DNA of 64,000 bases from the NCBI GenBank assembly GCA_964412965.1, contig CAYPQU010000003.1:2788-66787 (forward strand). Direction: 5' to 3'. A program made the position numbers and the translations under genes. The stretch comes from an uncultured Candidatus Saccharibacteria bacterium (GTDB lineage: Bacteria; Patescibacteriota; Minisyncoccia; Phycocordibacterales; UBA9973). Every line of letters starts with the position of its first letter. Position 1 is the stretch's first letter. Under the pieces are notes generated by a model. That model did no database searches. It saw nothing but the letters and a program-made list of their open reading frames with translations, and had not been told where the DNA came from. Shown here piece by piece: positions 1 through 64,000 of this stretch.

Positions 1-370
1 AGAGAAAGATATTAAAACCGCTGAAAAGCTGTTAGAAAAACACCTAAAGAAAGCTCAAGAAATTTCTGATATGGGGTCTCCTGAATTTAAAAATAAAATT
101 CAAAACAATATCCAATCCATATATTCTAATCAAAACAACTCAGAAAATTCAAAAATAAAAAAGACTGAAGAAAATAAAAACGAAACCAGAGCCAACAAAA
201 AAATCGATGGTAATTCTCAAAAAGATAAGGAAGAAAAATTGCTCGATGAACAAGAGCTCTTAGAAGCAGATAAAGAAATAGGAGCAGGCAACAACTCGCG
301 ATCTACCGATAAGCCAATAGAGGTTGGAAAAAAAGTAGAAAAGAATAATAATAAGAGTAATGACAGATAA
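1..370 (+). CDS. Hypothetical K/E/N-rich low-complexity protein, C-terminal part. The ORF is open from the window edge in the same frame as the ATG at 71.
   Basis: Frame 2 is open from nt 2 through the stop at 368-370. No recognisable domain. Confidence 0.3.
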   Translation, partial: EKDIKTAEKLLEKHLKKAQEISDMGSPEFKNKIQNNIQSIYSNQNNSENSKIKKTEENKNETRANKKIDGNSQKDKEEKLLDEQELLEADKEIGAGNNSRSTDKPIEVGKKVEKNNNKSNDR

Positions 371-447
371 GATGTGTAACAAGTATATCTTATCATCGTC
401 TACATAAGTGTCGGGGCCAAATTATTAGTTAATTAAAAAAAATAAAA

Positions 448-1104
448 ATGAGAATACCACTTATATTAGGAATCTTGATGTTTATATTTTCTTTCTCTAT
501 CACCAGCATCTCATATGCTGCTGGCAAAGACAAACCATTAAACAACCAAGAAAAAAGAACAGAAAATCGTCAGGTGCAAGCAGTTGGAACTGTAAGCATA
601 GAAGTAGAAGATGATTCTGATCTAGATGACAAAGAAGAAAAAGAAGTTAAAACCAAAGGAAACAAACCCACAGAAGACGAAGAATCTACAATTGGAGAAC
701 AAAGACGTAGCCAAGTTGCTAATGCTGTCCATCAAATGTTACAAGTAGCAGATCGAGTTGGAGGAATTGGTGAACAGGTCAGAGTCATTGCTCAATCACA
801 ACAACAGAACCATGAAGAAGTTGAAGCCAAACTAGAAAGAATTAAAGAAAGAAGCGGTTTTGCTAAATTCTTTATCGGTCCTAAGTATGATGAAATCGAA
901 AAAGCAAAAGATTTATTAGAGCAAGACAAAGATAAGATTAAAGACTTAGAAGATCTTAAGTCTGTTTTAACCAACGAAGAAGATAAAGTCAAGATCACAG
1001 AGCAAGTCGAGGTAATTAAAAAAGCCATGACTGAAGTTGAAAACATAATTGGGGAAGAACAAAAAGGATTTAGTTTGTTCGGATGGTTAGCAAAAGTATT
1101 CTAA
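448..1104 (+). CDS. Hypothetical secreted or membrane-anchored coiled-coil protein
   Basis: Hydrophobic N-terminal signal/TM segment (MRIPLILGILMFIFSFSITSISYA). The rest is charged and K/E-rich. A rho-independent terminator follows. Confidence 0.5.
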   Translation: MRIPLILGILMFIFSFSITSISYAAGKDKPLNNQEKRTENRQVQAVGTVSIEVEDDSDLDDKEEKEVKTKGNKPTEDEESTIGEQRRSQVANAVHQMLQVADRVGGIGEQVRVIAQSQQQNHEEVEAKLERIKERSGFAKFFIGPKYDEIEKAKDLLEQDKDKIKDLEDLKSVLTNEEDKVKITEQVEVIKKAMTEVENIIGEEQKGFSLFGWLAKVF

Positions 1105-1113
1105 GGTTTTAAA

Positions 1114-1150
1114 TACCCCCTAGCTTAAAGCTCGGGGGTATTTTTGTTTT
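1114..1150 (+). terminator. Rho-independent terminator
   Basis: Stem taccccc / gggggta followed by a T-run (tttttgtttt). Confidence 0.6.
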
Positions 1151-1247
1151 TATCAACAAGCGACTCTCTGTTGCAAAAAAGAAAGCATGCTATAATTATA
1201 TCTAGAAGACAAAATGATCGACTCATCAAAATAACTATTTTAAAAAT

Positions 1248-1820
1248 ATGGCAAAAATAATAATTGTTCACTGCTGGGAAGGTAATCATGATGTAAATTG
1301 GTATCCTTGGGCCAAGGTCCAACTTGAAATGAAAGGACATGAAGTCATTGTTCCCAATATGCCAGATCCTAGTAACCCTACCATAGAAAAGTGGGTAACT
1401 GAATTAGCAAAAGTTGTGGGAATTCCTGACAATAACACATACTTAATTGGTCACTCTATTGGTTGCCAAACAATTCTTCGATATCTAGAAAGAATAAAAA
1501 TTCCGATTGGAGGAGCTCTATTTGTCGCTGGTTGGTTTTATTTAGAAAACATTGAGGATAATAAATCTTTGAAGATTGCTGAGCCTTGGTTAAAAACTCC
1601 TATAGACCTTGAAAGGGTTAGAGAGAATCTTCCAAAATCTGTCTTGATAATATCCAACAATGATCCGTATGGCGCTTTCGACAAGAACAAAAAAGAATTC
1701 GGCAAATTCTGTTCATACATCTATACCCTTCCTGAATCAGGTCATATCACCAATCCAGTCCAACCTTCGATAATCGCTCAATTCGAAAGACTCGTTCACA
1801 ACAACCTATACTTAGGCTAA
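1248..1820 (+). CDS. Alpha/beta serine hydrolase, RBBP9/YdeN-like family
   Basis: Nucleophile elbow GHSIG. Size (~190 aa) and layout are typical of the Ser_hydrolase (YdeN) family. Confidence 0.55.
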   Translation: MAKIIIVHCWEGNHDVNWYPWAKVQLEMKGHEVIVPNMPDPSNPTIEKWVTELAKVVGIPDNNTYLIGHSIGCQTILRYLERIKIPIGGALFVAGWFYLENIEDNKSLKIAEPWLKTPIDLERVRENLPKSVLIISNNDPYGAFDKNKKEFGKFCSYIYTLPESGHITNPVQPSIIAQFERLVHNNLYLG

Positions 1821-1895
1821 AAAAATATCATTTAAATTTTAATGCCTTTTGTGGTATATTTTATGATATTAGAAATAAAAATATTTAATTAGATT

Positions 1896-3143
1896 ATGGT
1901 TAAAATCAAAACAATTCAAGCAAGAGAAATATTAGATTCCAGAGGCAATCCCACTGTCGAAGTTTTATTAAGCACTGACAAATATACGGTTGTTTCTTCT
2001 GTCCCCTCCGGAGCAAGTACAGGAATACACGAGGCCCTAGAGTTACGAGACGGTGACAAAGCTCGATATCGAGGTCTTGGAGTTTTAAATGCGGTCAAAA
2101 ATATCAATGACGAAATCACAAAAGAAGTTTCTGGAAAAGAATACACTCAAGAATCACTAGATAATTTTCTAATCAACCTAGACGCCACTCACAACAAATC
2201 CAGACTTGGTGCTAATGCGATCTTGGGAGTATCAATGGCTTTTGCAAAAGCCTCAGCCTTAGAGGAAGGTGTTCCGCTTTATAAATACCTAGGAAGCCTA
2301 GCCGGAAACACAAATTTTTCTTTCCCCTATCCTTCTTTAAATATCATCAACGGCGGACAGCATGCAGATAGCGGTCTCGATATTCAAGAATTCATGCTCA
2401 TCCCAACCGGATTTGATTCTTTTAAAGAAAAAATTCGCGTTGGTTCAGAAGTTATCTACGCTCTTCGAAGTATTTTGAAAGAAAGAGGCTACACTGTTAG
2501 TGTAGGAGACGAAGGTGGTTTTGCTCCGAAACTAAAGACCAACGAGGAAGCCCTAGAAGTAATGGTGGAAGCTATATTAAAAGCCGGATACACAACAGAC
2601 CAGGTCAAGATCGGCATGGACGCTGCATCTTCTAGTTTTTATGAAAATGGTAAATATAATTTAAAAATTAATGGTGAGCAGAAATCTCTTACAAGCGAAG
2701 AAATGGTTGCTTGGTACAAAGAGCTTACAGAGAAATATCCAATTATATCTATCGAGGACGGTTTGTCAGAAGACGACTGGGAAGGGTTCAATCTTCTAAC
2801 AAAAACTATTGGCGATAAAGTTACAATCGTTGGAGATGATCTTTTGGTGACAAACATCAAGAGAATCGAAATGGCAATCGAAAAGGAAGCTGTTAATTCT
2901 GTCTTAATCAAACTAAACCAGATCGGTTCTGTGACAGAGACTATTCAAGCTATCACAATGGCTCAAAAGAAAAGATGGAAACCTTTTGTCTCTCACCGTT
3001 CAGGAGAAACGACAGATACTTTTATTGCTGACTTAGCAGTCGGATTAGGATGTCCATTTATAAAGTCTGGTTCGCTCATGAGAGGAGAACGAGTTTGCAA
3101 ATACAATCGAATCATGGAAATAGAAAACGAACTTTCTAAATAA
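1896..3143 (+). CDS. eno: Enolase (phosphopyruvate hydratase)
   Basis: N-terminus MVKIKTIQAREILDSRGNPTVEV and the full-length conserved enolase motifs. Confidence 0.95.
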   Translation: MVKIKTIQAREILDSRGNPTVEVLLSTDKYTVVSSVPSGASTGIHEALELRDGDKARYRGLGVLNAVKNINDEITKEVSGKEYTQESLDNFLINLDATHNKSRLGANAILGVSMAFAKASALEEGVPLYKYLGSLAGNTNFSFPYPSLNIINGGQHADSGLDIQEFMLIPTGFDSFKEKIRVGSEVIYALRSILKERGYTVSVGDEGGFAPKLKTNEEALEVMVEAILKAGYTTDQVKIGMDAASSSFYENGKYNLKINGEQKSLTSEEMVAWYKELTEKYPIISIEDGLSEDDWEGFNLLTKTIGDKVTIVGDDLLVTNIKRIEMAIEKEAVNSVLIKLNQIGSVTETIQAITMAQKKRWKPFVSHRSGETTDTFIADLAVGLGCPFIKSGSLMRGERVCKYNRIMEIENELSK

Positions 3144-3170
3144 AAAGAAGAAAGAATTATCAAATCAGTA

Positions 3171-3252
3171 AAAGCCCTTCGTTTACAAGCGAGGGGCTTT
3201 TACTTAAACTGGTAAGCATTGTAATACGTATTACAATGCTTACCAGTTTGTT
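3171..3252 (+). terminator. Tandem hairpin terminators after eno
   Basis: aaagcccttcg...cgaggggcttt, then a perfect 18-bp-stem palindrome aactggtaagcattgtaata/tattacaatgcttaccagtt followed by a T-run. Confidence 0.55.
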
Positions 3253-3482
3253 TACAAAATCCAGCTTACATGTTTCATGCGCGACAATTCACCCCAATTT
3301 ACAACTTATCACTTTTCCACACCTGTAGAAATTGATAAGTTGCTTATTCGTTAGTTTACGCTATGCCTTACTTAACACAGAATTTCCTCAAATTTTCCCT
3401 TTCCTTTTACCAAGAGGATAGTTTAGTAGGGATCGTGCCTATCCCCCTAGTCAATTAATAATTTTATTGTTAAAATATACAC

Positions 3483-4517
3483 ATGCAAACAATGTCAGCT
3501 GAAAAATATTTTTTATTTATTTTATTACTACTTACTATCGTTCTTACAGTATTAATTTTTTCTCCATTTCTATCAGTGCTTATATTAACCGTCGCTTTTG
3601 CAGTTGCACTAAACCCTACTTATCTTTGGATTAAAAGACGAATAACTAGAAATATTTCTTGGCTGGCCTCTGTTTTAACTATTTTAGTCTTTTTAATATG
3701 TCTTTGTACTCCTTTGTTTTTTGTGGGTAAAACAGTTTTTAATCAAGCCCAGGATATATATATGAATATTGCTACTTCTGAACATACTGGCACCTGGATA
3801 AATAATATAAACCAAAAAATAAATGATTATTTACCAAGCGGTTTTGATTTTGATCTACAAGACAAAATAGTGGACTTGTTTACTGTTCTAACCAACAGCG
3901 TAGGCACATTGTTCTCTACTACCCTAAATTCAGTCTTAATGTTTACACTAATGGTCTTCGCTTTGTTTTATTTGTTTAAAGACGGAGAAAAGTGGGAAAA
4001 AGATTTTACTAAAATATTACCACTGTCAGACAAAAACTCTTCTCAAATAATCAATGACCTTAAGGCTTCAATAAACAGAGTGTTTAAGGGGTCTTTCATT
4101 ATAGCTTTAGCTCAAGGATTTTTGGCTTGGGTTGGATTTACCGTGTTTGGAGTTCCTCATGCTATTATCTGGGCTATTGTGGCTAGCATTGCATCTTTTA
4201 TTCCAACCATTGGTACTTCAGTTGTCTCAGTTCCAGCAATGATATTTTTGTTCGTTTCAGGTATGGAGCTTCAGGCTCTAGGTTTACTCATTTGGTCAGT
4301 ATTGCTAATTAGTACAATAGATAACATATTAAATCCTTACATCATATCTAAAAACACCGAAATACCTTCAATTTTTATGTTGTTTTCAATATTAGGTGGA
4401 GTGGCATTGTTTGGAGCCATTGGTATAGTTGCTGGACCTTTGATTATAAGTCTTTTGTATAGCCTGGTTTCTATTTACAAAAGAGAAATGATGAGTGTTC
4501 CTATTGAAAAAAACTAG
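3483..4517 (+). CDS. AI-2E family transporter (UPF0118/PerM-like permease)
   Basis: Polytopic membrane protein with the length and hydropathy pattern typical of PF01594. Confidence 0.65.
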   Translation: MQTMSAEKYFLFILLLLTIVLTVLIFSPFLSVLILTVAFAVALNPTYLWIKRRITRNISWLASVLTILVFLICLCTPLFFVGKTVFNQAQDIYMNIATSEHTGTWINNINQKINDYLPSGFDFDLQDKIVDLFTVLTNSVGTLFSTTLNSVLMFTLMVFALFYLFKDGEKWEKDFTKILPLSDKNSSQIINDLKASINRVFKGSFIIALAQGFLAWVGFTVFGVPHAIIWAIVASIASFIPTIGTSVVSVPAMIFLFVSGMELQALGLLIWSVLLISTIDNILNPYIISKNTEIPSIFMLFSILGGVALFGAIGIVAGPLIISLLYSLVSIYKREMMSVPIEKN

Positions 4518-5566
4518 TTTTCTTTTTTCAATATTTTAATCAGAGCTAGCTCTAGTGGTAATTCTGCTATAGAAGAATTTTGAATCATTTGATAAGCATC
4601 AAGTAAAATATTTAAACTTTCTGATGAAATATTATCAGGTTTGTCTTTTGTTAATTCCTCTAAATATCTCAAATCTTCTGATGACATATCTTCCGCTAAC
4701 TTTTTTTTCATCTCTGGTAGATATTTTAAAATTAAAGCATATCTCATTTTATACAATATCATTTTGGTGTACACATGAATATCTATATTTTGTTTAACCG
4801 CTTTAGCTATCGATTCTATACCCAAAATTAGATTGTCGTGTGCGACAGCTTCAACAAAATCATTGACCAAATTTCTATTAGGGGCTCCTGTCACTTCTTC
4901 TATTTCTCTCAGACTGATTATTTTATTTTTTGAAAAAGAAATAACTTTTTGTAATATTCCAAGTGCATCACGAAAAGCTCCTTCTGCTAAAATAGCTATC
5001 AAGTCTGCTCCACCATCTTCCAACTTATATCCTTCTTTTTTGCCCACATTTTCTATCACCTGAGACAGTATCTCATCGGTTGGTTTTTTAAACATAAAAG
5101 TCTGACAGCGAGAAACAATTGTCTCTGGGACTTTTTCTAATTCTGTAGTAGCTAGGATAAAAATTACATATCTGGGAGGTTCCTCTATCGTCTTTAGGAG
5201 TGCGTTCCAAGCATCCTTAGAAAACATGTGGACCTCGTCCAATATATATATTTTATACTTTGAATCAAAAGGCAGGGATTGAACACTTTTTTTAATATCT
5301 CGAACATCATCTATTCCTCTGTTGCTTGCCGCGTCCATTTCATATATATCGTTAGGAGAGACTTCCAACTCATGAGCTATTATGCGAGCAATTGTTGTTT
5401 TACCAGTCCCGCGAGGCCCGCACAATAAATAAGCGTGCGACATTTTATCATTTTTAAGAGACCCGGATATTGCTTTTACGATATGATCTTGCCCAACAAC
5501 TTCATCCCATTTTGAAGGACGATATTTTCTATACAAAGCAATATTTTGGTCTTTTTCTTTTGACAT
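4514..5566 (-). CDS. dnaX: DNA polymerase III gamma/tau subunit, short form
   Basis: YRPSKWDEVVGQDHIV, Walker A GPRGTGKTT, and an AAA+ clamp-loader layout. Confidence 0.85.
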   Translation of the reverse strand: MSKEKDQNIALYRKYRPSKWDEVVGQDHIVKAISGSLKNDKMSHAYLLCGPRGTGKTTIARIIAHELEVSPNDIYEMDAASNRGIDDVRDIKKSVQSLPFDSKYKIYILDEVHMFSKDAWNALLKTIEEPPRYVIFILATTELEKVPETIVSRCQTFMFKKPTDEILSQVIENVGKKEGYKLEDGGADLIAILAEGAFRDALGILQKVISFSKNKIISLREIEEVTGAPNRNLVNDFVEAVAHDNLILGIESIAKAVKQNIDIHVYTKMILYKMRYALILKYLPEMKKKLAEDMSSEDLRYLEELTKDKPDNISSESLNILLDAYQMIQNSSIAELPLELALIKILKKEN

Positions 5567-5604
5567 AGTTTGATTATACCAAAAATTAAAAATAAATATT
5601 ACCC

Positions 5605-6084
5605 TTGATTTTTATAGATAAATATGCTATAATTCTACAAAACAAATTAAATATTATGACAGGAATCAGACAATGGGCACTAATAGTGTTTTTTTATGCA
5701 CTACTCGCCTTACACTTATTAATCCAGAAATGGATGGATTATTATACTGAATACAAAAAACTAGAAATCGGTAATTATGTCGCATGGGATAGGCAGTTAA
5801 TGTTTATTTCTCTGTCGTTAGTGATGATATTTATTCTTGTCATTGCGATAAGTTCCCTACTCGCCTTTATATTGAATAAACATCACTGTAATGTGGAGTT
5901 TTCCGCAATGATAGGGTGCATTATTGGGGCAATGTTGGGTGGATGGATTATGTTATTTCTAGTAATTTTTGGACAGGATGTCATTGGAATTAGGTTAGTT
6001 CTAATTGCCATCACGACAGGATCCATGATAGGTATTTATGGCGGAGTAAAATCCGAAATTGAAGACGATGAGAGGGTTTGTTGA
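5605..6084 (+). CDS. Hypothetical integral membrane protein
   Basis: Four or more hydrophobic helices. No recognisable motif. Confidence 0.4.
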   Translation: MIFIDKYAIILQNKLNIMTGIRQWALIVFFYALLALHLLIQKWMDYYTEYKKLEIGNYVAWDRQLMFISLSLVMIFILVIAISSLLAFILNKHHCNVEFSAMIGCIIGAMLGGWIMLFLVIFGQDVIGIRLVLIAITTGSMIGIYGGVKSEIEDDERVC

Positions 6085-6104
6085 TTACAACAAACCCTCT
6101 TTTT

Positions 6105-7094
6105 TTATTTATTATTTTTCAAGAAATTTTTAATGATTCTTTCAACTTCTTTCGAATTTTTTGTTTCCATTAATTTAATTCTCAATTCTTTAGCCCCATC
6201 AAAACCGTTCACATAAGCTTTGTAGTGTTTTTTCATAACATCAAAATTCTTAACCTCGCCCAATTCCTTCTCGAAAAGTTTAGTGTGTTCCACAAGAGCA
6301 TTAAGTTTTTCTTCAGTACTTATCTCCTCTTTCCCTTCGTCAAAGAACCAAGGATTACCGAAAATCCCCCTTCCGATCATTATCCCGTCACAACCATATT
6401 TTTCTATCTTTTCTTTTGCATCATTAATGTCTTTAACATCACCATTTCCAATAAGCAGAATATCTTTCTTGCTTGCTTTGATCATTTTCTTAATTTTTGG
6501 AATATATTTCCAATTTGCAGGAACTTTTGACATTTCTTTTTTGGTTCGAAGATGAATAGTTAGTGCTGATATATTTTCTTTAATCAACTCTCCGATCCAG
6601 TTATCTATTTCTTCTTTATTGAAACCGATTCTAGTTTTGACAGAAACAGGAATATTTTTGCCAGCAATTTTTACTCCTTCTTGTGCAGCTCGTATAATTT
6701 TTCGAGCTAGTTCTGGATTTTTTATCAAAGCAGAACCCGCACCTTGAGCCACAACTGATTTATCTGGACAACCCATATTTATATCAATACCATCAAAATC
6801 AAGGCTCGCTATGTATTGGCAAGCTTTTTTCATGTTTTCTGGATTAGCTCCAAATACCTGAGCAACGATAGGTCTTTCCCCTTCCTTATATCTTAAAATG
6901 TGTGAAAGCTTTTTTCTAGCATGTTTATCACAAAGACCATCAGCTGCCACAAATTCAGTCCAAAAAATTACATTATTTTTATTTTCTCTATTCTTGCTAT
7001 ATTTAGAAATCATCGTTCGAAAAGCGATGTCTGTTACATCCGACATTGGAGCAAGGCAGAAGAATGGTTTGTTTAAATTATTCCAAAAATTCAT
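6105..7094 (-). CDS. dus: tRNA-dihydrouridine synthase
   Basis: CLAPMSDVTDIAFR N-terminal motif and a Dus-family TIM barrel. Confidence 0.85.
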   Translation of the reverse strand: MNFWNNLNKPFFCLAPMSDVTDIAFRTMISKYSKNRENKNNVIFWTEFVAADGLCDKHARKKLSHILRYKEGERPIVAQVFGANPENMKKACQYIASLDFDGIDINMGCPDKSVVAQGAGSALIKNPELARKIIRAAQEGVKIAGKNIPVSVKTRIGFNKEEIDNWIGELIKENISALTIHLRTKKEMSKVPANWKYIPKIKKMIKASKKDILLIGNGDVKDINDAKEKIEKYGCDGIMIGRGIFGNPWFFDEGKEEISTEEKLNALVEHTKLFEKELGEVKNFDVMKKHYKAYVNGFDGAKELRIKLMETKNSKEVERIIKNFLKNNK

Positions 7095-7516
7095 AAAATT
7101 ATAATATCATGTTTCTCCAAAATAGTCCTGCCCTGTAGTGTGCTTTGCTCTACTGCCGGGATTATCCCCAATTACCTAGGCAAGACCTCGTTCGATGCCT
7201 TACCTAGTACGCAAAAATTTTTACCCACTCTACGCTATAGTGTTGAGTGGATAAAAAGCAAAATCCCATCTTGGTAGTAGTTTTAGAAATTAAATTTACA
7301 TATTTATACGCGTTCGCTTATAAATATGTAAGACATCCTTTCCCCTAGGTCAGACCTAGGGGAAATTCTATTCGTGTCATTCGTGTACATTCACCCCCCC
7401 CCCGACACCTACCTCTTTAATGTAATTTCATTACGCATCCTTAATGCTTTAAAAAGTTGGGTGGAGATTCATAGATTTGCATCGTGTTTGATTTCTATTT
7501 GTATCGAGTTTGAAAT

Positions 7517-8380
7517 CTATCTAAACTTATACAAAATTTTATTTTTAAACCTTAAATCTATATAATCGAGAGTGCCATACTTGGACATTAATTCATTAAA
7601 AAATTCATCTTTTTTCATTGCTAAGGTTAAATTATCTAGTAAAACCTCTAGATTGTCCTCATTTTTAAAAATTATTCTAGGATTTAAGCTGTTGTTTTTT
7701 TCTTCCAAATATAAATTGTTAATACCATCACTTCCCTGTTCAAAATAAACCGTTTTTAACCCTATTTTATTTATCTTGTTGAAAAAATATGCGAGCTCGT
7801 GAAAACGTGCTGTCTCCAAAACCTTTTTACCTAATGGATCAATACCTGATAGCTGAGGAACATAAAACTTGAAATAAATATCTCCTGAAAAATAAGGCGC
7901 TTCGTCAAAGATTAGACCTTCGTCATTTAAAAAATAACAATTATCTCCTAGCTCTGATTTATTTTCTGGAATTCTGTCACCACAATAAAGATATTCACCT
8001 CTTCTTTCTTCTATAGATATTTCTAATTCATTTAAACCATTTAGTCCTATTGATAGTTTTTCAATTCTAGGAAAATTTTTCAATAACGACTCCTCTATTT
8101 CACTTTTTGGATAGATAAAAGTATTATTTCTAGCAAATAAATAGAAAAATTTTCCAGATAATTCATTTTTAGCAATTTCGATAATTTCTTCTTCCCCTAA
8201 AACGTAAGCCCCTATCACTTTTATTTTATTTATTACTATGTGTTTTTCTCTGGATAAGCATGAAAAGGCAAAAACCAGTCCAACCAATATGATAATGGAA
8301 AAAATCGACATCTTTATTATTTTTTTATGTCGTTTTTTTCTAATCTCTATTATTCTTGGAGATTTTGGAATATCCCTCAT
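7517..8380 (-). CDS. Putative cell-division protein FtsQ/DivIB-like (basic N-terminus, one TM, POTRA-like region)
   Basis: Architecture only: cytoplasmic basic tail, single TM segment, extracytoplasmic beta-rich domain. The assignment is weak. Confidence 0.3.
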   Translation of the reverse strand: MRDIPKSPRIIEIRKKRHKKIIKMSIFSIIILVGLVFAFSCLSREKHIVINKIKVIGAYVLGEEEIIEIAKNELSGKFFYLFARNNTFIYPKSEIEESLLKNFPRIEKLSIGLNGLNELEISIEERRGEYLYCGDRIPENKSELGDNCYFLNDEGLIFDEAPYFSGDIYFKFYVPQLSGIDPLGKKVLETARFHELAYFFNKINKIGLKTVYFEQGSDGINNLYLEEKNNSLNPRIIFKNEDNLEVLLDNLTLAMKKDEFFNELMSKYGTLDYIDLRFKNKILYKFR

Positions 8381-8386
8381 TTTTTC

Positions 8387-9658
8387 CTAAGAAATTACTT
8401 CTTTACCAAAATATTTTTGCAAAACAGACGGGATTTTAATACTTCCATCTGCTTGTTGAAAATTCTCTACCAACGAAACAAGTATTCTAGGAGTTGGAAT
8501 GGCTGTACAATTTAAAGAATGGGCATATTTCATCTTGCCTTCTTCGTCTCTGTAACGAATATTCATTCTTCGAGTTTGAAAATCATGGAAATAAGAAGCA
8601 GACGATATTTCTCTGTATTTATTTTCTTTTGGCACCCACAACTCTATATCGTATTTCTTTACTTGCCCCATTCCCAAGTCCGCACCACAATTAGCTACGG
8701 TATGATAAGGGATTCCTAGTGTTTCTATAAATTCTTCAGTGTTGCGGTTAATTTCTTCATGGAATGCTACACTGTCACTGTGAGAAGCCTTGCAAAGTAC
8801 TACTTGTTCCCATTTATAAAATTCGTGTACCCTAATTAATCCCTTCACATCTTTTGAGTGACTTCCTGCTTCTCGGCGATAACAAGGTGAAAATCCTAAA
8901 TATTTTTTAGGTAATTCTTCTGCGTTTAAAATTTCATCTTGGTGCAATCCCATCAATGGCACTTCAGCAGTCCCTGTAAGGAAATCTCCATCTTGAGTTT
9001 TGTACAAATCTTCTTCCCCTTGTGGAATATAACCTGTCCCCATGAAAGTTTCTCGTCGAATTATGACAGGAGGGAGAACTGGGATAAAACCCTTATTAGA
9101 GAAAAATTCCAAAGCATGATTCCAGATAGCCATAGAGAGCTTCACCCCCTCGCCAGTGAGAAAATATCCCCTGAAGCCGTGAACCTTTATTCCTCGGTCA
9201 AAATCTACCATTTTATGAGCCATCATTAGATCGATATGATCTTTTGGTTCGAAATCAAAATTGGTCTTTTCTCCCCAAGTTTTTACTTCTGTGTTATCAG
9301 CATCGGAATCTCCTTCTGGAACAGAAATATCGGGAATGTTGGGAACTTCAAGCATCAATTTTTGCCATTCAATCATAATCTCTCGAAGCTCATCTTCTTT
9401 TTGCTTTAAATCATCTTTAACCAAACGCATTTCTTCGATTAGCTGTTTTCTTTCTACGTCAGTCAAAGTACCCCCCATCGAGACACTAACTTTATTTTGT
9501 TCACCTCTTAATGATTCCACTTGAGACAAAAGCGACAGTCTTTTTTCATCCACCGCTAAAAGCTTTTCAATGTCGACTTCGACATGTTTCTTTTTAGCTC
9601 CTTCTTTAACTATTTCTTTGTTTTCTCGTATAAATTTTATATCTAACATAGTAAGCAT
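8387..9658 (-). CDS. serS: Seryl-tRNA synthetase
   Basis: N-terminal coiled coil and class II core motifs, full length (~423 aa). Confidence 0.95.
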   Translation of the reverse strand: MLTMLDIKFIRENKEIVKEGAKKKHVEVDIEKLLAVDEKRLSLLSQVESLRGEQNKVSVSMGGTLTDVERKQLIEEMRLVKDDLKQKEDELREIMIEWQKLMLEVPNIPDISVPEGDSDADNTEVKTWGEKTNFDFEPKDHIDLMMAHKMVDFDRGIKVHGFRGYFLTGEGVKLSMAIWNHALEFFSNKGFIPVLPPVIIRRETFMGTGYIPQGEEDLYKTQDGDFLTGTAEVPLMGLHQDEILNAEELPKKYLGFSPCYRREAGSHSKDVKGLIRVHEFYKWEQVVLCKASHSDSVAFHEEINRNTEEFIETLGIPYHTVANCGADLGMGQVKKYDIELWVPKENKYREISSASYFHDFQTRRMNIRYRDEEGKMKYAHSLNCTAIPTPRILVSLVENFQQADGSIKIPSVLQKYFGKEVIS

Positions 9659-9789
9659 ATTATAACCCTTAAACGGGGTTTTTACAAAATATTACAATAA
9701 ATGTTTAGGATGTTTTTGAATACGACATTCTTCTTGTGTCCAAAAGTGGTATAATATAAATACACAATATAAACAAACCAAGTTCTCTA

Positions 9790-9899
9790 GTCATCAAAAA
9801 CAATCTTCTTTTAGAGACTAGCGAGTGCGGCGGCACGAGCTCGAGGAATTTTTCAGCAGAAAAATATCCGTGCTCTAAAAGAAGATTATTTTTGATGAC
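9790..9899. repeat. MITE-like element: ~26-bp terminal inverted repeats flanking a GC-rich core that is also found twice in the ileS leader
   Basis: Left TIR gtcatcaaaaacaatcttcttttagag and right TIR ctctaaaagaagattatttttgatgac. Core gcgagtgcggcggcacgagctcgaggaatttttcagcagaaaaatatccgtgc matches 43166-43230 and 43316-43385. Confidence 0.55.
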
Positions 9900-9925
9900 T
9901 TTTATATGTTTAAACATTTTATTTT

Positions 9926-10786
9926 ATGGATATTATCAAATTAAAACCTAGCGAATTTCCTCCTCAATTATTAGAAATTCCACAGCCCCCAAAAAGCTTG
10001 TATCTTAGGGGCAAGTTACCGGATCTTGATTTAAAATACCTCGCAGTGGTGGGTTCTCGTAATTACACTTCTTATGGTAAAGACATTTGTGAAAAATTAA
10101 TAAAAGGACTAAGGGGTTATCCTGTCGTAATTGTCTCGGGTCTAGCTTTAGGTATAGATAGCATAGCTCACAAAACGGCACTTAGTGTTGGATTAAAAAC
10201 TATTGCCTTCCCAGGATCGGGACTAAGCGATAAAGCAATATACCCAAAAACAAATATTTTTCTCGCCAAAGAAATTATTGAAAATGGGGGTTGTTTAATT
10301 TCTGAATTTGAACCAAATTTTATTTCTACCCTGTATTCTTTTCCACAAAGAAACAGGTTAATGGCAGGTATGTGTAGGGCAGTCTTAATAATTGAAGCCG
10401 AGGAAAAATCAGGAACACTCATAACAGCTAGACTAGCGCTTGATTACAACAAAGATGTTTTGGCCGTCCCTGGGTCAGCTTTTTCTTCTAATTCAATTGG
10501 TACAAACTGGCTCATCAAACAAGGTGCCACACCAATAACTTGTAGTGAAGATATACTCGAAGCTCTTGGTTTTACGGTAGAAAAACCAAGGCTTAGCGAC
10601 GAAGAGAAATATGCCGACTGTAGCAAGGAAGAAATAATGGTTATCAACTTATTGCGAGAGCCTAGAGAAAGAGACGACTTAATTCGTGAAATGAAAATGG
10701 ACATTGCCGAAGCCAATGCCCTACTTTCAATCATGGAACTCAAAGAATTAATAAAAGAAGAATTAAGCGAAATCCGAAAAATTTAA
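9926..10786 (+). CDS. dprA: DNA processing protein DprA/Smf
   Basis: LAVVGSRNYTSYG...VVIVSGLALGIDSIAHKTAL Rossmann-like DprA core. Confidence 0.85.
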   Translation: MDIIKLKPSEFPPQLLEIPQPPKSLYLRGKLPDLDLKYLAVVGSRNYTSYGKDICEKLIKGLRGYPVVIVSGLALGIDSIAHKTALSVGLKTIAFPGSGLSDKAIYPKTNIFLAKEIIENGGCLISEFEPNFISTLYSFPQRNRLMAGMCRAVLIIEAEEKSGTLITARLALDYNKDVLAVPGSAFSSNSIGTNWLIKQGATPITCSEDILEALGFTVEKPRLSDEEKYADCSKEEIMVINLLREPRERDDLIREMKMDIAEANALLSIMELKELIKEELSEIRKI

Positions 10787-10865
10787 TAAACAACTCTCGA
10801 GCTTTTATGCACTTGATTTTCTGGTTAATTTGCAAAAAAATCTCCAAGGTGTTACTAATAGTAGC

Positions 10866-13085
10866 ATGACTAAGAAGTTACTTATTGTAGAGTCACCTTC
10901 AAAAGCTAAGACGATAGAAAAATACCTAGACGGAGAATACACAGTTCGAGCTTCTGTTGGACACATCAGAGATTTGCCAAAATCAAACAAAAACGCCATT
11001 AATATAGAAAATGGTTTTGTTCCTAATTATGAAATTTCAAAGGGTAAAGAAAAAGTGGTTTACGAACTAAAAACTCTTGCCGAAAAAGCCGACGAGGTGA
11101 TGCTTGCAACAGACCCTGACCGAGAAGGAGAAGCTATTTCTTGGCACCTAAAAGACATTTTAGATACTGATAAAAAAATTAAAGCTCCAATCAAAAGAGT
11201 AGCCTTTCATGAAATTACAAAAGAAGCTATTATAGAAGCTTTACAAAACCCTCGTGATATTGACTTAAATCTAGTTAAAGCACAGGAAGCAAGACGCGTT
11301 CTCGACAGATTAGTTGGATATGATTTGTCTGGGATAATTTGGAAAAAAGTTAGATATGGTTTGTCCGCGGGAAGAGTTCAATCCCCTGCCCTCCGAATCA
11401 TCATGGAAAGAGAAAGGGAAATTAGAGCTTTTATCCCTGAAAAGTATTGGACAATTGAAGGAATTTTTAATCTAAATAAAAATAAAATTAAACTAACCTG
11501 TACAGAGGAACCTCGAGACGAAAAAATCGTAAAAGAAATCTTATCTCTAGGTCAAAAAGAAAAATGGATTATTACTGACATCAAATCCTCTGAACAAAAG
11601 AGACAGCCTAGACCTCCATTTACCACATCCACTTTGCAACAAACCGCAAGCACTAGACTCGGATTCTCTCCTTCTAGAACAATGCAAATTGCACAAAGAT
11701 TGTACGAAGCTGGTCTTATTACCTACATGCGTACCGACAGTACCAATCTAAGCACACAAGCACAAAATCAAATCATTTCGCTCGTTGAAAAAAAATATGG
11801 AAAAGAATATGCCGAAAAGCATTTCTATAAAGCTAAATCTAAAAATGCCCAGGAAGCTCACGAAGCTATCAGACCTACTCACATTGATAACATGTCAGTC
11901 GGAGCTACCGAAGAACAGAAGAAGCTCTATAGACTTATCTGGGAAAGAGCAGTCTCTTCTCAAATGACAGATGCTAAACTTTTAAAATCAAAAATCGTAG
12001 CCAATATAGAACATGGCCAAATACCTGACTTTACAGCTAATGGATCAAAGATTTTATTCCCCGGATGGCTTGCTTGCGACAGTGACGCAAGCGGTGATGA
12101 TATCATACTTCCTGAAGTAAAAAAGGGGCAGGCAATTGACCTTATTGAAATCAGCGAAAATGAAAAATCTACCGAACCACCAAATAGATACACCGAGGCT
12201 GGACTAGTCAAAGAACTAGAATCTAGAGACATAGGAAGACCTTCGACTTACGCGAGTATCATCAAAACACTAGAAGATAGAGGTTATGTAAGAAAAGAAG
12301 GACGCACTCTTTTCCCTACTGATACCGGAGATGTCGTTTCAAGTTTTCTAGAAAATAATTTCTATAACTATATTAGCGACAATTTTACCGCAGACATGGA
12401 AGACAAGTTAGACGATATCTCCAACGGCAAAAGAGATTACGTGAAAACTTTAAAAGATTTTTATGGACCGTTCTTAAGTGACATCAAAGAGAAAGAGAAA
12501 TTAGCAAAAGCTACTAACATAGAAGACGCACCCGAGAATATTAAATGCCCAAAATGTGGCGGTGACATGACTGTGAAGCTTGCCAGAAACGGCAAATTCT
12601 ATTCATGTAAAAATTATCCTGATTGCAGCGGTGCTCTCACCCTAGACGGCAAAGAACTCGAGGGTCCAAAAGAAACCGGAGAAATGTGTCCAACTTGTGG
12701 AGATAAAAAGGGTAAAAACGGTGGAGGAAAACTAGTTGTCAGAGAAGGTAGGTTTGGTTCGTTTATCTCGTGTTCTCGTTACCCTAAATGTAAATTTATT
12801 AAACAAGATGAAGAAGAATTAAAAAAGAAAATGACTGAAATTACCTGCCCTGTTTGCAATAATGGAAAAATGATGGAGAGACGAGGAAGATTCGGAATTT
12901 TTTATTCATGTAGTAATTATCCTGATTGTAAAAATGCAATTAAAGCAAAACCAACTGGTAATATCTGCCCCTTCTGTGACGCCCTGATGATGAATGGCAC
13001 AAAAACTATTCCCGAAAGATGTAGTAATAACAAGTGTCCAAATCATCGACCAGATAAGCTTGAAAAAGAAAAAAGAAGTTCTTAA
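10866..13085 (+). CDS. topA: DNA topoisomerase I with C-terminal zinc-ribbon repeats
   Basis: MTKKLLIVESPSKAKTIEKYL Toprim start and four CxxC...CxxC zinc ribbons at the C-terminus. The ORF opens at 10830, but 10866 is the likelier start. Confidence 0.95.
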   Translation: MTKKLLIVESPSKAKTIEKYLDGEYTVRASVGHIRDLPKSNKNAINIENGFVPNYEISKGKEKVVYELKTLAEKADEVMLATDPDREGEAISWHLKDILDTDKKIKAPIKRVAFHEITKEAIIEALQNPRDIDLNLVKAQEARRVLDRLVGYDLSGIIWKKVRYGLSAGRVQSPALRIIMEREREIRAFIPEKYWTIEGIFNLNKNKIKLTCTEEPRDEKIVKEILSLGQKEKWIITDIKSSEQKRQPRPPFTTSTLQQTASTRLGFSPSRTMQIAQRLYEAGLITYMRTDSTNLSTQAQNQIISLVEKKYGKEYAEKHFYKAKSKNAQEAHEAIRPTHIDNMSVGATEEQKKLYRLIWERAVSSQMTDAKLLKSKIVANIEHGQIPDFTANGSKILFPGWLACDSDASGDDIILPEVKKGQAIDLIEISENEKSTEPPNRYTEAGLVKELESRDIGRPSTYASIIKTLEDRGYVRKEGRTLFPTDTGDVVSSFLENNFYNYISDNFTADMEDKLDDISNGKRDYVKTLKDFYGPFLSDIKEKEKLAKATNIEDAPENIKCPKCGGDMTVKLARNGKFYSCKNYPDCSGALTLDGKELEGPKETGEMCPTCGDKKGKNGGGKLVVREGRFGSFISCSRYPKCKFIKQDEEELKKKMTEITCPVCNNGKMMERRGRFGIFYSCSNYPDCKNAIKAKPTGNICPFCDALMMNGTKTIPERCSNNKCPNHRPDKLEKEKRSS

Positions 13086-13102
13086 ACTTCTTTAAGAACT
13101 TA

Positions 13103-13196
13103 AGTTTTTGTGAGGCGCAGTGATGTTTGCCGAGCACGGCAAACCACGAGCCGGGGTCGCAAAAATTTCGAGCGACGGCGAGAAATTATTTGTGAC
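13103..13196. repeat. GC-rich ~94-nt insert (E1) flanked by ~102-bp direct duplications of the topA 3' end and terminator (13000-13102 and 13197-13298)
   Basis: The two flanks are identical apart from one mismatch. The insert (cggggtcgc...gcgacggcg...ttgtgacc) resembles the insert at 23645-23732. Confidence 0.6.
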
Positions 13197-13352
13197 CAAA
13201 AACTATTCCCGAAAGATGTAGTAATAACAAGTGTCCAAATCATCGACCAGATAAGCTTAAAAAAGAAAAAAGAAGTTCTTAAACTTCTTTAAGAACTTGA
13301 TAAAAAAAACTCCTAATTTAATACAGAACTTTAGAATAAAATAATAAAGTTT

Positions 13353-14825
13353 TTGAAATACATGATTCCCAAAATGGAAGATCTTTTGTCTATAATAAAA
13401 ATAGAATCAAAAGAAGATGAAAATCTCATAAGAAAATCTTACAATTTAGCTGAAAAAGCTCACGCTGGGCAAAAAAGAAAAAGCGGAGAGCCATACCTAA
13501 CTCACCCAGCTAATGTGGCAAAAATTCTCGCAGAACTCGGTTTGCCTCCGTTGGTGATAGCCACCGGGCTTGTTCACGATGTGCTGGAAGAAACTAAATA
13601 TACAAAAGAAAATATCTCAGAAATGCTAGGAAAAGAAATTGCAGACTTGTCGGAAAAAGTAGTGAGGTTGGGAAATATAAAATACAGAGGAACAGAAAAA
13701 AATATTGAAAACCTAAGAAAATTCTTTATTTATGAAACCGGCGATTTAAGAGCGCTAATTGTTAGACTAGCTGATAGATTACACAACGTTGAAACACTAG
13801 AATATATAGATAAAAACAAACAAAAAAGGATAGCTTTGGAAACACTTGAAATATATGCTAATTTAGCAAACCGACTATCTATGGGTCAATTGAAAAGTCG
13901 ATTAGAGGATGCTTCTTTTAAGTATGCATATCCAGAAGAATATCAAAAGATAAAAGACTCCCTTGATAAAAAGAAAGACGTTGGCAGAGAGCATTTGATC
14001 GAAACCAAATCTAAACTAGAACAGATGATTCGAGAAGCTAAAATAAAGAATTTTACAATAGATTCTCGTCAAAAACATTTATATTCTTTGTGGAACAAAT
14101 TAAATAAATACGACCTTACCATTAATAACATCTATGACATCATTGCAATTAGAGTAATCGTGGAAACAGTAGAAGATTGTTATAAGGTCCTGGGATTAAT
14201 ACACGGACAGTGGAGGCCAATGATGAACAGGATCAGGGATTATATCGCTTCTCCCAAATCAAATGGATATCAAAGTATTCACACAATTATATACACCAAT
14301 TCGGGAGGAATAGTCGAAATACAAATAAGAACAAAGGATATGCATGTCAGAGCCGAAAACGGGATAGCAGCTCATTTCGCCTACAAAGAGAAGGGTGGGG
14401 CTGAAAAATCTTTATTGAAAAATGCGGAGTGGTCTCACCAACTTCATGAACTTAATTTATCAAAAAATTACAGAGAAAATTTTAGTCAAAAAATCGAACT
14501 TGATTTTTTTAAAGATAGAATTTTTATCTTCACTCCAAAAGGAGATATTGTTGATCTTCCAAAAGATTCTTGTGTTATAGATTTTGCATATGCGATCCAC
14601 ACTAGCGTCGGAGATCATGCTCTGAGCGGTGTTGTTAATGGTAAAAACTCGTCTTTAAATACTATATTAAAAACGAACGATATTGTAGAAATTAAAACCA
14701 ACAAGAACGGTAGACCTTCCCGTAAATGGCTAGAGTTTGCTAAAACAAATCTAGCTAAAAAACATATTAATAGCTACTTAAAAGAAAACAGTCTTTTAAA
14801 CAAATATGCTTCTTTTGGTAAATAA
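13353..14825 (+). CDS. rel: Short (p)ppGpp synthetase/hydrolase, RelA/SpoT homolog (HD, synthetase and TGS domains)
   Basis: HD motif region (LVHDVLEET) and RelA/SpoT synthetase core. Confidence 0.85.
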   Translation: MKYMIPKMEDLLSIIKIESKEDENLIRKSYNLAEKAHAGQKRKSGEPYLTHPANVAKILAELGLPPLVIATGLVHDVLEETKYTKENISEMLGKEIADLSEKVVRLGNIKYRGTEKNIENLRKFFIYETGDLRALIVRLADRLHNVETLEYIDKNKQKRIALETLEIYANLANRLSMGQLKSRLEDASFKYAYPEEYQKIKDSLDKKKDVGREHLIETKSKLEQMIREAKIKNFTIDSRQKHLYSLWNKLNKYDLTINNIYDIIAIRVIVETVEDCYKVLGLIHGQWRPMMNRIRDYIASPKSNGYQSIHTIIYTNSGGIVEIQIRTKDMHVRAENGIAAHFAYKEKGGAEKSLLKNAEWSHQLHELNLSKNYRENFSQKIELDFFKDRIFIFTPKGDIVDLPKDSCVIDFAYAIHTSVGDHALSGVVNGKNSSLNTILKTNDIVEIKTNKNGRPSRKWLEFAKTNLAKKHINSYLKENSLLNKYASFGK

Positions 14826-14862
14826 AAACCCACAGTTTAAAACTGTGGGTTTTTATTTAAAT
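14826..14862. terminator. Bidirectional hairpin terminator between rel and parB
   Basis: aacccacagttt aaa actgtgggtt flanked by T/A runs. Confidence 0.6.
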
Positions 14863-15870
14863 TGAGAAATTTTTAATATTATATAAATCAATATCTTCCT
14901 CTGTCTTTTTGACTTCTTCGTCTGTTCTATCGTCTATTAAATGTATATCATCTTCTTCATCTTGTTTTTCTTGTTTCAAAGAATCATTCTTTTCTGTTTG
15001 TGTATTAGAAATAAATTTATCAAGCATTTCTGTCGGGTTACGAATTTCATTATTTTTTATAATTCCTAATATGGTGTATAGATCTTCGTTGGTAAAAAAG
15101 TCGATAGTGATATATCCCCCATTTTCTTTTTTTTCAATATGAACTCTTGTTCCAAGAGATTCCTGCAATTTTTCTTCCATTTCTGCAATCTCTGGGTCTA
15201 TCAAATATTCTTTCTTTCGCACTCTATCATAAGCAATTCTTCGAGCCGCTTTTTCGGCATCTCGGACCGTCATTTTCTTAAAAACAATTTCTTTGAACAA
15301 AACTGTTTGTTCTTCTGGCCTATCTGTCAACATTAAAATCGGCCTTGTATGACCTTCGCTAATTTTTCCTTCTGATAATGCGTCTAATATTTCTTGAGGC
15401 AAAGCGAGGAGACGTAATGTGTTTGAGACATATTCTCGGCTCTTTCCTACTTTTTGCCCGACTTGTGCATGGGTAAATTTAAATTCTTCTACTAACCTCA
15501 TAAAAGCTCTAGCTCTTTCTACTGCATTTAAATCTTCTCTTTGCAAGTTCTCTATTATAGCTAGTTCTAGCTTCGCCATATTGTCATCACCCACCCGGAT
15601 AATCACCGGTATCTCTTTGAGCCCGGCTATTTTAGAAGCTCGCAACCTTCGTTCTCCTGCGATAAGTTCGTATTCTACAGACATTCCTCCGTCCTCTTTT
15701 GTCATTTCTATCCTCGAGACAACCAGGGGTTGCAATACTCCATATTGACGAATTGAATCTGCTAAATCTTTTAAGCGATCCTGATCAAACTCTCGTCGAG
15801 GCTGAAAAGGATTTGGTTTTATTTTTTCTATATCTACCCAAAAAATTGAATTATTATAAAGCTGTGACAT
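14857..15870 (-). CDS. parB: ParB/Spo0J-like partitioning protein with an acidic C-terminal extension
   Basis: ParB box (LIAGERRLRASKIAGL) and an HTH region. Confidence 0.85.
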   Translation of the reverse strand: MSQLYNNSIFWVDIEKIKPNPFQPRREFDQDRLKDLADSIRQYGVLQPLVVSRIEMTKEDGGMSVEYELIAGERRLRASKIAGLKEIPVIIRVGDDNMAKLELAIIENLQREDLNAVERARAFMRLVEEFKFTHAQVGQKVGKSREYVSNTLRLLALPQEILDALSEGKISEGHTRPILMLTDRPEEQTVLFKEIVFKKMTVRDAEKAARRIAYDRVRKKEYLIDPEIAEMEEKLQESLGTRVHIEKKENGGYITIDFFTNEDLYTILGIIKNNEIRNPTEMLDKFISNTQTEKNDSLKQEKQDEEDDIHLIDDRTDEEVKKTEEDIDLYNIKNFSI

Positions 15871-16073
15871 GCTTTTATTTTATCACAATTTAAGACTATT
15901 GAAAAATAAATAATAATTGTGTATACTCGATTAGCAGATAAACAATCTGCTAAAATATGTATTTAAAATATGCGTCGGTGGCCCTAAATGTCTAAAGATA
16001 ACAGGGCGCACAAGTGCAAGGGTAATATTTTCAATATTAGTTTATTTTAAAGTTGGTTAAAGTTTTACAATAT

Positions 16074-16156
16074 GCGTCGGTGGCAGAGTGGTCAATTGCA
16101 TTTGACTGTAAATCAAACGCCTTCGGGCTACGGGGGTTCGAATCCCTCCCGGCGCA
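16074..16156 (+). tRNA. tRNA-Tyr (anticodon GTA), class II long variable arm
   Basis: Acceptor GCGTCGG/CCGGCGC, anticodon loop ctGTAaa, variable hairpin gccttcgggc, T-loop ggttcgaatcc. Confidence 0.8.
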
Positions 16157-16198
16157 CTATATTAAAAAACAAGGACAGTATCCTTGTTTTTTAATATT
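16157..16198. terminator. Bidirectional terminator between tRNA-Tyr and clpB
   Basis: aaaaaacaagga cagtat ccttgtttttt. Confidence 0.55.
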
Positions 16199-18868
16199 TT
16201 ATTTACTCTTAGAAACAACCTTTTTCTTCTTTTTATTTTCTACTGCTATTTCTTTATTTTTAACAAACACCGAAACAGTATCTCCTTTCTTTATTCCTTT
16301 GGTTATGATAAGCATCGCTATTGGATTAAGAATTTTTTCTTGTATCAGGCGAGACAACGGCCTTGCTCCAAAATGAGGATCATATCCTTCCTTAGACAAT
16401 AAATCCAGAGATTCGTTTGTAATATCTATCAAAATTCCTTTTTCTAGCAATCTCTTTTCAATTATTTTAATTTTCAAATCCACTATTTGTCTTATCGCTT
16501 CCTCGTTCAATATATCAAAGACGATAACATCATCAAGTCTGTTTAGGAATTCTGGTTTGAAGAAATCTCGGAGGGCACCCATGACTTTATCTTTGGTTAA
16601 CTCATATTCTTCAGTAGCCTCTTTGTTACTAAAGCCAAATGATTCCATTTTTTGAATCAAGTTAGAGCCAAGGTTAGAGGTTAAAATTATAACAGTGTTT
16701 TTAAAGTTAATTACTCTTCCTTTGCCATCAGTTAACCGTCCATCATCGAGAACTTGCAACAGCACATTTAGCACTTCTGGGTGAGCTTTTTCTACCTCAT
16801 CAAATAATACTACAGAATAAGGTCTGTGTTTTACCGCCTCAGTCAAACTTCCTGATTCGTCATATCCGACGTATCCTGGAGGAGAACCGATGAGCTTAGA
16901 TACGCTATGCCTTTCTCCATATTCACTCATATCTACTCGAATTAGCGCTTTGTCATCATTAAACATAAATTCAGCCAAGGCTTTTGTTAATTCGGTTTTT
17001 CCAACTCCCGTAGGACCTAGGAATATAAATGAACCAATTGGTTTATTAGGATCTCCTATGCCAGCCCTGTTACGTCTCACCACATCAGAAATCTTCTTTA
17101 TAGCTTCATCTTGTCCGATTACCCTCCTGTGTAATTCGTTTTCCATGTGAGCCAATTTTTCCATTTCTTCTTCTAACATTTTTTGCAATGGAATTCCAGT
17201 CCACCTAGAAACAACAGATGCGACATCTTCTTCAGTTATCTCTTCTTTTAAAATCCTTCGAGATTTTTGTAATTTTTTTAGACGAGATAATTTTTGATCT
17301 AATTTATTTTGCAAGTCTGGAATTTGACCATATCGAATTTCTGCGGCCCTGCTTAGATCGGCTCGCATTTCTGCATTTTCAGCTTCTATTCTTAGAGACT
17401 CTAGTTCTTTTTTGATATTTCTTATCTCCGATACGGTTTCTTTTTCGTTTTTCCATTTTAACTCTAACTCGTATGTCTTTTCTTTAAGATTTGCAATCTC
17501 TTTTTCTATATCTTTCAATCGAGATTTTTGTACTTTATAATTACCTCCTCCTTTGTCTCGTTCTATCTCTTTTGTTAAAGCTTGTTTCTCTACTTCGAAG
17601 CGCATTATTTTTCTATCTGTGTCTTCTAGAATTTCAGGTTTATTTTCTAGCGCTAATCGCAACGATGAAGATGCTTCATCAATCAAATCAACCGCTTTAT
17701 CTGGAAGAAATCTGTTTGTTATATATCTTGCACTTAGGTTTACAGCTGAAATTATTGCATCATCCGTTATTCTAATTCCATGAAATAATTCATATTTTTC
17801 TTTTAACCCACGAAGAATGGCAATTGCATCTTCAATGTTTGGTTCATCTATATAAACAGGCTGAAATCTTCTAGCCAAAGCTGGGTCCTTTTCAATATAT
17901 TTCTGATATTCTTTTAACGTGGTTGCACCTATAGCTCGAAGTTCTCCTCTAGCCAATGCGGGCTTTAACATGTTAGACGCATCAAGAGACCCTTCAGACG
18001 AACCCGCGCCGACGATGGTGTGAATCTCGTCGATAAACAAAATGATTTGTCCGCTTGTTTTTTCAATCTCTTTCATTATTCCTCGTAATCTTTCTTCAAA
18101 TTCTCCTCTGTATTTAGTTCCCGACAAAAGAAGGCCTAGGTCCAAAGAAACAACCTCTTTATCTTTTAGGCTTTCTGGCACATCATTTTTTGCAATTCTT
18201 ATCGCCAATGCTTCTGCCACAGCGGTCTTTCCTGTTCCGGCCTCTCCGATAAGTATCGGATTATTTTTAGTTCGCCTAGATAATATTTGCATCATCCGCA
18301 TGATTTCAGTATCTCTACCGATTACAGGGTCGAGTTTGTCTTCTCTTGCAAGCTGGGTGAGATTTCTAGTGAACTTTGCTAAAAGTTTTGGCTTCTTAGA
18401 AATATTCATGTCATTAATATTTTCGTTTCTAAGTTGTTTTAAAACTTCTATGACCTTGTTCTTGTCTATTTTAAATCTTAGAAGTAAATCTCGAGCCTCT
18501 CCGGGGATATCTAGGAGTGAAACGAACAAGTGTTCAGTTGAAACAAATTCATCCTTTAATGAAACAGCAACCTTAGTAGAATTTTCTATTATCTGTGCGA
18601 GGTCTGGCGTAAGATAAATTTGGAAAGATGGAGATATTGTATTTCTACTTTCTGGAGATTCAATCATTTCGATAAGATTATCTGTTAAAAGGATGGTGTC
18701 AATATCCATTTTGTCTAAAATAGAAACTATCAAAGAATTCTCTTGGACCACAAGAGCAGTTAAAAGGTGGAGAGAATTAACATGATTTTGCCCTCTTTCG
18801 ACAGCAAGTTCATGTGATTTCCTAATCACCTCTTTAGCTTTAGTTGTAAAATTATTGAATGGTGGCAT
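16199..18868 (-). CDS. clpB: Chaperone ClpB (two AAA+ modules plus a coiled-coil M-domain)
   Basis: Clp N-domain, two Walker A sites (GEAGTGKT and GPTGVGKT) and a long middle coiled coil. Confidence 0.95.
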
Positions 18869-18966
18869 ATTTTATATTTTTAATTATTTAATATTTGTCT
18901 TTTAAGACAAGTGTCCATAACACAATGTTAAAGCATGCAATTTTTTAATCAAAAAAGATTTTTATC

Positions 18967-19503
18967 TTATTCTGCATTCTGATTCTCTATTTCTTCTATT
19001 TCTTCTTCTAAGACGTCAGGGATTTTTTCTTCTCCTATTTTTAAAATAGTAAAACCATTATCAAAATTTTTTAGTACATAAACACCGTACATTTTTTCGC
19101 CCAAATAAACCTCATATTTTTCTTTTGCTTCAACAGTATTTGAATTTACCAAGACCAATCCTTCGTCTGAAATGATAACACCTTGTCCTATTTCTTTATC
19201 ACCCTCCAAAGAAGGACCATCTTCTGCTGTGACTGTCTCTGTCTTTTTAAAAATTGAAACCAACTGGTTACCGCTATCTATATTGAAAGAATTCTTAGAT
19301 TCATTATTGTGATTTTTTGTCTGTTCTACTGTAGTTACCTTCTCTATTGTTCTCTGAATAACATTATTTATCGTCTGAGGCACAGTAGGTGGCACTTGCT
19401 TCATCAATGAGACTGTAACTATTCCAGTACCAATCGAAACAACAAAAGTGATCAACAGGGTCAACAAAACCAATTGTTTCTTATTTAATTCGTTTATATC
19501 CAT
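18967..19503 (-). CDS. Hypothetical membrane-anchored protein
   Basis: N-terminal TM segment (LVLLTLLITFVVSIGTGIVTV). No recognisable domain. Confidence 0.4.
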   Translation of the reverse strand: MDINELNKKQLVLLTLLITFVVSIGTGIVTVSLMKQVPPTVPQTINNVIQRTIEKVTTVEQTKNHNNESKNSFNIDSGNQLVSIFKKTETVTAEDGPSLEGDKEIGQGVIISDEGLVLVNSNTVEAKEKYEVYLGEKMYGVYVLKNFDNGFTILKIGEEKIPDVLEEEIEEIENQNAE

Positions 19504-19531
19504 ATAATTATATTATATCACAAAAATAGCC

Positions 19532-20779
19532 TTATTTCCAGTCTTTATATTTTAATAAAATTCTTGAAAACCCTGCAATTAATCTATCTATGTCTCTTTT
19601 TTTGGTTTCTCTGCCTAAGGTAATCCTTACTGAACCATAGGTTTGATTACCTTTCTTGTTAATAGCTTTTATAACATAGGAACCATTGTCATCTTCACTC
19701 TTACAAGCACTTTTTTCAGAAACATATATGCCTAGAGCAGATAATTCTATGATAATAAGTTCACTCGTCAGATCTTCGATTGTAATATTTATGTTATTGG
19801 GAAGCCTTTTGTCTAAGTCTCCGTTTAATTTAATATTAAATGGATATTTTTGAGCCAATTCCAAAATTTTTTCAATTCCATAATTTCTCAACTTCTCCAA
19901 CCTAACGTTCTCTCTTTCTTTTATTTTATTAGTTATCTTGAGTGCAAGACTTAAACTTTTGATCAAAGAAACGCTTTCTGTACCTGATCTCAAGCCAAAC
20001 TCTTGTCCTCCACCACCATAGATCATTTCAATATCTATGTTCCTCTTTTTTACTAAAACTCCCACACCCTTAGGCCCGTAAATCTTTGAACTATTAAATG
20101 TCATTAAATCAACCCCAAGCTTGTCTATGTTTTCTGTAAATAAATAATTCATAGCTTGACATGCATCAGAATGAAAAACCGGATAAGTCATATTGTTAAG
20201 TGAAATACAAGTTTTTTCTTTTTTGTATTTTCTGATAATTTTAGCAATTTCCTCTATTGGTTGTATGGTTCCTATTTCGTTATTTGCATACATTATTGAC
20301 ACTAAAATTGTATTTTCTCTTAAAGATTCTTTTAAAATTTTCAAATCTATTATCCCATTTTGAAGGACTGGAACATAAGAAACTTCCACAATCTTTTTAT
20401 TTTCTAAAAGCTTTATGTTCTCTAAAACAGCAGGGTGCTCTATTACAGAAGTAATAACATGTGGCACCTTATCGGGAAAATTAGTTTTAAAAAAATTAAT
20501 TGTTCCCATAACAGCCAGAGCGTCACTTTCTGTTCCACTTCCGGTAAAAATAATCTCATTAGAATGCACATTTAATCTTTTTGCAATTTTAGATCTTGAT
20601 TTATTGATAGTTTCTCTTGTCTCTAAACCTGTTTTGTATATAGAACTAGCGTTAGAATAATATTTTTTTTCATATTTAGTAAGAACTTTTAAAACACGAG
20701 CATCAATGGGGGTTGCGCTTGCATAATCCAAATATACATCTTTTTGTTTCCAAAACTTCATTTTTATATGATACCACAC
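19532..20779 (-). CDS. Cysteine desulfurase family protein (class V aminotransferase fold). The true start is probably 20761.
   Basis: DVYLDYASATP N-terminus and PLP-fold hallmarks (SGTES, HPAVLE). Confidence 0.75.
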   Translation of the reverse strand: MWYHIKMKFWKQKDVYLDYASATPIDARVLKVLTKYEKKYYSNASSIYKTGLETRETINKSRSKIAKRLNVHSNEIIFTGSGTESDALAVMGTINFFKTNFPDKVPHVITSVIEHPAVLENIKLLENKKIVEVSYVPVLQNGIIDLKILKESLRENTILVSIMYANNEIGTIQPIEEIAKIIRKYKKEKTCISLNNMTYPVFHSDACQAMNYLFTENIDKLGVDLMTFNSSKIYGPKGVGVLVKKRNIDIEMIYGGGGQEFGLRSGTESVSLIKSLSLALKITNKIKERENVRLEKLRNYGIEKILELAQKYPFNIKLNGDLDKRLPNNINITIEDLTSELIIIELSALGIYVSEKSACKSEDDNGSYVIKAINKKGNQTYGSVRITLGRETKKRDIDRLIAGFSRILLKYKDWK

Positions 20780-20804
20780 TTATGGGATTGTAAAAAAAGC
20801 TTTA

Positions 20805-21272
20805 TTGTTATATACTCTTCTTGTTATGAGTACCACTATCTTATTTTATGTCATTTCAATAATTGTGTTGATAATACTTTCTTGGGTATTAATTATAGAG
20901 ATTAGACTAAAAAGGATTTTTGCTGGTATCAAAGCAAAAAATCTAGAAGAGGCCATCGTGGTTGCCGGGAAAAAACTAAAAGAACTAGAGGAAACACAGG
21001 CCAAAATAGATAAACACTTAACAGTAATAGATGAGAGGTTGAACAAATCTATTAGAAGTGTTGAGACATTGAGATTTAATCCATTTGTAGAGGCTGGAGG
21101 GAACCAGAGTTTTGCTATCGCATTTCTAAATGACGAAGGTAATGGGGTTATACTTTCCAGTCTTTACGCCAGAGATAGAATGAGCGTATTTGCAAAACCT
21201 ATCAACGGAGGTAAATCTGCTTTCGAATTAACAGATGAAGAGAAAGCTGTCTTGAACAAAGCTAAAAAATAA
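20805..21272 (+). CDS. DUF4446-like protein
   Basis: N-terminal TM segment followed by ETLRFNPFVEAGGNQSFAIAFL, which recalls DUF4446. Confidence 0.45.
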   Translation: MLYTLLVMSTTILFYVISIIVLIILSWVLIIEIRLKRIFAGIKAKNLEEAIVVAGKKLKELEETQAKIDKHLTVIDERLNKSIRSVETLRFNPFVEAGGNQSFAIAFLNDEGNGVILSSLYARDRMSVFAKPINGGKSAFELTDEEKAVLNKAKK

Positions 21273-21366
21273 ATAAATTATTTCAGCAGAAAATAAATTT
21301 TTATTTATCTTAGATAAAAAATCTTAGATAAAATTTTGTTTTCTGAGAAAATAATAACTAAACATT

Positions 21367-22872
21367 ATGACTACCAACAAAGATAATCTTAAAAAAAGAC
21401 CACCTGTCGTGGTGGTGATGGGGCATGTTGATCACGGTAAATCAACTCTTCTAGACTACATTAGAAAAACTAAAATAGTTGATGGAGAAGCTGGTGGTAT
21501 AACTCAACATATTAGCGCCTATGAAGTAAGCACTAAAGATGAAAACGGAAATGATAGATTGATTACCTTTCTTGATACTCCAGGGCACGAAGCCTTTACT
21601 AAAATGAGATGTCGTGGTGCACAAGCTGCAGACATAGCGATATTGGTAGTATCCGCGGAAGACGGGACAAAAGCTCAAACAATTGAAGCATACAACACCA
21701 TAATTGAAAATAAAATTCCTTACATAATAGCAATAAACAAAATCGACAGACCTAATGCAAACATAGATAAAACCAAAATGGACTTAGTTGAAAAAGGGAT
21801 TTACCTAGAGGGGCTAGGTGGCAATATTCCCTTTGCTCTAATATCAGCAAAAGAAGGTACAGGTATAAACGAACTGATGGAATTAATACTTCTTCTAGCA
21901 GATATGGAGAACTTAGAGGGGAATCCATCTTTGAACGCCAATGGGGTCATAATTGAGGCAAAAAGAGATCCAAAAAGAGGGATTAGTGCTACTTGCATTA
22001 TCAAAGACGGAACCATTAAATCAGGAATGTTTGTCGCCTGCGGAGAGTCTCTAGTCAGCACTAGAATGCTTGAAAACTTTTTAAGTAAACCAATCAAAGA
22101 AGCTTCCTTCTCATCTCCTATTCATTTAGTAGGTTTTGAAAGTATGCCAGAAGTAGGAAATATATTTGAATCATTTGAGACAAAAAAAGAAGCCGAGGCT
22201 TATATAAAAATAATCAGAGAAGAAAATTTAAGCAACAAAACTGTTAACTGTCAAAGAGATCAAAACATAAAAACTATTCCTATAGTTATAAAAACTGACG
22301 TGGTCGGAACCATAGATGCCATCGAGAAAGAAATTGAGAAGCTTAATAAAGAAGAAATAGTCTTTAAAATAATTGGTAAAGGAGTTGGAGCTATCAACGA
22401 ATCTGATTTAAAAATGGCAAACATAGACAAGGACAGTGTCATTGTCGGCTTCAACGCTAAAATAGATTCTGCTGCCAGAGATTTAAATGAATCCCTAAAA
22501 GTAAATATAGAGACTTTTGATATTATCTACAAACTAATTGATTGGCTAAAAGATTTAATAGAGGAAAGACGCCCTAGGCAAGAAATTAAAGAAGTAATTG
22601 GGAGTCTAAAAATATTAAAAACTTTTGGAACCACCAAAGATAAACATGTTGTTGGCGGTAAAGTAATTAATGGTAAAATAAGCCTACACAGTAACGTTAA
22701 AATAATGCGAAGAGATTTCGAAATAGGTGTTGGTAAAATAACAGAGCTACAAACCAACAAGATGAAAGCGAGGGAGGTTTTTGAAGGTGATGAGTGCGGC
22801 ATACAATTAGAAACAAGAGTTGATGTTTCTTCCGGAGATGTCTTAGAAGCTTTTGAGTTAGTGATTAAATAA
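21367..22872 (+). CDS. infB: Translation initiation factor IF-2 (short form lacking the N-terminal extension)
   Basis: G-domain [28 protein letters not shown]. Confidence 0.9.
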
Positions 22873-22883
22873 AGAAATATACA

Positions 22884-23210
22884 ATGTCAGAATTTAGAAA
22901 TGAAAAGATAAAAAACATGATTAAGGAGCATTCCGCCATGTTTATAGAAAGAGAAGCTGGAAACACTTCTCTTATTACTGTTACCAGAGTTTTGTTGTCA
23001 GAAGACAATAGAAGGGCTACTATTATGATTAGCGTGTTACCAAAAGAAAAAGAAAATGCTGCTTATGGTTTTATCAAAAGAAATCTGGGAGAATTGCGAA
23101 AACAAATAACAAAGAGTTTAAAGATAAACCCCATACCATTTCTAGACGTTGAAATAGACGAGGGGGAAAAAAATAGACAAAAAATTGACGAACTTTTGAT
23201 AAACGGGTAG
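22884..23210 (+). CDS. rbfA: Ribosome-binding factor A
   Basis: RbfA KH-like fold motifs and the conserved infB-rbfA gene order. Confidence 0.8.
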   Translation: MSEFRNEKIKNMIKEHSAMFIEREAGNTSLITVTRVLLSEDNRRATIMISVLPKEKENAAYGFIKRNLGELRKQITKSLKINPIPFLDVEIDEGEKNRQKIDELLING

Positions 23211-23365
23211 TATAGAAGAAGCTATTTGATTAATTATGTAATCAAAATAGTCTTTGATAAAAAACTCTTGATTGATTTTTGTATACAAGATATTTTTATC
23301 CGCACAGAGCTCCTTTAGAGCAAAGTGGGAAAAATATCACATATACAAAAATTATGAATTCGTTA

Positions 23366-23437
23366 GGCCTAGTCGCCAAGTGGTAAGGCACGAGTCTGCA
23401 AAACTCTTATACGGCGGTTCGATTCCGCCCTAGGCCT
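23366..23437 (+). tRNA. tRNA-Cys (anticodon GCA)
   Basis: Acceptor ggcctag/ctaggcc, anticodon loop ctGCAaa, T-arm ggcggttcgattccgcc. Confidence 0.8.
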
Positions 23438-23496
23438 CAGTGGAAAAATTAAAATTTTTCTGCTAGTATAATAAAGTGGATTTACAAAACAATATG

Positions 23497-23578
23497 CCCA
23501 GGTGGCGGAATTGGTATACGCGCTAGTCTTAGGAACTAGTGGAGCAATCCTTGGAGGTTCAAGTCCTCTCCTGGGCAC
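23497..23578 (+). tRNA. tRNA-Leu (anticodon TAG), long variable arm
   Basis: Acceptor gcccagg/cctgggc, anticodon loop ctTAGga, T-loop ggttcaagtcc. Confidence 0.8.
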
Positions 23579-23644
23579 ACGTAATGTGCAAAAAAGAAGC
23601 AATGTTATTGCTTCTTTTTTAAGGAGAGGACTTGAAAGACGGAC

Positions 23645-23732
23645 TCCGACGAAGGCCGGAGGAGTCGGGGTCGCGAGTTTTGCCAGCAGACAAAAACTTG
23701 TGACCAAGTCCTTTTGGTCGAAAACGAGAAGC
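23645..23732. repeat. GC-rich ~88-nt insert (E2) flanked by 76-bp direct duplications of the tRNA-Leu 3' end and terminator (23569-23644 and 23733-23808)
   Basis: The duplicated flank includes ctcctgggcacacg and the hairpin gaagcaatgttattgcttc followed by T-run. The insert shares cggggtcgc...ttgtgacca with E1. Confidence 0.6.
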
Positions 23733-23894
23733 TCCTGGGCACACGAAGTGTTCAAAAATGAAGCAATGTTATTGCTTCTTTTTTAAGGAGAGGACTTGAA
23801 AGACGGATCTTCGATCCTTAACGAAATTAATCGAACGAGAAGCTGAATGATTATATCTTATTGCTTATTCTATCAAAATATAGTATACTTTCCC

Positions 23895-24131
23895 CATATG
23901 ACGATTTTCACTAATATATTACCTTATTTACAGATAATTCTGTCCATTATTTTAATAGTTGCTATTTTACTACAACAATCTTCAGCTGGAGTCGGAGGTG
24001 CTTTTGGTGGAGGCGAAGGAGGTGGTCTTTATAATACACGCCGTGGTTTTGAAAAGTTTCTTTTTGTATTTACAATTATAATAGCTATACTTTTCGCAAT
24101 ATTTGCGTTTATTGCTATTTTTGTAAAATAG
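23895..24131 (+). CDS. secG: Preprotein translocase subunit SecG
   Basis: LLQQSSAGVGGAFGGG...TRRG motif between two TM helices. The ORF opens at 23847. Confidence 0.7.
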   Translation, partial: HMTIFTNILPYLQIILSIILIVAILLQQSSAGVGGAFGGGEGGGLYNTRRGFEKFLFVFTIIIAILFAIFAFIAIFVK

Positions 24132-24162
24132 ACTTCTTTTCCTGATTCGGCATTAGTTTTCT

Positions 24163-25974
24163 ATGCTTAAAATTAAAAATATATCTAAGTTTTTAAAAGA
24201 ATTTCGTTTTTATAAAAGAGGGGAGCTTGTACAAGCTGCGTCATCTTTTTCGGACAAACAATTTATACTGTTCACAGGCCTATTTATTATAGGTGTAATT
24301 TCTCTAGTTGGAATTTTAGGGAAGGTTAATAATATGTTTTTAGTTGATGTCCCCTCTGATGGAGGAGAAATTAACGAAGGAATTATAGGATTCCCTACCT
24401 TGGTTAATCCTGTTATCGCCTTTTCCGATGCTGATAAAGATTTAACTGCTTTAATTTATTCTGGTCTAATGAGAAAAACTCCTACAGGAGATTATATTCC
24501 CGACCTTGCAGAGACCATGGATATTTCAAACGATGGAACTGTTTATACTTTTACGCTTAAAAATAACGTAGAATTTCATAATGGAAAAGATGTTACTGTA
24601 GACGATATTATTTTTACTATTGAAAAAATAAAAGACCCTTTGGTAAAAAGTCCAAAGAAATCAAGTTGGGAGGGAGTGACTGTGAATAAAATAGACGAAA
24701 AGACCATAGAGTTTAAATTGCCACAGCCATACATTTCCTTCATGGATAACACAACCATCGGAATTATTCCTTCTAGTTTGTGGAAAAATGTAAACACCAA
24801 AGAATTTAATTTATCGACATTAAACTCGAAAGCTATTGGTTCTGGTCCTTATAAAGTTAAAAATGTTATCAAAAACAAAGATGGTCTTTCAGAAAGGTAC
24901 GAATTAGTTAGATTTAACCGTTTTGCCTTAGGTAAACCTCTGATTGAAAAAATTAACATTAATTCTTTTGCTAGTGAAAAAGAATTAATTAAAGCTTTAC
25001 AAGGAGGTTCGATTGACCAAGCTGGAGGAATAAGCCCCGAAAATGCTTCGTCAATTTCAAAAAACAGCAACAAAGTAAACACAGTTAATCTTCCAAGGGT
25101 TTTTGGGATTTTCTTTAACAGTAATAAAAATAAAATCTTTTCTGACCCTGAAATCGTAAGACTTTTAAATAAAGCTATTGATAGACAGGAGCTAGTCGAC
25201 AAAGTGCTTCTTAGTTATGGAGAAATAATAGACTCCCCTATTCCCAAAAAAATCTTAGATAAAGAAATGAGTGAAAAATTTACAGCAACCACCATAGAAG
25301 AAATAAATGCTTCATTAGATAAAGCAGGTTGGAATCTTGGCAACGACGGGATCAGAATTAAAGGGGGTAAATCTACTCAAGTAGTTACTAAAAAAGTTAA
25401 TGGCAAAACCGTAAAACAAAATGTGACCACTAATACCCCGGAAATACGCTTATCCTTTTCTCTAACAACCGGAGATACTCCTGAATTAAAACAAGCTGTA
25501 GAAATAATAAAAGAACAACTATTAAAAATAGGGGCAGAAGTAGATATTAAGAAAATATACGAAACAGGTCAAATTAACCAGCTTATTCATGCCAGAGATT
25601 ATGAAGCTCTTTTCTTTGGTCAAATTGTATATCACGAATCAGACCTGTATTCATACTGGCACTCTTCTCAAAAAATGGGGCCTGGTTTAAATATTGGACT
25701 TTATGATAATAAAAAAGTTAACTCTATTCTAGAATCGGCACAAAAAACAATGTCGAGAGAAGACAGATTAATAAAATATGAAGCTCTGGAAGGAGAATTT
25801 AAGTCAAACATTCCTGCTATTATGGTTTATTCACCTTTATATCTTTACGTAACTTCAAACAAACTAGTTAATTTAAATTTATCTAACATTACAATACCAT
25901 CTGACAGATTTTTGTCTTCTTATTTGTGGTCAGCAGATACAGACAAGGTCTATAAGATTTTTATAAAAAAATAA
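24163..25974 (+). CDS. ABC transporter substrate-binding protein, family 5 (peptide/nickel type)
   Basis: N-terminal anchor and SBP_bac_5-like length and motifs. Confidence 0.7.
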   Translation: MLKIKNISKFLKEFRFYKRGELVQAASSFSDKQFILFTGLFIIGVISLVGILGKVNNMFLVDVPSDGGEINEGIIGFPTLVNPVIAFSDADKDLTALIYSGLMRKTPTGDYIPDLAETMDISNDGTVYTFTLKNNVEFHNGKDVTVDDIIFTIEKIKDPLVKSPKKSSWEGVTVNKIDEKTIEFKLPQPYISFMDNTTIGIIPSSLWKNVNTKEFNLSTLNSKAIGSGPYKVKNVIKNKDGLSERYELVRFNRFALGKPLIEKININSFASEKELIKALQGGSIDQAGGISPENASSISKNSNKVNTVNLPRVFGIFFNSNKNKIFSDPEIVRLLNKAIDRQELVDKVLLSYGEIIDSPIPKKILDKEMSEKFTATTIEEINASLDKAGWNLGNDGIRIKGGKSTQVVTKKVNGKTVKQNVTTNTPEIRLSFSLTTGDTPELKQAVEIIKEQLLKIGAEVDIKKIYETGQINQLIHARDYEALFFGQIVYHESDLYSYWHSSQKMGPGLNIGLYDNKKVNSILESAQKTMSREDRLIKYEALEGEFKSNIPAIMVYSPLYLYVTSNKLVNLNLSNITIPSDRFLSSYLWSADTDKVYKIFIKK

Positions 25975-25980
25975 AATAAT

Positions 25981-27966
25981 ATGACAGAAATAAATAAAAA
26001 AAATCAAAACTCTAAAGCAAGAGGCTCTAATAGATTTTCTTACGAAAAGCATGGTAGTATTCGCGTTTTACACAAACCGCAAACTCCTAATGTTATCAAA
26101 AAGGCAAATACAAAGAGCCCAATAACCCACAATGCAATTAAAAACACAGATAACAGAAACAAAAAAACAAGTAGGGGAAGTTATCAATATGGTAATAAAA
26201 AAATGCCCAAAAAACCCAAGATGGAAGCGTCAGTGGCTCAACCCAAAATATCTAATTCAAAGAAGTCTAGCTCCATCCCCTTTCCTGAAAGAGATGTTGT
26301 TCGTATAATACCACTAGGAGGAGTAGAGGAAATAGGTAAGAACATGACTGCAATAGAAATCAATGATGATATCATTGTCATTGATGCCGGAATGCAATTT
26401 AAAACTGAAGATACGCCCGGAATAGACTATATTATTCCAAACACTACATATCTAGAAGAAAGAAAAGATAAGATAAAGGGTGTTTTTATTACACATGCCC
26501 ATCTAGACCATATCGGAGGAGTTCCTTTGGTAATGAGCCGAATAGGTAACCCACCTATCTACTCTAGAAATCTCACTGTTTTGATGATGAAAAAAAGACA
26601 AGAGGATTTTTCCCATCTACCAGCCCTAAAATTAAATGTGGTAGAAAAAGACAATGTGGTATACGCAGGAGAAATGAAAATTAGATTCTTCGGAGTAACT
26701 CACACAGTACCTGATTCCATGGGGGTAATCATAGAAACACCATACGGATTAATAGTTAATCCAGGAGACTATAAGTTGGACCAAGTGGACGGAAAGACTA
26801 CAGAAGAAGAAGAAAAAGAGTACGCCTTTTTTGACAAAGAAAGAGTCCTTTTGCTTATGGCTGATTCTACCAACGTTGAAAATGATGGTTTCGCTCTTCC
26901 TGAAGCTAAGGTTCATGAAGGATTAGCTAATTTGATTAAACAAATTTCGGGAAGAATAATAATAGCGGCTTTTGCTTCTCACATTACTCGATTAGTTAAA
27001 ATTATAGAGATAGCAGAATCATTAAACAAAAAAGTGGCGCTAGACGGAAGATCTCTAAAAACCAACATGGAAGTTTGCGAGCTAGCAGGACTCTTTAAAC
27101 CAAAAAAAGGAACAATTATCCCCATAGAGGATGCTGATAGTTATCCTCCAAACAAAGTTATCGTTTTGATGACAGGAGCACAAGGAGAAGAATTCGCTGC
27201 TCTTGGTCGCGCCGCAAACAAAACACATAAAAAATTTAACATCAAAAAAGGAGACACGATCATATTGTCATCTTCTATAGTCCCAGGAAACGAAATATCT
27301 GTTCAGCATCTAAAAGATAATTTGACTCGACACGGGGTTAGGATAATTAGTTATAGAACAAGCGAGGAATATGTTCATGCAACCGGTCATGGTAATAAAG
27401 AAGACGTTAGGTGGCTACACAGGAAACTAAAACCAAGGTTCTTTGTTCCTATTCATGGACATCATTCTATGCTTGTAGCCCACAAAGAATTGGCTATGTC
27501 TGTCGGGACGCCAGAAGAAAACATCATTGTTCCAGATAACGGTTCTATCATTGAGATAGTGGACAAGGGTCAAAAGATAATCCTTCGTAAAGAAAAAGCC
27601 CCATCCGGGCCAATGCTAGTTGATGGCTTCTCTATTGGAGACGAGCAAGATGTTGTAATAAGAGATAGAGTAATGCTCGCAAAAGATGGAATGTTTGTTC
27701 TAATCGCAACGATAGATCAATCTACTGGCAAATTAAGAAAATCACCTGATATTATATCTCGGGGTTTTATCTACCTAAAAGAAAATCAGGAATTATTGCA
27801 TCAAGTAAGGTTAATCATTAAGAAAACAATAGAGGATGAAGCTGTGGGCAGAAACCCAATTAACTTCGATAGCATAAAAACTGCTCTCGGAGATAATATT
27901 TCAAAATTCTTATTCCAAAAAACCGCAAAGAGACCGATCGTGATACCTGTATTACTAAGTATCTAA
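25981..27966 (+). CDS. rnj: Ribonuclease J with a ~100-aa basic low-complexity N-terminal extension
   Basis: Metallo-beta-lactamase HAHLDHIGG, beta-CASP region and the RNase J C-terminal domain. Confidence 0.85.
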   Translation: MTEINKKNQNSKARGSNRFSYEKHGSIRVLHKPQTPNVIKKANTKSPITHNAIKNTDNRNKKTSRGSYQYGNKKMPKKPKMEASVAQPKISNSKKSSSIPFPERDVVRIIPLGGVEEIGKNMTAIEINDDIIVIDAGMQFKTEDTPGIDYIIPNTTYLEERKDKIKGVFITHAHLDHIGGVPLVMSRIGNPPIYSRNLTVLMMKKRQEDFSHLPALKLNVVEKDNVVYAGEMKIRFFGVTHTVPDSMGVIIETPYGLIVNPGDYKLDQVDGKTTEEEEKEYAFFDKERVLLLMADSTNVENDGFALPEAKVHEGLANLIKQISGRIIIAAFASHITRLVKIIEIAESLNKKVALDGRSLKTNMEVCELAGLFKPKKGTIIPIEDADSYPPNKVIVLMTGAQGEEFAALGRAANKTHKKFNIKKGDTIILSSSIVPGNEISVQHLKDNLTRHGVRIISYRTSEEYVHATGHGNKEDVRWLHRKLKPRFFVPIHGHHSMLVAHKELAMSVGTPEENIIVPDNGSIIEIVDKGQKIILRKEKAPSGPMLVDGFSIGDEQDVVIRDRVMLAKDGMFVLIATIDQSTGKLRKSPDIISRGFIYLKENQELLHQVRLIIKKTIEDEAVGRNPINFDSIKTALGDNISKFLFQKTAKRPIVIPVLLSI

Positions 27967-27977
27967 TTAAAAACAAA

Positions 27978-29147
27978 ATGGAAATTCATAAATTTAAAAT
28001 TAGAAGAATGTACATGCTCTCATTCCTATTCACTTTTCACATAGCATTATCTTCGTACATCAATTCTACTTTTCTAACAAACATCATATCTGAAAAATAT
28101 GTTGGTATGCTTTATACTCTGTCTTCCCTGTTAGCGCTAGTACTTCTTTCTAAAAGCGTGAATGTCTTAAAATATTTTGGAAATAAAAAACTAACATTAT
28201 TGTTTTTAATTTTTAACATGCTTGCTTTGGTTGGGATTATTTCATCAGTTAGCCCACTTTTGACAAGCATCTCTTTTATAGTATTCTCTGCTACAAATAC
28301 GCTCGTCTTGTTCTGTATTGATATATTTATAGAACATTTCAGCGACCCAACAAAAACTGGCAAAACAAGAGGTCTTTATCTTACGATTATAAATATAGCC
28401 TGGATGCTTTCCCCTCTAATTTCTGCTAGACTTATATCAAAGACAGGTGGATATACTTTTATCTATGTCCTTGCTTTTATAGTGGTTGCGATAATGACGA
28501 TAGGGCTAGTATTCTCTGTGAGGACCTTTAAAGACAAGGTTTACACCAAAACTCCTTTCATTCAGACATTTAGATATCTTATATCCAATCGACACATGTG
28601 GGCTATCGTTTCTATAAATTTCTTATTGCAATTTTTCTATGCTTGGATGGTTGTTTATACTCCAATATATTTATATGACCACCTAGGTTTTACCTGGGAT
28701 CAAATAGGAATAGCTTTTACTTTCATGTTGGCCCCATTTGTACTACTAGGTCTTCCGTTGGGCATTCTAGTAGATAAATATCACGTCAAGAGAAGAAATC
28801 TTCTTAAGATAGGTTTTACAATTGCTATAATATCGACAATTTCTATTTCGTTTATTACCTCAATGAATGTAATTATATGGGCTGTTGTTCTATTCATGAC
28901 GAGAGTTGGTGCTAGTATGATAGAAACCGCAAGTGAAATATATTTCTTCGACCACATAGACGACAAAGATGCAAACTTGCTAAGCATATACAGAGACATG
29001 TATCCTGTGGCTTATATTATTGCCCCTACAGTAGCAACACTAGTATTCTTTGTTCTTCCTTTTGAATATCTTTTTATAATTCTTGGAATGATACTCACTA
29101 TTGGTTTTTATCTTATCCCTAAGCTTAGAAAAATTAAAAATGCCTAG
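27978..29147 (+). CDS. MFS-type transporter
   Basis: About 12 predicted TM helices. No specific substrate motif. Confidence 0.55.
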   Translation: MEIHKFKIRRMYMLSFLFTFHIALSSYINSTFLTNIISEKYVGMLYTLSSLLALVLLSKSVNVLKYFGNKKLTLLFLIFNMLALVGIISSVSPLLTSISFIVFSATNTLVLFCIDIFIEHFSDPTKTGKTRGLYLTIINIAWMLSPLISARLISKTGGYTFIYVLAFIVVAIMTIGLVFSVRTFKDKVYTKTPFIQTFRYLISNRHMWAIVSINFLLQFFYAWMVVYTPIYLYDHLGFTWDQIGIAFTFMLAPFVLLGLPLGILVDKYHVKRRNLLKIGFTIAIISTISISFITSMNVIIWAVVLFMTRVGASMIETASEIYFFDHIDDKDANLLSIYRDMYPVAYIIAPTVATLVFFVLPFEYLFIILGMILTIGFYLIPKLRKIKNA

Positions 29148-29853
29148 AACTGAATATCCAATCAGAATAAATAAATATTTAGCTTTAAATAATTATTCTA
29201 CAAGAACTGGAGGAGATGATCTCATCAAAAAGGGACTAGTTTTTATAAATGGGAAAAAAGCTAAGTTGGGAGACAAGGTTTTTGAAGATGATGAAGTCTC
29301 TGTTAATACCCCCAAAAACCAAAAAGAACTAGTTTATTATGCTTATAATAAAAAGACCAACGTCTCGACCAATAAAGAACCTGGGGCTAAAGATATTTTA
29401 AGTGTGGCAAGTTTTCCCGAGAAGGTATTCCCCGTTGGAAGACTAGATAAAGATTCTCACGGTTTGATTATTTTAACAAACGATGGAAGGGTCACTGACA
29501 GATTGTTATCACCTCGCTATGTTCACGAAAAAGAATATGTGGTGCGAGTAGAGCCAACCTTTAGTTCAAAATTTATTGACCTTATGTCAAAAGGCGTTAG
29601 ATTTGACGGATACACAAGCAAAAAATGTGAGATCTGGCCAAAAGGTAAATCGAACAACACTTTTCACATAATACTTACTGAAGGTAAAAAAAGACAAATC
29701 AGAAGGATGTGTGAGGCTCTACATCACAAAGTAATCGATCTTAAAAGAATTAGAGTTATGAATATTGAATTAGGAAAAATAAAGGAAGGAGAATACAAAA
29801 AAATAGAAGGACAAGAATTAGACATTTTCTTAAAATCGTTAAGATTAAAATAA
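29140..29853 (+). CDS. Pseudouridine synthase, RsuA/RluB family, with an N-terminal S4 domain
   Basis: S4 domain (RINKYLAL...) and catalytic motif GRLDKDSHGLIILTNDG. Confidence 0.8.
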   Translation: MPRTEYPIRINKYLALNNYSTRTGGDDLIKKGLVFINGKKAKLGDKVFEDDEVSVNTPKNQKELVYYAYNKKTNVSTNKEPGAKDILSVASFPEKVFPVGRLDKDSHGLIILTNDGRVTDRLLSPRYVHEKEYVVRVEPTFSSKFIDLMSKGVRFDGYTSKKCEIWPKGKSNNTFHIILTEGKKRQIRRMCEALHHKVIDLKRIRVMNIELGKIKEGEYKKIEGQELDIFLKSLRLK

Positions 29854-29856
29854 AAA

Positions 29857-29893
29857 CACCCCCGACCAAAGTTAGGGTGTTTTTATTTTAATT
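29857..29893. terminator. Bidirectional terminator
   Basis: aacaccc...gggtgtt followed by tttatttt. Confidence 0.5.
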
Positions 29894-29921
29894 TAACAAC
29901 ATAGAAACTTACGCCCAATTG

Positions 29922-30122
29922 CTATTTAGCAATGTAGGGCAATAGGCCCATGAATCTTGCTCTCTTGATAGCTTCTGCAAGCTTTCTTTGGTTCTTTGCA
30001 GTCACATCCGTTCTTCTTCTTGAAAGAATACGAGCATTCGGAGTTAAGAATCTTTTTAGAAGCTCAACATCTTTATAGTCTATATGCTTTATGTTGTTTG
30101 ATGAAAAATAATCTTGTTTCAT
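29922..30122 (-). CDS. rpsR: 30S ribosomal protein S18
   Basis: [29 protein letters not shown]. Confidence 0.9.
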
Positions 30123-30158
30123 AATTATTAATTTTAATTTGTTACTACTAAGCCTTTT

Positions 30159-30611
30159 TTAAAAAGGTATGTCTTCAACATTAATTTGTTCTTCTGGATA
30201 TTCTATCGTGTCTAAGCTGTCATCTGATTCTTCTGGTGAAGTGCTTGTTTGAGAACCCTGGCTTTGAGTTTTCGCCCCTCCGCTATTAGAACCGAATTGT
30301 ACCCTATCTGCAATTATTTCTGTCCTGTATTTTTTAGTGTTAGTTGCTTGATCATCCCAGCTTCTAGTTTGCATTCTACCTTCTACCATGACCTGACTAC
30401 CTTTTTTCATATACTGAGCGACTGTTTCAGCTTGTCGTCCAAATACTACCACATTATGATAATCAGCCGATTCTTGCTTGGCCCCATTTTTGTCTTTCCA
30501 AACACGATTTGTCGCGACTGAAAATGAACAGATTTTTATTCCTGAAGGAAGTGATTTTAATTCAGGATCTCTAGTAAGATTTCCTATTATTAAAGCTTTG
30601 TTGAGATACAT
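30159..30611 (-). CDS. ssb: Single-stranded DNA-binding protein
   Basis: OB-fold start MYLNKALIIGNLTRDPEL and an acidic C-terminus ending DIPF. Confidence 0.85.
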   Translation of the reverse strand: MYLNKALIIGNLTRDPELKSLPSGIKICSFSVATNRVWKDKNGAKQESADYHNVVVFGRQAETVAQYMKKGSQVMVEGRMQTRSWDDQATNTKKYRTEIIADRVQFGSNSGGAKTQSQGSQTSTSPEESDDSLDTIEYPEEQINVEDIPF

Positions 30612-30718
30612 ATAATTAGTTTCTAGTTTAAAGTTTCTAGCAGAAGACATATTGTATTCCAATAGATACTGAAACTATATATTTAATGATAATTTATAGA
30701 ACTTAAAAACTAAGTTTA

Positions 30719-31240
30719 TTATACCACAAGAGCATCAATTTCTTTATCAATTTCAGCTTCATTAACCTCTTCTACTGGATCTGAAGATTCTACTGTTTCA
30801 GAGGCCTCCTTTACCCTAGAAGGTATTCTCTTTTTATTATCTTGCTTAGGGTATGTTCTCTTAGGAGACATTGTATTCTCTCTAACAGTCTTTATTAGAA
30901 GATAACGAACCAGTTTTTCGTTTTTATCCAACAGTTCTTTGATGGTCTTTGCTTCTTCTGGAGTACATTCAAACTTTACCCATCCAAAATAACCAGTTGT
31001 AAACTTTTGCTTTTTATTAGCAATTGATCTGGTCATTTCGTAAGCTAATTCCATTAAACGGGGGTACTCATCTGAAATAAAGTTAGCACCGTTTTCTGCT
31101 AACATGTCTTTAAGAATAGTTACCTCCTCACCTACGTTTTCTTCTGCGATAGTTGGGACCATGTGGTAACCAACTTCGTAAACACATTGTCGTAACATAG
31201 ATTGATCTTCTACGATATTCTCTACTACTTTTTTAGCCAT
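30719..31240 (-). CDS. rpsF: 30S ribosomal protein S6 with an acidic C-terminal extension
   Basis: YEVGYHMVP...LAYEM...GYFGWVKFE and the conserved rpsF-ssb-rpsR operon order. Confidence 0.8.
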   Translation of the reverse strand: MAKKVVENIVEDQSMLRQCVYEVGYHMVPTIAEENVGEEVTILKDMLAENGANFISDEYPRLMELAYEMTRSIANKKQKFTTGYFGWVKFECTPEEAKTIKELLDKNEKLVRYLLIKTVRENTMSPKRTYPKQDNKKRIPSRVKEASETVESSDPVEEVNEAEIDKEIDALVV

Positions 31241-31362
31241 TATAAAAATATTATTTTAAACATTATAAAATCTCGCTCCGGACCTAAGTATCCCGATTTC
31301 AGTATCGGGATAAACGAGACTTCATCATATTAACAAAAAACCCTTATTTTGTCAAAAAATTT

Positions 31363-32139
31363 TTACCGCACACAACGAACATAAAAATTGTATGCACTCT
31401 TGGAATTGTAGGTTATTACTCCCGTATCAAAGAAAGAACGCCAGGCAGAAGAAGTATCGTCGACATTCTCTGTAGAAGTCCAGTATCTAGATGAGGTAAA
31501 ACCAACAGGAGTGTGTGAAATATTTCCAGATGCTTCATAATAGGCTTTCATAGGAGTTAGAAGCATTCCCACAGAAGGTAATCGTCCACCAGAAATAGTA
31601 CACGCACTCATAGCGTAAGACCAATTCATCGAAACATCACCACTCTCAGATGTAACTCCCAATGATGTCACTCCTTTTTTGTCCCATTCCACCACTCCAT
31701 TTTGATCTACTGACCACGCCTTAAGCATAGTATCATCATAGATAATGGCTGTAGCAGCAAATAAAGAAGCTGCGGACGAGCATTTTACTATTATATTTTG
31801 ATCAATTAGTTGTTGTGCAATTTTGCCCAAACTATTATCAATCCCAGCACAAGTAGTATTATACACGGAAGGATTTGATCCTGAATAACTTCCTAAACTT
31901 ATGAAATTAATTTCAGCCTGATTGTATAGTTGTTTTAATGTTGACTTGATTAAGGCAATCTTGCTCTTTTCTCTTGCAGAGTTTAGTGATGTGATGACAA
32001 CAGAGGAGAGTATTCCGATGATTGCAATTACTACTAGTAGTTCAATGAGGGTGAACCCCGACACCCAGTTTTCTCTATCTTTAAAACTAAGTGCGGAGGT
32101 GAAATCTTTATTGTTTGATTTTAAGAAAAGTTTTTTCAC
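31363..32139 (-). CDS. Type IV pilin-like protein (prepilin N-terminus) with a C-terminal DUF1566-like domain ending YVRCVR
   Basis: GFTLIELLVVIAIIGIL prepilin methylation motif and helix. The C-terminus (YWTST...AW...YVRCVR) is characteristic of DUF1566. Confidence 0.7.
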   Translation of the reverse strand: MKKLFLKSNNKDFTSALSFKDRENWVSGFTLIELLVVIAIIGILSSVVITSLNSAREKSKIALIKSTLKQLYNQAEINFISLGSYSGSNPSVYNTTCAGIDNSLGKIAQQLIDQNIIVKCSSAASLFAATAIIYDDTMLKAWSVDQNGVVEWDKKGVTSLGVTSESGDVSMNWSYAMSACTISGGRLPSVGMLLTPMKAYYEASGNISHTPVGFTSSRYWTSTENVDDTSSAWRSFFDTGVITYNSKSAYNFYVRCVR

Positions 32140-32263
32140 GTTTAAATTATAACACGTTTCAGGCGCGCGGATAAGTGTTCGAGGTCTTGCCTAGTATGAG
32201 GTCGGACCTCGTACTAGGCAAGACCTCGACTGTTATCCACAGATTTTTAGTTTTTATGGTTTG

Positions 32264-33130
32264 TTATTGTATATTAAAAAGTTTTTGAGCGTTTTTTACT
32301 ATTTGCAAAGCCACTTCTTCTGTGGGAACATTTTTTATCTCAGCAATCTTGGCGACTATGTCTTTGACATATACCGGCTCGTTTCTTTTCCCCCTGTTTG
32401 GAACTGGAGCGACATATGGGCTATCTGTATCAGCAAAAATTCGATCGAGTGGCACCTGTCTTATTATTTGATCATTATCAATTCCTCTTGGATTATTCTT
32501 TTTAGGTGGGTATGTTATCACTCCTGCAAAAGATATATAGAAACCAAAATCTATAAAATCTATAGCATCTTTTAATTCTCCAGCAAAAAAATGAACTACT
32601 CCTTTAACTCTTGCGTGTTTTTTCAAAATCTCTAGAGCATCTTGATATGCACTTGTTGATAAATCTTCTTCACTATTTCTTAAATGGAGCATTAGTGGTA
32701 AATTTAATTCGTTAGCCAATTCTATTTGTGCAATGAATGCCTCTTTTTGTTTTTCCAATTCACCTTTTTTGATATGAAAATAATCTAAACCACATTCTCC
32801 AACCGCAACAACTTTCCCTTCTTTATATAATTTTCTATAATTTTCTTTATCAAAAACTTCCCCGTGCGTTGCAAATTCTTTACTATAAACACCAAGCTCG
32901 TCTTGATCTGCATAAGAAGACGATGTGTGAGTCGGATGAAGACCGATAGTGGCATATATTCCACACTTGTATTTTTTTGCTATCTCCACCGCTTTTAAAG
33001 ATGTATCAAGCTGGGTGCCAATGTTTATAACCCAAGTATCATTATCTATCGCTCGTCGAAGAACGTCTTTTCGATCTTCATCGAAAAGCACAAAGTTTAC
33101 ATGGGCATGGATATCTATATATTTAGGCAT
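32264..33130 (-). CDS. tatD: TatD-family metal-dependent hydrolase/DNase
   Basis: IDIHAHVNF N-terminus, a TatD TIM barrel, and the conserved metG-tatD pairing. Confidence 0.85.
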   Translation of the reverse strand: MPKYIDIHAHVNFVLFDEDRKDVLRRAIDNDTWVINIGTQLDTSLKAVEIAKKYKCGIYATIGLHPTHTSSSYADQDELGVYSKEFATHGEVFDKENYRKLYKEGKVVAVGECGLDYFHIKKGELEKQKEAFIAQIELANELNLPLMLHLRNSEEDLSTSAYQDALEILKKHARVKGVVHFFAGELKDAIDFIDFGFYISFAGVITYPPKKNNPRGIDNDQIIRQVPLDRIFADTDSPYVAPVPNRGKRNEPVYVKDIVAKIAEIKNVPTEEVALQIVKNAQKLFNIQ

Positions 33131-33131
33131 T

Positions 33132-34601
33132 TTATTGTTTTCTTAAAAACAAAGGGTTTTCTGGTTTTTTATTCTCTCGAATTAATTCTTGAATTTTTCT
33201 TGATGTTTCAGGTAAAAATGGTTCAAGAGAAAGAGCGTTCCCGTATAAGTGATATAATAAGTAGTGAACATCATTTTTTGCACCCTCTTCATCAATTTTT
33301 ATCTTTTTAAAAGGTTCAGTTTTTTGAATATATTCATCTAGTGTTCGAAGACTAAACCAGATTTTATTTATGAATTTATTTATATCAAAAGATTCTAAAT
33401 CAGAAATTTCTTCTGTAAAAGACTTCATTTGCAGTTCCTCTTGGCTTAATTTAACATCATAGTTTGTCGCCATGGTCATTACACGACTTGTTAAGTTACC
33501 TAGCCCGTTTGCCAATCCTGAATTATATGCATCTTTAAATCTTTCTATCGTAAAAGGACTATCTTCAAAACTACTAATTTCTTTTAGCATAAAAAATCTT
33601 AGTGCGTCGACGCCATACTCTTCGACGACATCTCTTGGGTCAAATGAATTTCCTAGCGATTTAGACATTCGAACTCCACCCTCTCCTGTAATAAAACCAT
33701 TGACTACTATTTGGTGAGAGGTGGGAAGGCCTGCCGCCAAAAGCATTGCCTGCCACATTGCACTTTGAAAACGAGTATTGTCTTTACCACAATACTGAGT
33801 AGGAGTTCCCTCTTTCCAGTATTTAATAAATTTTTCTGACTTTTCTAAATCTTCTAAGGTTTCAACTCCTTCCTCTGCTAATGTTGAAACATAGTTAGTC
33901 AGTGCATCAAACCAGACATACATAACCTGGGTATCGTCTTCTGGTACAGGTATCCCCCATGGCATTTTTTCTTTCAATCGTGATATTGAAAAATCTTGTA
34001 GTCCTGCGTTAACGAAATTTTTAATTTCATTTAAGCGAAAATCTGGAACGACAAAATTAGGATTTTTCTCATATAGGTCTAATAATTTTTCTCCAAAAGC
34101 AGAGTACTTAAAGAAATAATTTTCTTCTTCTATTACCTTCAAATCCATATTGGGGTGATCTTTACATCTATCGTTTTCAAGATCAGAATCAGTTTTCTCG
34201 CTTTCACACCCTACACAGTATTTTGCACTATAATTTTTTTTATAAATATAACCGTTTTCTTTTACCCTGCTCCAAAAAGACTGGGCTATTTTAATATGTT
34301 TTTCATCTGTCGTGCGAATAAAATTAATATCTTCGCTTAATCCAAAAATCTTTATTTGCTCTTTAAAGGTTTTAAAGTTCTTGTCTAGGAAATCTTGAAC
34401 AATCATTCCTTCTTCTCTAGCTTTCTCAAAAATTTTGACTCCATGTTCATCTGTCCCGGTATTAAAATAAACATCATATCCCAAAAGCTTTTTGTATCTG
34501 ACAATACTGTCAGCTCTTATAAACTCTAAGGCGTGCCCCATGTGTAGTGGAGCGTTTATATATGGTAATGTTGTTGTTAAGAATAAAGTTTTATTTTTCA
34601 T
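33132..34601 (-). CDS. metG: Methionyl-tRNA synthetase
   Basis: HMGHALEF (HIGH), KMSKSLGN, and a Zn knuckle CVGCE...C. Confidence 0.95.
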   Translation of the reverse strand: MKNKTLFLTTTLPYINAPLHMGHALEFIRADSIVRYKKLLGYDVYFNTGTDEHGVKIFEKAREEGMIVQDFLDKNFKTFKEQIKIFGLSEDINFIRTTDEKHIKIAQSFWSRVKENGYIYKKNYSAKYCVGCESEKTDSDLENDRCKDHPNMDLKVIEEENYFFKYSAFGEKLLDLYEKNPNFVVPDFRLNEIKNFVNAGLQDFSISRLKEKMPWGIPVPEDDTQVMYVWFDALTNYVSTLAEEGVETLEDLEKSEKFIKYWKEGTPTQYCGKDNTRFQSAMWQAMLLAAGLPTSHQIVVNGFITGEGGVRMSKSLGNSFDPRDVVEEYGVDALRFFMLKEISSFEDSPFTIERFKDAYNSGLANGLGNLTSRVMTMATNYDVKLSQEELQMKSFTEEISDLESFDINKFINKIWFSLRTLDEYIQKTEPFKKIKIDEEGAKNDVHYLLYHLYGNALSLEPFLPETSRKIQELIRENKKPENPLFLRKQ

Positions 34602-34606
34602 AATTA

Positions 34607-35671
34607 TTAAATTTGTTTTTCTATTTTTTTCTTTTCTAGGTCATCCAAGAATTCCAATAAACAAACTGATACAGGTATCGCCAAAACTACTCCAAGGAAA
34701 CCAGCTAATTCATAGCCAATAATTATTGATAAAATAACAACTAAAGGAGAAATACCAATGATTTTTTTAATAATTAACGGATAAATCAAATAAGTCTCAA
34801 ACTGGTGCAAAATAAAGTATAACGCAAACGAAAGAAGGGCCATTGTGATACCTCCATCTAAAAATCCAAACAGCGCCACAGGGACTACTGCCACAAAAAT
34901 ACCATAAGGTATGAGTTCTAGTAACGCCGTTAAAATAGCCAAGACCAGAGAATATTTAACCCCTAAAATTGTAAGCCCTAAATATGCCAAAACTCCTATA
35001 ATTAATCCCAAAAGCATTTGTCCTTGCATCCAAAGACCAATCTTTCTCTCTGTCCTTTGCCAGAGACTTATTACATACTCTTCTTGTTTTTTAGGAGTTA
35101 CTACTCTTAAAAAATTCTCTATACCCTTTTCTGTAATCGATAGATAGAAAGATATTATTAAAATGAAACCAAAATTAACCACTCCGCCAAATGCACCACC
35201 AAATACATCCATGAAACCTCCAGACATACTATCAATCAATGTTTTGAAACTAGAGATAACCTCTCCGATAGAAGCATTTTTTGATATGCTTGAAAAAATG
35301 TCTTTGGCCCCGGTCAACGTATCAGGTTGAAATGTATTAAAGACGCTACTGTTGGGTATGTACTGACTTAGAGAAGAAACTAGACTTGACATTTCTCTTA
35401 TGAAAACAGGCATAAAAACTGATGACAAGCCTACAATCAAAGATATCGCTATGGCGTAGACAAGAAAAACCGCAAAAGACCTGTTCTTTATGTATGGCTT
35501 AAGTTTTCTAACCGCTGACTCAACAAATGAAGCTATCACTATTGCCACCAGAATAATCAGAATAATATTATAAAGCTTATAAAGAGCTAAACAAATTAAT
35601 GAAAAAACAATCAACTTAACGAAGCTTTTGTTTGATATATTTATTTGTGGGCTTTTTATACTTCCTTCCAT
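34607..35671 (-). CDS. AI-2E family transporter (second copy)
   Basis: UPF0118/PerM-like polytopic membrane protein. Confidence 0.65.
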   Translation of the reverse strand: MEGSIKSPQINISNKSFVKLIVFSLICLALYKLYNIILIILVAIVIASFVESAVRKLKPYIKNRSFAVFLVYAIAISLIVGLSSVFMPVFIREMSSLVSSLSQYIPNSSVFNTFQPDTLTGAKDIFSSISKNASIGEVISSFKTLIDSMSGGFMDVFGGAFGGVVNFGFILIISFYLSITEKGIENFLRVVTPKKQEEYVISLWQRTERKIGLWMQGQMLLGLIIGVLAYLGLTILGVKYSLVLAILTALLELIPYGIFVAVVPVALFGFLDGGITMALLSFALYFILHQFETYLIYPLIIKKIIGISPLVVILSIIIGYELAGFLGVVLAIPVSVCLLEFLDDLEKKKIEKQI

Positions 35672-35727
35672 ATCTAAAAGAATAATACCACATTTTAATG
35701 ATATTTTAAATGTGGTATTAATCGATT

Positions 35728-37029
35728 TTATTGATTCATTCTTTCTTTTATGTAATCAATTAGGTCGTCTTTTTTAATTCTCTCCTGAAAAGCGGTGTCT
35801 CTGTTTCGAATTGTTACGGTATCATTTTCTAGCGTTTCAAAATCTACAACAATACACCACGGTGTCCCTATTTCATCTTGTCTTCTGTATCGCTTTCCAA
35901 TATTTCCATTGTCATCCCACATGACTCTTCCAAATTCATCTTTTAGACTTCTGTAAACTATTCGAGCGTAGTCTTTTAATTCTGGTTTATTTTTTAGTAA
36001 AGGAGAAACAGCACATATAACAGGAGCTATCGACGGCTTAAACGCTAGATAAGGTCTGGGTTCTTCTCCATTTTTGTCTTCTTTATAAGCTCCTACCAAT
36101 ATAGCTAGTACAGTTCTGTCTACTCCCAAAGAAGGCTCTATAACATGCGGAACAATTTTTTCATTGGTTTCCTCGTCTTGATACGTCAAATCATGTCTAC
36201 TTAAATCAAAATCTGTTCTATAAGCCAAACCGTATAATTCTTTTCTTCCAAAAGGAAAATCAAATTCAAAATCTATCGTTCTTTTTGAATAATGGGCTAG
36301 ACTTTCTACTGGAACTTCCAATTCATGCACCTTAGTCATATCAAGACCAATTTCTTCCATCCACTCAATCATTTCTGTTCTCCAATATTCAAAATAATTT
36401 TCCCAATTATCTCCCTTCAAAAAATATTCTATTTCCATTTGTTCGAACTCTCTGACTCTAAATATAAAATCTCGAGGGGTTATTTCGTTACGAAAAGCTT
36501 TACCAATTTGAGCAAGTCCGAAAGGAAGTTTTGGGTGAAAAGAATCTACAATATTTTTAAAATTAACAAACATCCCTTGTGCTGTTTCTGGCCTCAAATA
36601 AATAGTGGCAGAAGTATCCTCTACGGCCCCTATTTGCGTCTTAAACATCATATTGAAGGCCTTAGGGGCTCCTACAGCGCTTCCACATTCATCACACATT
36701 CCTGGCTCTTTCAAGGTGTCTTCTCTAAAACGCCTTTTACACTTAGTACATTCTACCAACGGGTCAGTGAAAGTATCTACGTGACCAGAAGCTTTCCAAA
36801 CTGCAGGATGCATTAAAATAGCAGCATCAACTCCATACATATCTTCTCTTCCGTCAACAAATTTTTTCCACCAAGAATTTTTTATGTTATTTTTTAGAGC
36901 AACTCCCAAGTGTCCGTAATCCCAAGTTCCTGCCAATCCTCCATATATTTCAGAACCTTGATAAATAAATCCTCTTCTCTTCGATAAAGAGATTATAGAT
37001 TCCATAATTTTATTATCTTCTTTTTTCAT
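35728..37029 (-). CDS. glyQS: Glycyl-tRNA synthetase (dimeric class II type)
   Basis: RRGFIYQGSEIYGGLAGTWDYGHLG. Confidence 0.9.
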   Translation of the reverse strand: MKKEDNKIMESIISLSKRRGFIYQGSEIYGGLAGTWDYGHLGVALKNNIKNSWWKKFVDGREDMYGVDAAILMHPAVWKASGHVDTFTDPLVECTKCKRRFREDTLKEPGMCDECGSAVGAPKAFNMMFKTQIGAVEDTSATIYLRPETAQGMFVNFKNIVDSFHPKLPFGLAQIGKAFRNEITPRDFIFRVREFEQMEIEYFLKGDNWENYFEYWRTEMIEWMEEIGLDMTKVHELEVPVESLAHYSKRTIDFEFDFPFGRKELYGLAYRTDFDLSRHDLTYQDEETNEKIVPHVIEPSLGVDRTVLAILVGAYKEDKNGEEPRPYLAFKPSIAPVICAVSPLLKNKPELKDYARIVYRSLKDEFGRVMWDDNGNIGKRYRRQDEIGTPWCIVVDFETLENDTVTIRNRDTAFQERIKKDDLIDYIKERMNQ

Positions 37030-37049
37030 TTTTGTAATTTTATAATTTA

Positions 37050-38933
37050 TTAATTTGATACTCGTCCATTTTCTGAACCACCAGATACTCCACTAACAGA
37101 AGAAATATAGAGGCTGTTCATCGTACTTCCAACTTGTGATCCAGAATAAGTATCTGTACCAGTTAGTGAAATATTTTGTATCAGAACTGGCGTCTGTCCG
37201 ATTTGAGAAAGCGAGGGTTTGAAATTTAAAATAAAGGAAACTTCTCTGTTTGAATCCACCCCTGTACCGGGAGAGACTGTTCCTATTTTCCAAGTTATTT
37301 GCCTGTTTTCTTTATTGTAAGAAATATTTTCTTTTGTACCCGCCACAAAACCAACCCAGTCTGCATAAATAGGCAAGTTTGCGCTCACGCTAGCTTGACT
37401 AACACTATTTGTCGAATTAGATAATGTCCAAGTAACTAAATAGTTGGTATTACCTTCTGCTCTTGGAGGCAAATCCCCAGAAAGATACGTCAGAGATGAA
37501 GCAACCTGGAAATCAGTATTTAGCTTAATTATTTTTTCAGTAAAATTATCTACATTAGAAAAACTAGAACCATACAAAGGTTGTTTTCCTTTAATGCTTA
37601 CACTTATTTCTGCTTGAGGATTTTTAACACCAGAAAGACTAGTTAGGCGTAGTGGGGTGATATCAAATGAAACTTTTCCAGTCGCTCCTGGTCCGATGGA
37701 CCCAAGCTCTCTCATGGTGCTTTTATTCCAAATTATTTGGCTATTTAAAGAATCATAATATCCATTCTTTTCTTCAATATCATTTTTATTAATAATATTT
37801 CCGCTTATATGAGCAATAATTTCGGCATCGTTAACGCTTGTCGATAAATTATTTTTCCAAGTAATATCAACAGAAACTTCCTTACCTCCATCAACTGCGT
37901 ATTCCTCCAAATCCTGATTATTAACCAAAACTTTTACTTCCAAGAATGGGTTTTCTATAACCATCTTTTGTAAAACAGAACTATAAACTACTCCTATCTT
38001 GGATGTATCTTTGCTGTCCATTGTTCCAACATATGAGTGAAAAACTTGTTCGTCTCCAGTCTGTCCCATTATCCTACCTTTTATCTCTATAGTCAGAGGT
38101 GTGGTTGGAGATATGGTGGATAAATCCCACACATAATTATCATTCATTGGAAGAGGGTTAGCGGTTTCTAGGATAAAGTTACTTGGATGTCTTAGTTGTA
38201 AAATTAGATTCTCGCTAGGAAGAGTTGTGTTTAGAGAAGTCGTAATCTTCAAAGAAATTGGCTGATTCGCGATGATACTACTAGGTGCTTCCATTTTTAA
38301 AGAAACAGGAGCCACACTAATAGTTATTGGATAATATTTTTCTTTTGTGAAAACAGCATTTGAACCTTCTGGTTGATATTCAAGCGCAGCCCTAATGTTT
38401 TTTATTGATTTTTCTGCTCCATACAGTCTTACTCGAACATTTCTAACTACCGTTTCTCCGGGCTTAATAACACCGATCTCATCTTTTTCTAGTCGCATTA
38501 TTTCTGAATCATCATTTGCCCCCTTAGGATATTCAATAATCAAATCTGCTGATTCTAAGCTAGCATTATTTCTATTAGTGATTTCAACTTGCAAAGACAA
38601 ATCTTCCCCTCCTTTTGTAAAAGAATTACCCATTATCTCTAAATCTATCTTATTGCTTGAGACAGTTGATTCGTCTAAGAAAAATTTATATGTTGTATAT
38701 CCTACGGCTCCCAAGAAAAAGATAATTGATAAAATAAAGAATTTTTTAAAGAATGAAGTTTGGGTTTTTTTATTTTTTTTAGGCATATCTACTTCTTTTG
38801 GTTTATCCCATTCGTCTTTGACATCATATCTCTGTTCTCTTAGAACCCCCCTTCTGTGACTGAAGGATTCATCGTATTTGGGATCGTATAGTTTTCTTTT
38901 TAAATCTTCAATTTTTCCTTTATTTTCTGACAT
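37050..38933 (-). CDS. Large hypothetical surface protein (cytoplasmic N-tail, one TM, beta-rich exodomain)
   Basis: Topology and composition only. Confidence 0.45.
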   Translation of the reverse strand: MSENKGKIEDLKRKLYDPKYDESFSHRRGVLREQRYDVKDEWDKPKEVDMPKKNKKTQTSFFKKFFILSIIFFLGAVGYTTYKFFLDESTVSSNKIDLEIMGNSFTKGGEDLSLQVEITNRNNASLESADLIIEYPKGANDDSEIMRLEKDEIGVIKPGETVVRNVRVRLYGAEKSIKNIRAALEYQPEGSNAVFTKEKYYPITISVAPVSLKMEAPSSIIANQPISLKITTSLNTTLPSENLILQLRHPSNFILETANPLPMNDNYVWDLSTISPTTPLTIEIKGRIMGQTGDEQVFHSYVGTMDSKDTSKIGVVYSSVLQKMVIENPFLEVKVLVNNQDLEEYAVDGGKEVSVDITWKNNLSTSVNDAEIIAHISGNIINKNDIEEKNGYYDSLNSQIIWNKSTMRELGSIGPGATGKVSFDITPLRLTSLSGVKNPQAEISVSIKGKQPLYGSSFSNVDNFTEKIIKLNTDFQVASSLTYLSGDLPPRAEGNTNYLVTWTLSNSTNSVSQASVSANLPIYADWVGFVAGTKENISYNKENRQITWKIGTVSPGTGVDSNREVSFILNFKPSLSQIGQTPVLIQNISLTGTDTYSGSQVGSTMNSLYISSVSGVSGGSENGRVSN

Positions 38934-38960
38934 AAAAGCATTATATCATAAAAAGATATT

Positions 38961-39545
38961 TTATAATTGGCTTTCAAGAAGAGCCTTGTTTATGTGGGCG
39001 ATTATTGACTGTCTTTCTTTTAGTAAGTCTTTTGTTTTCTCCTTGTTAAAAGAAGATCCTAAATATTTTATCAAAATCGAAGAGTCTCCTATATAACCAA
39101 GCTCATTCATGATTCTTAAGACAAGATGGAGCTCTATCGCTTCTCTTGTATCATTTTCAACTTCATCGTCTAATATATAAATTGACTGAATAAGTTCATC
39201 AAAAATTTTTTGATTTACGGATTCTGCTCCACAAAATCTATCGACAAGAGAAGAGATACGGGCAACCAAAAGCAGTGAATCTTTATTTGCTCTTGCCAAT
39301 GGAAAAGTATTTATGCTTTTGGCTGAAGTGACCCTCCAAACCTCTTTCCCTTTTACAAAATCAATATTAGCATATGAAAAATCCTGAAGTATAGATTTTA
39401 ACTTTGATTTATTTAATCTTATTCCCTGCACCATTGCACGCACAAGCCCCAACTCTCTAGTGAAAATTGTAATCATTTTATTAGCTTCACCGACATTACG
39501 TGAAGACAAAATAAATCCTTGCGTGTGATAAATATGATGATGCAT
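38961..39545 (-). CDS. recO: Putative recombination protein RecO (short form)
   Basis: N-terminal OB-fold pattern GFILSSRNVGEANKMITIFTRELGLVRAMVQG. The call is tentative. Confidence 0.4.
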   Translation of the reverse strand: MHHHIYHTQGFILSSRNVGEANKMITIFTRELGLVRAMVQGIRLNKSKLKSILQDFSYANIDFVKGKEVWRVTSAKSINTFPLARANKDSLLLVARISSLVDRFCGAESVNQKIFDELIQSIYILDDEVENDTREAIELHLVLRIMNELGYIGDSSILIKYLGSSFNKEKTKDLLKERQSIIAHINKALLESQL

Positions 39546-39563
39546 ATTAAATTCGGATTAGTT

Positions 39564-42500
39564 TTATTTTACCACCTTAATTACAAAAGTTAAATCTGCA
39601 ATTTTTACTTCTGTCCCTTCGTTGTCTTTATATTCTATCGCCTTAGCAGATACTAATTTTTGAATATTTTCCTTAAACTTTTCTATCAAACCCTGCCCTT
39701 CTTCGTTAGTTTTAATCAAGAGCGTAATTAGATCGTTTGGATTTAAATCGTTTTTCTTTCTTATGTCTTGAATAGCTCTAACCAACTCTCTGTAATTTCC
39801 TTCTTTCTTTAAATCTTCGGTTATGTTTATATCCAAGATAACTTCGAGCTCTTGCCCTTCTTCAAATTTAACATTTTTAATGTTCAACTCATCTTTTAGA
39901 ATAGAGACATACTCTTCTTTTAAGTTATATTTTTTAACAGTTATTTCTTGCAGAGGTTGTCTTACGGGGATTGAGGCCTTTTGTCTATTTTGTAATCCCA
40001 AAGTTACGATCTCTCGTAGCTCCTTCATGTCTTCAATAACCTTATCATCGTAAGCGAATCCTTCTGGCCACTCTCCGAGGTGGACGCTCATGGAATCATT
40101 TTCTAATTTTAATTTTTGCCAAATATCTTCAGCGGAAAAAGGAGCAAATGGCGCCATTAATTTTGCCATTGTTTTAAATACAAAATAAATAGTTTGTTTG
40201 GCTTCTATGTCTCCCTCTTTTATTCTGTCTCTTGAGCGACGTAAATACCAAGTAGATAAATCGTCAATAAAGCCTCTCATCGCTCTCGCAGGTTCTAGTA
40301 ATTTATAATTTTCTAAGTTTTCTGTTGATACTTTTATCAATTCTCCCAGTCTAGATAATATCCAAATATCTAAGACGTTTTTACTGTTTGGTTTATCACT
40401 TGTTACTATTTTTGTATCTCTATACAACTCATAAAAAGCAAAAACATTGTAAAACAAATTGAAGAACTTGTTATTCAATTCTGCAACTGTTTTTTCATCA
40501 AAGTTTTTTGGTTCCCCAGGTTGGTTTATTGAATACATCCAGAGTCTTAAAGTATCAACTCCATATTTATCTGACATTTCCCAAGGATCAACTCCGTTGC
40601 CGAGAGATTTAGACATCTTCTTTCCATTGGCGTCGAGAACCAACCCGAGACAAATCACATTTTTAAATGCTTTTCCTTTACCCATGATTGTTCCTACTGC
40701 ATGTAACGTATAGAACCACCCTCTTGTTTGGTCTATCCCCTCACTGATGAAGTCTGCAGGATAAGCAATATCTGTAGTACTAAAAGGATAATGGCTTTGA
40801 GCAAAAGGCATTGACCCGGAATCCAGCCAGACGTCCATAACTTCTTTTGCTCTTTCTAATTTTCCACCACAATCGCAAACAACATCCACTTCATCAATAT
40901 ATGGTCTGTGCAAGTCTAGTTCATAATTTTCATCATGAGGAATTGGTTTAAAATCAAGCTCTCTAATTTCTGAATTAACAAGACAAGAGAAATCTTTTAG
41001 CATGGAGAGCGTTTGCCTTGCTCCATATCCGTTTATTCCCGCAAGCATCAACCAAGCTGGTCCCCCATGTGTTACGATTAAAATATTTTTACCTTGATAT
41101 TTATTTTCTAGGCCGTACAAGAAGTCCATTGATCTTTTTCTAAGCTCATTCCAAGTCTCACTTCCTTCTTCTGTTTTATAGAAGTTCTCTTCTGTGTTTG
41201 GATAATCATTGTGATAATCTTGCCAAGTTTTACCTTCATATTTAGAGACCTTGTATTCAGTTAGACTTTCATCAATTAAAATATTTTTTTCGTCATATCC
41301 CAATATTTTCGCTACTTCTATGGCAGTTTCTCTTGCTCTTGTTACAGGTGAAGAAATAATTAAATCTATTTTTTCATTTTTTAATTTTTCTGCATTATTT
41401 CTTGTCTCATTGACACCCTTTTCCGTTAGATGACTAACTCGATATTCATCAGAAGTATTTATTTTTCCGTCTAAATTATTTTCAGATTCACCATGACGCA
41501 TTACAAAATATTTATTACCAGAAGTTTTTGCTTTGGATTTTATATCTTCAACTCCACCTAGGACTTCTATTTTGCCACAAGTATCACATTTCCAGACAGG
41601 AAGCGGAGTCCCCCAATATCTTTCTCGAGAGATTGCCCAATCTTTAATATCTTTTAGCCACTCTCCAAAACGCCCTTCTTTAATATATGAAGGCTCCCAA
41701 TTTATATTTTCATTTTCTTTAACCATCTTGTCTTTAAGCGCAGACATTCTGATATACCAAGAATCTCGCGCATAATATATAAGAGCTGTTTTACATCTCC
41801 AGCAATGAGGGTAAGTGTGTTCGTACTTTTCTTTCTTATGCAAAAGTCCTTTTCCTGCCAAATCTTTTATTATATCGACAGCCACATCTTCGTCTCGAAC
41901 AAATCTATCTTTTAGAAAATCAGTTCCTTCCAGGAATTTTCCATCAAGCCCAACAAGATGACATTTAGGTAATCCTACTTTATTGCCAAGCTCAAAGTCG
42001 TCTTGACCATACATGGGAGCAATATGCACCACCCCTGTTCCGTCTTCTGTAGTCACAAAATCCGCTCCATATATTTTATAAGCATTTTCCATTTTTTCAG
42101 CTTCTTCTTTCGATGCTATTGCTTTTGTATACGGATATAGTGGTTCATATGAAAGACCAATTAAATCTTTCCCTTTTAATTCTTCTACAATATTATATTC
42201 TCCTTCCAAAACAGAAAGTCGTGATTTCGCAAGAATTAAAAATTCTCCATTTTGTTCTACGCGAACATAATCAATATCTTCTCCAACTGCCAAGGCGACA
42301 TTTGAAGGAAGAGTCCAAGGAGTTGTCGTCCAAACTAATATGTGAATTTCTTCGCCTGTATGCTTATGCGAATGGTCTGGCTCCGGCTCTTGTCCCCCTC
42401 GTCCGAGGACCTGAGCAGAAGCATCAGGCGAAGAAACCTGGAAACTCGAAGCTCCTGTTAATTTAAATTTCACGTACACGGTTATATCTTTCACATCCTG

Positions 42501-43091
42501 ATATCCTTGAGCCAGTTCATGCGAAGAGAGCCCAGTTCCACATCTAGGACACCAGGGTACTATTTTATAGTCTTTATAAAGTAAATTTTGCTTATGTGCT
42601 TCTTTGATGACATTCCATACTGATTCGATGTAAGTATTATGATACGTAACATACGGATTTTCCTGATCAACCCAAAAGCCTATCCTGTCTGTGAATTTAT
42701 GCCATAAATCTGTATAGTTCCAAACATTGTGCTTGCATTCTTTATTAAATTTATCTATTCCATATTCTTCAATATCTTTTTTTGATTGCAAGTTTAACTT
42801 TTTCTCTACTTCAATTTCAACAGGAAGACCATGAGTATCCCAACCACCCTTTCTCGTGACGTGATAACCATTCATTGTCTTATAACGCAAAACCGCATCC
42901 TTAAAAGCTCTCGCCGCTAGATGGTGAATTCCAGGCTTGCCATTCGCCGTCGGAGGGCCTTCGAAGAAAACATACTCTCCCTTCGGAGAATTCTTCTCTA
43001 AACTTTTTTCAAAAATTTTATTGTCCTGCCAAAACTCTAAAACTTTTTCTTCTCTCAGTGCATTATTTGATTTTGTTTTTTCTTCGTTCAT
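39564..43091 (-). CDS. ileS: Isoleucyl-tRNA synthetase carrying an internal ~180-aa histidine-phosphatase-like insertion
   Basis: HIGH region PPTANGKPGIHHLA, WTTTPWTLPSN, KMSKSLGNG. The insert carries FVMRHGESENN...SSPVTRARETA...THGG between split Cys pairs CDTCG and CDCGG. Confidence 0.95.
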   Translation of the reverse strand: MNEEKTKSNNALREEKVLEFWQDNKIFEKSLEKNSPKGEYVFFEGPPTANGKPGIHHLAARAFKDAVLRYKTMNGYHVTRKGGWDTHGLPVEIEVEKKLNLQSKKDIEEYGIDKFNKECKHNVWNYTDLWHKFTDRIGFWVDQENPYVTYHNTYIESVWNVIKEAHKQNLLYKDYKIVPWCPRCGTGLSSHELAQGYQDVKDITVYVKFKLTGASSFQVSSPDASAQVLGRGGQEPEPDHSHKHTGEEIHILVWTTTPWTLPSNVALAVGEDIDYVRVEQNGEFLILAKSRLSVLEGEYNIVEELKGKDLIGLSYEPLYPYTKAIASKEEAEKMENAYKIYGADFVTTEDGTGVVHIAPMYGQDDFELGNKVGLPKCHLVGLDGKFLEGTDFLKDRFVRDEDVAVDIIKDLAGKGLLHKKEKYEHTYPHCWRCKTALIYYARDSWYIRMSALKDKMVKENENINWEPSYIKEGRFGEWLKDIKDWAISRERYWGTPLPVWKCDTCGKIEVLGGVEDIKSKAKTSGNKYFVMRHGESENNLDGKINTSDEYRVSHLTEKGVNETRNNAEKLKNEKIDLIISSPVTRARETAIEVAKILGYDEKNILIDESLTEYKVSKYEGKTWQDYHNDYPNTEENFYKTEEGSETWNELRKRSMDFLYGLENKYQGKNILIVTHGGPAWLMLAGINGYGARQTLSMLKDFSCLVNSEIRELDFKPIPHDENYELDLHRPYIDEVDVVCDCGGKLERAKEVMDVWLDSGSMPFAQSHYPFSTTDIAYPADFISEGIDQTRGWFYTLHAVGTIMGKGKAFKNVICLGLVLDANGKKMSKSLGNGVDPWEMSDKYGVDTLRLWMYSINQPGEPKNFDEKTVAELNNKFFNLFYNVFAFYELYRDTKIVTSDKPNSKNVLDIWILSRLGELIKVSTENLENYKLLEPARAMRGFIDDLSTWYLRRSRDRIKEGDIEAKQTIYFVFKTMAKLMAPFAPFSAEDIWQKLKLENDSMSVHLGEWPEGFAYDDKVIEDMKELREIVTLGLQNRQKASIPVRQPLQEITVKKYNLKEEYVSILKDELNIKNVKFEEGQELEVILDINITEDLKKEGNYRELVRAIQDIRKKNDLNPNDLITLLIKTNEEGQGLIEKFKENIQKLVSAKAIEYKDNEGTEVKIADLTFVIKVVK

Positions 43092-43399
43092 ATGTTTTCT
43101 ATTTAACTAATAATTTTAATAATTATCCAAGAAAATAAAAATAAGTCTTTGAGAAATACCTTGCGCAGAGCGACGGCTCGAGCAGAGAAATTTTTCAACA
43201 GAAAAATATTCGTGCATTTCGAGAAGAGCTTATTTTTGCTTTCTCTTAAGAAAAAAACTCGTTATTTAATAATTATCCCAAGAAAGCAAGAATAAGTCTT
43301 TGAGAAATGACTAGGGAGCGCGACGGCGCGAGCTCGAGGAATTTTTCAGCAGAAAAATATCCGTGCATTTCGAGAAGAGCTTATTTTTGCTTTCCCTTA

Positions 43400-43600
43400 A
43401 CAAAAAACTCGTCCTTGTATAACAATCGACTGATTGCTACATAAGGACGAGTTTCTCTCCTCGTGGTACCACCTTAATTCCCCTAAAAGGGCTTATTTTA
43501 CAGCTTTTACGGGCTTACCCGCTAAGTTCTAATCTCCTTTTGTGGATTTCTTCTTAGTGCTCCGAGGTGATGTCCTCTTCAACGCTTCTATATATATATT
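43400..43600 (-). promoter_or_regulatory. T-box riboswitch leader (Ile specifier) upstream of ileS
   Basis: In the sense strand: a stem I region containing ggacATCacc (ATC = Ile codon), the T-box sequence aattaaggtggtaccacgagg, and the terminator ctcgtcctt...aaggacgag followed by tttttt. Confidence 0.7.
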
Positions 43601-43745
43601 ATATCATATTTACTGTTAAATTAAAAGCGTCTGACCAGTTGACTATATAAACGACAAGCCCTCTCTGAAACGCTCCTCCTTGCGTCGGAGTCGTTTCAAA
43701 GAGGATGTAATAATGAAATAATGAAAATTCTAGGCGGGCAAACCA

Positions 43746-44534
43746 CTACCTAACACAGCGAACATAGAACCCGCTAGTCTGACTGTGGTTGTACAAGTTA
43801 CCATTGTTCATGCTCTGGTAGTAAGCGAGCGTAGTAGGCGAAGACGGAACAGGGATAGAAGACCAGTAAACGCTCGCTACGAAACCAAGAGGAGTGTAAG
43901 GTGTAGCGGTTGCTCCAGCACCTGCATAAGATGCCCAATATAGGGTTCTCAATTGTTCAATAGAAGGAAGGCGTCCGCCGTTTGTAGTACAAGCAGTTTT
44001 TGCTGTAGACCAGTTCATAGTATTGCTACCCAAAACATCATCACCTGGGAGTGAAGCTCCGGCTGATGTTACACTCCTTGTATCCCACTTAACTACTCCG
44101 TTTTCATCTACTGACCATGCTTTGAGTTCACCAGTGTCATAGATGAGGGCTGTGGCTCCGAAACGAAAGTTGTTGTCACCTAAATAAACACCACTGGTAC
44201 CTAGATAGCTAAAGCATTTAACTATAATTCCTTGGTCAATAAGAGGTTGAGCTATTTTAGCTAGATTACCTCCTGGGCCTGTACAGGTTAAATCTGAATA
44301 TGATGTATTAGAGTTTGCAAAACTACCATATTCTGCTTGATTGATGGCAGCTTGGTTGTATAGTTGTTTTAAGGAGGATTTAATAGAAGCAATCTTGCTC
44401 TTTTCTCTTGCAGAGTTTAGTGAAGTGATGACAACTGATGAGAGTATTCCGATGATTGCAATTACTACCAATAGTTCTATCAATGTAAACCCTTTGGTAA
44501 ATTTTGATGATTTAAAAATAGATTTTTTACTCAT
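43746..44534 (-). CDS. Type IV pilin-like protein with a C-terminal DUF1566-like domain (paralog of 31363-32139)
   Basis: Identical prepilin N-terminus (GFTLIELLVVIAIIGILSSVVITSLNSAREKSKIA). The C-terminus ends GFYVRCVR, and its 3' region is GC-rich. Confidence 0.7.
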   Translation of the reverse strand: MSKKSIFKSSKFTKGFTLIELLVVIAIIGILSSVVITSLNSAREKSKIASIKSSLKQLYNQAAINQAEYGSFANSNTSYSDLTCTGPGGNLAKIAQPLIDQGIIVKCFSYLGTSGVYLGDNNFRFGATALIYDTGELKAWSVDENGVVKWDTRSVTSAGASLPGDDVLGSNTMNWSTAKTACTTNGGRLPSIEQLRTLYWASYAGAGATATPYTPLGFVASVYWSSIPVPSSPTTLAYYQSMNNGNLYNHSQTSGFYVRCVR

Positions 44535-44810
44535 GTTTTTATTATATCATCATATTGTTTAACGACAACCCTTAATTATCAAATCCCCCCTTTTATACAA
44601 ACCAAACCTATATAATTAATTCCATCCATCACCTTACGCGATCGCTTGCAGTGATGTAAAATATCAAGATCTCAATTTCATAAGTTAAATCCATGTAAAA
44701 AACAACAGCATTTCTATCCATTACTTTACGCGATAGCGTAAAGTAATGGATAGAAATATTATTATTCTGCTATATCCCAACTTCCCTGGGTCTGGCCCAA
44801 GGGAACTGGA

Positions 44811-44936
44811 CTAGGTGAACAGACACAAGGTAACAAATCTGAGTGAATAGGCCTATGTGAACGGACCTAGGTGAACAGACTTAGGTGAACAAACTTAAGA
44901 GAACAAACTCAGGTGGGCAGACCTAAGGGAACGAAC
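44811..44936. repeat. Nine tandem degenerate 14-bp repeats (consensus cTAGGTGAACAGAC)
   Basis: Read directly: ctaggtgaacagac, ctatgtgaacggac, ctaggtgaacagac, ttaggtgaacaaac, ttaagagaacaaac, tcaggtgggcagac, ctaagggaacgaac and others. Confidence 0.7.
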
Positions 44937-45010
44937 ACAAGAGGATCTTATTTTTTCTAATAACACTACACTTTTGCACAAAGTGCAAAAGTGTAGTGTT
45001 TTCTTTCTTT

Positions 45011-46711
45011 TTACATTTTGTCTGGTATTTTTATACCCAAAAGCCATAAGCCATTTTCCATTGTTTGATAAAAAGCTTTTATCAAGTCCAGATGATATTT
45101 TACATTCTTGTTATCTTCTACTAGAATTTTAGTGTTACCATAAAAAGCATTAAAGGAACTTGCGAGCTCTGTAAGATATTTAACGATATGATGTGGTTCG
45201 AGATTTGTGTAAGATTTTTCTACTACTTCACCAAATTGATATAAATTCTTTTCTAATTCAGAAGTCTCATTTGGAATTTCCCCTCTTCCCTCCAAGCTAA
45301 AATCTTTTGATTTAGCCAAAATAGAATTCGCTCGAACAGCCGTGTATTGCAAGTACGGACCCGAGTCTCCATCAAAAGAAATTGATTTGTCAAAGTCATA
45401 AATTATGTCTGAACCCAGTGAAGATTTTAATATTGAATATCGAAGAGCGGCAACTCCTACAAATTCTCCTATTTGATTCTTTTCTTCTTCGCTAAATTCT
45501 CGTTCTGCAATCTTTTCTCGAACAACTGAAATAGAATCACTTATCAGAGATTCTCCTGTGATGATATTCCCTTTTCGTGATGACATCTTGCCGGTTGAGA
45601 GCTTCATCATACCGTGTGTGACATGTTTCATTTTCTTTTCCATTTCTGGGTACATTAGCGAAATCGCCTTTTGGACTACTTTCATATAATCGGCTTGCTC
45701 AATAGCTGTAGTGACAATTGAAATATCGGGATTTTCTTTTTTAAACTTAGTTAAAGTAAGACCTATCTCTTTTGTCTCATAAGTGGGAACTCCTTGAGAA
45801 TTTATAAATACACGGGTGTGAAGCTTGGGGTCATAATTTTCTCCATGAAAAACAACAGCCCCATCTGATTCTTCAAAGATTTTTCCAATATTATCCCGCA
45901 CAATCTTTTCTCCTATGTGTATCATGTCACTTTCAAAAAAATAATGCTTAAATTTTGTATCCAGAATTTTATAAATTACCTCAAAGGCCTCAAGGGTGAT
46001 TTCTCTGCCCCAATTATATATATCTTTTATGCTTTCATCTTTTAAATAAATCTTTTTATTTAGTTCGTCTATTTCCTTTTTTACTGATTCGTCCTCATCG
46101 TAAAGATTGCTTGCTTTTGAATAACATTCTCCAATATAAATTGCCTTCTCTGAAACATTTTTATCCTCTTCAGGTAAGCCAAATTTATTTAGACCATATA
46201 TAGCCTTAGCGACGTGTAGTCCTATATCCCCCTGATAATTAGCTCGTATTGTCTCTGCTCCAGAAAATTCAACAATTCTCGAAACTGATTCACCGACAGC
46301 ATTAGCCATCAAGTGACCAATATGAAACGGCTTAAATGGATTAGGATCGGTATATTCCACCATCACTTTTTTGCCCGCTAAAATTTTATTCTTCCCCCAA
46401 TTTTCTTTGTTATCTAAAATATCTTTTACGATATGAGTAAAGAATTCTCGCGAAAGATAAAAATTAATAAATCCCGGCCCAGCAATTTCTATTTTTTCAA
46501 TTTCTCTTGGTAAATCTTTTTCTGCTTCAATCTTTATTTCTTCGGCCAACTGCCTTGGATTCTTTCCCACCTTTTTAGCACAAACCATAGCCACGTTCGT
46601 AGAATAATCTCCGTGACTAAAATCATCTGGATGCTCAACCACAAAAGAAACCTCTTCAATTCCGAGATTTTTCAAAACTTCTTTTATTTTATTTTCTATT
46701 ATATTTTTCAT
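45011..46711 (-). CDS. argS: Arginyl-tRNA synthetase
   Basis: HIGHLMANAVGESVSRI and the class I ArgRS layout. Confidence 0.95.
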   Translation of the reverse strand: MKNIIENKIKEVLKNLGIEEVSFVVEHPDDFSHGDYSTNVAMVCAKKVGKNPRQLAEEIKIEAEKDLPREIEKIEIAGPGFINFYLSREFFTHIVKDILDNKENWGKNKILAGKKVMVEYTDPNPFKPFHIGHLMANAVGESVSRIVEFSGAETIRANYQGDIGLHVAKAIYGLNKFGLPEEDKNVSEKAIYIGECYSKASNLYDEDESVKKEIDELNKKIYLKDESIKDIYNWGREITLEAFEVIYKILDTKFKHYFFESDMIHIGEKIVRDNIGKIFEESDGAVVFHGENYDPKLHTRVFINSQGVPTYETKEIGLTLTKFKKENPDISIVTTAIEQADYMKVVQKAISLMYPEMEKKMKHVTHGMMKLSTGKMSSRKGNIITGESLISDSISVVREKIAEREFSEEEKNQIGEFVGVAALRYSILKSSLGSDIIYDFDKSISFDGDSGPYLQYTAVRANSILAKSKDFSLEGRGEIPNETSELEKNLYQFGEVVEKSYTNLEPHHIVKYLTELASSFNAFYGNTKILVEDNKNVKYHLDLIKAFYQTMENGLWLLGIKIPDKM

Positions 46712-46712
46712 G

Positions 46713-47135
46713 TTACTTACCTGTAGATCCGAAACCCTGATCTCCTCTTACAGTATTTGATAATTCTATACTTTCTACAATATCACAATCTTCAAACTTT
46801 TGTATGATCATTTGAGCTATCTTTTCTCCCTTTTTAATTTCTACTTCATAATCGTTAGTATTAAATAAATGGAATAACATTTCTCCACGATATCCAGAAT
46901 CTATAACTCCTCCCATTGTCTTTAATCCTTTTTTAAAAGCTATGCTTGATTTATCCCATACCAAACCAACGAATCCTTCAGGTATCTCTATGGCCACCCC
47001 AGAAAAAACATCTCTTGCTTCTCTTGGCGGGAAGACAACATCTTCCACAGTATAGAAATCAATTCCAGCATCTCCTGGATGTCCTTTTGTGGGGGTCTTC
47101 GCGTCTTCTCTTAGTTTTTTTACCTTTAATTCCAT
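46713..47135 (-). CDS. dut: dUTP diphosphatase
   Basis: GDAGIDFY...GVIDSGYRGEM dUTPase motifs. Confidence 0.9.
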   Translation of the reverse strand: MELKVKKLREDAKTPTKGHPGDAGIDFYTVEDVVFPPREARDVFSGVAIEIPEGFVGLVWDKSSIAFKKGLKTMGGVIDSGYRGEMLFHLFNTNDYEVEIKKGEKIAQMIIQKFEDCDIVESIELSNTVRGDQGFGSTGK

Positions 47136-47233
47136 AGGTTTATTTTAGCATTTTTGAGACAAAACTAAAAATTGACTTTTAGTGATACAATGATAGTATT
47201 AATCAAAACATTAACCTTTTAAAAATAATAACT

Positions 47234-48106
47234 ATGAAAGTTTATTTAAATATCGTAGAGAAAATACTCAACGAGGGCGTACTGTGCCCAAACAGGACAG
47301 GTATATCTGCTTATACGATAGCTGGAGCTACGTTCGAACACGACATGTCTAAAGGATTTCCTTTGCTTACCACAAAAAAGATTCCTTTTAATCTTATTGC
47401 AAGCGAATTGGAGTTTTTTATCAAAGGAATAACCGACAAAAAGTGGTTACAAGAAAGAGGAAATCACATATGGGATGAGTGGGCTAAACCCCAACTTGCT
47501 CCATATGGCCATGATGAAGAATCAAAGAAAAAAATGCTTGAAGAGAGAGACCTGGGACCAATCTACGGTTATCAATGGAGGCACTTTAATGCCCCTTACG
47601 AAAATTATCAAACTGACTACTTCGGCAAAGGAATCGACCAGCTCAAAAAAATGATTGAGACATTAAAATCCAATCCTCGAGACAGGAGAATGATCGTCAA
47701 TGCCTGGAACCCCATACAGTTTGACGAGATGGCCCTACCCCCTTGTCATTATGCATTTCAAGTAACAGTCATAGATGGAAAATTAAATCTTCTTTGGAAC
47801 CAAAGGTCAGTGGATACCATGGTTGGACTACCATTCAACATTGCAAGCTACGCCCTTCTACTTCACCTGCTAGCAAAAGAAGCCGGGTTAAAAGAAGGCA
47901 GACTCATTGGATTCCTGGCGGACGTTCACATCTACGAGAACCACGTCGAAGGAGCAAGAGAACAACTTTCTCGTGATACAGAAAAGCACCCTCTCCCAAA
48001 AATAGAAACAAAGAACTGGAAATCAATTTTTGACTGGGACTTTGAAGACACTGAAATCAAAGACTATAAGAGTTATGACAAGATAGGTTTTAAAATAGCT
48101 ATCTAG
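47234..48106 (+). CDS. thyA: Thymidylate synthase (ThyA type)
   Basis: NRTGIS..., LPPCHYAFQ active-site Cys motif. Confidence 0.95.
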   Translation: MKVYLNIVEKILNEGVLCPNRTGISAYTIAGATFEHDMSKGFPLLTTKKIPFNLIASELEFFIKGITDKKWLQERGNHIWDEWAKPQLAPYGHDEESKKKMLEERDLGPIYGYQWRHFNAPYENYQTDYFGKGIDQLKKMIETLKSNPRDRRMIVNAWNPIQFDEMALPPCHYAFQVTVIDGKLNLLWNQRSVDTMVGLPFNIASYALLLHLLAKEAGLKEGRLIGFLADVHIYENHVEGAREQLSRDTEKHPLPKIETKNWKSIFDWDFEDTEIKDYKSYDKIGFKIAI

Positions 48107-48116
48107 TATAACTTTA

Positions 48117-48151
48117 AAATCCTCATATCGTAAAACGATATGAGGATTTTT
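48117..48151. terminator. Bidirectional hairpin terminator
   Basis: aaaatcctcatatcg taaaa cgatatgaggatttt followed by tt. Confidence 0.6.
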
Positions 48152-48708
48152 TATTTGTTTATTTTTTCAATTATCTTATCTATTTGTCGATGCAATTCCT
48201 CCAATGTACCGTTGTTTTCTATCAAGAAGTCAGCTATTTTAATCACCTCTGGTATTTGCCTATCAGCCTCAGCGTTTTCGTCTTTTAGAAAATCTTCATA
48301 TGTTTTAGAGCTATCTTCTTCGTTTTCGTTTCTAACTTTCATTCTTTCGTAACGCAACATAGAATCAGCATCTACAGCTAAGATAAAGAAGTTGGGCAAG
48401 TTTTTTAAATTATTCATATCTGTAAATCTTCTTATCCCATCTACAATTACTATTTTTGAATCTATCTTTCCTACATCACTTATTATTGTCTTTGAAAGCA
48501 AATCTTCTCCAAAATTAGATCTTAGCGAGGTGGAAACTTTTTGTAAATTATCTCTGGTGATTGGTATATTTAGCCTGTTTAAAACATCCCTAAAAATATC
48601 CGAAAACTTACACCCCTTGGCACCATGTTTATTTATCAAATATTCTTTTACTGCCCCTTTGCCACTAGCCAGAGTTCCAACTAGTCCTATGATTATTTTA
48701 TTTTCCAT
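48151..48708 (-). CDS. P-loop nucleoside/nucleotide kinase (dNMP kinase or dephospho-CoA kinase-like)
   Basis: Walker A GLVGTLASGKG, small size, and position inside the dut/thyA/dCMP-deaminase cluster. Confidence 0.4.
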   Translation of the reverse strand: MENKIIIGLVGTLASGKGAVKEYLINKHGAKGCKFSDIFRDVLNRLNIPITRDNLQKVSTSLRSNFGEDLLSKTIISDVGKIDSKIVIVDGIRRFTDMNNLKNLPNFFILAVDADSMLRYERMKVRNENEEDSSKTYEDFLKDENAEADRQIPEVIKIADFLIENNGTLEELHRQIDKIIEKINK

Positions 48709-49216
48709 CTTTTTTCTTTAAATTATACTGTCTCATTTTGACCTTGGCTAAAGTGAATAACTTGCGGCTTGCGTTAAACTGAGGAGAGCCTTTATATTTA
48801 TCACTAGAGTAAACCACCTCCTTAATTCCATTTTGTATTATCGTCTTCGCACATTCGTTGCACGGAAAAAGCGTACAATAAATTTTACATCCGTGTGTAG
48901 AATTATTAGCATTATAGACAGCATTTTCTTCTGCGTGACAGACATATGGATATTTGGTATCTTCAAAATCACCTTCCCTGGCCCAGGACAATGCATTCGC
49001 CTCTATACCTCTAGGCCAACCATTATAACCAGCTCCAACCATTATATTGTTATCATTGACTATTATTGCTCCAGCTTGAGTAGAAGGGTCCTGTGATCTA
49101 TCGGCTATTACATGAGCCATTTGCATAAAACACTCGTCCCAAGAAATACGATTCTCTCTAGGTTTTATCTTTGTTGTTGTTTTTTTAGTTACCATTTTTA
49201 TAAAATTAATTAGCAA
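48698..49216 (-). CDS. dCMP deaminase (zinc-dependent cytidine/deoxycytidylate deaminase family)
   Basis: HAEENAV...CTLFPCNECAK zinc-binding motifs. Confidence 0.85.
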   Translation of the reverse strand: MLINFIKMVTKKTTTKIKPRENRISWDECFMQMAHVIADRSQDPSTQAGAIIVNDNNIMVGAGYNGWPRGIEANALSWAREGDFEDTKYPYVCHAEENAVYNANNSTHGCKIYCTLFPCNECAKTIIQNGIKEVVYSSDKYKGSPQFNASRKLFTLAKVKMRQYNLKKKDGK

Positions 49217-49330
49217 ACAAATAATGTTTTTATTATACCTAAAAATTGTTTTAAACAGAAATCTTTTTCTAATACTTGACTTTTAAGACTGTGCATGTAT
49301 AATAGTAAATGAACTTCTAAATTTAATACT

Positions 49331-49516
49331 ATGCATGTTCTAGCCATTATGGGAATTGATTCCCCCGAAAATCGCAAGAAAGCTCTCTCGGTAATTAAGA
49401 GCAACAGAAAGTCTCCAATAATTCTTTTTTTACAAAGTGGAGACAGAAAGCTCCATAAAAAAATTGAGAAGTACAAGAAAAAACACCCGAGAGCTATCAT
49501 ACGAAAGTTTGAATGA
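49331..49516 (+). CDS. Small basic hypothetical protein (61 aa)
   Basis: ORF followed immediately by a strong hairpin terminator. No homology recognised. Confidence 0.25.
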   Translation: MHVLAIMGIDSPENRKKALSVIKSNRKSPIILFLQSGDRKLHKKIEKYKKKHPRAIIRKFE

Positions 49517-49532
49517 AAGGCATGTAATCCTA

Positions 49533-49562
49533 AAGGCGCCCCAAGGCGCCTTTTGTTTTTTT
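49533..49562. terminator. Bidirectional terminator
   Basis: aggcgcc ccaa ggcgcct followed by tttgttttttt. Confidence 0.6.
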
Positions 49563-49956
49563 ATTCTGTTGTTATTCCGTCAAAATCTGCTTCGTTTTGT
49601 TCTGCTTCATCTTTTGTCACTCTTACAATTCCATCTTTATGATGAGCTGGAGAATAAATTGTATACATCTTTAATCCCTCATCCCCCGCTATGACATTAT
49701 GTCTTGCTCCTTTTGGCACGACAACAGCATCTCCATCTTCAACTTCATATTCAGTCTCATTTATAACAACCCTACCCTTACCTTTTTCAAAACGAAAGAA
49801 TTGATCATTCTCATCATGAATCTCCATTCCTATGTCTTCATTGGGGCCGAGACTCATCAAAACTAATTGACTACTTTCTCCCGTATAAAGAACCTTTCGA
49901 AATTTATCATTTTCTTCTGTTAATTTTTCTATGTTATCTTTAAATCCTTTTTTCAT
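49561..49956 (-). CDS. Cupin-domain protein
   Basis: GDAVVVPKGARHNV...YTIYSPAHH cupin_2-like beta-barrel motifs. Confidence 0.65.
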   Translation of the reverse strand: MKKGFKDNIEKLTEENDKFRKVLYTGESSQLVLMSLGPNEDIGMEIHDENDQFFRFEKGKGRVVINETEYEVEDGDAVVVPKGARHNVIAGDEGLKMYTIYSPAHHKDGIVRVTKDEAEQNEADFDGITTE

Positions 49957-49973
49957 ATGTTTTTGTTTTTTAA

Positions 49974-50645
49974 TTAATAATAATTATATAACTTTTCGAC
50001 TTCTTCTAAATTTTCTTCATTTTTCTGTTCGTTTAATAAATCTTTCATGTATTTTTTATACTGAGATGCATAATCTTGATACATTTTTGCTATTACCAAA
50101 TATCCCAACGGAAGGGTTAGGAGTATGCCTACACCAAAAACCAAAGATCCTGCTAATATAAAAGACATAATAATCAACCCTTTCCAAAAAAGCTTCCACC
50201 CATTATTTCTGGTCATCAACCAAGATTCAGAAATACTTTTTGTAGCACTTTGTTTTTTAATAGCACACAAAAATGGTGCGAATATTATTCTTCCTCCTAT
50301 ATAAAAAGCTGGAAAAACTAAAAACGGTAAAGATGTTATGATAAGAAAAAACGTCAAAATAATTGTTTTGGAAATATCCCAATACTGTGAGAGTGTCGGA
50401 AAAGTCTTTCTGCTAAAAAAATCATAATATTCATCCTTTAATAAACCAATCGAATATATTATCCAGATGAAAGTAATTAGACCAATAGTGGCTAATGTTA
50501 AGATAAAACCAAAAAATTTTGCATCTTGAAAAACAGCATTAAGGATTAGTGTGACAGCAGACAGTAATGTTAAAAGACCAAAATTAACCTTATAAATAGG
50601 CCAAACTTCTTTTATTGCTTTTAATATACTAAAATTAAAATACAT
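49974..50645 (-). CDS. Hypothetical polytopic membrane protein
   Basis: Five or six TM helices, no motif. Confidence 0.4.
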   Translation of the reverse strand: MYFNFSILKAIKEVWPIYKVNFGLLTLLSAVTLILNAVFQDAKFFGFILTLATIGLITFIWIIYSIGLLKDEYYDFFSRKTFPTLSQYWDISKTIILTFFLIITSLPFLVFPAFYIGGRIIFAPFLCAIKKQSATKSISESWLMTRNNGWKLFWKGLIIMSFILAGSLVFGVGILLTLPLGYLVIAKMYQDYASQYKKYMKDLLNEQKNEENLEEVEKLYNYY

Positions 50646-50786
50646 GATTTTATGGATTAAATTATTAAGACTATGGCGCTTCTATTATAACAATAAAAAC
50701 AAAAAAATGGTAATAGATTTATCCAATTGACAAATATTTTTTAAAGCATAATATAAAAACTAAACTAAACTTTAAAACTATGAACT

Positions 50787-51485
50787 ATGAACAGAAAGAA
50801 ACTTGTTGTAATAGAAGGAACAGATGGTAGTGGGAAAAAAACCCAAACCGATTATTTAAAAAAGAGGCTGGAAAAAGAAGGATTTCGTGTAGAAAAACGA
50901 GATTATCCAAACTACAAAAACTTTTTCGGAATCTGGATAGGGCGATTTTTATCAGACCCAAAATATGGCTGGGTTAATATTCCCCCGATAATAGCTTCCG
51001 TTTTTTACGCCGCAAACAGATGGCTAGATAAAGAAGATTTAAAAAAAATCATCCAACACAATGACATGGTCATTTTTGACCGCTATGTGTCAGCTAACCA
51101 AATTCATCAAGGCGGGAAAATAAAAGATATTGCTGAAAGAAAAGAATTCCTAAAGACTTTGGACATGCTTGAGTATGAAGTGTTTGGAATTCCAAAACCT
51201 CAAATTGTCTTCTTCTTGGATTTGCCAGTGGCTCTTTCAGAGCAACTGCTTAAAAAAAGGGATCAGAAAACCTCCCGTGAATATCTAGGGGGTAAGGCAG
51301 ATGTCCACGAAACAAACACTGAATTCAAGAAAAATTCCTACGAAACAGCAGTTTGGCTTTCTGAAACTCAGCCTGGATGGATTAGAATTGACTGTGTCAA
51401 AGATGAAAAGATACGGTCAGAAGAAGATATTCATGAAGAGATATATCAAAAACTAATGCATTTCTTCAAGAAATCTGACATATAA
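50787..51485 (+). CDS. Thymidylate kinase-like (d)NMP kinase
   Basis: P-loop VVIEGTDGSGKKTQ, DRY-like region (FDRYVSAN). Same neighbourhood as the nucleotide-metabolism genes. Confidence 0.5.
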   Translation: MNRKKLVVIEGTDGSGKKTQTDYLKKRLEKEGFRVEKRDYPNYKNFFGIWIGRFLSDPKYGWVNIPPIIASVFYAANRWLDKEDLKKIIQHNDMVIFDRYVSANQIHQGGKIKDIAERKEFLKTLDMLEYEVFGIPKPQIVFFLDLPVALSEQLLKKRDQKTSREYLGGKADVHETNTEFKKNSYETAVWLSETQPGWIRIDCVKDEKIRSEEDIHEEIYQKLMHFFKKSDI

Positions 51486-51495
51486 ACAAAAAACA

Positions 51496-51530
51496 GAAGC
51501 CCTGCGCGTATTACGCAGGGCTTTCTTTGT
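51496..51530 (+). terminator. Rho-independent terminator
   Basis: agccctgcg cgtatta cgcagggct followed by ttctttgtt. Confidence 0.6.
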
Positions 51531-51688
51531 TATCAGTCAGGGTCCACGAGCACATTTCTCGAATCTTTAAGGTTCAGTACACCTTTCGTGTATTTTGAAA
51601 TTTTTAATTTCAAAATACACGAAAGGTATTATCGTCCCTGATGAAAAAAAAATTACTTTCTACTGACAGCTATTCGCTTCGCTCATAG

Positions 51689-51759
51689 TTGCCAGTCAGG
51701 GATTCGAACCCCAATACCATCCTCCAGAGGGATGTGTCCTACCATTAGACGAACTGGCA
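51689..51759 (-). tRNA. tRNA-Gln (anticodon CTG)
   Basis: Reverse complement: acceptor tgccagt/actggca, anticodon loop ctCTGga, T-loop ggttcgaatcc. Confidence 0.75.
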
Positions 51760-51843
51760 ATGTTATTAATGCTTAACAAATACTACCACAAAACACCAAA
51801 AAAACAATTGTATTGGGTGTTATTTTGGGGTAAAATACAGAGC

Positions 51844-52569
51844 ATGAATGAAGATAAAAAATATGAATTTAAAGAAGTAACGGCTGAAGATATTAGAAAC
51901 GGAGGTATTACACTTAATGCTATTGATGGAGAAGAGGCAAAATTATGTATGATTCAAGACGAATTTCGCACTGGAATGGATCTAGTAAAAGACTTACCCC
52001 CTTCTGTGACATTTTATGGTTCAGCTAGGCTAAAAAATGACCACCCTGAATATATTAGAGCTTACAAGCTTGCATACAGAGTAGCCAAAGAACTTGGTTT
52101 TGTTGTTATCACTGGAGGAGGCCCTGGCATAATGGAAGCCGCAAACAAGGGGGCTAAAGAAGGAGGTGTGGAATCTATAGGTCTAACGATAAGACTACCA
52201 CACGAACAATACACCAATCCCTACGTAACAAAAGAGGCTTCTTTTAATTTTTTCTTCACAAGACAAGTCTGCATGTCATACACCACGGAAGCTTGCGTTT
52301 TCTGTGCTGGAGGTTTTGGAACACTAAATGAGCTTTTTGAAGTTTTGACTATTTTACAAACAAAAAAGGTTGGAAAATTTCCCGTTATTTTATACGGTGT
52401 AGAATTCTGGACCCCTCTTAAACAAATCATAAAAGACTTTTTGAGAGACAAATATGAATTAATAGATGAGGATGATCAAGAAATTTTTGTCATTACTGAT
52501 AACGAAGACGAAGTCTTAGAAATAATTAAAAAAACTAACAAAAGAGACGGTAGTGACGCTCTTTACTAA
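51844..52569 (+). CDS. LOG-family protein (TIGR00730, cytokinin riboside 5'-monophosphate phosphoribohydrolase-like)
   Basis: ITGGGPGIMEAANKGA and PGGFGTLNELFE motifs. The ORF opens at 51760, overlapping the tRNA flank, so the start at MNEDKK is preferred. Confidence 0.8.
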   Translation: MNEDKKYEFKEVTAEDIRNGGITLNAIDGEEAKLCMIQDEFRTGMDLVKDLPPSVTFYGSARLKNDHPEYIRAYKLAYRVAKELGFVVITGGGPGIMEAANKGAKEGGVESIGLTIRLPHEQYTNPYVTKEASFNFFFTRQVCMSYTTEACVFCAGGFGTLNELFEVLTILQTKKVGKFPVILYGVEFWTPLKQIIKDFLRDKYELIDEDDQEIFVITDNEDEVLEIIKKTNKRDGSDALY

Positions 52570-52586
52570 AAAATAAGTTGAAATAA

Positions 52587-52620
52587 AAATCCAGCTTAAA
52601 CGCTGGGTTTTTATTTTTTG
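52587..52620. terminator. Bidirectional terminator
   Basis: atccagc ttaaacg ctgggt followed by ttttattttttg. Confidence 0.55.
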
Positions 52621-54281
52621 ATACAAGCTTTTACGAAGGCGTTAAAAAGTGGATGTGGCTCAAGCGGTCTTGCATTAAACTCTGGATGGAATTGTGTGCC
52701 CAAGAAGAAAGGATGCTTTTCTCTAGATAACTCTGCTATTTCACACAACTGACCATCAGGAGATTTCCCTGAGAATATTAATCCCGCTTTCTCTAGTCTC
52801 TCTATGTATGCATTGTTTACTTCATAGCGATGTCTGTGCCTTTCTGAAATTTCTTTTTTATTATAAGATAGTCTTGCAATACTTCCTTCTCTTAAGATTG
52901 CCTTATACGCACCGAGTCTCATGCTTCCACCCATTAGTCTCATTTTTATTTTTTCTTTTTGATCTTCCATTTCATCTACAACTAGATTTTTAGAATTCGG
53001 GTTTATTTCTCTAGTATTGGCATCTTTTAACCTCAGTACGTTTCTGGCATATTCAATAACCATCAATTGCATTCCATAACAAAGTCCAAAATAAGGTATT
53101 TTATTCTTTCTAGCGTACTCTATTGTCTTTATTATTCCCTCTATACCCCTTGAGCCAAATCCCCCTGGAACAATTATGCCATCATATTTCTTGAGTTCTT
53201 TTAATTTTCCTGGGTCTTTTTCATATTCAGCAGAAGATATCCAAGTTAAAGAAGGTTTTCTTTTATGGTAATAGGAAGAATATTTAACCGCTTCGATTAC
53301 ACTCAAATAAGAATCGGAAAAAGTAAAATCTCCGGTATTAAAATATTTACCAACCACAGCAATCTTTAAATCTTTTTTCAAACCACAAGTTGATTTTGCA
53401 AATTTTTGCCAAGCTGAAGGGTTCTTTTTCTTTTTATAAGACAATCCAACTGTCTCGCAAATAATTTTCCCTAAATTTTCTTTCTCATAATTCTGTGGAA
53501 TATCATAAATACTATCCACATCAGGAGAAGAAATTACTCGATCTTTTGGAATATTACAAAACATTGAAATTTTTTCTTTTCTAGGATTGTCTAGTGGTAT
53601 TTTACTTCTAGCTAAGATTATATCTGGTTGTATCCCAGACGCATTGAGTGTCCTTACAGCATATTGAGTGGGTTTAGTTTTCATCTCTCCTACTTTTGAA
53701 GGGATAGGTAAAAACGAAACCATCACAAAGAAAACATCCGCAGGATTCTTAATTTTCATCATCCTGGCAGCTTCTAAAAAAAGCATGTTTTGATATTCTC
53801 CTATCGTTCCACCTATTTCTATCATGACTACATTAGCATTGGCCCTATCTCTAGCTTCTTCGATTCGACGGATAACCTCTAATGGAATATGAGGAACAAC
53901 TTCTACACATTTTCCTCCGTATTCTAAATTTCTTTCTTTCTTGATAACATTTTCATACACACGCCCCGTCGTCATGTAATTGATATTAGGCAAGGTCGTA
54001 TTTAAAAATCTTTCATAGTTGCCCATGTCTTGATCACATTCATAACCATCATCCAACACAAAAACTTCTCCGTGTTCTGTTGGATTCATTGTACCAGCAT
54101 CAATATTTATGTAAGGATCTATCTTTATAGAAGTTACTCGATGTCCTTGATCAAGCAATATTCTACCTATTGAGGAAGAGGCAACCCCCTTTCCAACGCC
54201 AGAAATGACTCCACCGACGACAAAGATATACTTACAGTTTTTTTTCTTGTGTATGTCTTTTTTCGCCAACGTGTTTCTCAT
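52611..54281 (-). CDS. pyrG: CTP synthase
   Basis: YIFVVGGVISGVGKG N-terminus and a glutamine amidotransferase C-terminal domain. Confidence 0.95.
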   Translation of the reverse strand: MRNTLAKKDIHKKKNCKYIFVVGGVISGVGKGVASSSIGRILLDQGHRVTSIKIDPYINIDAGTMNPTEHGEVFVLDDGYECDQDMGNYERFLNTTLPNINYMTTGRVYENVIKKERNLEYGGKCVEVVPHIPLEVIRRIEEARDRANANVVMIEIGGTIGEYQNMLFLEAARMMKIKNPADVFFVMVSFLPIPSKVGEMKTKPTQYAVRTLNASGIQPDIILARSKIPLDNPRKEKISMFCNIPKDRVISSPDVDSIYDIPQNYEKENLGKIICETVGLSYKKKKNPSAWQKFAKSTCGLKKDLKIAVVGKYFNTGDFTFSDSYLSVIEAVKYSSYYHKRKPSLTWISSAEYEKDPGKLKELKKYDGIIVPGGFGSRGIEGIIKTIEYARKNKIPYFGLCYGMQLMVIEYARNVLRLKDANTREINPNSKNLVVDEMEDQKEKIKMRLMGGSMRLGAYKAILREGSIARLSYNKKEISERHRHRYEVNNAYIERLEKAGLIFSGKSPDGQLCEIAELSREKHPFFLGTQFHPEFNARPLEPHPLFNAFVKACIKK

Positions 54282-54282
54282 T

Positions 54283-55206
54283 TTATCTCTTTAAATACTT
54301 GTGGACTGCAAAAAAACTAGAAATTCCGCCTATAATAGTTCCCGAGCCCAACATTATTATAAATAATTGTAAAAAGTTTGATTTATAATAAGAAAACAGG
54401 TTTATTCCAATAAATTCTGTCATTTGATTACCAAGCCAAACAGAAACAGGAATAAAAATAATTGCTGTTGCAATAGAGGCCATAACTCCAACTATTATTC
54501 CCGAAACCATAAACGGACCTCTTATGTAATCCCCTCCAGCACCTACCAATTTCATAACCCCAATTTCTTCCCGAGAGATATAAATAATTAGCTTAACAGT
54601 ACTAAAGGTTATAACTAAAGATATTATTACTAGAATAAGAGACACAGCAAAACCTAACTGCTTAGCTCCATTGATTATCGAAGTCAATCTATCTATGACC
54701 ATTTTGTTTTGGCTATAATCTATCTTGTCGATAATCATAAGTTCTCCCCGAGAAATTGTATTTTCACTTTCAAAGTATTTAGAGATACTCTCGTATTGAG
54801 AAGGGTCTTTTGCTCGGATATTTAAAGATGCACCAAGTGGATTCTCTCCTAATTCTTCAAGGGCCTGCAAGGTTAAATAGTCATTAGCGTGTTTTTCTTT
54901 AAAATCAATTAAAGCCTGATCGTCTGAAACGAATTCTATGTCTTTAACTTCTGGAAGTTTTTCTAAAGATTCTTTAATATTTAAAATTGACTCCTCTGAT
55001 GCATTAGGTACGAAATAAACCGTTACATCCACCTTGTCTTTTATTTCATCCAGAGAAGCATTTAGAGCAGCTTGTATGAGTATTAGAGAGGTTATCACAA
55101 ATAAAGTTATGGTCATTATCAAAATGCTTGCAACAGAAGTAAAACCGCTTCTTTTGAAATTGCGACATCCGGACACTACCACTCTTTTAAATTTAATAAA
55201 ATTCAT
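54283..55206 (-). CDS. ftsX: Cell division permease FtsX
   Basis: Four-TM FtsX-like topology with a periplasmic domain, next to ftsE. Confidence 0.8.
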   Translation of the reverse strand: MNFIKFKRVVVSGCRNFKRSGFTSVASILIMTITLFVITSLILIQAALNASLDEIKDKVDVTVYFVPNASEESILNIKESLEKLPEVKDIEFVSDDQALIDFKEKHANDYLTLQALEELGENPLGASLNIRAKDPSQYESISKYFESENTISRGELMIIDKIDYSQNKMVIDRLTSIINGAKQLGFAVSLILVIISLVITFSTVKLIIYISREEIGVMKLVGAGGDYIRGPFMVSGIIVGVMASIATAIIFIPVSVWLGNQMTEFIGINLFSYYKSNFLQLFIIMLGSGTIIGGISSFFAVHKYLKR

Positions 55207-55215
55207 ATATTTTAA

Positions 55216-55893
55216 TTATAGCATGTACTTGCCATCTTTGTCGTCTCTTACAACACGACCATTCTCCAAAGTAATAACTCTTTTCTTAACTTGATCTATA
55301 ACCGTCCTATTGTGAGTTGTCAAAATAACAGTTGTCCCTAATTCATTTATTTTCTTCAGAAGATTAACTACGTCGTTTGTGTTAATTGGGTCAAGGTTAC
55401 CTGTAGGCTCGTCGGCTATAATAATATCTGGTTGGGTAATTATCGCACGAGCAATAGCTAGTCTTTGTTTTTCACCCCCAGATAGTTGATGAGGGAAATT
55501 ATTTTCTTTTCCTTTTAATCCCACTAACTCTAAGACTCTAGGAACATCATCTCTTATCTCTTCTTCGTCTTTATCAACAGCCTCCATCGCAAAAGCTATA
55601 TTTTCATAGACTGTCTTATTTGGTAAAAGCCTGAAATCCTGAAAAACAGTTCCTATTTTCCTTCTTAATTTAGTCAATTCTTTAGTTGTTAATTTGGTGA
55701 TATCTGTTGAATCAAAAAATATTGAACCTTGAGACGGATCTTCTTCTGCTAATATTAATTTGGTTAAAGTTGTCTTACCTGCCCCTGAGTGACCCACGAT
55801 AGACACAAATTCTCCTTGAGAGATAGTAATATTAATGTCCTCTAGGCAGACATTATCTGAATATTTTTTTGTTACATTATTAAAATAAATCAT
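55216..55893 (-). CDS. ftsE: Cell division ATP-binding protein FtsE
   Basis: ABC ATPase: Walker [10 protein letters not shown], signature LSGGEKQR. Confidence 0.9.
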
Positions 55894-56084
55894 TGTCTAT
55901 CTAAGAGTATCACAAATCCTTCTCGGCTTCAATCCTGTTAGAAAAAAGTCGCCCCGAGGTGACTGAAGCACTCAATTGCTATTGAGGGCGTTTTCTAACG
56001 GGATCAATAAATTCATCTAAATATCTTTAAGGTCAAAAATTCCAAATTACAAAACCTAAAAAATCACAAAACTCAATCTACAAG

Positions 56085-57089
56085 CTACCTTGTAAAACTG
56101 CGGGAGGAACGAAAGCCCAAAGGGTCGTACTGAAACGAAAAACCACAGACATTGACAACGCGCTTGCCACTGCTGGGATCCAAAGTCGAAAAGACAAGAC
56201 GGGAACCGCTTTTGGTAGAGAGCCATATCCAGCCATCTTTATCTAAGTGTTTGCCTGTTTCTTCAAAGTATTTCTTGGATAGTATGAGATATTCTTCAAG
56301 GGATAGAGTGGTATCTAGAGGGACATCTTGACCTTTGATGTTTAGTGTTTGAGCTAGTTCTGGGTGGTCTTTCAAGTTTTGAGTGTTGTGAGTGAGGATG
56401 AGACGGATTTTGTCTTGATTTTGACTTTGGGCTTTCTTGAAGCTTCCACCTTCTTTAAAGTTATCACTTTCCCAATACTTTGCGTCCTTCATCTTCTTAG
56501 CTAGGTCTGGTAAGTCGGTGGTAGGAGGGATTAAGATGATTTCATTGAATCCGTGAGCTTCTATCTCTTTCTCGATTTCATCTAGATTATTGTTCCATAT
56601 CTCTTTGATTTGTTCTTCAAAGTCATCTGCAACTTCTAGATTGTGTTTCTTGTAGAAAGATATGTATTCGTTTAGCTTTTGTTCAATGTTTAGAGTGATT
56701 TGTTCGGTTTTTTCTACCTTACCGTCCTTGTTGATGAAGGTGTAGATGGAGGAGATTTTTTCGGTGTGAGAAGGTAGAGGTTCACCACTATCTAGTCTTT
56801 CTTTCATCTTCTCTACTCTATCCATCATACTGTTTAGCTTTTCTTGCATAGTTACCTTTCTTTCTTCTCCTTTTCCTTCTTTTTCATCTTCTTGATCGTT
56901 AAATAATCCTTGTGATATGGATTCTTTATATTCTTCTATGGCTTCTTGTATTGGGAGTTTAAGTGATTGTATTTTACCTTCTAATATACTCCTCAATTCT
57001 TCTTGAGATTTCTCTGGTTTTGGAACACTTTTTTCTTGGGTTTGAGTGTTCTCTTTTTTGCTTTTGAATAGGTTGGTGAGAGATTCCAT
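56085..57089 (-). CDS. Hypervariable-C-terminus paralog 1 (~330-aa family; candidate DGR-type variable protein with a CLec/FGE-like C-terminal end)
   Basis: N-terminal 40 aa nearly identical to the paralogs at 57112 and 60240. The C-terminus ...WLSTKSGSRLVFS...LGFRSSRSFTR is GC-rich and divergent. Confidence 0.7.
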   Translation of the reverse strand: MESLTNLFKSKKENTQTQEKSVPKPEKSQEELRSILEGKIQSLKLPIQEAIEEYKESISQGLFNDQEDEKEGKGEERKVTMQEKLNSMMDRVEKMKERLDSGEPLPSHTEKISSIYTFINKDGKVEKTEQITLNIEQKLNEYISFYKKHNLEVADDFEEQIKEIWNNNLDEIEKEIEAHGFNEIILIPPTTDLPDLAKKMKDAKYWESDNFKEGGSFKKAQSQNQDKIRLILTHNTQNLKDHPELAQTLNIKGQDVPLDTTLSLEEYLILSKKYFEETGKHLDKDGWIWLSTKSGSRLVFSTLDPSSGKRVVNVCGFSFQYDPLGFRSSRSFTR

Positions 57090-57111
57090 GATAAAAGGTT
57101 ATAAGTACAAG

Positions 57112-58104
57112 CTACTTCATATAACTACAGGAGGAACGGAACCCCAAACCGCCACCCTGAGCCGAAAAGCCACGGGCACCGACAAGGCGCTTGCGGTCGC
57201 CGAGATCCCAATACGAATAGACGAGACGAGCACCAGATTTGGTTGCAAGCCAAGTATAGTTATCTTCATCTAGGTGGTGACCTGTTTCTTCAAAATATTT
57301 CTTGGAAAGGATAAGGTATTCTTCGAGAGAAAGAGTCTTGTCTAGGGGAACGTCTTGTCCTTTGGTATTTAGAGTTTTAGCTAGTTCGGGGTGATCTTTC
57401 AGATTTTGGACTTTGTGAGTGAGAATTATGCGAGTCTTGTCTTGATTTTGACTTTGAGCTTTCTTAAAACTTCCACCCTGTTTGAAATTACCACTTTCCC
57501 AGTATTTTGTTTCTTTCATTTTCTCTGCTAAATCTGATAGATCTGTGGTAGGGGGAATTAGCAGGATTTCATTGAATCCGTGTCCCTCTATCTGTTTCAG
57601 TATGTCGTCTGTGTTTTCTTCCCAAATATCTCTGATATCTTCTTCAAAATTATCGGGTATTTCTACACCATGCGAATCGTAAAAAGAAATGTATTCGTTT
57701 AACTTTTGTTCGATATTTAATGTGATTTGTTCGACTTTCCTTGTGTCGGGGAAAGTGTAGGAGGATTCGATTGAATCGGTAAGTGAGGGTAGTATTTCAT
57801 TGCTGTCTAGCTTGGCTTTCATCTTCTCTACTCTATCTAGCATACTATTGATCTTTTCTTGCATAACTGTCTTTCTTTCTTCACCTTTTCCTTCTTCTTC
57901 ATCTTCTTGATCGTTAAATAATCCTTGTGATATGGATTCTTTGTATTCTTCTATGGCTTCTTGTATTGGGAGTTTAAATGATTGTATTTTACCTTCTAAT
58001 ATACTCCTCAATTCTTCTTGAGATTTCTCTGGTTTTGGAACACTTTTTTCTTGGGTTTGAGTGTTCTCTTTTTTGCTTTTGAATAGGTTGGTGAGGGATT
58101 CCAT
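57112..58104 (-). CDS. Hypervariable-C-terminus paralog 2
   Basis: Same family. Its 3' ~170 nt are identical to the 3' end of the AAA-fusion gene (61255-61420). Confidence 0.7.
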   Translation of the reverse strand: MESLTNLFKSKKENTQTQEKSVPKPEKSQEELRSILEGKIQSFKLPIQEAIEEYKESISQGLFNDQEDEEEGKGEERKTVMQEKINSMLDRVEKMKAKLDSNEILPSLTDSIESSYTFPDTRKVEQITLNIEQKLNEYISFYDSHGVEIPDNFEEDIRDIWEENTDDILKQIEGHGFNEILLIPPTTDLSDLAEKMKETKYWESGNFKQGGSFKKAQSQNQDKTRIILTHKVQNLKDHPELAKTLNTKGQDVPLDKTLSLEEYLILSKKYFEETGHHLDEDNYTWLATKSGARLVYSYWDLGDRKRLVGARGFSAQGGGLGFRSSCSYMK

Positions 58105-58124
58105 GGGGAAATTATAGCATAATA

Positions 58125-60209
58125 TTATATATCTTTTAAGTGTTCTTTTAATAGTTCTGACAACACTAATGGTAAATTCTTTACATTTTCAACAACCAGA
58201 GCGTTTGGAGAATAAGTCGAAATGACAGCACCCCCTGAGTTGGTAATACCTAATCCGACGACAACAATCCCTTTATTTCGAAGAACTTTCAAGATAGACT
58301 GAACCCGAGAGGGATTGTCACTTTCTCCATCGGTCATAACTATAACAATTTTCTTCAACATTCCTTCTTCTATTTTCTTTTCTACTTCTGGGTCTAGTTT
58401 GTCTTCAATACTTTCAAGACAAAAAAAGTCCGTAGTGGAGCCATTGATATCATAAAGTTTATTTAAGATATTTATCCTTTCTGCCTCACCGAGATCTTTT
58501 GACATAATTTTAATTGGTTTTTTGTCTTCGTTGTTGCCTGCAAAAGAATATATCTCTGATTTTACTTCGAGTGGTTTATCCATATTCATCTTCTCCTCTT
58601 CTGTCATTTCCGCAAATTCTTTCAAGGTTTCCATCATAAGAACTGCGGACTTCCTTTGCTCTTCAGCATTTTCTCCCCCCATAGATCCCGAGCGATCACA
58701 GACAAGAGTTATCTCAACTTCACCAAATCTATCTCCTTTTTTTTCTTTTAACTCTATGTCTTCCCAAACTCGAGGTTCCAAATTACCAGACTTAACTTCC
58801 GCGACAAGCTGACTAGGATCTACCAAATAATCCCCTTCCTCTGTTGGATATTTGGGGACAAAAGACTTTTGGGTTCTTTTAGAAATTATCCGAAAGAAGA
58901 GATTTTTCATTTCTTCCAGCACTTCTACGCCGGTATTCTCATTCACCATACTGCGAACCTGCTCTGCAACCTTTCGATAATTTTGCAAACTTTCTTTAGT
59001 AACTCCTATCTTTTCAGCATAATCTTCATCTGCCTTGTCTTTGTTTTCTTTACAGTTTTCTTTGTTTTTCTTCCATTCTTCAAATGCTTTCTCTATATCT
59101 TCTATCGAAATAGCTTCAGGGAATTTCTTCTCGACCTCACTATACTCTTTTTCAAAAATTTTATTTGGATCTTTTTCTTCTTCTCTATCACCACCTTTTC
59201 CTTTCTTTTCTTTTTGTTTTTTGTCTTTACCGTTTTTTGATTCCCCTTCTCCTTCTTCTTCTACACTTTCATTTCCATCATTTTTATCTTCTCTGTCTTG
59301 TTCTTCTGATTTTTGATCATCTTTCTCTCCTCCGTTGTTTTCTTCTTTTGAATCTTGAGAATCTTTTTTATTTCCCCCTTCTTTTTCTTCTAGTTCACCT
59401 TCTCCGCTCTGCCCTTTACCCTCAGAATTTTCTTGACCGCTATCTTCTTCTTTTTTATTATTCCTATCTTCTATATCTTTCTCCAAAAGACTTTGCACTC
59501 TTGGCCAAATATATTTGTCTTGCAATTCCCATCTCAATGACATTGGAGTTTCAGGATTTGTCATGATATCCATCAGACCCTTCACTTTTTCTATTTCTAC
59601 AATCTTCTGTCTTACATCATTTCCCACTATGCACTTTTCATTTTTTACTCTTGCTTCCCGTAGAAGAGCCTCACAAATTTGAATATGTCTTGGTTGTGAA
59701 GTAAAATCTATTTCTTTAAACAAGTTTTCTCTATACATCTTGTCTTCTATTTCTTTCATGCCTTCATTCGTTCTCGATATCACAGATCTATTTTCACGAA
59801 TATCGGCAATGCAATTATCCATTAACCCAAAAGCTTTAGATTTTTTATTTTTTTCTAAATAATTCTTAAAAGATTTTTCCCCATTTTTTTCTTTTAATAC
59901 TTGGATTTTCTCTGAGAAATGTTCCACCTCGTGCAAGGTTGCAAAAATCGTTTTCTCATCAGAAAACCCTGCTTCTTTATAAAACATTGGATTCACATAA
60001 ATAGTATTGTTTTCAAGGTTAAAAGCAAAAGTATTCAAACCGGCAGGAGAAGGTTCTATCTTTATTTTTCCTTTTGAGTAGTGTTCAAAAAAATCTCTGT
60101 TTTTCTCCACAAAGTCAAAAGCTTCGTTATTTACACCTTCACCCTCAAAAGATCTAGGTTTCGCAACCTTTTCTTCTTTTTTTATTTCTTTTAATCTAAA
60201 TTTTTCCAT
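58125..60209 (-). CDS. von Willebrand factor A (vWA) domain protein with an acidic low-complexity linker
   Basis: C-terminal vWA with MIDAS motif DRSGSMGG and a later TDG motif (VMTDGESDN). The middle is E/K/D-rich. Confidence 0.75.
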   Translation of the reverse strand: MEKFRLKEIKKEEKVAKPRSFEGEGVNNEAFDFVEKNRDFFEHYSKGKIKIEPSPAGLNTFAFNLENNTIYVNPMFYKEAGFSDEKTIFATLHEVEHFSEKIQVLKEKNGEKSFKNYLEKNKKSKAFGLMDNCIADIRENRSVISRTNEGMKEIEDKMYRENLFKEIDFTSQPRHIQICEALLREARVKNEKCIVGNDVRQKIVEIEKVKGLMDIMTNPETPMSLRWELQDKYIWPRVQSLLEKDIEDRNNKKEEDSGQENSEGKGQSGEGELEEKEGGNKKDSQDSKEENNGGEKDDQKSEEQDREDKNDGNESVEEEGEGESKNGKDKKQKEKKGKGGDREEEKDPNKIFEKEYSEVEKKFPEAISIEDIEKAFEEWKKNKENCKENKDKADEDYAEKIGVTKESLQNYRKVAEQVRSMVNENTGVEVLEEMKNLFFRIISKRTQKSFVPKYPTEEGDYLVDPSQLVAEVKSGNLEPRVWEDIELKEKKGDRFGEVEITLVCDRSGSMGGENAEEQRKSAVLMMETLKEFAEMTEEEKMNMDKPLEVKSEIYSFAGNNEDKKPIKIMSKDLGEAERINILNKLYDINGSTTDFFCLESIEDKLDPEVEKKIEEGMLKKIVIVMTDGESDNPSRVQSILKVLRNKGIVVVGLGITNSGGAVISTYSPNALVVENVKNLPLVLSELLKEHLKDI

Positions 60210-60239
60210 GTAATCTGTTGTATCAAAAAAAGCTACAAG

Positions 60240-61232
60240 CTACTTCATATAACTGCGGGAGGAACGAAAGCCCAAACGGCCGCTCCGATACGAAAAAGCA
60301 TCGGCATCGACACAGCGCCGGTCACGGCCGGGATCCCAATCCGAACAGACAAGACGGGAACCGCTTTCTGTCGAGAGCCAAGTCGCACCGTATTCATCTA
60401 AGTGCTTGCCTGTTTCTTCAAAGTATTTCTTGCATAGTATGAGGTATTCTTCAAGAGACAGAGTGATGTCTAAGGGGACATCTTCTCCTTTGATGTTTAA
60501 GGTTTGAGCTATTTCGGGATGGTCTTTCAAGTTTTGAGTGTTGTGAGTGAGGATGAGACGTACTTTGTCTTGATTTTGACTTTGAGCTTTTTCGAAACTT
60601 CCACCTTCTTTGAAATTATCACCTTCCCAATACTTTGCCTCCTTCATCTTCTCTGCTAAATCTGATAGATCTGTGGTTGGTGGAATTAGCAGGATTTCAT
60701 TGAATCCATGTTCTGTCATCTGCTTTTTAATGTCATTGATATTTGCTTCCCAGATATCTTTGATGTCTTCTTCGAAATTATCGGGTATTTCTACACCATG
60801 TGAATCATAGAAAGAAATGTATTCGTTTAACTTTTGTTCGATATTTAATGTGATTTGTTCGACTTTCCTTGTGTCGGGGAAAGTGTAGGAGGATTCGATT
60901 GATTCGGTAAGTGAGGGTAGTATTTCATTGCTGTCTAGCTTGGTTTTCATTTTTTCTACTTTGTCTAACATGCTATTTAACTTCTTTTGCATAGACATCT
61001 TTCTTTCTTCTCCTTTTCCTTCTTCTTCGTCTTCTTGATCATCAAACTTACCATCTTCTAATGATGTTTGATATTCTTTGATTAATTCTTCGATTGGAGT
61101 TTTAAGTGATTGTATTTTACCTTCTAATATACCCCTCAGTTCTTCTTGAGATTTCTCTGGTTTTGGAACACTTTTTTCTTGAGTGTTCGTGTTCTCTTTT
61201 TTGCTTTTGAATAGGTTGGTGAGAGATTCCAT
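60240..61232 (-). CDS. Hypervariable-C-terminus paralog 3
   Basis: Same family. C-terminus ...WLSTESGSRLVCSDWDPGRDRRCVDADAFSYRSGRLGFRSSRSYMK. Confidence 0.7.
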   Translation of the reverse strand: MESLTNLFKSKKENTNTQEKSVPKPEKSQEELRGILEGKIQSLKTPIEELIKEYQTSLEDGKFDDQEDEEEGKGEERKMSMQKKLNSMLDKVEKMKTKLDSNEILPSLTESIESSYTFPDTRKVEQITLNIEQKLNEYISFYDSHGVEIPDNFEEDIKDIWEANINDIKKQMTEHGFNEILLIPPTTDLSDLAEKMKEAKYWEGDNFKEGGSFEKAQSQNQDKVRLILTHNTQNLKDHPEIAQTLNIKGEDVPLDITLSLEEYLILCKKYFEETGKHLDEYGATWLSTESGSRLVCSDWDPGRDRRCVDADAFSYRSGRLGFRSSRSYMK

Positions 61233-61254
61233 GATAAAAGGTTATAAGTACAAG

Positions 61255-63774
61255 CTACTTCATATAACTACAGGAGGAACGGAACCCCAAACCGCCACCC
61301 TGAGCCGAAAAGCCACGGGCACCGACAAGGCGCTTGCGGTCGCCGAGATCCCAATACGAATAGACGAGACGAGCACCAGATTTGGTTGCAAGCCAAGTAT
61401 AGTTATCTTCATCTAGGTGGTGACCTGTTTCTTCAAAATATTTCTTGGAAAGGATAAGGTATTCTTCGAGGGATAGTGTTTTATCTAAGGGTACATCTTG
61501 TCCTTTGATATTTAGAGTTTTGGTAAGTTCGGGGTGATCTTTTAGATTTTGGACTTTGTGGGTGAGTACAATACGGACTTTGTCTTGGTTTTGACTTTGA
61601 GCTTTTTCGAAACTTCCACCTTCTTCGAAATTATCACCTTCCCAATACTTTGCCTCCTTCATCTTCTCTTTCATCTTCTCTGCTAAATCAGGCAAATCTG
61701 TGGTTGGTGGAATTAGCAGGATTTCATTGAATCCATATTCCTCTATTTGCTTCTCCAGGTCATCAATATTTGCTTCCCAGATATCTTTGATATCTTCTTC
61801 GAAATTATCGGGTATTTCTACACCATGCGAATCGTAAAAAGAAATGTATTCGTTTAACTTTTGTTCGATATTTAATGTGATTTGTTCGGTTTTCTCAATT
61901 TGGCCGTCTTGGTTGGTAAAAGTATATGTGGTTTTGATTTCTTCTGTTTGTGATTTTTTATCCTTCCCATATATTTTTTCAAATCTCCTACCTAGTCCAT
62001 TCAAAAATTCATCTTTATTTGAATCTATCCCTTCTTTAAGCAAGACTTCTGCTTTTAGTTTTAATAACTCTTCTCTTTTATTAAATGGATCTAGCTCTGC
62101 TACTTCTTTTAGGGTTAAGTGCTTTATATCCCCTGATTTATCCCTCAACTCTTCGGTGGCATTTTCTCCTCGAAGAGATTTAATAGCATTAAATCTGAAA
62201 ATATCTTCCGGTAGGTTTAATTCTTCAGCAGAAAGAGTTGTAAGAAAACCTTTTGACGCTAGAATCTTCGCAGCCAAAATCCTATCTTCTTTTGAATATT
62301 CGTCAAAAGTAAGGGCAGTTTTTAATCTTTGGTCTAAAAATTCAGAGAAAGATACTGTTTCTTTCTTTGTTTGCTTTTCTATGGTCCAAGAAGAAAAGAT
62401 GGCTTCCACTGTTCCTTGTGTCATTACAAATTTTTTAAGAGAATGATATTTTCCACTAGCATCCATAGCCCCTACATTCTGTGCTAGATTTTTGTCTGTC
62501 TCGTTTGTGTATGATTCTTGAATTTCAGACATAGCCTTACACAAATTTGGTAGTGTTGTATTTAAATCATAAAAAGACATATCTATGGATCCATCTTTAT
62601 TCATAAGTCTGGCAAGCATTATGTCATATGCTTCATCTGAAGGATTATATTCTATTTTAACATTGTTTTGTTCAAATTCACGAGTTATCTCTGGAGGTAA
62701 TTCTTGCCTTTCTGGATTTTTTTCTGATTTTAAGTTTGCTGTAAAAATCATTTGAAAACCTGGTTTTATGTCTACTATTCCATTGCCTACAATATTCACT
62801 TTGTCTCCTACTTTGGCATTAAATACCCCTTTAATGAAAACCATCTGTTCTTTTGGTAATGCAGTAAATTCATCAAAGATAACGACTTTACCCTCAGTCA
62901 TTGCTTTAGCAAGAGGCCCATATATCTCCACTGTTTCAATGGCTCCACTCTCTCCGCTTGGTCTTAACCCTGTTTTTCCCCAAACATTTGCTTCTCTTGT
63001 CTGCGGGTTACAAAAAACCATCTCGGGCGTTTTACCAGTAAAGTGTTCAGAGGCAAATCTAGCCAAAGAGGTCTTTCCTGTTCCCGTTGGTCCGTGCAAT
63101 AACATTGGTTTGCTTGTAAGCATTCTGTCTCCGATGGCATCCAAATCTTTTTCCACTTCTGGGGTGATGCAGATGTGCCCAGGCTGGCTTAAATTTTTCT
63201 TGTATTCTACCAACTTCGCTTGTTGTAATGTATTTTGATCAACACCTTCTAAAAAGTTTTCTTTTTCAATAATTTCATTTTTTACTGAGTCTAATATTTT
63301 TTCATTTCTTTCTTTTGTTTCTTTAGAACATTTGGGATCTAATATTTCAAAAATCTTATGAATCCTATAATCTTTGAGTTTAGAAATTTCTTCCAGTGAT
63401 TCTTGAACTTTGCTTATTTGAGGATTTTCTTTTCTTATAGAAGAATAATCAATTTTAGAAAGATTATTTAAAAGTTCTTTTTCGTACTCTTTTTTTTGAT
63501 TTTTTAAAATTTTCTTTGATTCAGAAAAACCACCATTTTCCTCTATACTAAAAGAGGATGCTTTGTCTTCTAAGTCAACCAAATCATCTTTATAATGCTT
63601 TTCGTAAATTTTTTTCTTAAAAGCGTCGAGATCTGACCCCCCGCCATTTTTCGTAATTCCAAATTCGTTTTTAATAGTTTTCTTTAATTCTAATCGATCC
63701 TCAAAAACCTTATGAAAATTAAGATTTTTTTCACCCTCGCCTTCTTTTGGGTTAAAATTAGGTTTGTTTTCCAT
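61255..63774 (-). CDS. MoxR/AAA_5-type AAA+ ATPase fused at its C-terminus to a fourth copy of the hypervariable-paralog domain
   Basis: Walker A LLHGPTGTGKTS and Walker B VVIFDEF at about residues 225-300. Residues ~520-839 align with the 330-aa paralogs, including the variable end. Confidence 0.75.
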   Translation of the reverse strand: MENKPNFNPKEGEGEKNLNFHKVFEDRLELKKTIKNEFGITKNGGGSDLDAFKKKIYEKHYKDDLVDLEDKASSFSIEENGGFSESKKILKNQKKEYEKELLNNLSKIDYSSIRKENPQISKVQESLEEISKLKDYRIHKIFEILDPKCSKETKERNEKILDSVKNEIIEKENFLEGVDQNTLQQAKLVEYKKNLSQPGHICITPEVEKDLDAIGDRMLTSKPMLLHGPTGTGKTSLARFASEHFTGKTPEMVFCNPQTREANVWGKTGLRPSGESGAIETVEIYGPLAKAMTEGKVVIFDEFTALPKEQMVFIKGVFNAKVGDKVNIVGNGIVDIKPGFQMIFTANLKSEKNPERQELPPEITREFEQNNVKIEYNPSDEAYDIMLARLMNKDGSIDMSFYDLNTTLPNLCKAMSEIQESYTNETDKNLAQNVGAMDASGKYHSLKKFVMTQGTVEAIFSSWTIEKQTKKETVSFSEFLDQRLKTALTFDEYSKEDRILAAKILASKGFLTTLSAEELNLPEDIFRFNAIKSLRGENATEELRDKSGDIKHLTLKEVAELDPFNKREELLKLKAEVLLKEGIDSNKDEFLNGLGRRFEKIYGKDKKSQTEEIKTTYTFTNQDGQIEKTEQITLNIEQKLNEYISFYDSHGVEIPDNFEEDIKDIWEANIDDLEKQIEEYGFNEILLIPPTTDLPDLAEKMKEKMKEAKYWEGDNFEEGGSFEKAQSQNQDKVRIVLTHKVQNLKDHPELTKTLNIKGQDVPLDKTLSLEEYLILSKKYFEETGHHLDEDNYTWLATKSGARLVYSYWDLGDRKRLVGARGFSAQGGGLGFRSSCSYMK

Positions 63775-63807
63775 ATGTATTACAATTGTAAAACAAAAAC
63801 TAGATTT

Positions 63808-64000
63808 TTACAAATCCTTCTCGGCTTCAATAAAATTATCCAAATTTCCATCCTCTAGAACAGAATCAACATTGCTAGTTTCTACCAGAGTGCGGTGATC
63901 TTTTATCATTTTATATGGGTGTAAGACATAAGACCGAATTTGATTTCCCCACTCTATTTCTGTGGTTTTTGATATTGAAAAACCATCTTTTTCTCTTTTT
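63808..64000 (-). CDS. Partial CDS (C-terminal ~64 aa, ends ...NFIEAEKDL*); function unknown
   Basis: Open frame to the window edge. Its last 22 nt, including the stop, are duplicated at 55912-55933. Confidence 0.4.

Follow-up and report, generated by a model that had tools for sequence, protein, structure and literature searches.

Probable diversity-generating retroelement variable repeats on an AAA ATPase and its paralogs in a CPR genome segment without a reverse transcriptase or template repeat at the locus

Diversity-generating retroelements (DGRs) alter the binding tip of a protein through error-prone reverse transcription. The DGRs of CPR bacteria (PMC5758913, PMC8144416) are found in the same host group as the DNA analyzed here. 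Those compiled by Wu et al. (2018) include architecture B3 and 'UVR4' targets that match Midasin/AAA ATPase (PMC5758913), and DGR clade 2 is described in Roux et al. 2021 (PMC8144416). CPR DGRs diversify P-loop/AAA (AAA_5) targets with a C-terminal variable repeat, and they have several targets per template. A second comparison is offered by the vWA-MoxR (VMAP) ternary conflict systems, in which a MoxR AAA and a vWA protein are coupled to a DGR-diversified FGS domain and the template may lie nearby or elsewhere in the genome (PMC7159879, PMC10907252). The FGS domain of VMAP systems is usually fused to the vWA, and their hosts are multicellular cyanobacteria and gammaproteobacteria. In structural terms, Bordetella phage Mtd (1yu0), Treponema denticola TvpA (2y3c) and Thermus aquaticus TaqVP (5vf4) have the C-type-lectin/FGE-sulfatase fold and carry the variable repeat in the last ~40 residues. 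Remote, non-adjacent DGR targets are missed by contig-based surveys (Roux et al. 2021, PMC8144416).

The window, which is the whole 64,000-nt stretch of DNA analyzed, comes from a Paceibacteria (Patescibacteria/CPR) genome and contains four homologous gene ends, c1 to c4, that are very probably DGR variable repeats on an AAA ATPase and its paralogs, with c1 and c3 probably rewritten in trans by a remote cassette. Like the CPR DGRs, the locus has an AAA_5 target with a C-terminal repeat, and from the common AAA/midasin annotation this target presumably belongs to the UVR4 class. Unlike them, it has no reverse transcriptase (RT), Avd or template, and it has four repeats, three of them distinct. 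With VMAP systems it shares a MoxR-class AAA, a vWA and a DGR-diversified FGE-sulfatase-like domain, but here, in a reduced CPR genome, that domain is carried by the AAA ATPase and by stand-alone paralogs. Systems of this kind are known, and the present one is unusual only because RT and template are missing at the locus. The genes run in the following order on the minus strand, and ftsE comes next:

61255-63774, minus strand: AAA_5 ATPase fusion, an open reading frame (Pfam AAA_5, 2.6e-12) in which a MoxR/midasin-type ATPase is fused to the core known from the paralogs and to a CLec-fold domain at the C-terminus, whose last part is variable repeat c4; the name c4 denotes the C-terminal third of the fusion
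60240-61232, minus strand: paralog c3, 330 aa, with N-terminal helices and a domain of CLec/FGE-sulfatase fold that has a variable repeat at its end
58125-60209, minus strand: vWA-domain partner protein (Pfam VWA, 7.4e-9) with a long acidic, lysine-rich linker
57112-58104, minus strand: paralog c2, 330 aa, an open reading frame equal to P0001 (NCBI entry)
56085-57089, minus strand: paralog c1, 334 aa, last before ftsE, equal to P0093, with strain orthologs in L032 and L040

The first ~135 nt of c1, c2 and c3 are 91–100% identical, and a ~230-aa core is common to the AAA fusion and the small paralogs. The near-identical N-termini described in the initial annotation are those of the three small paralogs, the AAA fusion having the core. 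The MoxR-class AAA+ gene and its adjoining vWA gene remain paired in relatives. The best bpMoxR Pfam score for the AAA fusion falls below the cut-off, so the MoxR subfamily is left unassigned; PADLOC gives only weak P-loop matches for this protein and no match for the paralog or vWA protein. The C-terminal domain has no Pfam match. The model of this domain (pLDDT 97) has an FGE-sulfatase/C-type-lectin fold that matches TvpA, Mtd and TaqVP, in agreement with the CLec-like C-terminus first proposed. The repeat lies inside this fold at the target C-terminus and is predicted to form its ligand-binding part. By eye, no signal peptide or membrane segment is visible in the targets. Rfam and tRNA scans found four tRNAs and nothing else.

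The variable core comprises 102 nt, located 15–116 nt above each gene end and within the last ~40 codons. The four repeats are:

61270-61383, minus strand: c4 variable repeat, with the same sequence as the c2 repeat and as its ortholog in L037, a strain contig
60255-60368, minus strand: c3 variable repeat, class I framework (nhmmer E=8.6e-26)
57127-57240, minus strand: c2 variable repeat, class II framework (nhmmer profile match), with the 3' end CCTCCTGTAG and not CCTCCCGCAG
56100-56213, minus strand: c1 variable repeat, class I framework (nhmmer template and variable-repeat profile, E=1.5e-24; codon-position and adenine statistics)

Among c1, c2 and c3, 36 core columns vary and 66 are invariant. 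Coding-strand A occupies just 1 of these 66, compared with 49.5% of 620 invariant columns upstream (binomial p=2e-18), and the GC content of the core is 52–62% versus 34.8% window-wide. Both features, rare A at conserved positions and GC-rich gene ends in AT-rich DNA, had been recognized initially. The accompanying count of about 27 columns with variation among all four bases was overstated, as three sequences are compared and 7 columns have three bases; the three alignment ranges quoted for it are offset from one another by 1–2 nt. Between the c1 and c3 cores there are 22 differences over 34 codons, distributed 8/14/0 among codon positions 1/2/3, whereas the 102 codons upstream contain 17 differences at positions 1/2 and 24 at position 3 (p=5e-6, 6e-4). 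The class II repeat of c2 departs from class I at 7 third positions. An extension of the repeat 5' into variable 'D(K/E)(D/Y)G..W' codons was rejected, because c1 and c3 have third-position differences in the codons in between.

One alternative dispenses with a retroelement and attributes these ends to paralog divergence under diversifying selection on the binding surface, combined with biased codon usage. Overall repeat identity, at 60–73%, is no lower than that of some upstream blocks, which qualifies the initial emphasis on divergence, and third-position C/T transitions make up some of the variable columns. What is abnormal about the repeats is the codon-position and adenine pattern, not their overall divergence, and selection with codon bias is a very improbable source of a single A in 66 invariant columns, of third positions untouched by all 22 c1/c3 differences, and of gap-free homology to repeats with an adjoining A-rich template and RT in 12–15 relatives. 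The same pattern extends across the species complex, where eight class I repeats vary at 35 columns, 30 of them at codon positions 1/2; A is the commonest base at 17 of the 35 and present at 28, while the 85 invariant columns hold just 4 As. The template codons behind the window repeats were presumably of AAY type.

Homologs of the AAA fusion were found at 33 related loci. At 15 of these 33 Paceibacteria loci there is an RT with the DGR motifs GNxTSQ...YxRY(N/A)DD, positioned downstream of the AAA fusion except in L025, where it is upstream. Most RT loci have an Avd homolog beside the RT (tblastn), with bAvd on the reverse strand; at L003 Pfam detects RVT_1 and a bAvd-like protein (57.8 bits vs a 40-bit cut-off). 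The order in relatives is AAA fusion with variable repeat, template repeat, bAvd on the reverse strand, RT, vWA, and paralog with variable repeat, so that the vWA protein adjoins the RT, a conserved arrangement. With Avd on the strand opposite the RT and the template adjoining, we take this to be the B3 class of Wu et al. (PMC5758913). Template/variable-repeat pairs are present at 12 loci, with 82–100% of mismatches on template adenines, and each template pairs with the AAA-fusion end and with the paralog end or ends. In these relatives an error-prone RT would copy the template RNA, adenines would be randomised, and the cDNA would overwrite the repeats. The window repeats align gap-free and collinearly with the relatives' template and variable repeats. 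Template-A columns of relatives predict the variable columns of c1 vs c3 (odds ratio 35, p=5e-10) and those of c1, c2 and c3 together (p=1.5e-7), although this test is indirect because the relatives' templates are a proxy for the cognate template. The DGR interpretation made initially from the window alone is supported by the relatives' cassettes, the collinear repeats, the adenine columns and the fold.

The window lacks the RT, template repeat and accessory Avd of a complete DGR; the absence of RT and template, first reported initially, is confirmed by motif, tblastn, pattern, self-BLAST and nhmmer scans. No RT was found there by YxDD motif scan or by tblastn with the L003 RT, no Avd by tblastn with the L003 Avd, and no template by a degenerate pattern at <=3 mismatches or by adenine-biased self-BLAST. 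At E<=10 the nhmmer template and repeat profile returned the four repeats in the window and no fifth copy. Paralog c3 occupies the place of the template/Avd/RT module found in relatives. Contig L037, whose AAA gene is 99.7% identical, has no RT, Avd or template in the 4.1 kb that it adds past the window end. The template pattern had no match in JGI metagenomes and IMG/VR, collections that seemingly lack this species. As in remote-target DGRs, the window repeats are situated away from any RT or template. A cassette elsewhere in the genome probably acts in trans on c1 and c3; an RT and a template would then exist in this genome, the predicted template being AGCGGTTCCCGTCTTGTCTATTCGAATTGGAATCCCAGCAATGACAAGCGCAATGTCAATGCCAATGATTTTTCGAATCAGAACGACAATTTGGGCTTTCGTTCCTCCCGC.

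A sequence element that directly follows the repeats is present in the window and in relatives:

61243-61258, minus strand: degenerate element after c4, with the same sequence as after c2
60228-60243, minus strand: tandem-heptamer element after the c3 repeat, GTAGCTT GTAGCTT TT, 2 mismatches
57100-57115, minus strand: degenerate element after c2, GTAGCTTGTACTTATA, 4 mismatches; missed at <=3 mismatches
56073-56088, minus strand: tandem-heptamer element after the c1 repeat, GTAGCTT GTAGATT GA, 1 mismatch to GTAGCTTGTAGCTTGA; includes the TAG stop

The flank TAG CTTGTA comes directly after all four copies. This conserved 3' flank, pointed out initially, belongs to an element that follows every variable repeat of the DGR family: the tandem heptamer GTARYTTGTARYTTGR has 19 exact matches at 12 loci, and every checked match directly follows a variable repeat. 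In relatives the homology between template and variable repeat ends at CCCGCAGTT, a candidate IMH-like boundary, where the templates read CCCGCCGTT. Copies c1 and c3 keep the 3' end CCCGCAGTT, and c2 and c4 have CCTGTAGTT there. A role in DGR target recognition is putative for the heptamer element.

The agreement between c2 and c4 reaches beyond the repeats themselves:

61189-61470: 282-nt exact repeat, copy 2, covering the c4 end, the spacer and the c3 start
57046-57327: 282-nt exact repeat, copy 1, reaching from the c2 end across a 22-nt spacer and 44 nt into c1

Since c2 and c4 are identical over these 282 nt, the four paralogous variable segments initially counted have homologous ends in all four but represent three distinct repeats. 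The c2/c4 pair is probably a recent duplicate. Its 3' end is mutated and its heptamer element degraded, and its rewriting may have ceased. An exact repeat of this length also invites misassembly, and paralog number and order could be partly mis-joined through it and through the near-identical gene starts. L037 and the window part exactly at its edge, L040 and L041 show one paralog between vWA and ftsE, other orders occur (vWA-paralog-vWA in L043; L042 vs L045), and many related contigs end in this region. Such an artefact is nevertheless improbable, given that Logan contig L034 matches 58066-60549, a stretch with the c3 end, vWA and the c2 start, at 100% identity, that L032 confirms the c1-type 3' flank beside ftsE, and that L037 confirms the AAA::c4 gene. 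The repeats recur in independent assemblies and are real whatever their order.

Comparisons among strains bear on whether the repeats are still being rewritten. The alleles P0095, P0096 and P0097, which are 94–97% identical, have 13–18 differences in the 102-nt repeat vs 20–32 in the remaining 903 nt (p=6e-6 to 4e-8); within the species complex, repeat hypervariability is seen in these three and in cluster 3. Relative to its strain counterpart L040a, c3 has 19 differences at codon positions 1/2 of the repeat and third-position differences at 0/34 codons there vs 19/85 upstream (p=0.0015), a pattern that indicates templated overwriting after divergence. The strain comparison suggested initially thus has a mixed outcome: the three alleles differ mainly in the repeat, but the c4 repeat shows no differences between the window and L037, and the c1 repeat is identical in P0004. 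The c1 repeat differs from its L040 ortholog at 5 sites. These close strains (c4/L037, c1/P0004, c1/L040) are not separated by a full homing event.

An RT is present in the species complex. In L045 an RT starts 125 nt after paralog P0096 and is 99% identical to P0187, a full-length 337-aa RT with LGNITSQ and FFVRYNDD, although L045 may be a chimera, joined at the 3' flank common to the repeats. The RT cluster of P0187 has Logan sources only, with no NCBI member, while the window's proteins are present as NCBI entries; the source MAG may thus lack the RT, or a short RT contig may have been dropped. A different candidate for the species' RT, P0101 (from 770 RT homologs), was rejected, as it comes from an unrelated Hainich groundwater sample on a contig without a template.

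These observations can also be read as the remains of a lost system, in which the repeats were written by a DGR whose cassette has since disappeared and the inherited diversity is reshuffled by recombination or gene conversion between paralogs. We regard this as possible but rather unlikely. It would account for the empty window and L037 extension, for the absence of an NCBI-sourced member from the RT cluster, for c2 and c4 being equal and unchanged in L037, and for the c1 repeat shared with P0004. The paralogs are strongly mosaic and include the 282-nt conversion tract, and RT-less or decaying loci exist in other lineages, L021 having two identical paralog copies and L033 a frameshifted AAA gene. 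Against it, class I third positions are identical across paralogs and strains while the flanks differ at 22–24% of third positions, which requires templated rewriting after those divergences. In addition, the 94–97% identical alleles differ mainly in the repeat, and the intact-type RT beside a paralog in the species complex favors a driver located elsewhere. RT-bearing contigs are typically 1–5 kb and hence easily dropped in binning. A remote cassette acting in trans is the most likely present-day mechanism.

A broader scenario, which we offer tentatively, is that this lineage excised the RT/Avd/template module and expanded the target paralogs, leaving either a remote cassette in trans or a frozen repertoire, with the heptamers as a new signal. 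In the trans version, one remote cassette would recognize its targets through the CCCGCAGTT end plus tandem GTARYTT heptamers, and c2 and c4 would have escaped through mutation of both signals. In the frozen version, the retroelement would be gone and the DGR-written binding domains kept and reshuffled by gene conversion; if true, an active hypermutation system would here have been succeeded by a germline-style one. Under either version, if true, the heptamer pair would represent a target-site signal not previously described for CPR DGRs. Two leads follow from the locus: the tandem-heptamer element is conserved after every variable repeat of this family, and the target sites, intact in c1 and c3 but degraded in c2 and c4, provide a natural contrast. 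In an AT-rich genome, gene ends that are GC-rich and poor in adenine can reveal DGR targets with no retroelement on the contig, and remote or orphan targets are exactly the case that contig-based surveys miss (Roux et al. 2021, PMC8144416). The cytoplasmic MoxR-AAA/vWA pair of reduced CPR genomes is now tied to DGR-diversified lectin-fold domains, in parallel with the 'antigen sensor' conflict systems that have been proposed for multicellular bacteria.

The diversified locus lies on the minus strand and consists of:

61255–63774, minus strand, AAA_5 ATPase, 839 aa, with c4 as its C-terminal third
60240–61232, minus strand, paralog c3, 330 aa
58125–60209, minus strand, vWA protein, 694 aa
57112–58104, minus strand, paralog c2
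56085–57089, minus strand, paralog c1

In minus-strand order, ftsE, ftsX and pyrG come after c1. At their N-termini the three small paralogs are alike (91–100% identical at the nucleotide level in the first ~135 nt), and a ~230-aa C-terminal core is common to c1, c2, c3 and the AAA fusion. The paralogs are mosaics in which the nearest relative changes from block to block, a pattern that indicates gene conversion. An exact 282-nt repeat (57046–57327 and 61189–61470) runs from the end of c2 or c4 across the 22-nt spacer into the first 44 nt of the gene that follows, and reflects recent gene conversion or duplication. It is also a likely assembly breakpoint; L037, a contig from a strain of the same species complex, parts from the window exactly at the repeat edge. 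Because c2 and c4 are identical over this tract, just three of the four variable ends listed in the initial annotation are distinct. Residues ~250–400 of the vWA protein (window 58900–59500) form a linker of ~150 residues with abundant acidic residues, lysine and glycine, in a region of strong GC and AT skew (GC skew −0.445 at 59001–60000). Other repeats in the window include a tract of imperfect tandem repeats with a 14-nt unit (GGTGAACAGAC-like, repeat family D6) at 44794–44919, and short direct-repeat pairs spaced 150–200 nt apart at 13000–13298 (102 nt, 99%), 23568–23807 (76 nt, 95%) and 43105–43407 (72 nt, 93%). The 23.5-kb pair starts at the 3’ end of a tRNA-Leu (23496–23578) and includes a terminator-like hairpin.

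Each paralogous end contains a 102-nt variable core, 15–116 nt above the gene end, with a GC content of 52–62% versus 34.8% for the window. The adenine-specific variability first noticed in these ends is confirmed in substance: only 1 of the 66 columns invariant among c1, c2 and c3 carries a coding-strand A, as against 49.5% of 620 invariant columns upstream (p=2e-18). The accompanying count of 27 columns with all four bases was overstated, and the ranges quoted were slightly out of register. Over 34 codons, c1 and c3 differ at 22 sites: eight first codon positions, 14 second positions and not a single third position. In the 102 upstream codons, first and second positions account for 17 differences and third positions for 24 (p=5e-6 and 6e-4). 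It is the pattern of differences that is abnormal; the overall divergence of the repeat is unexceptional.

Comparisons with related loci provide evidence that these ends are targets of a diversity-generating retroelement (DGR). Searching species-representative genomes with the AAA protein yielded 33 loci, mostly titled Paceibacteria-type or other Patescibacteria MAGs. Fifteen contain a reverse transcriptase (RT) with the DGR motifs GNxTSQ...YxRY(N/A)DD, which with one exception follows the AAA fusion. The usual order is AAA::VR (variable repeat), template repeat, Avd on the reverse strand, RT, vWA and paralog::VR; in one such locus, L003, Pfam identifies the RT as RVT_1 and the small reverse-strand gene as bAvd-like, exceeding the cut-off. 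At 12 loci, an adenine-rich repeat of 108–140 nt has its counterparts at the ends of the AAA fusion and of the paralogs alike, and 82–100% of mismatches fall on its adenines. These RT/Avd/template loci are complete, canonical DGRs. By layout, this placement of a reverse-strand Avd next to the template resembles the ‘B3’ architecture reported for 90% of CPR DGRs (Wu et al. 2018, PMC5758913), a study that also noted CPR DGR targets matching Midasin/AAA ATPase.

The window’s gene ends align without gaps to the template and variable repeats of these relatives, whose cassette occupies the same spot, and a profile of the relatives’ repeats has exactly four matches in the window (E<=5e-24). Columns with A in at least four of eight relatives’ templates are predictive of the window’s variable columns (c1 versus c3, odds ratio 35, p=5e-10; all three, p=1.5e-7). 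The gene ends are homologous to the relatives’ variable repeats, and the DGR interpretation proposed initially is supported; arrangement artefacts and non-DGR explanations, even taken together, are very improbable.

DGR targets of the AAA/midasin type are known already in CPR, and the window’s ends belong among them. Peculiar to this locus are the absent cassette and the multiplied targets. Searches of all 64 kb found no RT, Avd or template, bearing out what had been read by eye for RT and template, and the profile found no fifth repeat copy in the window at E<=10. The c4–c3 and c3–vWA gaps measure just 22–30 nt, so no cassette remnant is left between these genes. L037, with 9 mismatches over the AAA gene, runs 4.1 kb past the window end, where it encodes RF-1 and small genes and no RT. 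No RT lies beside the vWA locus in six species-complex contigs (L032, L034, L037, L040, L041 and L042). A second lineage, L021 (10001–15928), has the same RT-less order of AAA::VR, paralog, vWA, paralog, prfB-like gene and ftsE; its variable repeats are of a different class, and its two paralog ORFs are equal in length with identical printed N- and C-terminal sequences. The closest species-representative match, a Portnoybacteria MAG (L033, 10001–11556), has a frameshifted and truncated AAA fusion without RT and is apparently a copy in decay. The order vWA, paralog, vWA in a more distant strain (L043, 3–3535) suggests tandem amplification of a vWA–paralog unit.

The window’s variable repeats fall into two frameworks, class I (c1 and c3) and class II (c2 and c4), which differ at 7 of 34 third positions; class I ends CCTCCCGCAG and class II ends CCTCCTGTAG. 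The class I 3’ end, CCCGCAGTT, is the point where homology between template and variable repeat stops in the relatives, whose templates there read CCCGCCGTT. All variable repeats of this DGR family are followed, at 10–25 nt, by a tandem heptamer, GTARYTT GTARYTT GR, with or without overlap by the stop codon. This element has 19 exact matches in 12 loci, each one checked against known repeat ends directly follows a variable repeat, and it was not seen elsewhere among the checked parts of the fetched loci. Its positions include:

window, 56073–56088 (c1) and 60228–60243 (c3)
related locus L001, 8061–8076 and 12765–12780
related locus L003, 12423–12438 and 17112–17127
related locus L004, 12435–12450, 13515–13530 and 18304–18319

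The conserved flank of the initial annotation, a stop followed by tacaagcta, corresponds to the first heptamer. The element may be a target-recognition signal. It is kept after c1 (one mismatch) and c3 (two mismatches), which we infer to be competent targets, and has four mismatches after c2 and c4, which are probably one duplicated target that has decayed. P0005, a c2-like allele of a more distant strain, does vary, so class II may instead rely on a template of its own.

Variation among strains bears on whether the cassette is remote and active or has been lost from the lineage. Inside the class I repeats, third positions are identical across c1, c3 and their strain counterparts L040a and L037b, whereas in the adjoining 85–102 codons 22–24% of third positions differ (p=0.0006–0.0015). 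Erasure of neutral sites inside the repeat and not beside it is the expected product of repeated overwriting from a conserved template, and argues against loss. Three paralog alleles from three samples (P0095, P0096 and P0097) also speak for activity, with 13–18 differences in the 102-nt repeat and 20–32 in the other 903 nt. A comparison of eight class I repeats points the same way: of 35 variable columns, 30 fall on first or second codon positions, and A occurs at 28 and is the most frequent base at 17, while the 85 invariant columns include four As. From these columns, the predicted template reads ...TATTCGAATTGGAATCCCAGCAATGACAAGCGCAATGTCAATGCCAATGATTTTTCGAATCAGAACGACAATTTGGGCTTTCGTTCCTCCCGC and would encode ...YSNWNPSNDKRNVNANDFSNQNDNLGFRSSR; 28–30 sites of c1 and c3 would correspond to its adenines.

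Also against loss, an RT adjoins a paralog within the species complex. In L045, a strain contig 97% identical to L042 upstream, an RT begins 125 nt past paralog P0096 (L045 1237–1909) and is 99% identical to P0187, a full-length RT with intact motifs. The contig ends inside the RT, and no template or Avd lies between P0096 and the RT start. L045 represents either a cassette of another layout or a chimeric join. The paralog–RT spacer is similar to the sequence that precedes the template in L003 (GGTTAGTATAAYCACAAG...). Loss is favored by the c4 repeat, identical in L037, and the c1 repeat, identical in the allele P0004 and differing at just five sites in the L040 ortholog, which speak against recent activity there; moreover, the P0187 cluster includes no sequence of NCBI origin. 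RT-bearing contigs are typically 1–5 kb and easily lost from bins, and absence from the MAG is therefore weak evidence; the Logan contigs with P0187 and P0241 measure 1.7–3.2 kb. On balance, loss of the cassette is possible but rather unlikely, and we lean toward a remote cassette that is still active.

No signal peptide or membrane segment is apparent by eye in the paralogs, and CPR DGR targets have been reported without either (PMC8144416). The MoxR-class ATPase, its vWA partner and the DGR-diversified FGE-like domains recall the vWA–MoxR ternary conflict systems (Kaur et al. 2020, PMC7159879), whose diversified domain is taken to bind molecules of invaders; here the diversified domain is both fused to the ATPase and carried on free paralogs. 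By this analogy, our best guess is that the diversified domains may provide the ATPase/vWA pair with an intracellular ligand sensor or adaptor that can be diversified.

What the first reader, a model, noticed from the sequence alone, without database searches (positions are those of the whole stretch)
58125..63774. MoxR/AAA_5-like ATPase and vWA protein embedded in the hypervariable-paralog array, with the ATPase fused to a variable domain
AAA+ (MoxR/AAA_5-class) ATPases paired with vWA-MIDAS proteins form a widespread but functionally obscure two-component chaperone-like system. Here the ATPase (Walker A GPTGTGKT, Walker B IFDEF) carries a C-terminal copy of the same hypervariable domain found in three flanking free-standing paralogs. 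The vWA partner (DRSGS MIDAS motif, long acidic linker) sits between them. All five genes are co-directional with 20-30-nt gaps and are probably one operon. I am not aware of a described architecture that couples a ligand-binding variable CLec-like domain to a MoxR ATPase.
Basis: partly seen in the sequence, partly recalled or inferred. Interest (0 to 1): 0.7.

Follow-up and report, generated by a model that had tools for sequence, protein, structure and literature searches.

The report
RT-less DGR target cassette, MoxR-like ATPase/vWA
The five genes are the target part of a retroelement-driven hypermutation system (DGR) that is common in ultrasmall Patescibacteria and already described in outline. 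Here the reverse transcriptase and template are missing from the locus.

Summary
Five co-directional minus-strand genes, 20-30 nt apart, encode an AAA_5 ATPase (839 aa), a vWA protein (694 aa) and three 330-334-aa paralogs. The last ~230 residues of the ATPase are homologous to the paralogs.

The hypervariable stretch is a DGR variable repeat (VR) on an FGE/C-type-lectin-like fold. In 19 of 25 related Patescibacteria loci with enough flank, an Avd gene, a reverse transcriptase (RT) and a template repeat (TR) lie beside the ATPase. TR-VR mismatches fall almost only at TR adenines.

In the window, variation sits on those same columns (25/26 against 21/71, p about 1e-9). It also differs from the nearest strain in that way. 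Yet the 64-kb window holds no RT, Avd or TR, and neither do its closest relatives at this locus.

The ATPase is NorQ/MoxR-like, not McrB-like. The vWA domain resembles the NorD and midasin MIDAS domains. Its N-terminal domain carries an invariant HExxHxxE motif.

The novelty claim fails. AAA-ATPase-CLec fusions are reported as the commonest CPR DGR target, and DGR-linked MoxR-vWA systems are published. The function is still unknown; I favour a cytoplasmic diversified sensor coupled to a MoxR-vWA remodelling machine. I rate it a new member of a known kind, of moderate interest.

The parts
61255..63774 (-). AAA_5 (MoxR/NorQ-like) ATPase of 839 aa, fused to a C-terminal DGR-target module
   Evidence: ORF. 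Pfam AAA_5 E=2.6e-12. Closest PDB sequence is NorQ, E=1.2e-4. More than 300 homologues of about 800 aa in Patescibacteria.
62713..63105 (-). AAA_5 core, residues 224-354. Walker A is at 63070-63093, Walker B at 62866-62880, and the sensor-1 region FTANLKSE at 62722-62745.
   Evidence: GPTGTGKTS, D301/E302 and N347 are invariant in 26 homologues.
61258..61956 (-). C-terminal module of the ATPase (residues ~607-839), homologous to the free paralogs
   Evidence: phmmer match to paralog residues 106-330, E=1e-108; alignment A1.
61270..61371 (-). Variable repeat (VR) of the ATPase. It may extend about 45 nt further 5'.
   Evidence: It is 100% identical to the VR at 57127-57228.
60240..61232 (-). 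Free-standing VR paralog of 330 aa: an N-terminal helical hairpin followed by an FGE/CLec-like domain
60255..60356 (-). VR of paralog 60240
   Evidence: Against its orthologue in L078 it differs at 16/26 TR-adenine columns and 1/71 other columns, p=1e-10.
58125..60209 (-). vWA protein of 694 aa: an N-terminal HExxH domain, an acidic disordered linker, a helical region and a vWA/MIDAS domain
59436..60134 (-). N-terminal domain of the vWA protein, with invariant H93, E94, H97 and E100 (HEVEH at 59919-59933). Putative zincin-like metallopeptidase.
   Evidence: The residues are invariant in 39 homologues. No Pfam hit. A weak, non-significant match aligns the HExxH with that of PDB chain MJ1213 (4qhf), E=0.16; I recall that protein as the minigluzincin selecase. 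Only 282 cluster representatives exist.
59184..59435 (-). Acidic/lysine-rich disordered linker, vWA protein residues 259-342
   Evidence: pLDDT below 50; sequence.
58236..58712 (-). vWA domain, with MIDAS DRSGS at 58683-58697
   Evidence: D505, S507, S509, T592 and D627 are invariant.
57112..58104 (-). Free-standing VR paralog of 330 aa. It is a chimeric extra copy with its VR at 57127-57228.
   Evidence: Mosaic identity to the other copies. Absent from the closest relative L078.
56085..57089 (-). Free-standing VR paralog of 334 aa, with its VR at 56100-56201
   Evidence: The VR is nearly unchanged against its L078 orthologue: 2/26 TR-adenine columns and 3/71 other columns differ.

Best explanation
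The block 56085-63774 is the target side of a Patescibacteria-type diversity-generating retroelement (DGR).

What is shown. In most relatives the gene order is ATPase(VR)-[paralog(VR)]-TR-Avd(reverse strand)-RT-vWA-[paralog(VR)]. In the related cassettes examined, one TR rewrites the C-terminal FGE/C-type-lectin-like VR of the ATPase, and of any free paralogs present, by adenine-specific mutagenic retrohoming. In the window and its nearest relatives the RT-Avd-TR module is absent from the locus. In the window, four VRs (three distinct sequences) still carry the adenine-mutagenesis pattern. Two of the three VR pairs compared have been re-diversified since the split from the closest known strains.

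What is inferred about the source of diversification. It was, or still is, supplied by a DGR elsewhere in the genome (about 55%) or by a module that was lost recently (about 35%). The four copies also exchange segments by recombination.

What is inferred about function. All five proteins lack signal peptides and transmembrane segments. I therefore read them as a cytoplasmic machine. The variable lectin-like domains, six on an ATPase hexamer plus the free paralogs, would bind a changing ligand. The NorQ/MoxR-like AAA+ ring would engage the NorD/midasin-like vWA domain of the partner. ATP hydrolysis would pull on that partner's long acidic linker and so control its N-terminal HExxH (zincin-like) domain. 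The likeliest biological role is recognition of invading or host-derived molecules, that is, conflict or defence sensing. The ligand, the protease activity and the role are not shown.
For: Reference DGR in a related cassette:
- L002/L003 carry RVT_1 and bAvd genes between the first paralog and the vWA gene.
- The RT has the LGNITSQ and YNDD motifs.
- TR 6386-6500 differs from its three VRs at adenines in 14/15, 8/9 and 19/21 mismatches.

Survey of 72 species-level genome loci:
- The same gene order recurs across many Paceibacteria/Parcubacteria-type lineages of Patescibacteria.
- In nearly every RT-bearing locus with an intact ATPase 3' end, a TR just upstream of Avd matches the ATPase C-terminus with adenine-specific mismatches.
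- Of 25 loci with at least 5 kb downstream, 19 have an RT and 21 have a vWA gene.

Window:
- VR variation falls on columns where nine related TRs carry A (25/26 against 21/71, p=1.3e-9), all in codon positions 1 and 2.
- Orthologue comparisons: win_60240 against L078, 16/26 against 1/71 (p=1e-10); win_ATPase against L076, 16/26 against 8/71 (p=2e-6).
- No RT, Avd or TR is present. phmmer on all window ORFs, tblastn at E<=1 and the [ILV]GxxxSQ motif search, and blastn with a VR all found nothing.
- The closest relatives L076, L077 and L078 also lack an RT at the locus.

Proteins:
- ATPase: NorQ is the best PDB sequence match.
- vWA domain: midasin MIDAS and NorD are the top structural hits. The NorQ-NorD mechanism of a vWA finger in the AAA+ pore with linker remodelling is described in PMC13036017.
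- HExxHxxE and MIDAS residues are invariant.
- No hydrophobic segment is present; the maximum Kyte-Doolittle 19-residue mean is 1.44.
- Mosaic recombination tracts link the four copies.
Against: - No RT or TR was found for this genome. About 5 kb of the 69-kb contig and the rest of the genome were not available, so present-day activity is unproven.
- One VR (56085) is essentially frozen against its orthologue (2/26 against 3/71). The ATPase VR and the 57112 VR are identical. Both facts fit an inactive system.
- The ATPase-type VRs differ from the other two at 10-13 of 71 non-adenine columns. This is not expected if a single TR had recently rewritten all of them.
- A close relative (L066) holds only a decayed ATPase pseudogene.
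- The metallopeptidase assignment rests on a motif, the secondary-structure order and a non-significant match (E=0.16).
- No effector, ligand or phenotype is known for any member of the family.
Confidence: 0.8

Rival explanations
1. Relic cassette. The DGR module has been lost from the genome. The VRs are frozen products of past mutagenesis that now evolve only by point mutation and by recombination or gene conversion among the four copies.
For: - No RT, Avd or TR in 64 kb, and none at the locus in L076 and L078.
- The VR of paralog 56085 is nearly identical to its L078 orthologue.
- Two VRs are identical, and mosaic conversion tracts link the copies.
- Non-adenine differences separate the two VR groups.
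- Decay is seen elsewhere: the L066 pseudogene and the split RTs in L013 and L042.
Against: - Two orthologous VR pairs differ at 16/26 TR-adenine columns but only at 1/71 and 8/71 other columns. Mutagenic homing therefore occurred after lineages that both lack a local RT had split.
- All five ORFs are intact, and the catalytic, MIDAS and HExxH residues are conserved.
Confidence: 0.35
2. Ordinary MoxR-vWA maturation chaperone, like NorQ/NorD, CbbQ/CbbO or CobS/CobT. It would insert a metal or remodel a specific enzyme, and the paralogs would be adaptors or substrates unrelated to hypermutation.
For: - NorQ is the best PDB sequence match.
- NorD vWA is among the top structural hits.
- phrog_249, a CobS-like family annotated as porphyrin biosynthesis, matches at E=1.4e-11.
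Against: - No client enzyme genes lie next to the cassette; the neighbours are a release-factor gene (likely prfB), ftsE, ftsX and pyrG.
- The ATPase itself carries the VR in the related loci where its 3' end could be examined.
- In 19 of 25 related loci an RT lies beside it.
- The similarity to NorQ is limited to the AAA core (E=1.2e-4).
Confidence: 0.05
3. Surface adhesin system. The variable lectin-like proteins would be exported to bind host cells. This is the usual reading of DGR targets in CPR episymbionts.
For: Reviews and surveys assume attachment roles for CPR DGR targets (PMC10221324; PMC7495880).
Against: - None of the five proteins has a signal peptide or transmembrane segment.
- The main target is fused to a cytoplasmic-type AAA+ ATPase.
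- Roux et al. 2021 note that CPR clade-2 targets typically lack transmembrane or other recognisable domains (PMC8144416).
Confidence: 0.07
4. McrB-like or other AAA_5 restriction or defence NTPase, in a restriction-system context.
For: Only local P-loop matches to IetA, mad8 and TRIP13 models in PADLOC (E from 1e-5 to 2e-2, 24-85 residues).
Against: - There is no McrC-like or nuclease gene.
- The partner is a vWA/MIDAS protein.
- The best matches are NorQ, GvpN and CobS-like.
- The motifs are Walker B DE and sensor-1 N. From memory, McrB instead has GTP-specific motifs; this was not tested here.
Confidence: 0.02

Closest known systems
CPR/Patescibacteria DGRs whose target is an AAA ATPase fused to a C-terminal variable domain. 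Sources: Paul et al. 2017 as cited in PMC10907252; the 'UVR4'/Midasin-domain targets and B3 architecture of Wu et al. 2018, PMC5758913; DGR clade 2 of Roux et al. 2021, PMC8144416.
   Same: - Same phylum.
- Same fusion of an AAA_5/midasin-like ATPase with a C-terminal VR.
- Relatives show the CPR-typical layout of target, TR, reverse-oriented avd and RT, with multiple targets per TR.
   Different: - The window and its closest relatives have no RT, Avd or TR at the locus.
- The window has an extra chimeric paralog.
DGR-associated MoxR-vWA ternary conflict systems (VMAP systems) of cyanobacteria, gammaproteobacteria and other multicellular bacteria. Sources: Kaur et al. 2020, PMC7159879; Dore et al. 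2024, PMC10907252.
   Same: A MoxR-class AAA+ ATPase, a vWA protein and a DGR-diversified FGE/CLec domain sit in one gene neighbourhood. The targets are predicted to be largely cytoplasmic. The proposed logic is a variable sensor coupled to an ATPase transducer.
   Different: - In those systems the variable domain is usually fused to the vWA protein; here it is fused to the ATPase and to free paralogs.
- No VMAP, TIR, caspase/trypsin or EAD effector domains were detected here.
- Pfam bpMoxR matches only weakly (E=0.007, below its cut-off).
- Dore et al. place most CPR RTs in a clade separate from these systems.
NorQ/NorD, and by analogy CbbQ/CbbO, RavA/ViaA and the midasin AAA ring with its MIDAS domain
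   Same: - The AAA_5 core is most similar to NorQ.
- The vWA domain is most similar to midasin MIDAS and NorD.
- The partner protein has an N-domain, long linker and vWA layout like NorD, whose linker is remodelled by NorQ (PMC13036017).
   Different: There is no metalloenzyme client. The ATPase has about 220 extra N-terminal residues and a roughly 480-residue C-terminal extension ending in a hypervariable domain. The partner's N-domain carries HExxH.
Structurally characterised DGR variable proteins: TvpA (2y3c), Mtd (1yu0) and TaqVP (5vf4)
   Same: An FGE-sulfatase/C-type-lectin-like fold carries the VR at the extreme C-terminus, ending in a ...GFR... motif. Variable codons are of the AAY type.

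Membership tests
Diversity-generating retroelement (complete DGR) | A DGR-type reverse transcriptase gene (RVT_1 with the [I/L]GxxxSQ motif) at or near the locus | tested here: not met
   No phmmer or tblastn match to the RT of L002 and no [ILV]GxxxSQ motif in the 64-kb window. An RT is present in 19 of 25 related loci.
Diversity-generating retroelement (complete DGR) | A template repeat (TR) homologous to the VR, with mismatches at TR adenines | tested here: not met
   Only the four VR copies match each other in the window. A pattern scan of JGI metagenome contigs gave one chance hit. The rest of the genome could not be searched.
DGR target gene (variable protein) | A C-terminal VR whose variable positions correspond to TR adenines, mainly in codon positions 1 and 2 | tested here: met
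   Tested against nine TRs of related cassettes: 25/26 adenine columns are variable against 21/71 others, p=1.3e-9. All adenine columns lie in codon positions 1 or 2. Orthologue pairs give 16/26 against 1/71, and 16/26 against 8/71.
DGR target gene (variable protein) | The VR is carried on a C-type-lectin/FGE-sulfatase-like (or Ig) fold | tested here: met
DGR target gene (variable protein) | Orthologues in other genomes are demonstrably paired with a TR, RT and Avd | tested here: met
   L002 and more than 30 further loci.
MoxR-class AAA+ ATPase (Pfam AAA_5; NorQ/CbbQ/midasin group) | An AAA_5 domain with Walker A, Walker B (DE), sensor-1 and conserved arginines | tested here: met
   AAA_5 E=2.6e-12, above the cut-off. 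GPTGTGKTS, D301/E302, N347, R356 and R365 are invariant in 26 homologues. NorQ is the best PDB match.
MoxR-class AAA+ ATPase (Pfam AAA_5; NorQ/CbbQ/midasin group) | The helix-2 insert and pre-sensor-1 hairpin that define the clade, and a hexameric ring | not tested
MoxR-class AAA+ ATPase (Pfam AAA_5; NorQ/CbbQ/midasin group) | A partner vWA/MIDAS protein encoded nearby | tested here: met
MoxR-vWA ternary conflict systems (VMAP, iSTAND, FtsH and beta-propeller types; Kaur et al. 2020) | A third signature component (VMAP, inactive STAND, FtsH or a beta-propeller) and the system-specific MoxR N-terminal motifs | tested here: not met
   No such domains appear in Pfam, NCBIfam or PADLOC scans of the five proteins. 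bpMoxR matches at E=0.007 with 15.8 bits, below the cut-off of 27.
McrBC-type restriction | A McrB-family GTPase with a McrC nuclease partner | tested here: not met
   No McrB or McrC model matched. The neighbours are the vWA gene and the VR paralogs.
Zincin metallopeptidase (N-domain of the vWA protein) | HExxH on an active-site helix preceded by a beta-sheet, a third metal ligand, and a match to a peptidase family | tested here: inconclusive

The most novel reading that the evidence does not exclude
The cassette is a live, RT-less 'client' of a DGR located elsewhere in the genome. Together with its relatives it would be a Patescibacteria-wide cytoplasmic recognition system. Hypermutated lectin-like domains on a MoxR-like ATPase ring and on free paralogs would sense changing intracellular ligands such as phage or host proteins. 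They would then trigger, through a NorD-like vWA adaptor, a previously unrecognised zincin-like protease domain. That would amount to an adaptive-like immune or conflict module in organisms that mostly lack CRISPR.
Probability: 0.2. Interest if true: 0.75.

Novelty: new member of a known kind. Interest (0 to 1): 0.4.

Why it matters
DGR-diversified AAA-ATPase fusions are probably the commonest DGR targets in Patescibacteria, yet nobody knows what they bind or do.

This locus and the survey around it add four points:
- The target ATPase is NorQ/MoxR-like and is almost always accompanied by a NorD/midasin-like vWA protein.
- That partner has an invariant HExxHxxE N-terminal domain that matches no database family.
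- All components look cytoplasmic. This argues against the usual surface-adhesin reading and for a sensor-transducer-effector arrangement like the DGR-linked MoxR-vWA conflict systems of multicellular bacteria.
- Cassettes can persist without a local RT and TR while still showing post-divergence adenine mutagenesis. This bears on how often DGRs act in trans and how target arrays decay or shuffle by recombination.

None of this changes the category. The finding is a good entry point to an open functional question rather than a new kind of system.

Tried and rejected
- Search for an RT in the window with a YxDD regular expression. It found nothing, but the pattern would have missed the family's YNDD motif. 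I replaced it with phmmer on all ORFs, tblastn at E<=1 and the [ILV]GxxxSQ motif search, all negative.
- Search for a TR in the window with blastn, word size 7. Only the four VR copies matched.
- Attempts to reach the rest of the contig or genome. Exact-protein look-ups of the ATPase and of P0001 were not on record. The vWA protein gave only an identical 2.5-kb Logan contig. The cluster look-up showed a 69,061-bp NCBI contig without name or accession.
- Scan of JGI metagenome contigs with the conserved VR/TR 3' end TTTGGGSTTYCGTTCCTCCYG. The single hit was a chance match in a succinate-dehydrogenase gene.
- Classification of the HExxH domain by Pfam on the window protein and on 10 remote family members found with a whole-library profile search. 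No family matched.
- Test for phage carriage. IMG/VR holds only 25-31%-identical generic AAA_5 proteins, and the PHROG hits are generic CobS-like or clamp-loader families.
- Search for a hairpin downstream of the VRs and for promoters or terminators. Nothing was above chance.
- The McrB/restriction reading and the NorQD-like metal-chaperone reading were rejected, as set out under the rival explanations.
- Paul et al. 2017 (PMC5436926) could not be read. Its content is cited only through Dore et al. 2024 and Wu et al. 2018.
Full report
**1. What is in the sequence**

Between a peptide-chain release-factor gene (its end is at about 63808; likely prfB) and ftsE (55216-55893), the minus strand carries five ORFs:
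- an 839-aa protein at 61255-63774
- a 330-aa protein at 60240-61232
- a 694-aa protein at 58125-60209
- a 330-aa protein at 57112-58104
- a 334-aa protein at 56085-57089

The gaps between them are 22, 30, 20 and 22 nt.

Pfam places AAA_5 on residues 224-354 of the first protein (E=2.6e-12). It places VWA on residues 500-658 of the third (E=7.4e-9).

The three short proteins are paralogs. The last ~230 residues of the ATPase are homologous to them (61-73% identity; phmmer E=1e-108). Promoter- and terminator-like sites are not above chance, so the operon is inferred from spacing alone.

The cassette is larger than the stated coordinates: it runs from 56085 to 63774.

**2. The hypervariable stretch is a DGR variable repeat**

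The four copies differ most in a 102-nt stretch just before the stop codon. The differences fall almost only in codon positions 1 and 2, and the stretch ends in ...LGFRSS. That is the look of a DGR variable repeat (VR).

A homologue of the paralogs lies on a 550-kb contig (L002, identical to L003). There the order is RF, FtsE, FtsX, AAA_5 protein (825 aa), 333-aa paralog, bAvd on the opposite strand, RVT_1 reverse transcriptase, VWA protein (682 aa), 336-aa paralog.
- The RT carries the DGR-typical LGNITSQ and YNDD motifs.
- The small protein matches Pfam bAvd (E=2.1e-15, above its cut-off). It also matches the NCBIfam DGR Avd model (E=7.8e-20, 71 bits, just under that model's 80-bit cut-off).
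- A 115-nt template repeat (TR, 6386-6500) lies just upstream of avd.
- The TR differs from the C-terminal repeats of the ATPase and the two paralogs at adenines in 14/15, 8/9 and 19/21 mismatches.

**3. How general is this?**

The ATPase has more than 300 homologues of about 800 aa, and the vWA protein has a similar number. Those that carry a name are from Patescibacteria.

A scan of one genome per species returned 72 loci. I annotated them with phmmer, using the window proteins plus the L002 RT and Avd. The recurring order is ATPase, an optional paralog, TR, Avd on the reverse strand, RT, vWA and an optional paralog. In some lineages the vWA gene lies upstream of the ATPase instead.
- In nearly every RT-bearing locus with an intact ATPase 3' end, a TR next to avd matches the ATPase C-terminus with adenine-specific mismatches, for example 18/18, 23/23 and 15/15.
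- Of 25 loci with at least 5 kb downstream of the ATPase, 19 have the RT and 21 have the vWA gene.
- Thirteen contigs end within 2 nt of the ATPase ORF end. This is what happens when assemblies break at a hypervariable or repeated segment.
- No close relative is present on IMG/VR viral contigs.

**4. The window's own state**

The 64-kb window has no RT and no Avd. This was tested by phmmer on every ORF of at least 60 aa, and by tblastn at E<=1 and the [ILV]GxxxSQ motif search. It also has no fifth, TR-like copy of the repeat. Where relatives hold TR-avd-RT, the window has a 30-nt gap between paralog 60240 and the vWA gene.

The closest relatives look the same at this locus:
- L076: ATPase N-terminal region 97% identical in protein, 91% nucleotide identity over the aligned 3.3 kb.
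- L078: vWA protein 92% identical.
- L077: ATPase N-terminal region 85% identical in protein.

I aligned the window VRs and these relatives' VRs to nine TRs from related cassettes. Twenty-five of the 26 columns that are adenine in the TRs vary among the window-lineage VRs, against 21 of 71 non-adenine columns (p=1.3e-9). All adenine columns lie in codon positions 1 or 2.

Orthologue comparisons are the more telling test:

| Pair | TR-adenine columns that differ | Other columns that differ | p |
|---|---|---|---|
| Paralog 60240 against L078 | 16/26 | 1/71 | 1e-10 |
| ATPase VR against L076 | 16/26 | 8/71 | 2e-6 |
| Paralog 56085 against L078 | 2/26 | 3/71 | 0.41 |

So mutagenic homing acted on at least two VRs after the split of lineages that both lack a local RT. 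That favours a DGR acting from elsewhere in the genome. Several observations fit a system that has gone quiet:
- one VR is frozen against its orthologue
- two VRs are identical (ATPase and paralog 57112; 100% identity over the last ~250 nt plus the 3' flank)
- the two VR groups differ at 10-13 of 71 non-adenine columns
- a relative (L066) holds only a decayed ATPase pseudogene

I could not reach the rest of the genome, so this remains open.

The four copies are also mosaics of near-identical tracts, which indicates recombination or gene conversion. Paralog 57112 is an extra chimeric copy that L078 lacks.

**5. The proteins**

*ATPase.* Walker A, Walker B (DE), the sensor-1 asparagine and two arginines are invariant in 26 homologues. 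The only solved sequences matched are NorQ (E=1.2e-4 and 3.1e-4). NCBIfam and PHROGs give weak GvpN and CobS-like matches. PADLOC gives only P-loop-local matches. Nothing points to McrB.

*vWA protein.* The model shows four parts:
- a helical N-domain, in which three short strands precede a helix carrying HEVEH
- a linker of about 85 residues, acidic and lysine-rich, with pLDDT below 50
- a helical region
- the vWA domain

H93, E94, H97 and E100, and the MIDAS residues D505, S507, S509, T592 and D627, are invariant in 39 homologues. The N-domain has no Pfam match, even in remote members found by a whole-library profile search. A profile search of the PDB gives a non-significant match to PDB chain MJ1213 (E=0.16), which aligns the two HExxH motifs. 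From memory that protein is the minigluzincin selecase.

None of the five proteins has a hydrophobic segment that could be a signal peptide or membrane span.

**6. How it most likely works**

*Shown.* The family is a DGR target. The ATPase and vWA protein are a MoxR-class pair by sequence and structure similarity. The components are soluble.

*Inferred.* The lectin-like VR domains would bind a variable ligand in the cytoplasm, both on the ATPase (six per ring if it is hexameric) and on the free paralogs. By analogy with NorQ-NorD, the ring would engage the vWA domain and pull on the partner's linker. In that complex a vWA finger enters the AAA+ pore and the linker is remodelled (PMC13036017). 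This would control the HExxH domain or hand a bound client to it.

This is the same sensor-transducer-effector logic that Dore et al. 2024 proposed for DGR-linked MoxR-vWA systems. They also suggested it in passing for CPR AAA-CLec targets. The ligand, the protease activity and the biological role (defence, or interaction with the host cell) are unknown.

**7. Comparison with what is known, and novelty**

- Dore et al. 2024, citing Paul et al. [quoted passage not shown]
- Wu et al. 2018 matched CPR 'UVR4' targets to the Midasin AAA domain. [quoted passage not shown]
- Kaur et al. 2020 described MoxR-vWA ternary conflict systems. [quoted passage not shown]

What this analysis adds:
- the constant NorD/midasin-like vWA partner with an unclassified HExxHxxE domain in the CPR cassettes
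- the fold assignment of the VR module
- the cytoplasmic prediction
- the RT-less but recently diversified state of this lineage, with recombination among the VR copies

The window does not meet the definition of a complete DGR, because no RT and no TR were found. It does not meet the definition of the Kaur ternary systems either, because no VMAP, iSTAND, FtsH or beta-propeller component was found. It does meet the tests for a DGR target and for an AAA_5/vWA pair.

**8. Verdict**

It is explained by a known mechanism (DGR) and belongs to a known, widespread but functionally unexplored CPR cassette type. I rate it a new member of a known kind, with interest 0.4.

The most novel reading still open is a live trans-served cytoplasmic recognition system with a new zincin-like effector. 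I give it a probability of about 0.2.

Noticed in passing
window 57112-58104, compared with 56085-57089, 60240-61232 and 61255-61956: Paralog 57112 is a chimera. Its N-terminal part is 98-100% identical to paralog 56085 and its middle part 96-97% identical to paralog 60240. Its last ~250 nt plus 20 nt of 3' flank are 100% identical to the ATPase 3' end. All four copies share mosaic near-identical tracts, which indicates gene conversion or recombination. The closest relative L078 has only one paralog between the vWA gene and ftsE.
   Followed up: partly
L012, L015, L016, L017, L020, L022, L023, L029, L033, L035, L054, L057, L061 (contig ends): Thirteen of 67 public genome contigs end within 2 nt of the ATPase ORF end or inside it. 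Assemblies appear to break systematically at the VR or paralog repeat, so the cassette is probably under-represented and fragmented in MAGs.
   Followed up: no
L066:9798-11556: A Portnoybacteria MAG holds only a frameshifted and internally deleted remnant of the ATPase/VR gene (best tblastn segment 83% identical to the window protein). The remnant lies between an isoleucyl-tRNA-synthetase-like gene (my reading of the translation) and an unidentified ORF. There is no vWA gene, RT or paralog.
   Followed up: partly
L013:13181-14167; L042:14200-15355; L028:10069-10587: In several related cassettes the RT is split by an in-frame stop or a frameshift, or is truncated, although the TR-VR pairs still show clean adenine-specific mismatches (for example 18/18 in L013). 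This suggests recent inactivation of the RT.
   Followed up: no
L034:1694-16378; L063:147-10146: L034 carries two DGR cassettes in tandem, each with its own ATPase, TR, Avd and RT. L063 carries an exact duplication of the ATPase + TR + Avd segment.
   Followed up: no
window 55216-64000, compared with L002:1-11011: The cassette occupies different slots in the same housekeeping neighbourhood. The order is RF-cassette-ftsE-ftsX-pyrG in the window, and also in L076 and L078 taken together. It is RF-ftsE-ftsX-cassette in L002. In other relatives the vWA gene lies upstream instead of downstream of the ATPase.
   Followed up: no
L077:4311-4811: In the relative with 85% ATPase identity, a NYN-domain (predicted RNase) gene sits between the ATPase and the first paralog.
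   Followed up: no
window 61372-61416, 60357-60401 and 56202-56246: Three or four codons about 45 nt upstream of the core VR also differ between copies (DNY / YGA / DGW before the conserved W). The TR of this lineage may therefore be longer than the 113-116 nt seen in the nearest RT-bearing relatives. TRs of 123-132 nt occur in more distant ones.
   Followed up: no
window 56076-56084, 57103-57111, 60231-60239 and 61246-61254: The 9 nt after the stop codon (CTTGTA plus 3 nt) are conserved in all four copies beyond the coding sequence. This could be part of the homing-recognition (IMH-like) element. No hairpin was found downstream.
   Followed up: partly
L001 (Logan SRR11845629 contig, 2484 nt) = window 58066-60549: A contig 100% identical to the window was assembled independently from SRA run SRR11845629. 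Both its ends fall inside paralog genes. This run is the place to look for the missing RT and TR and for VR microdiversity.
   Followed up: no
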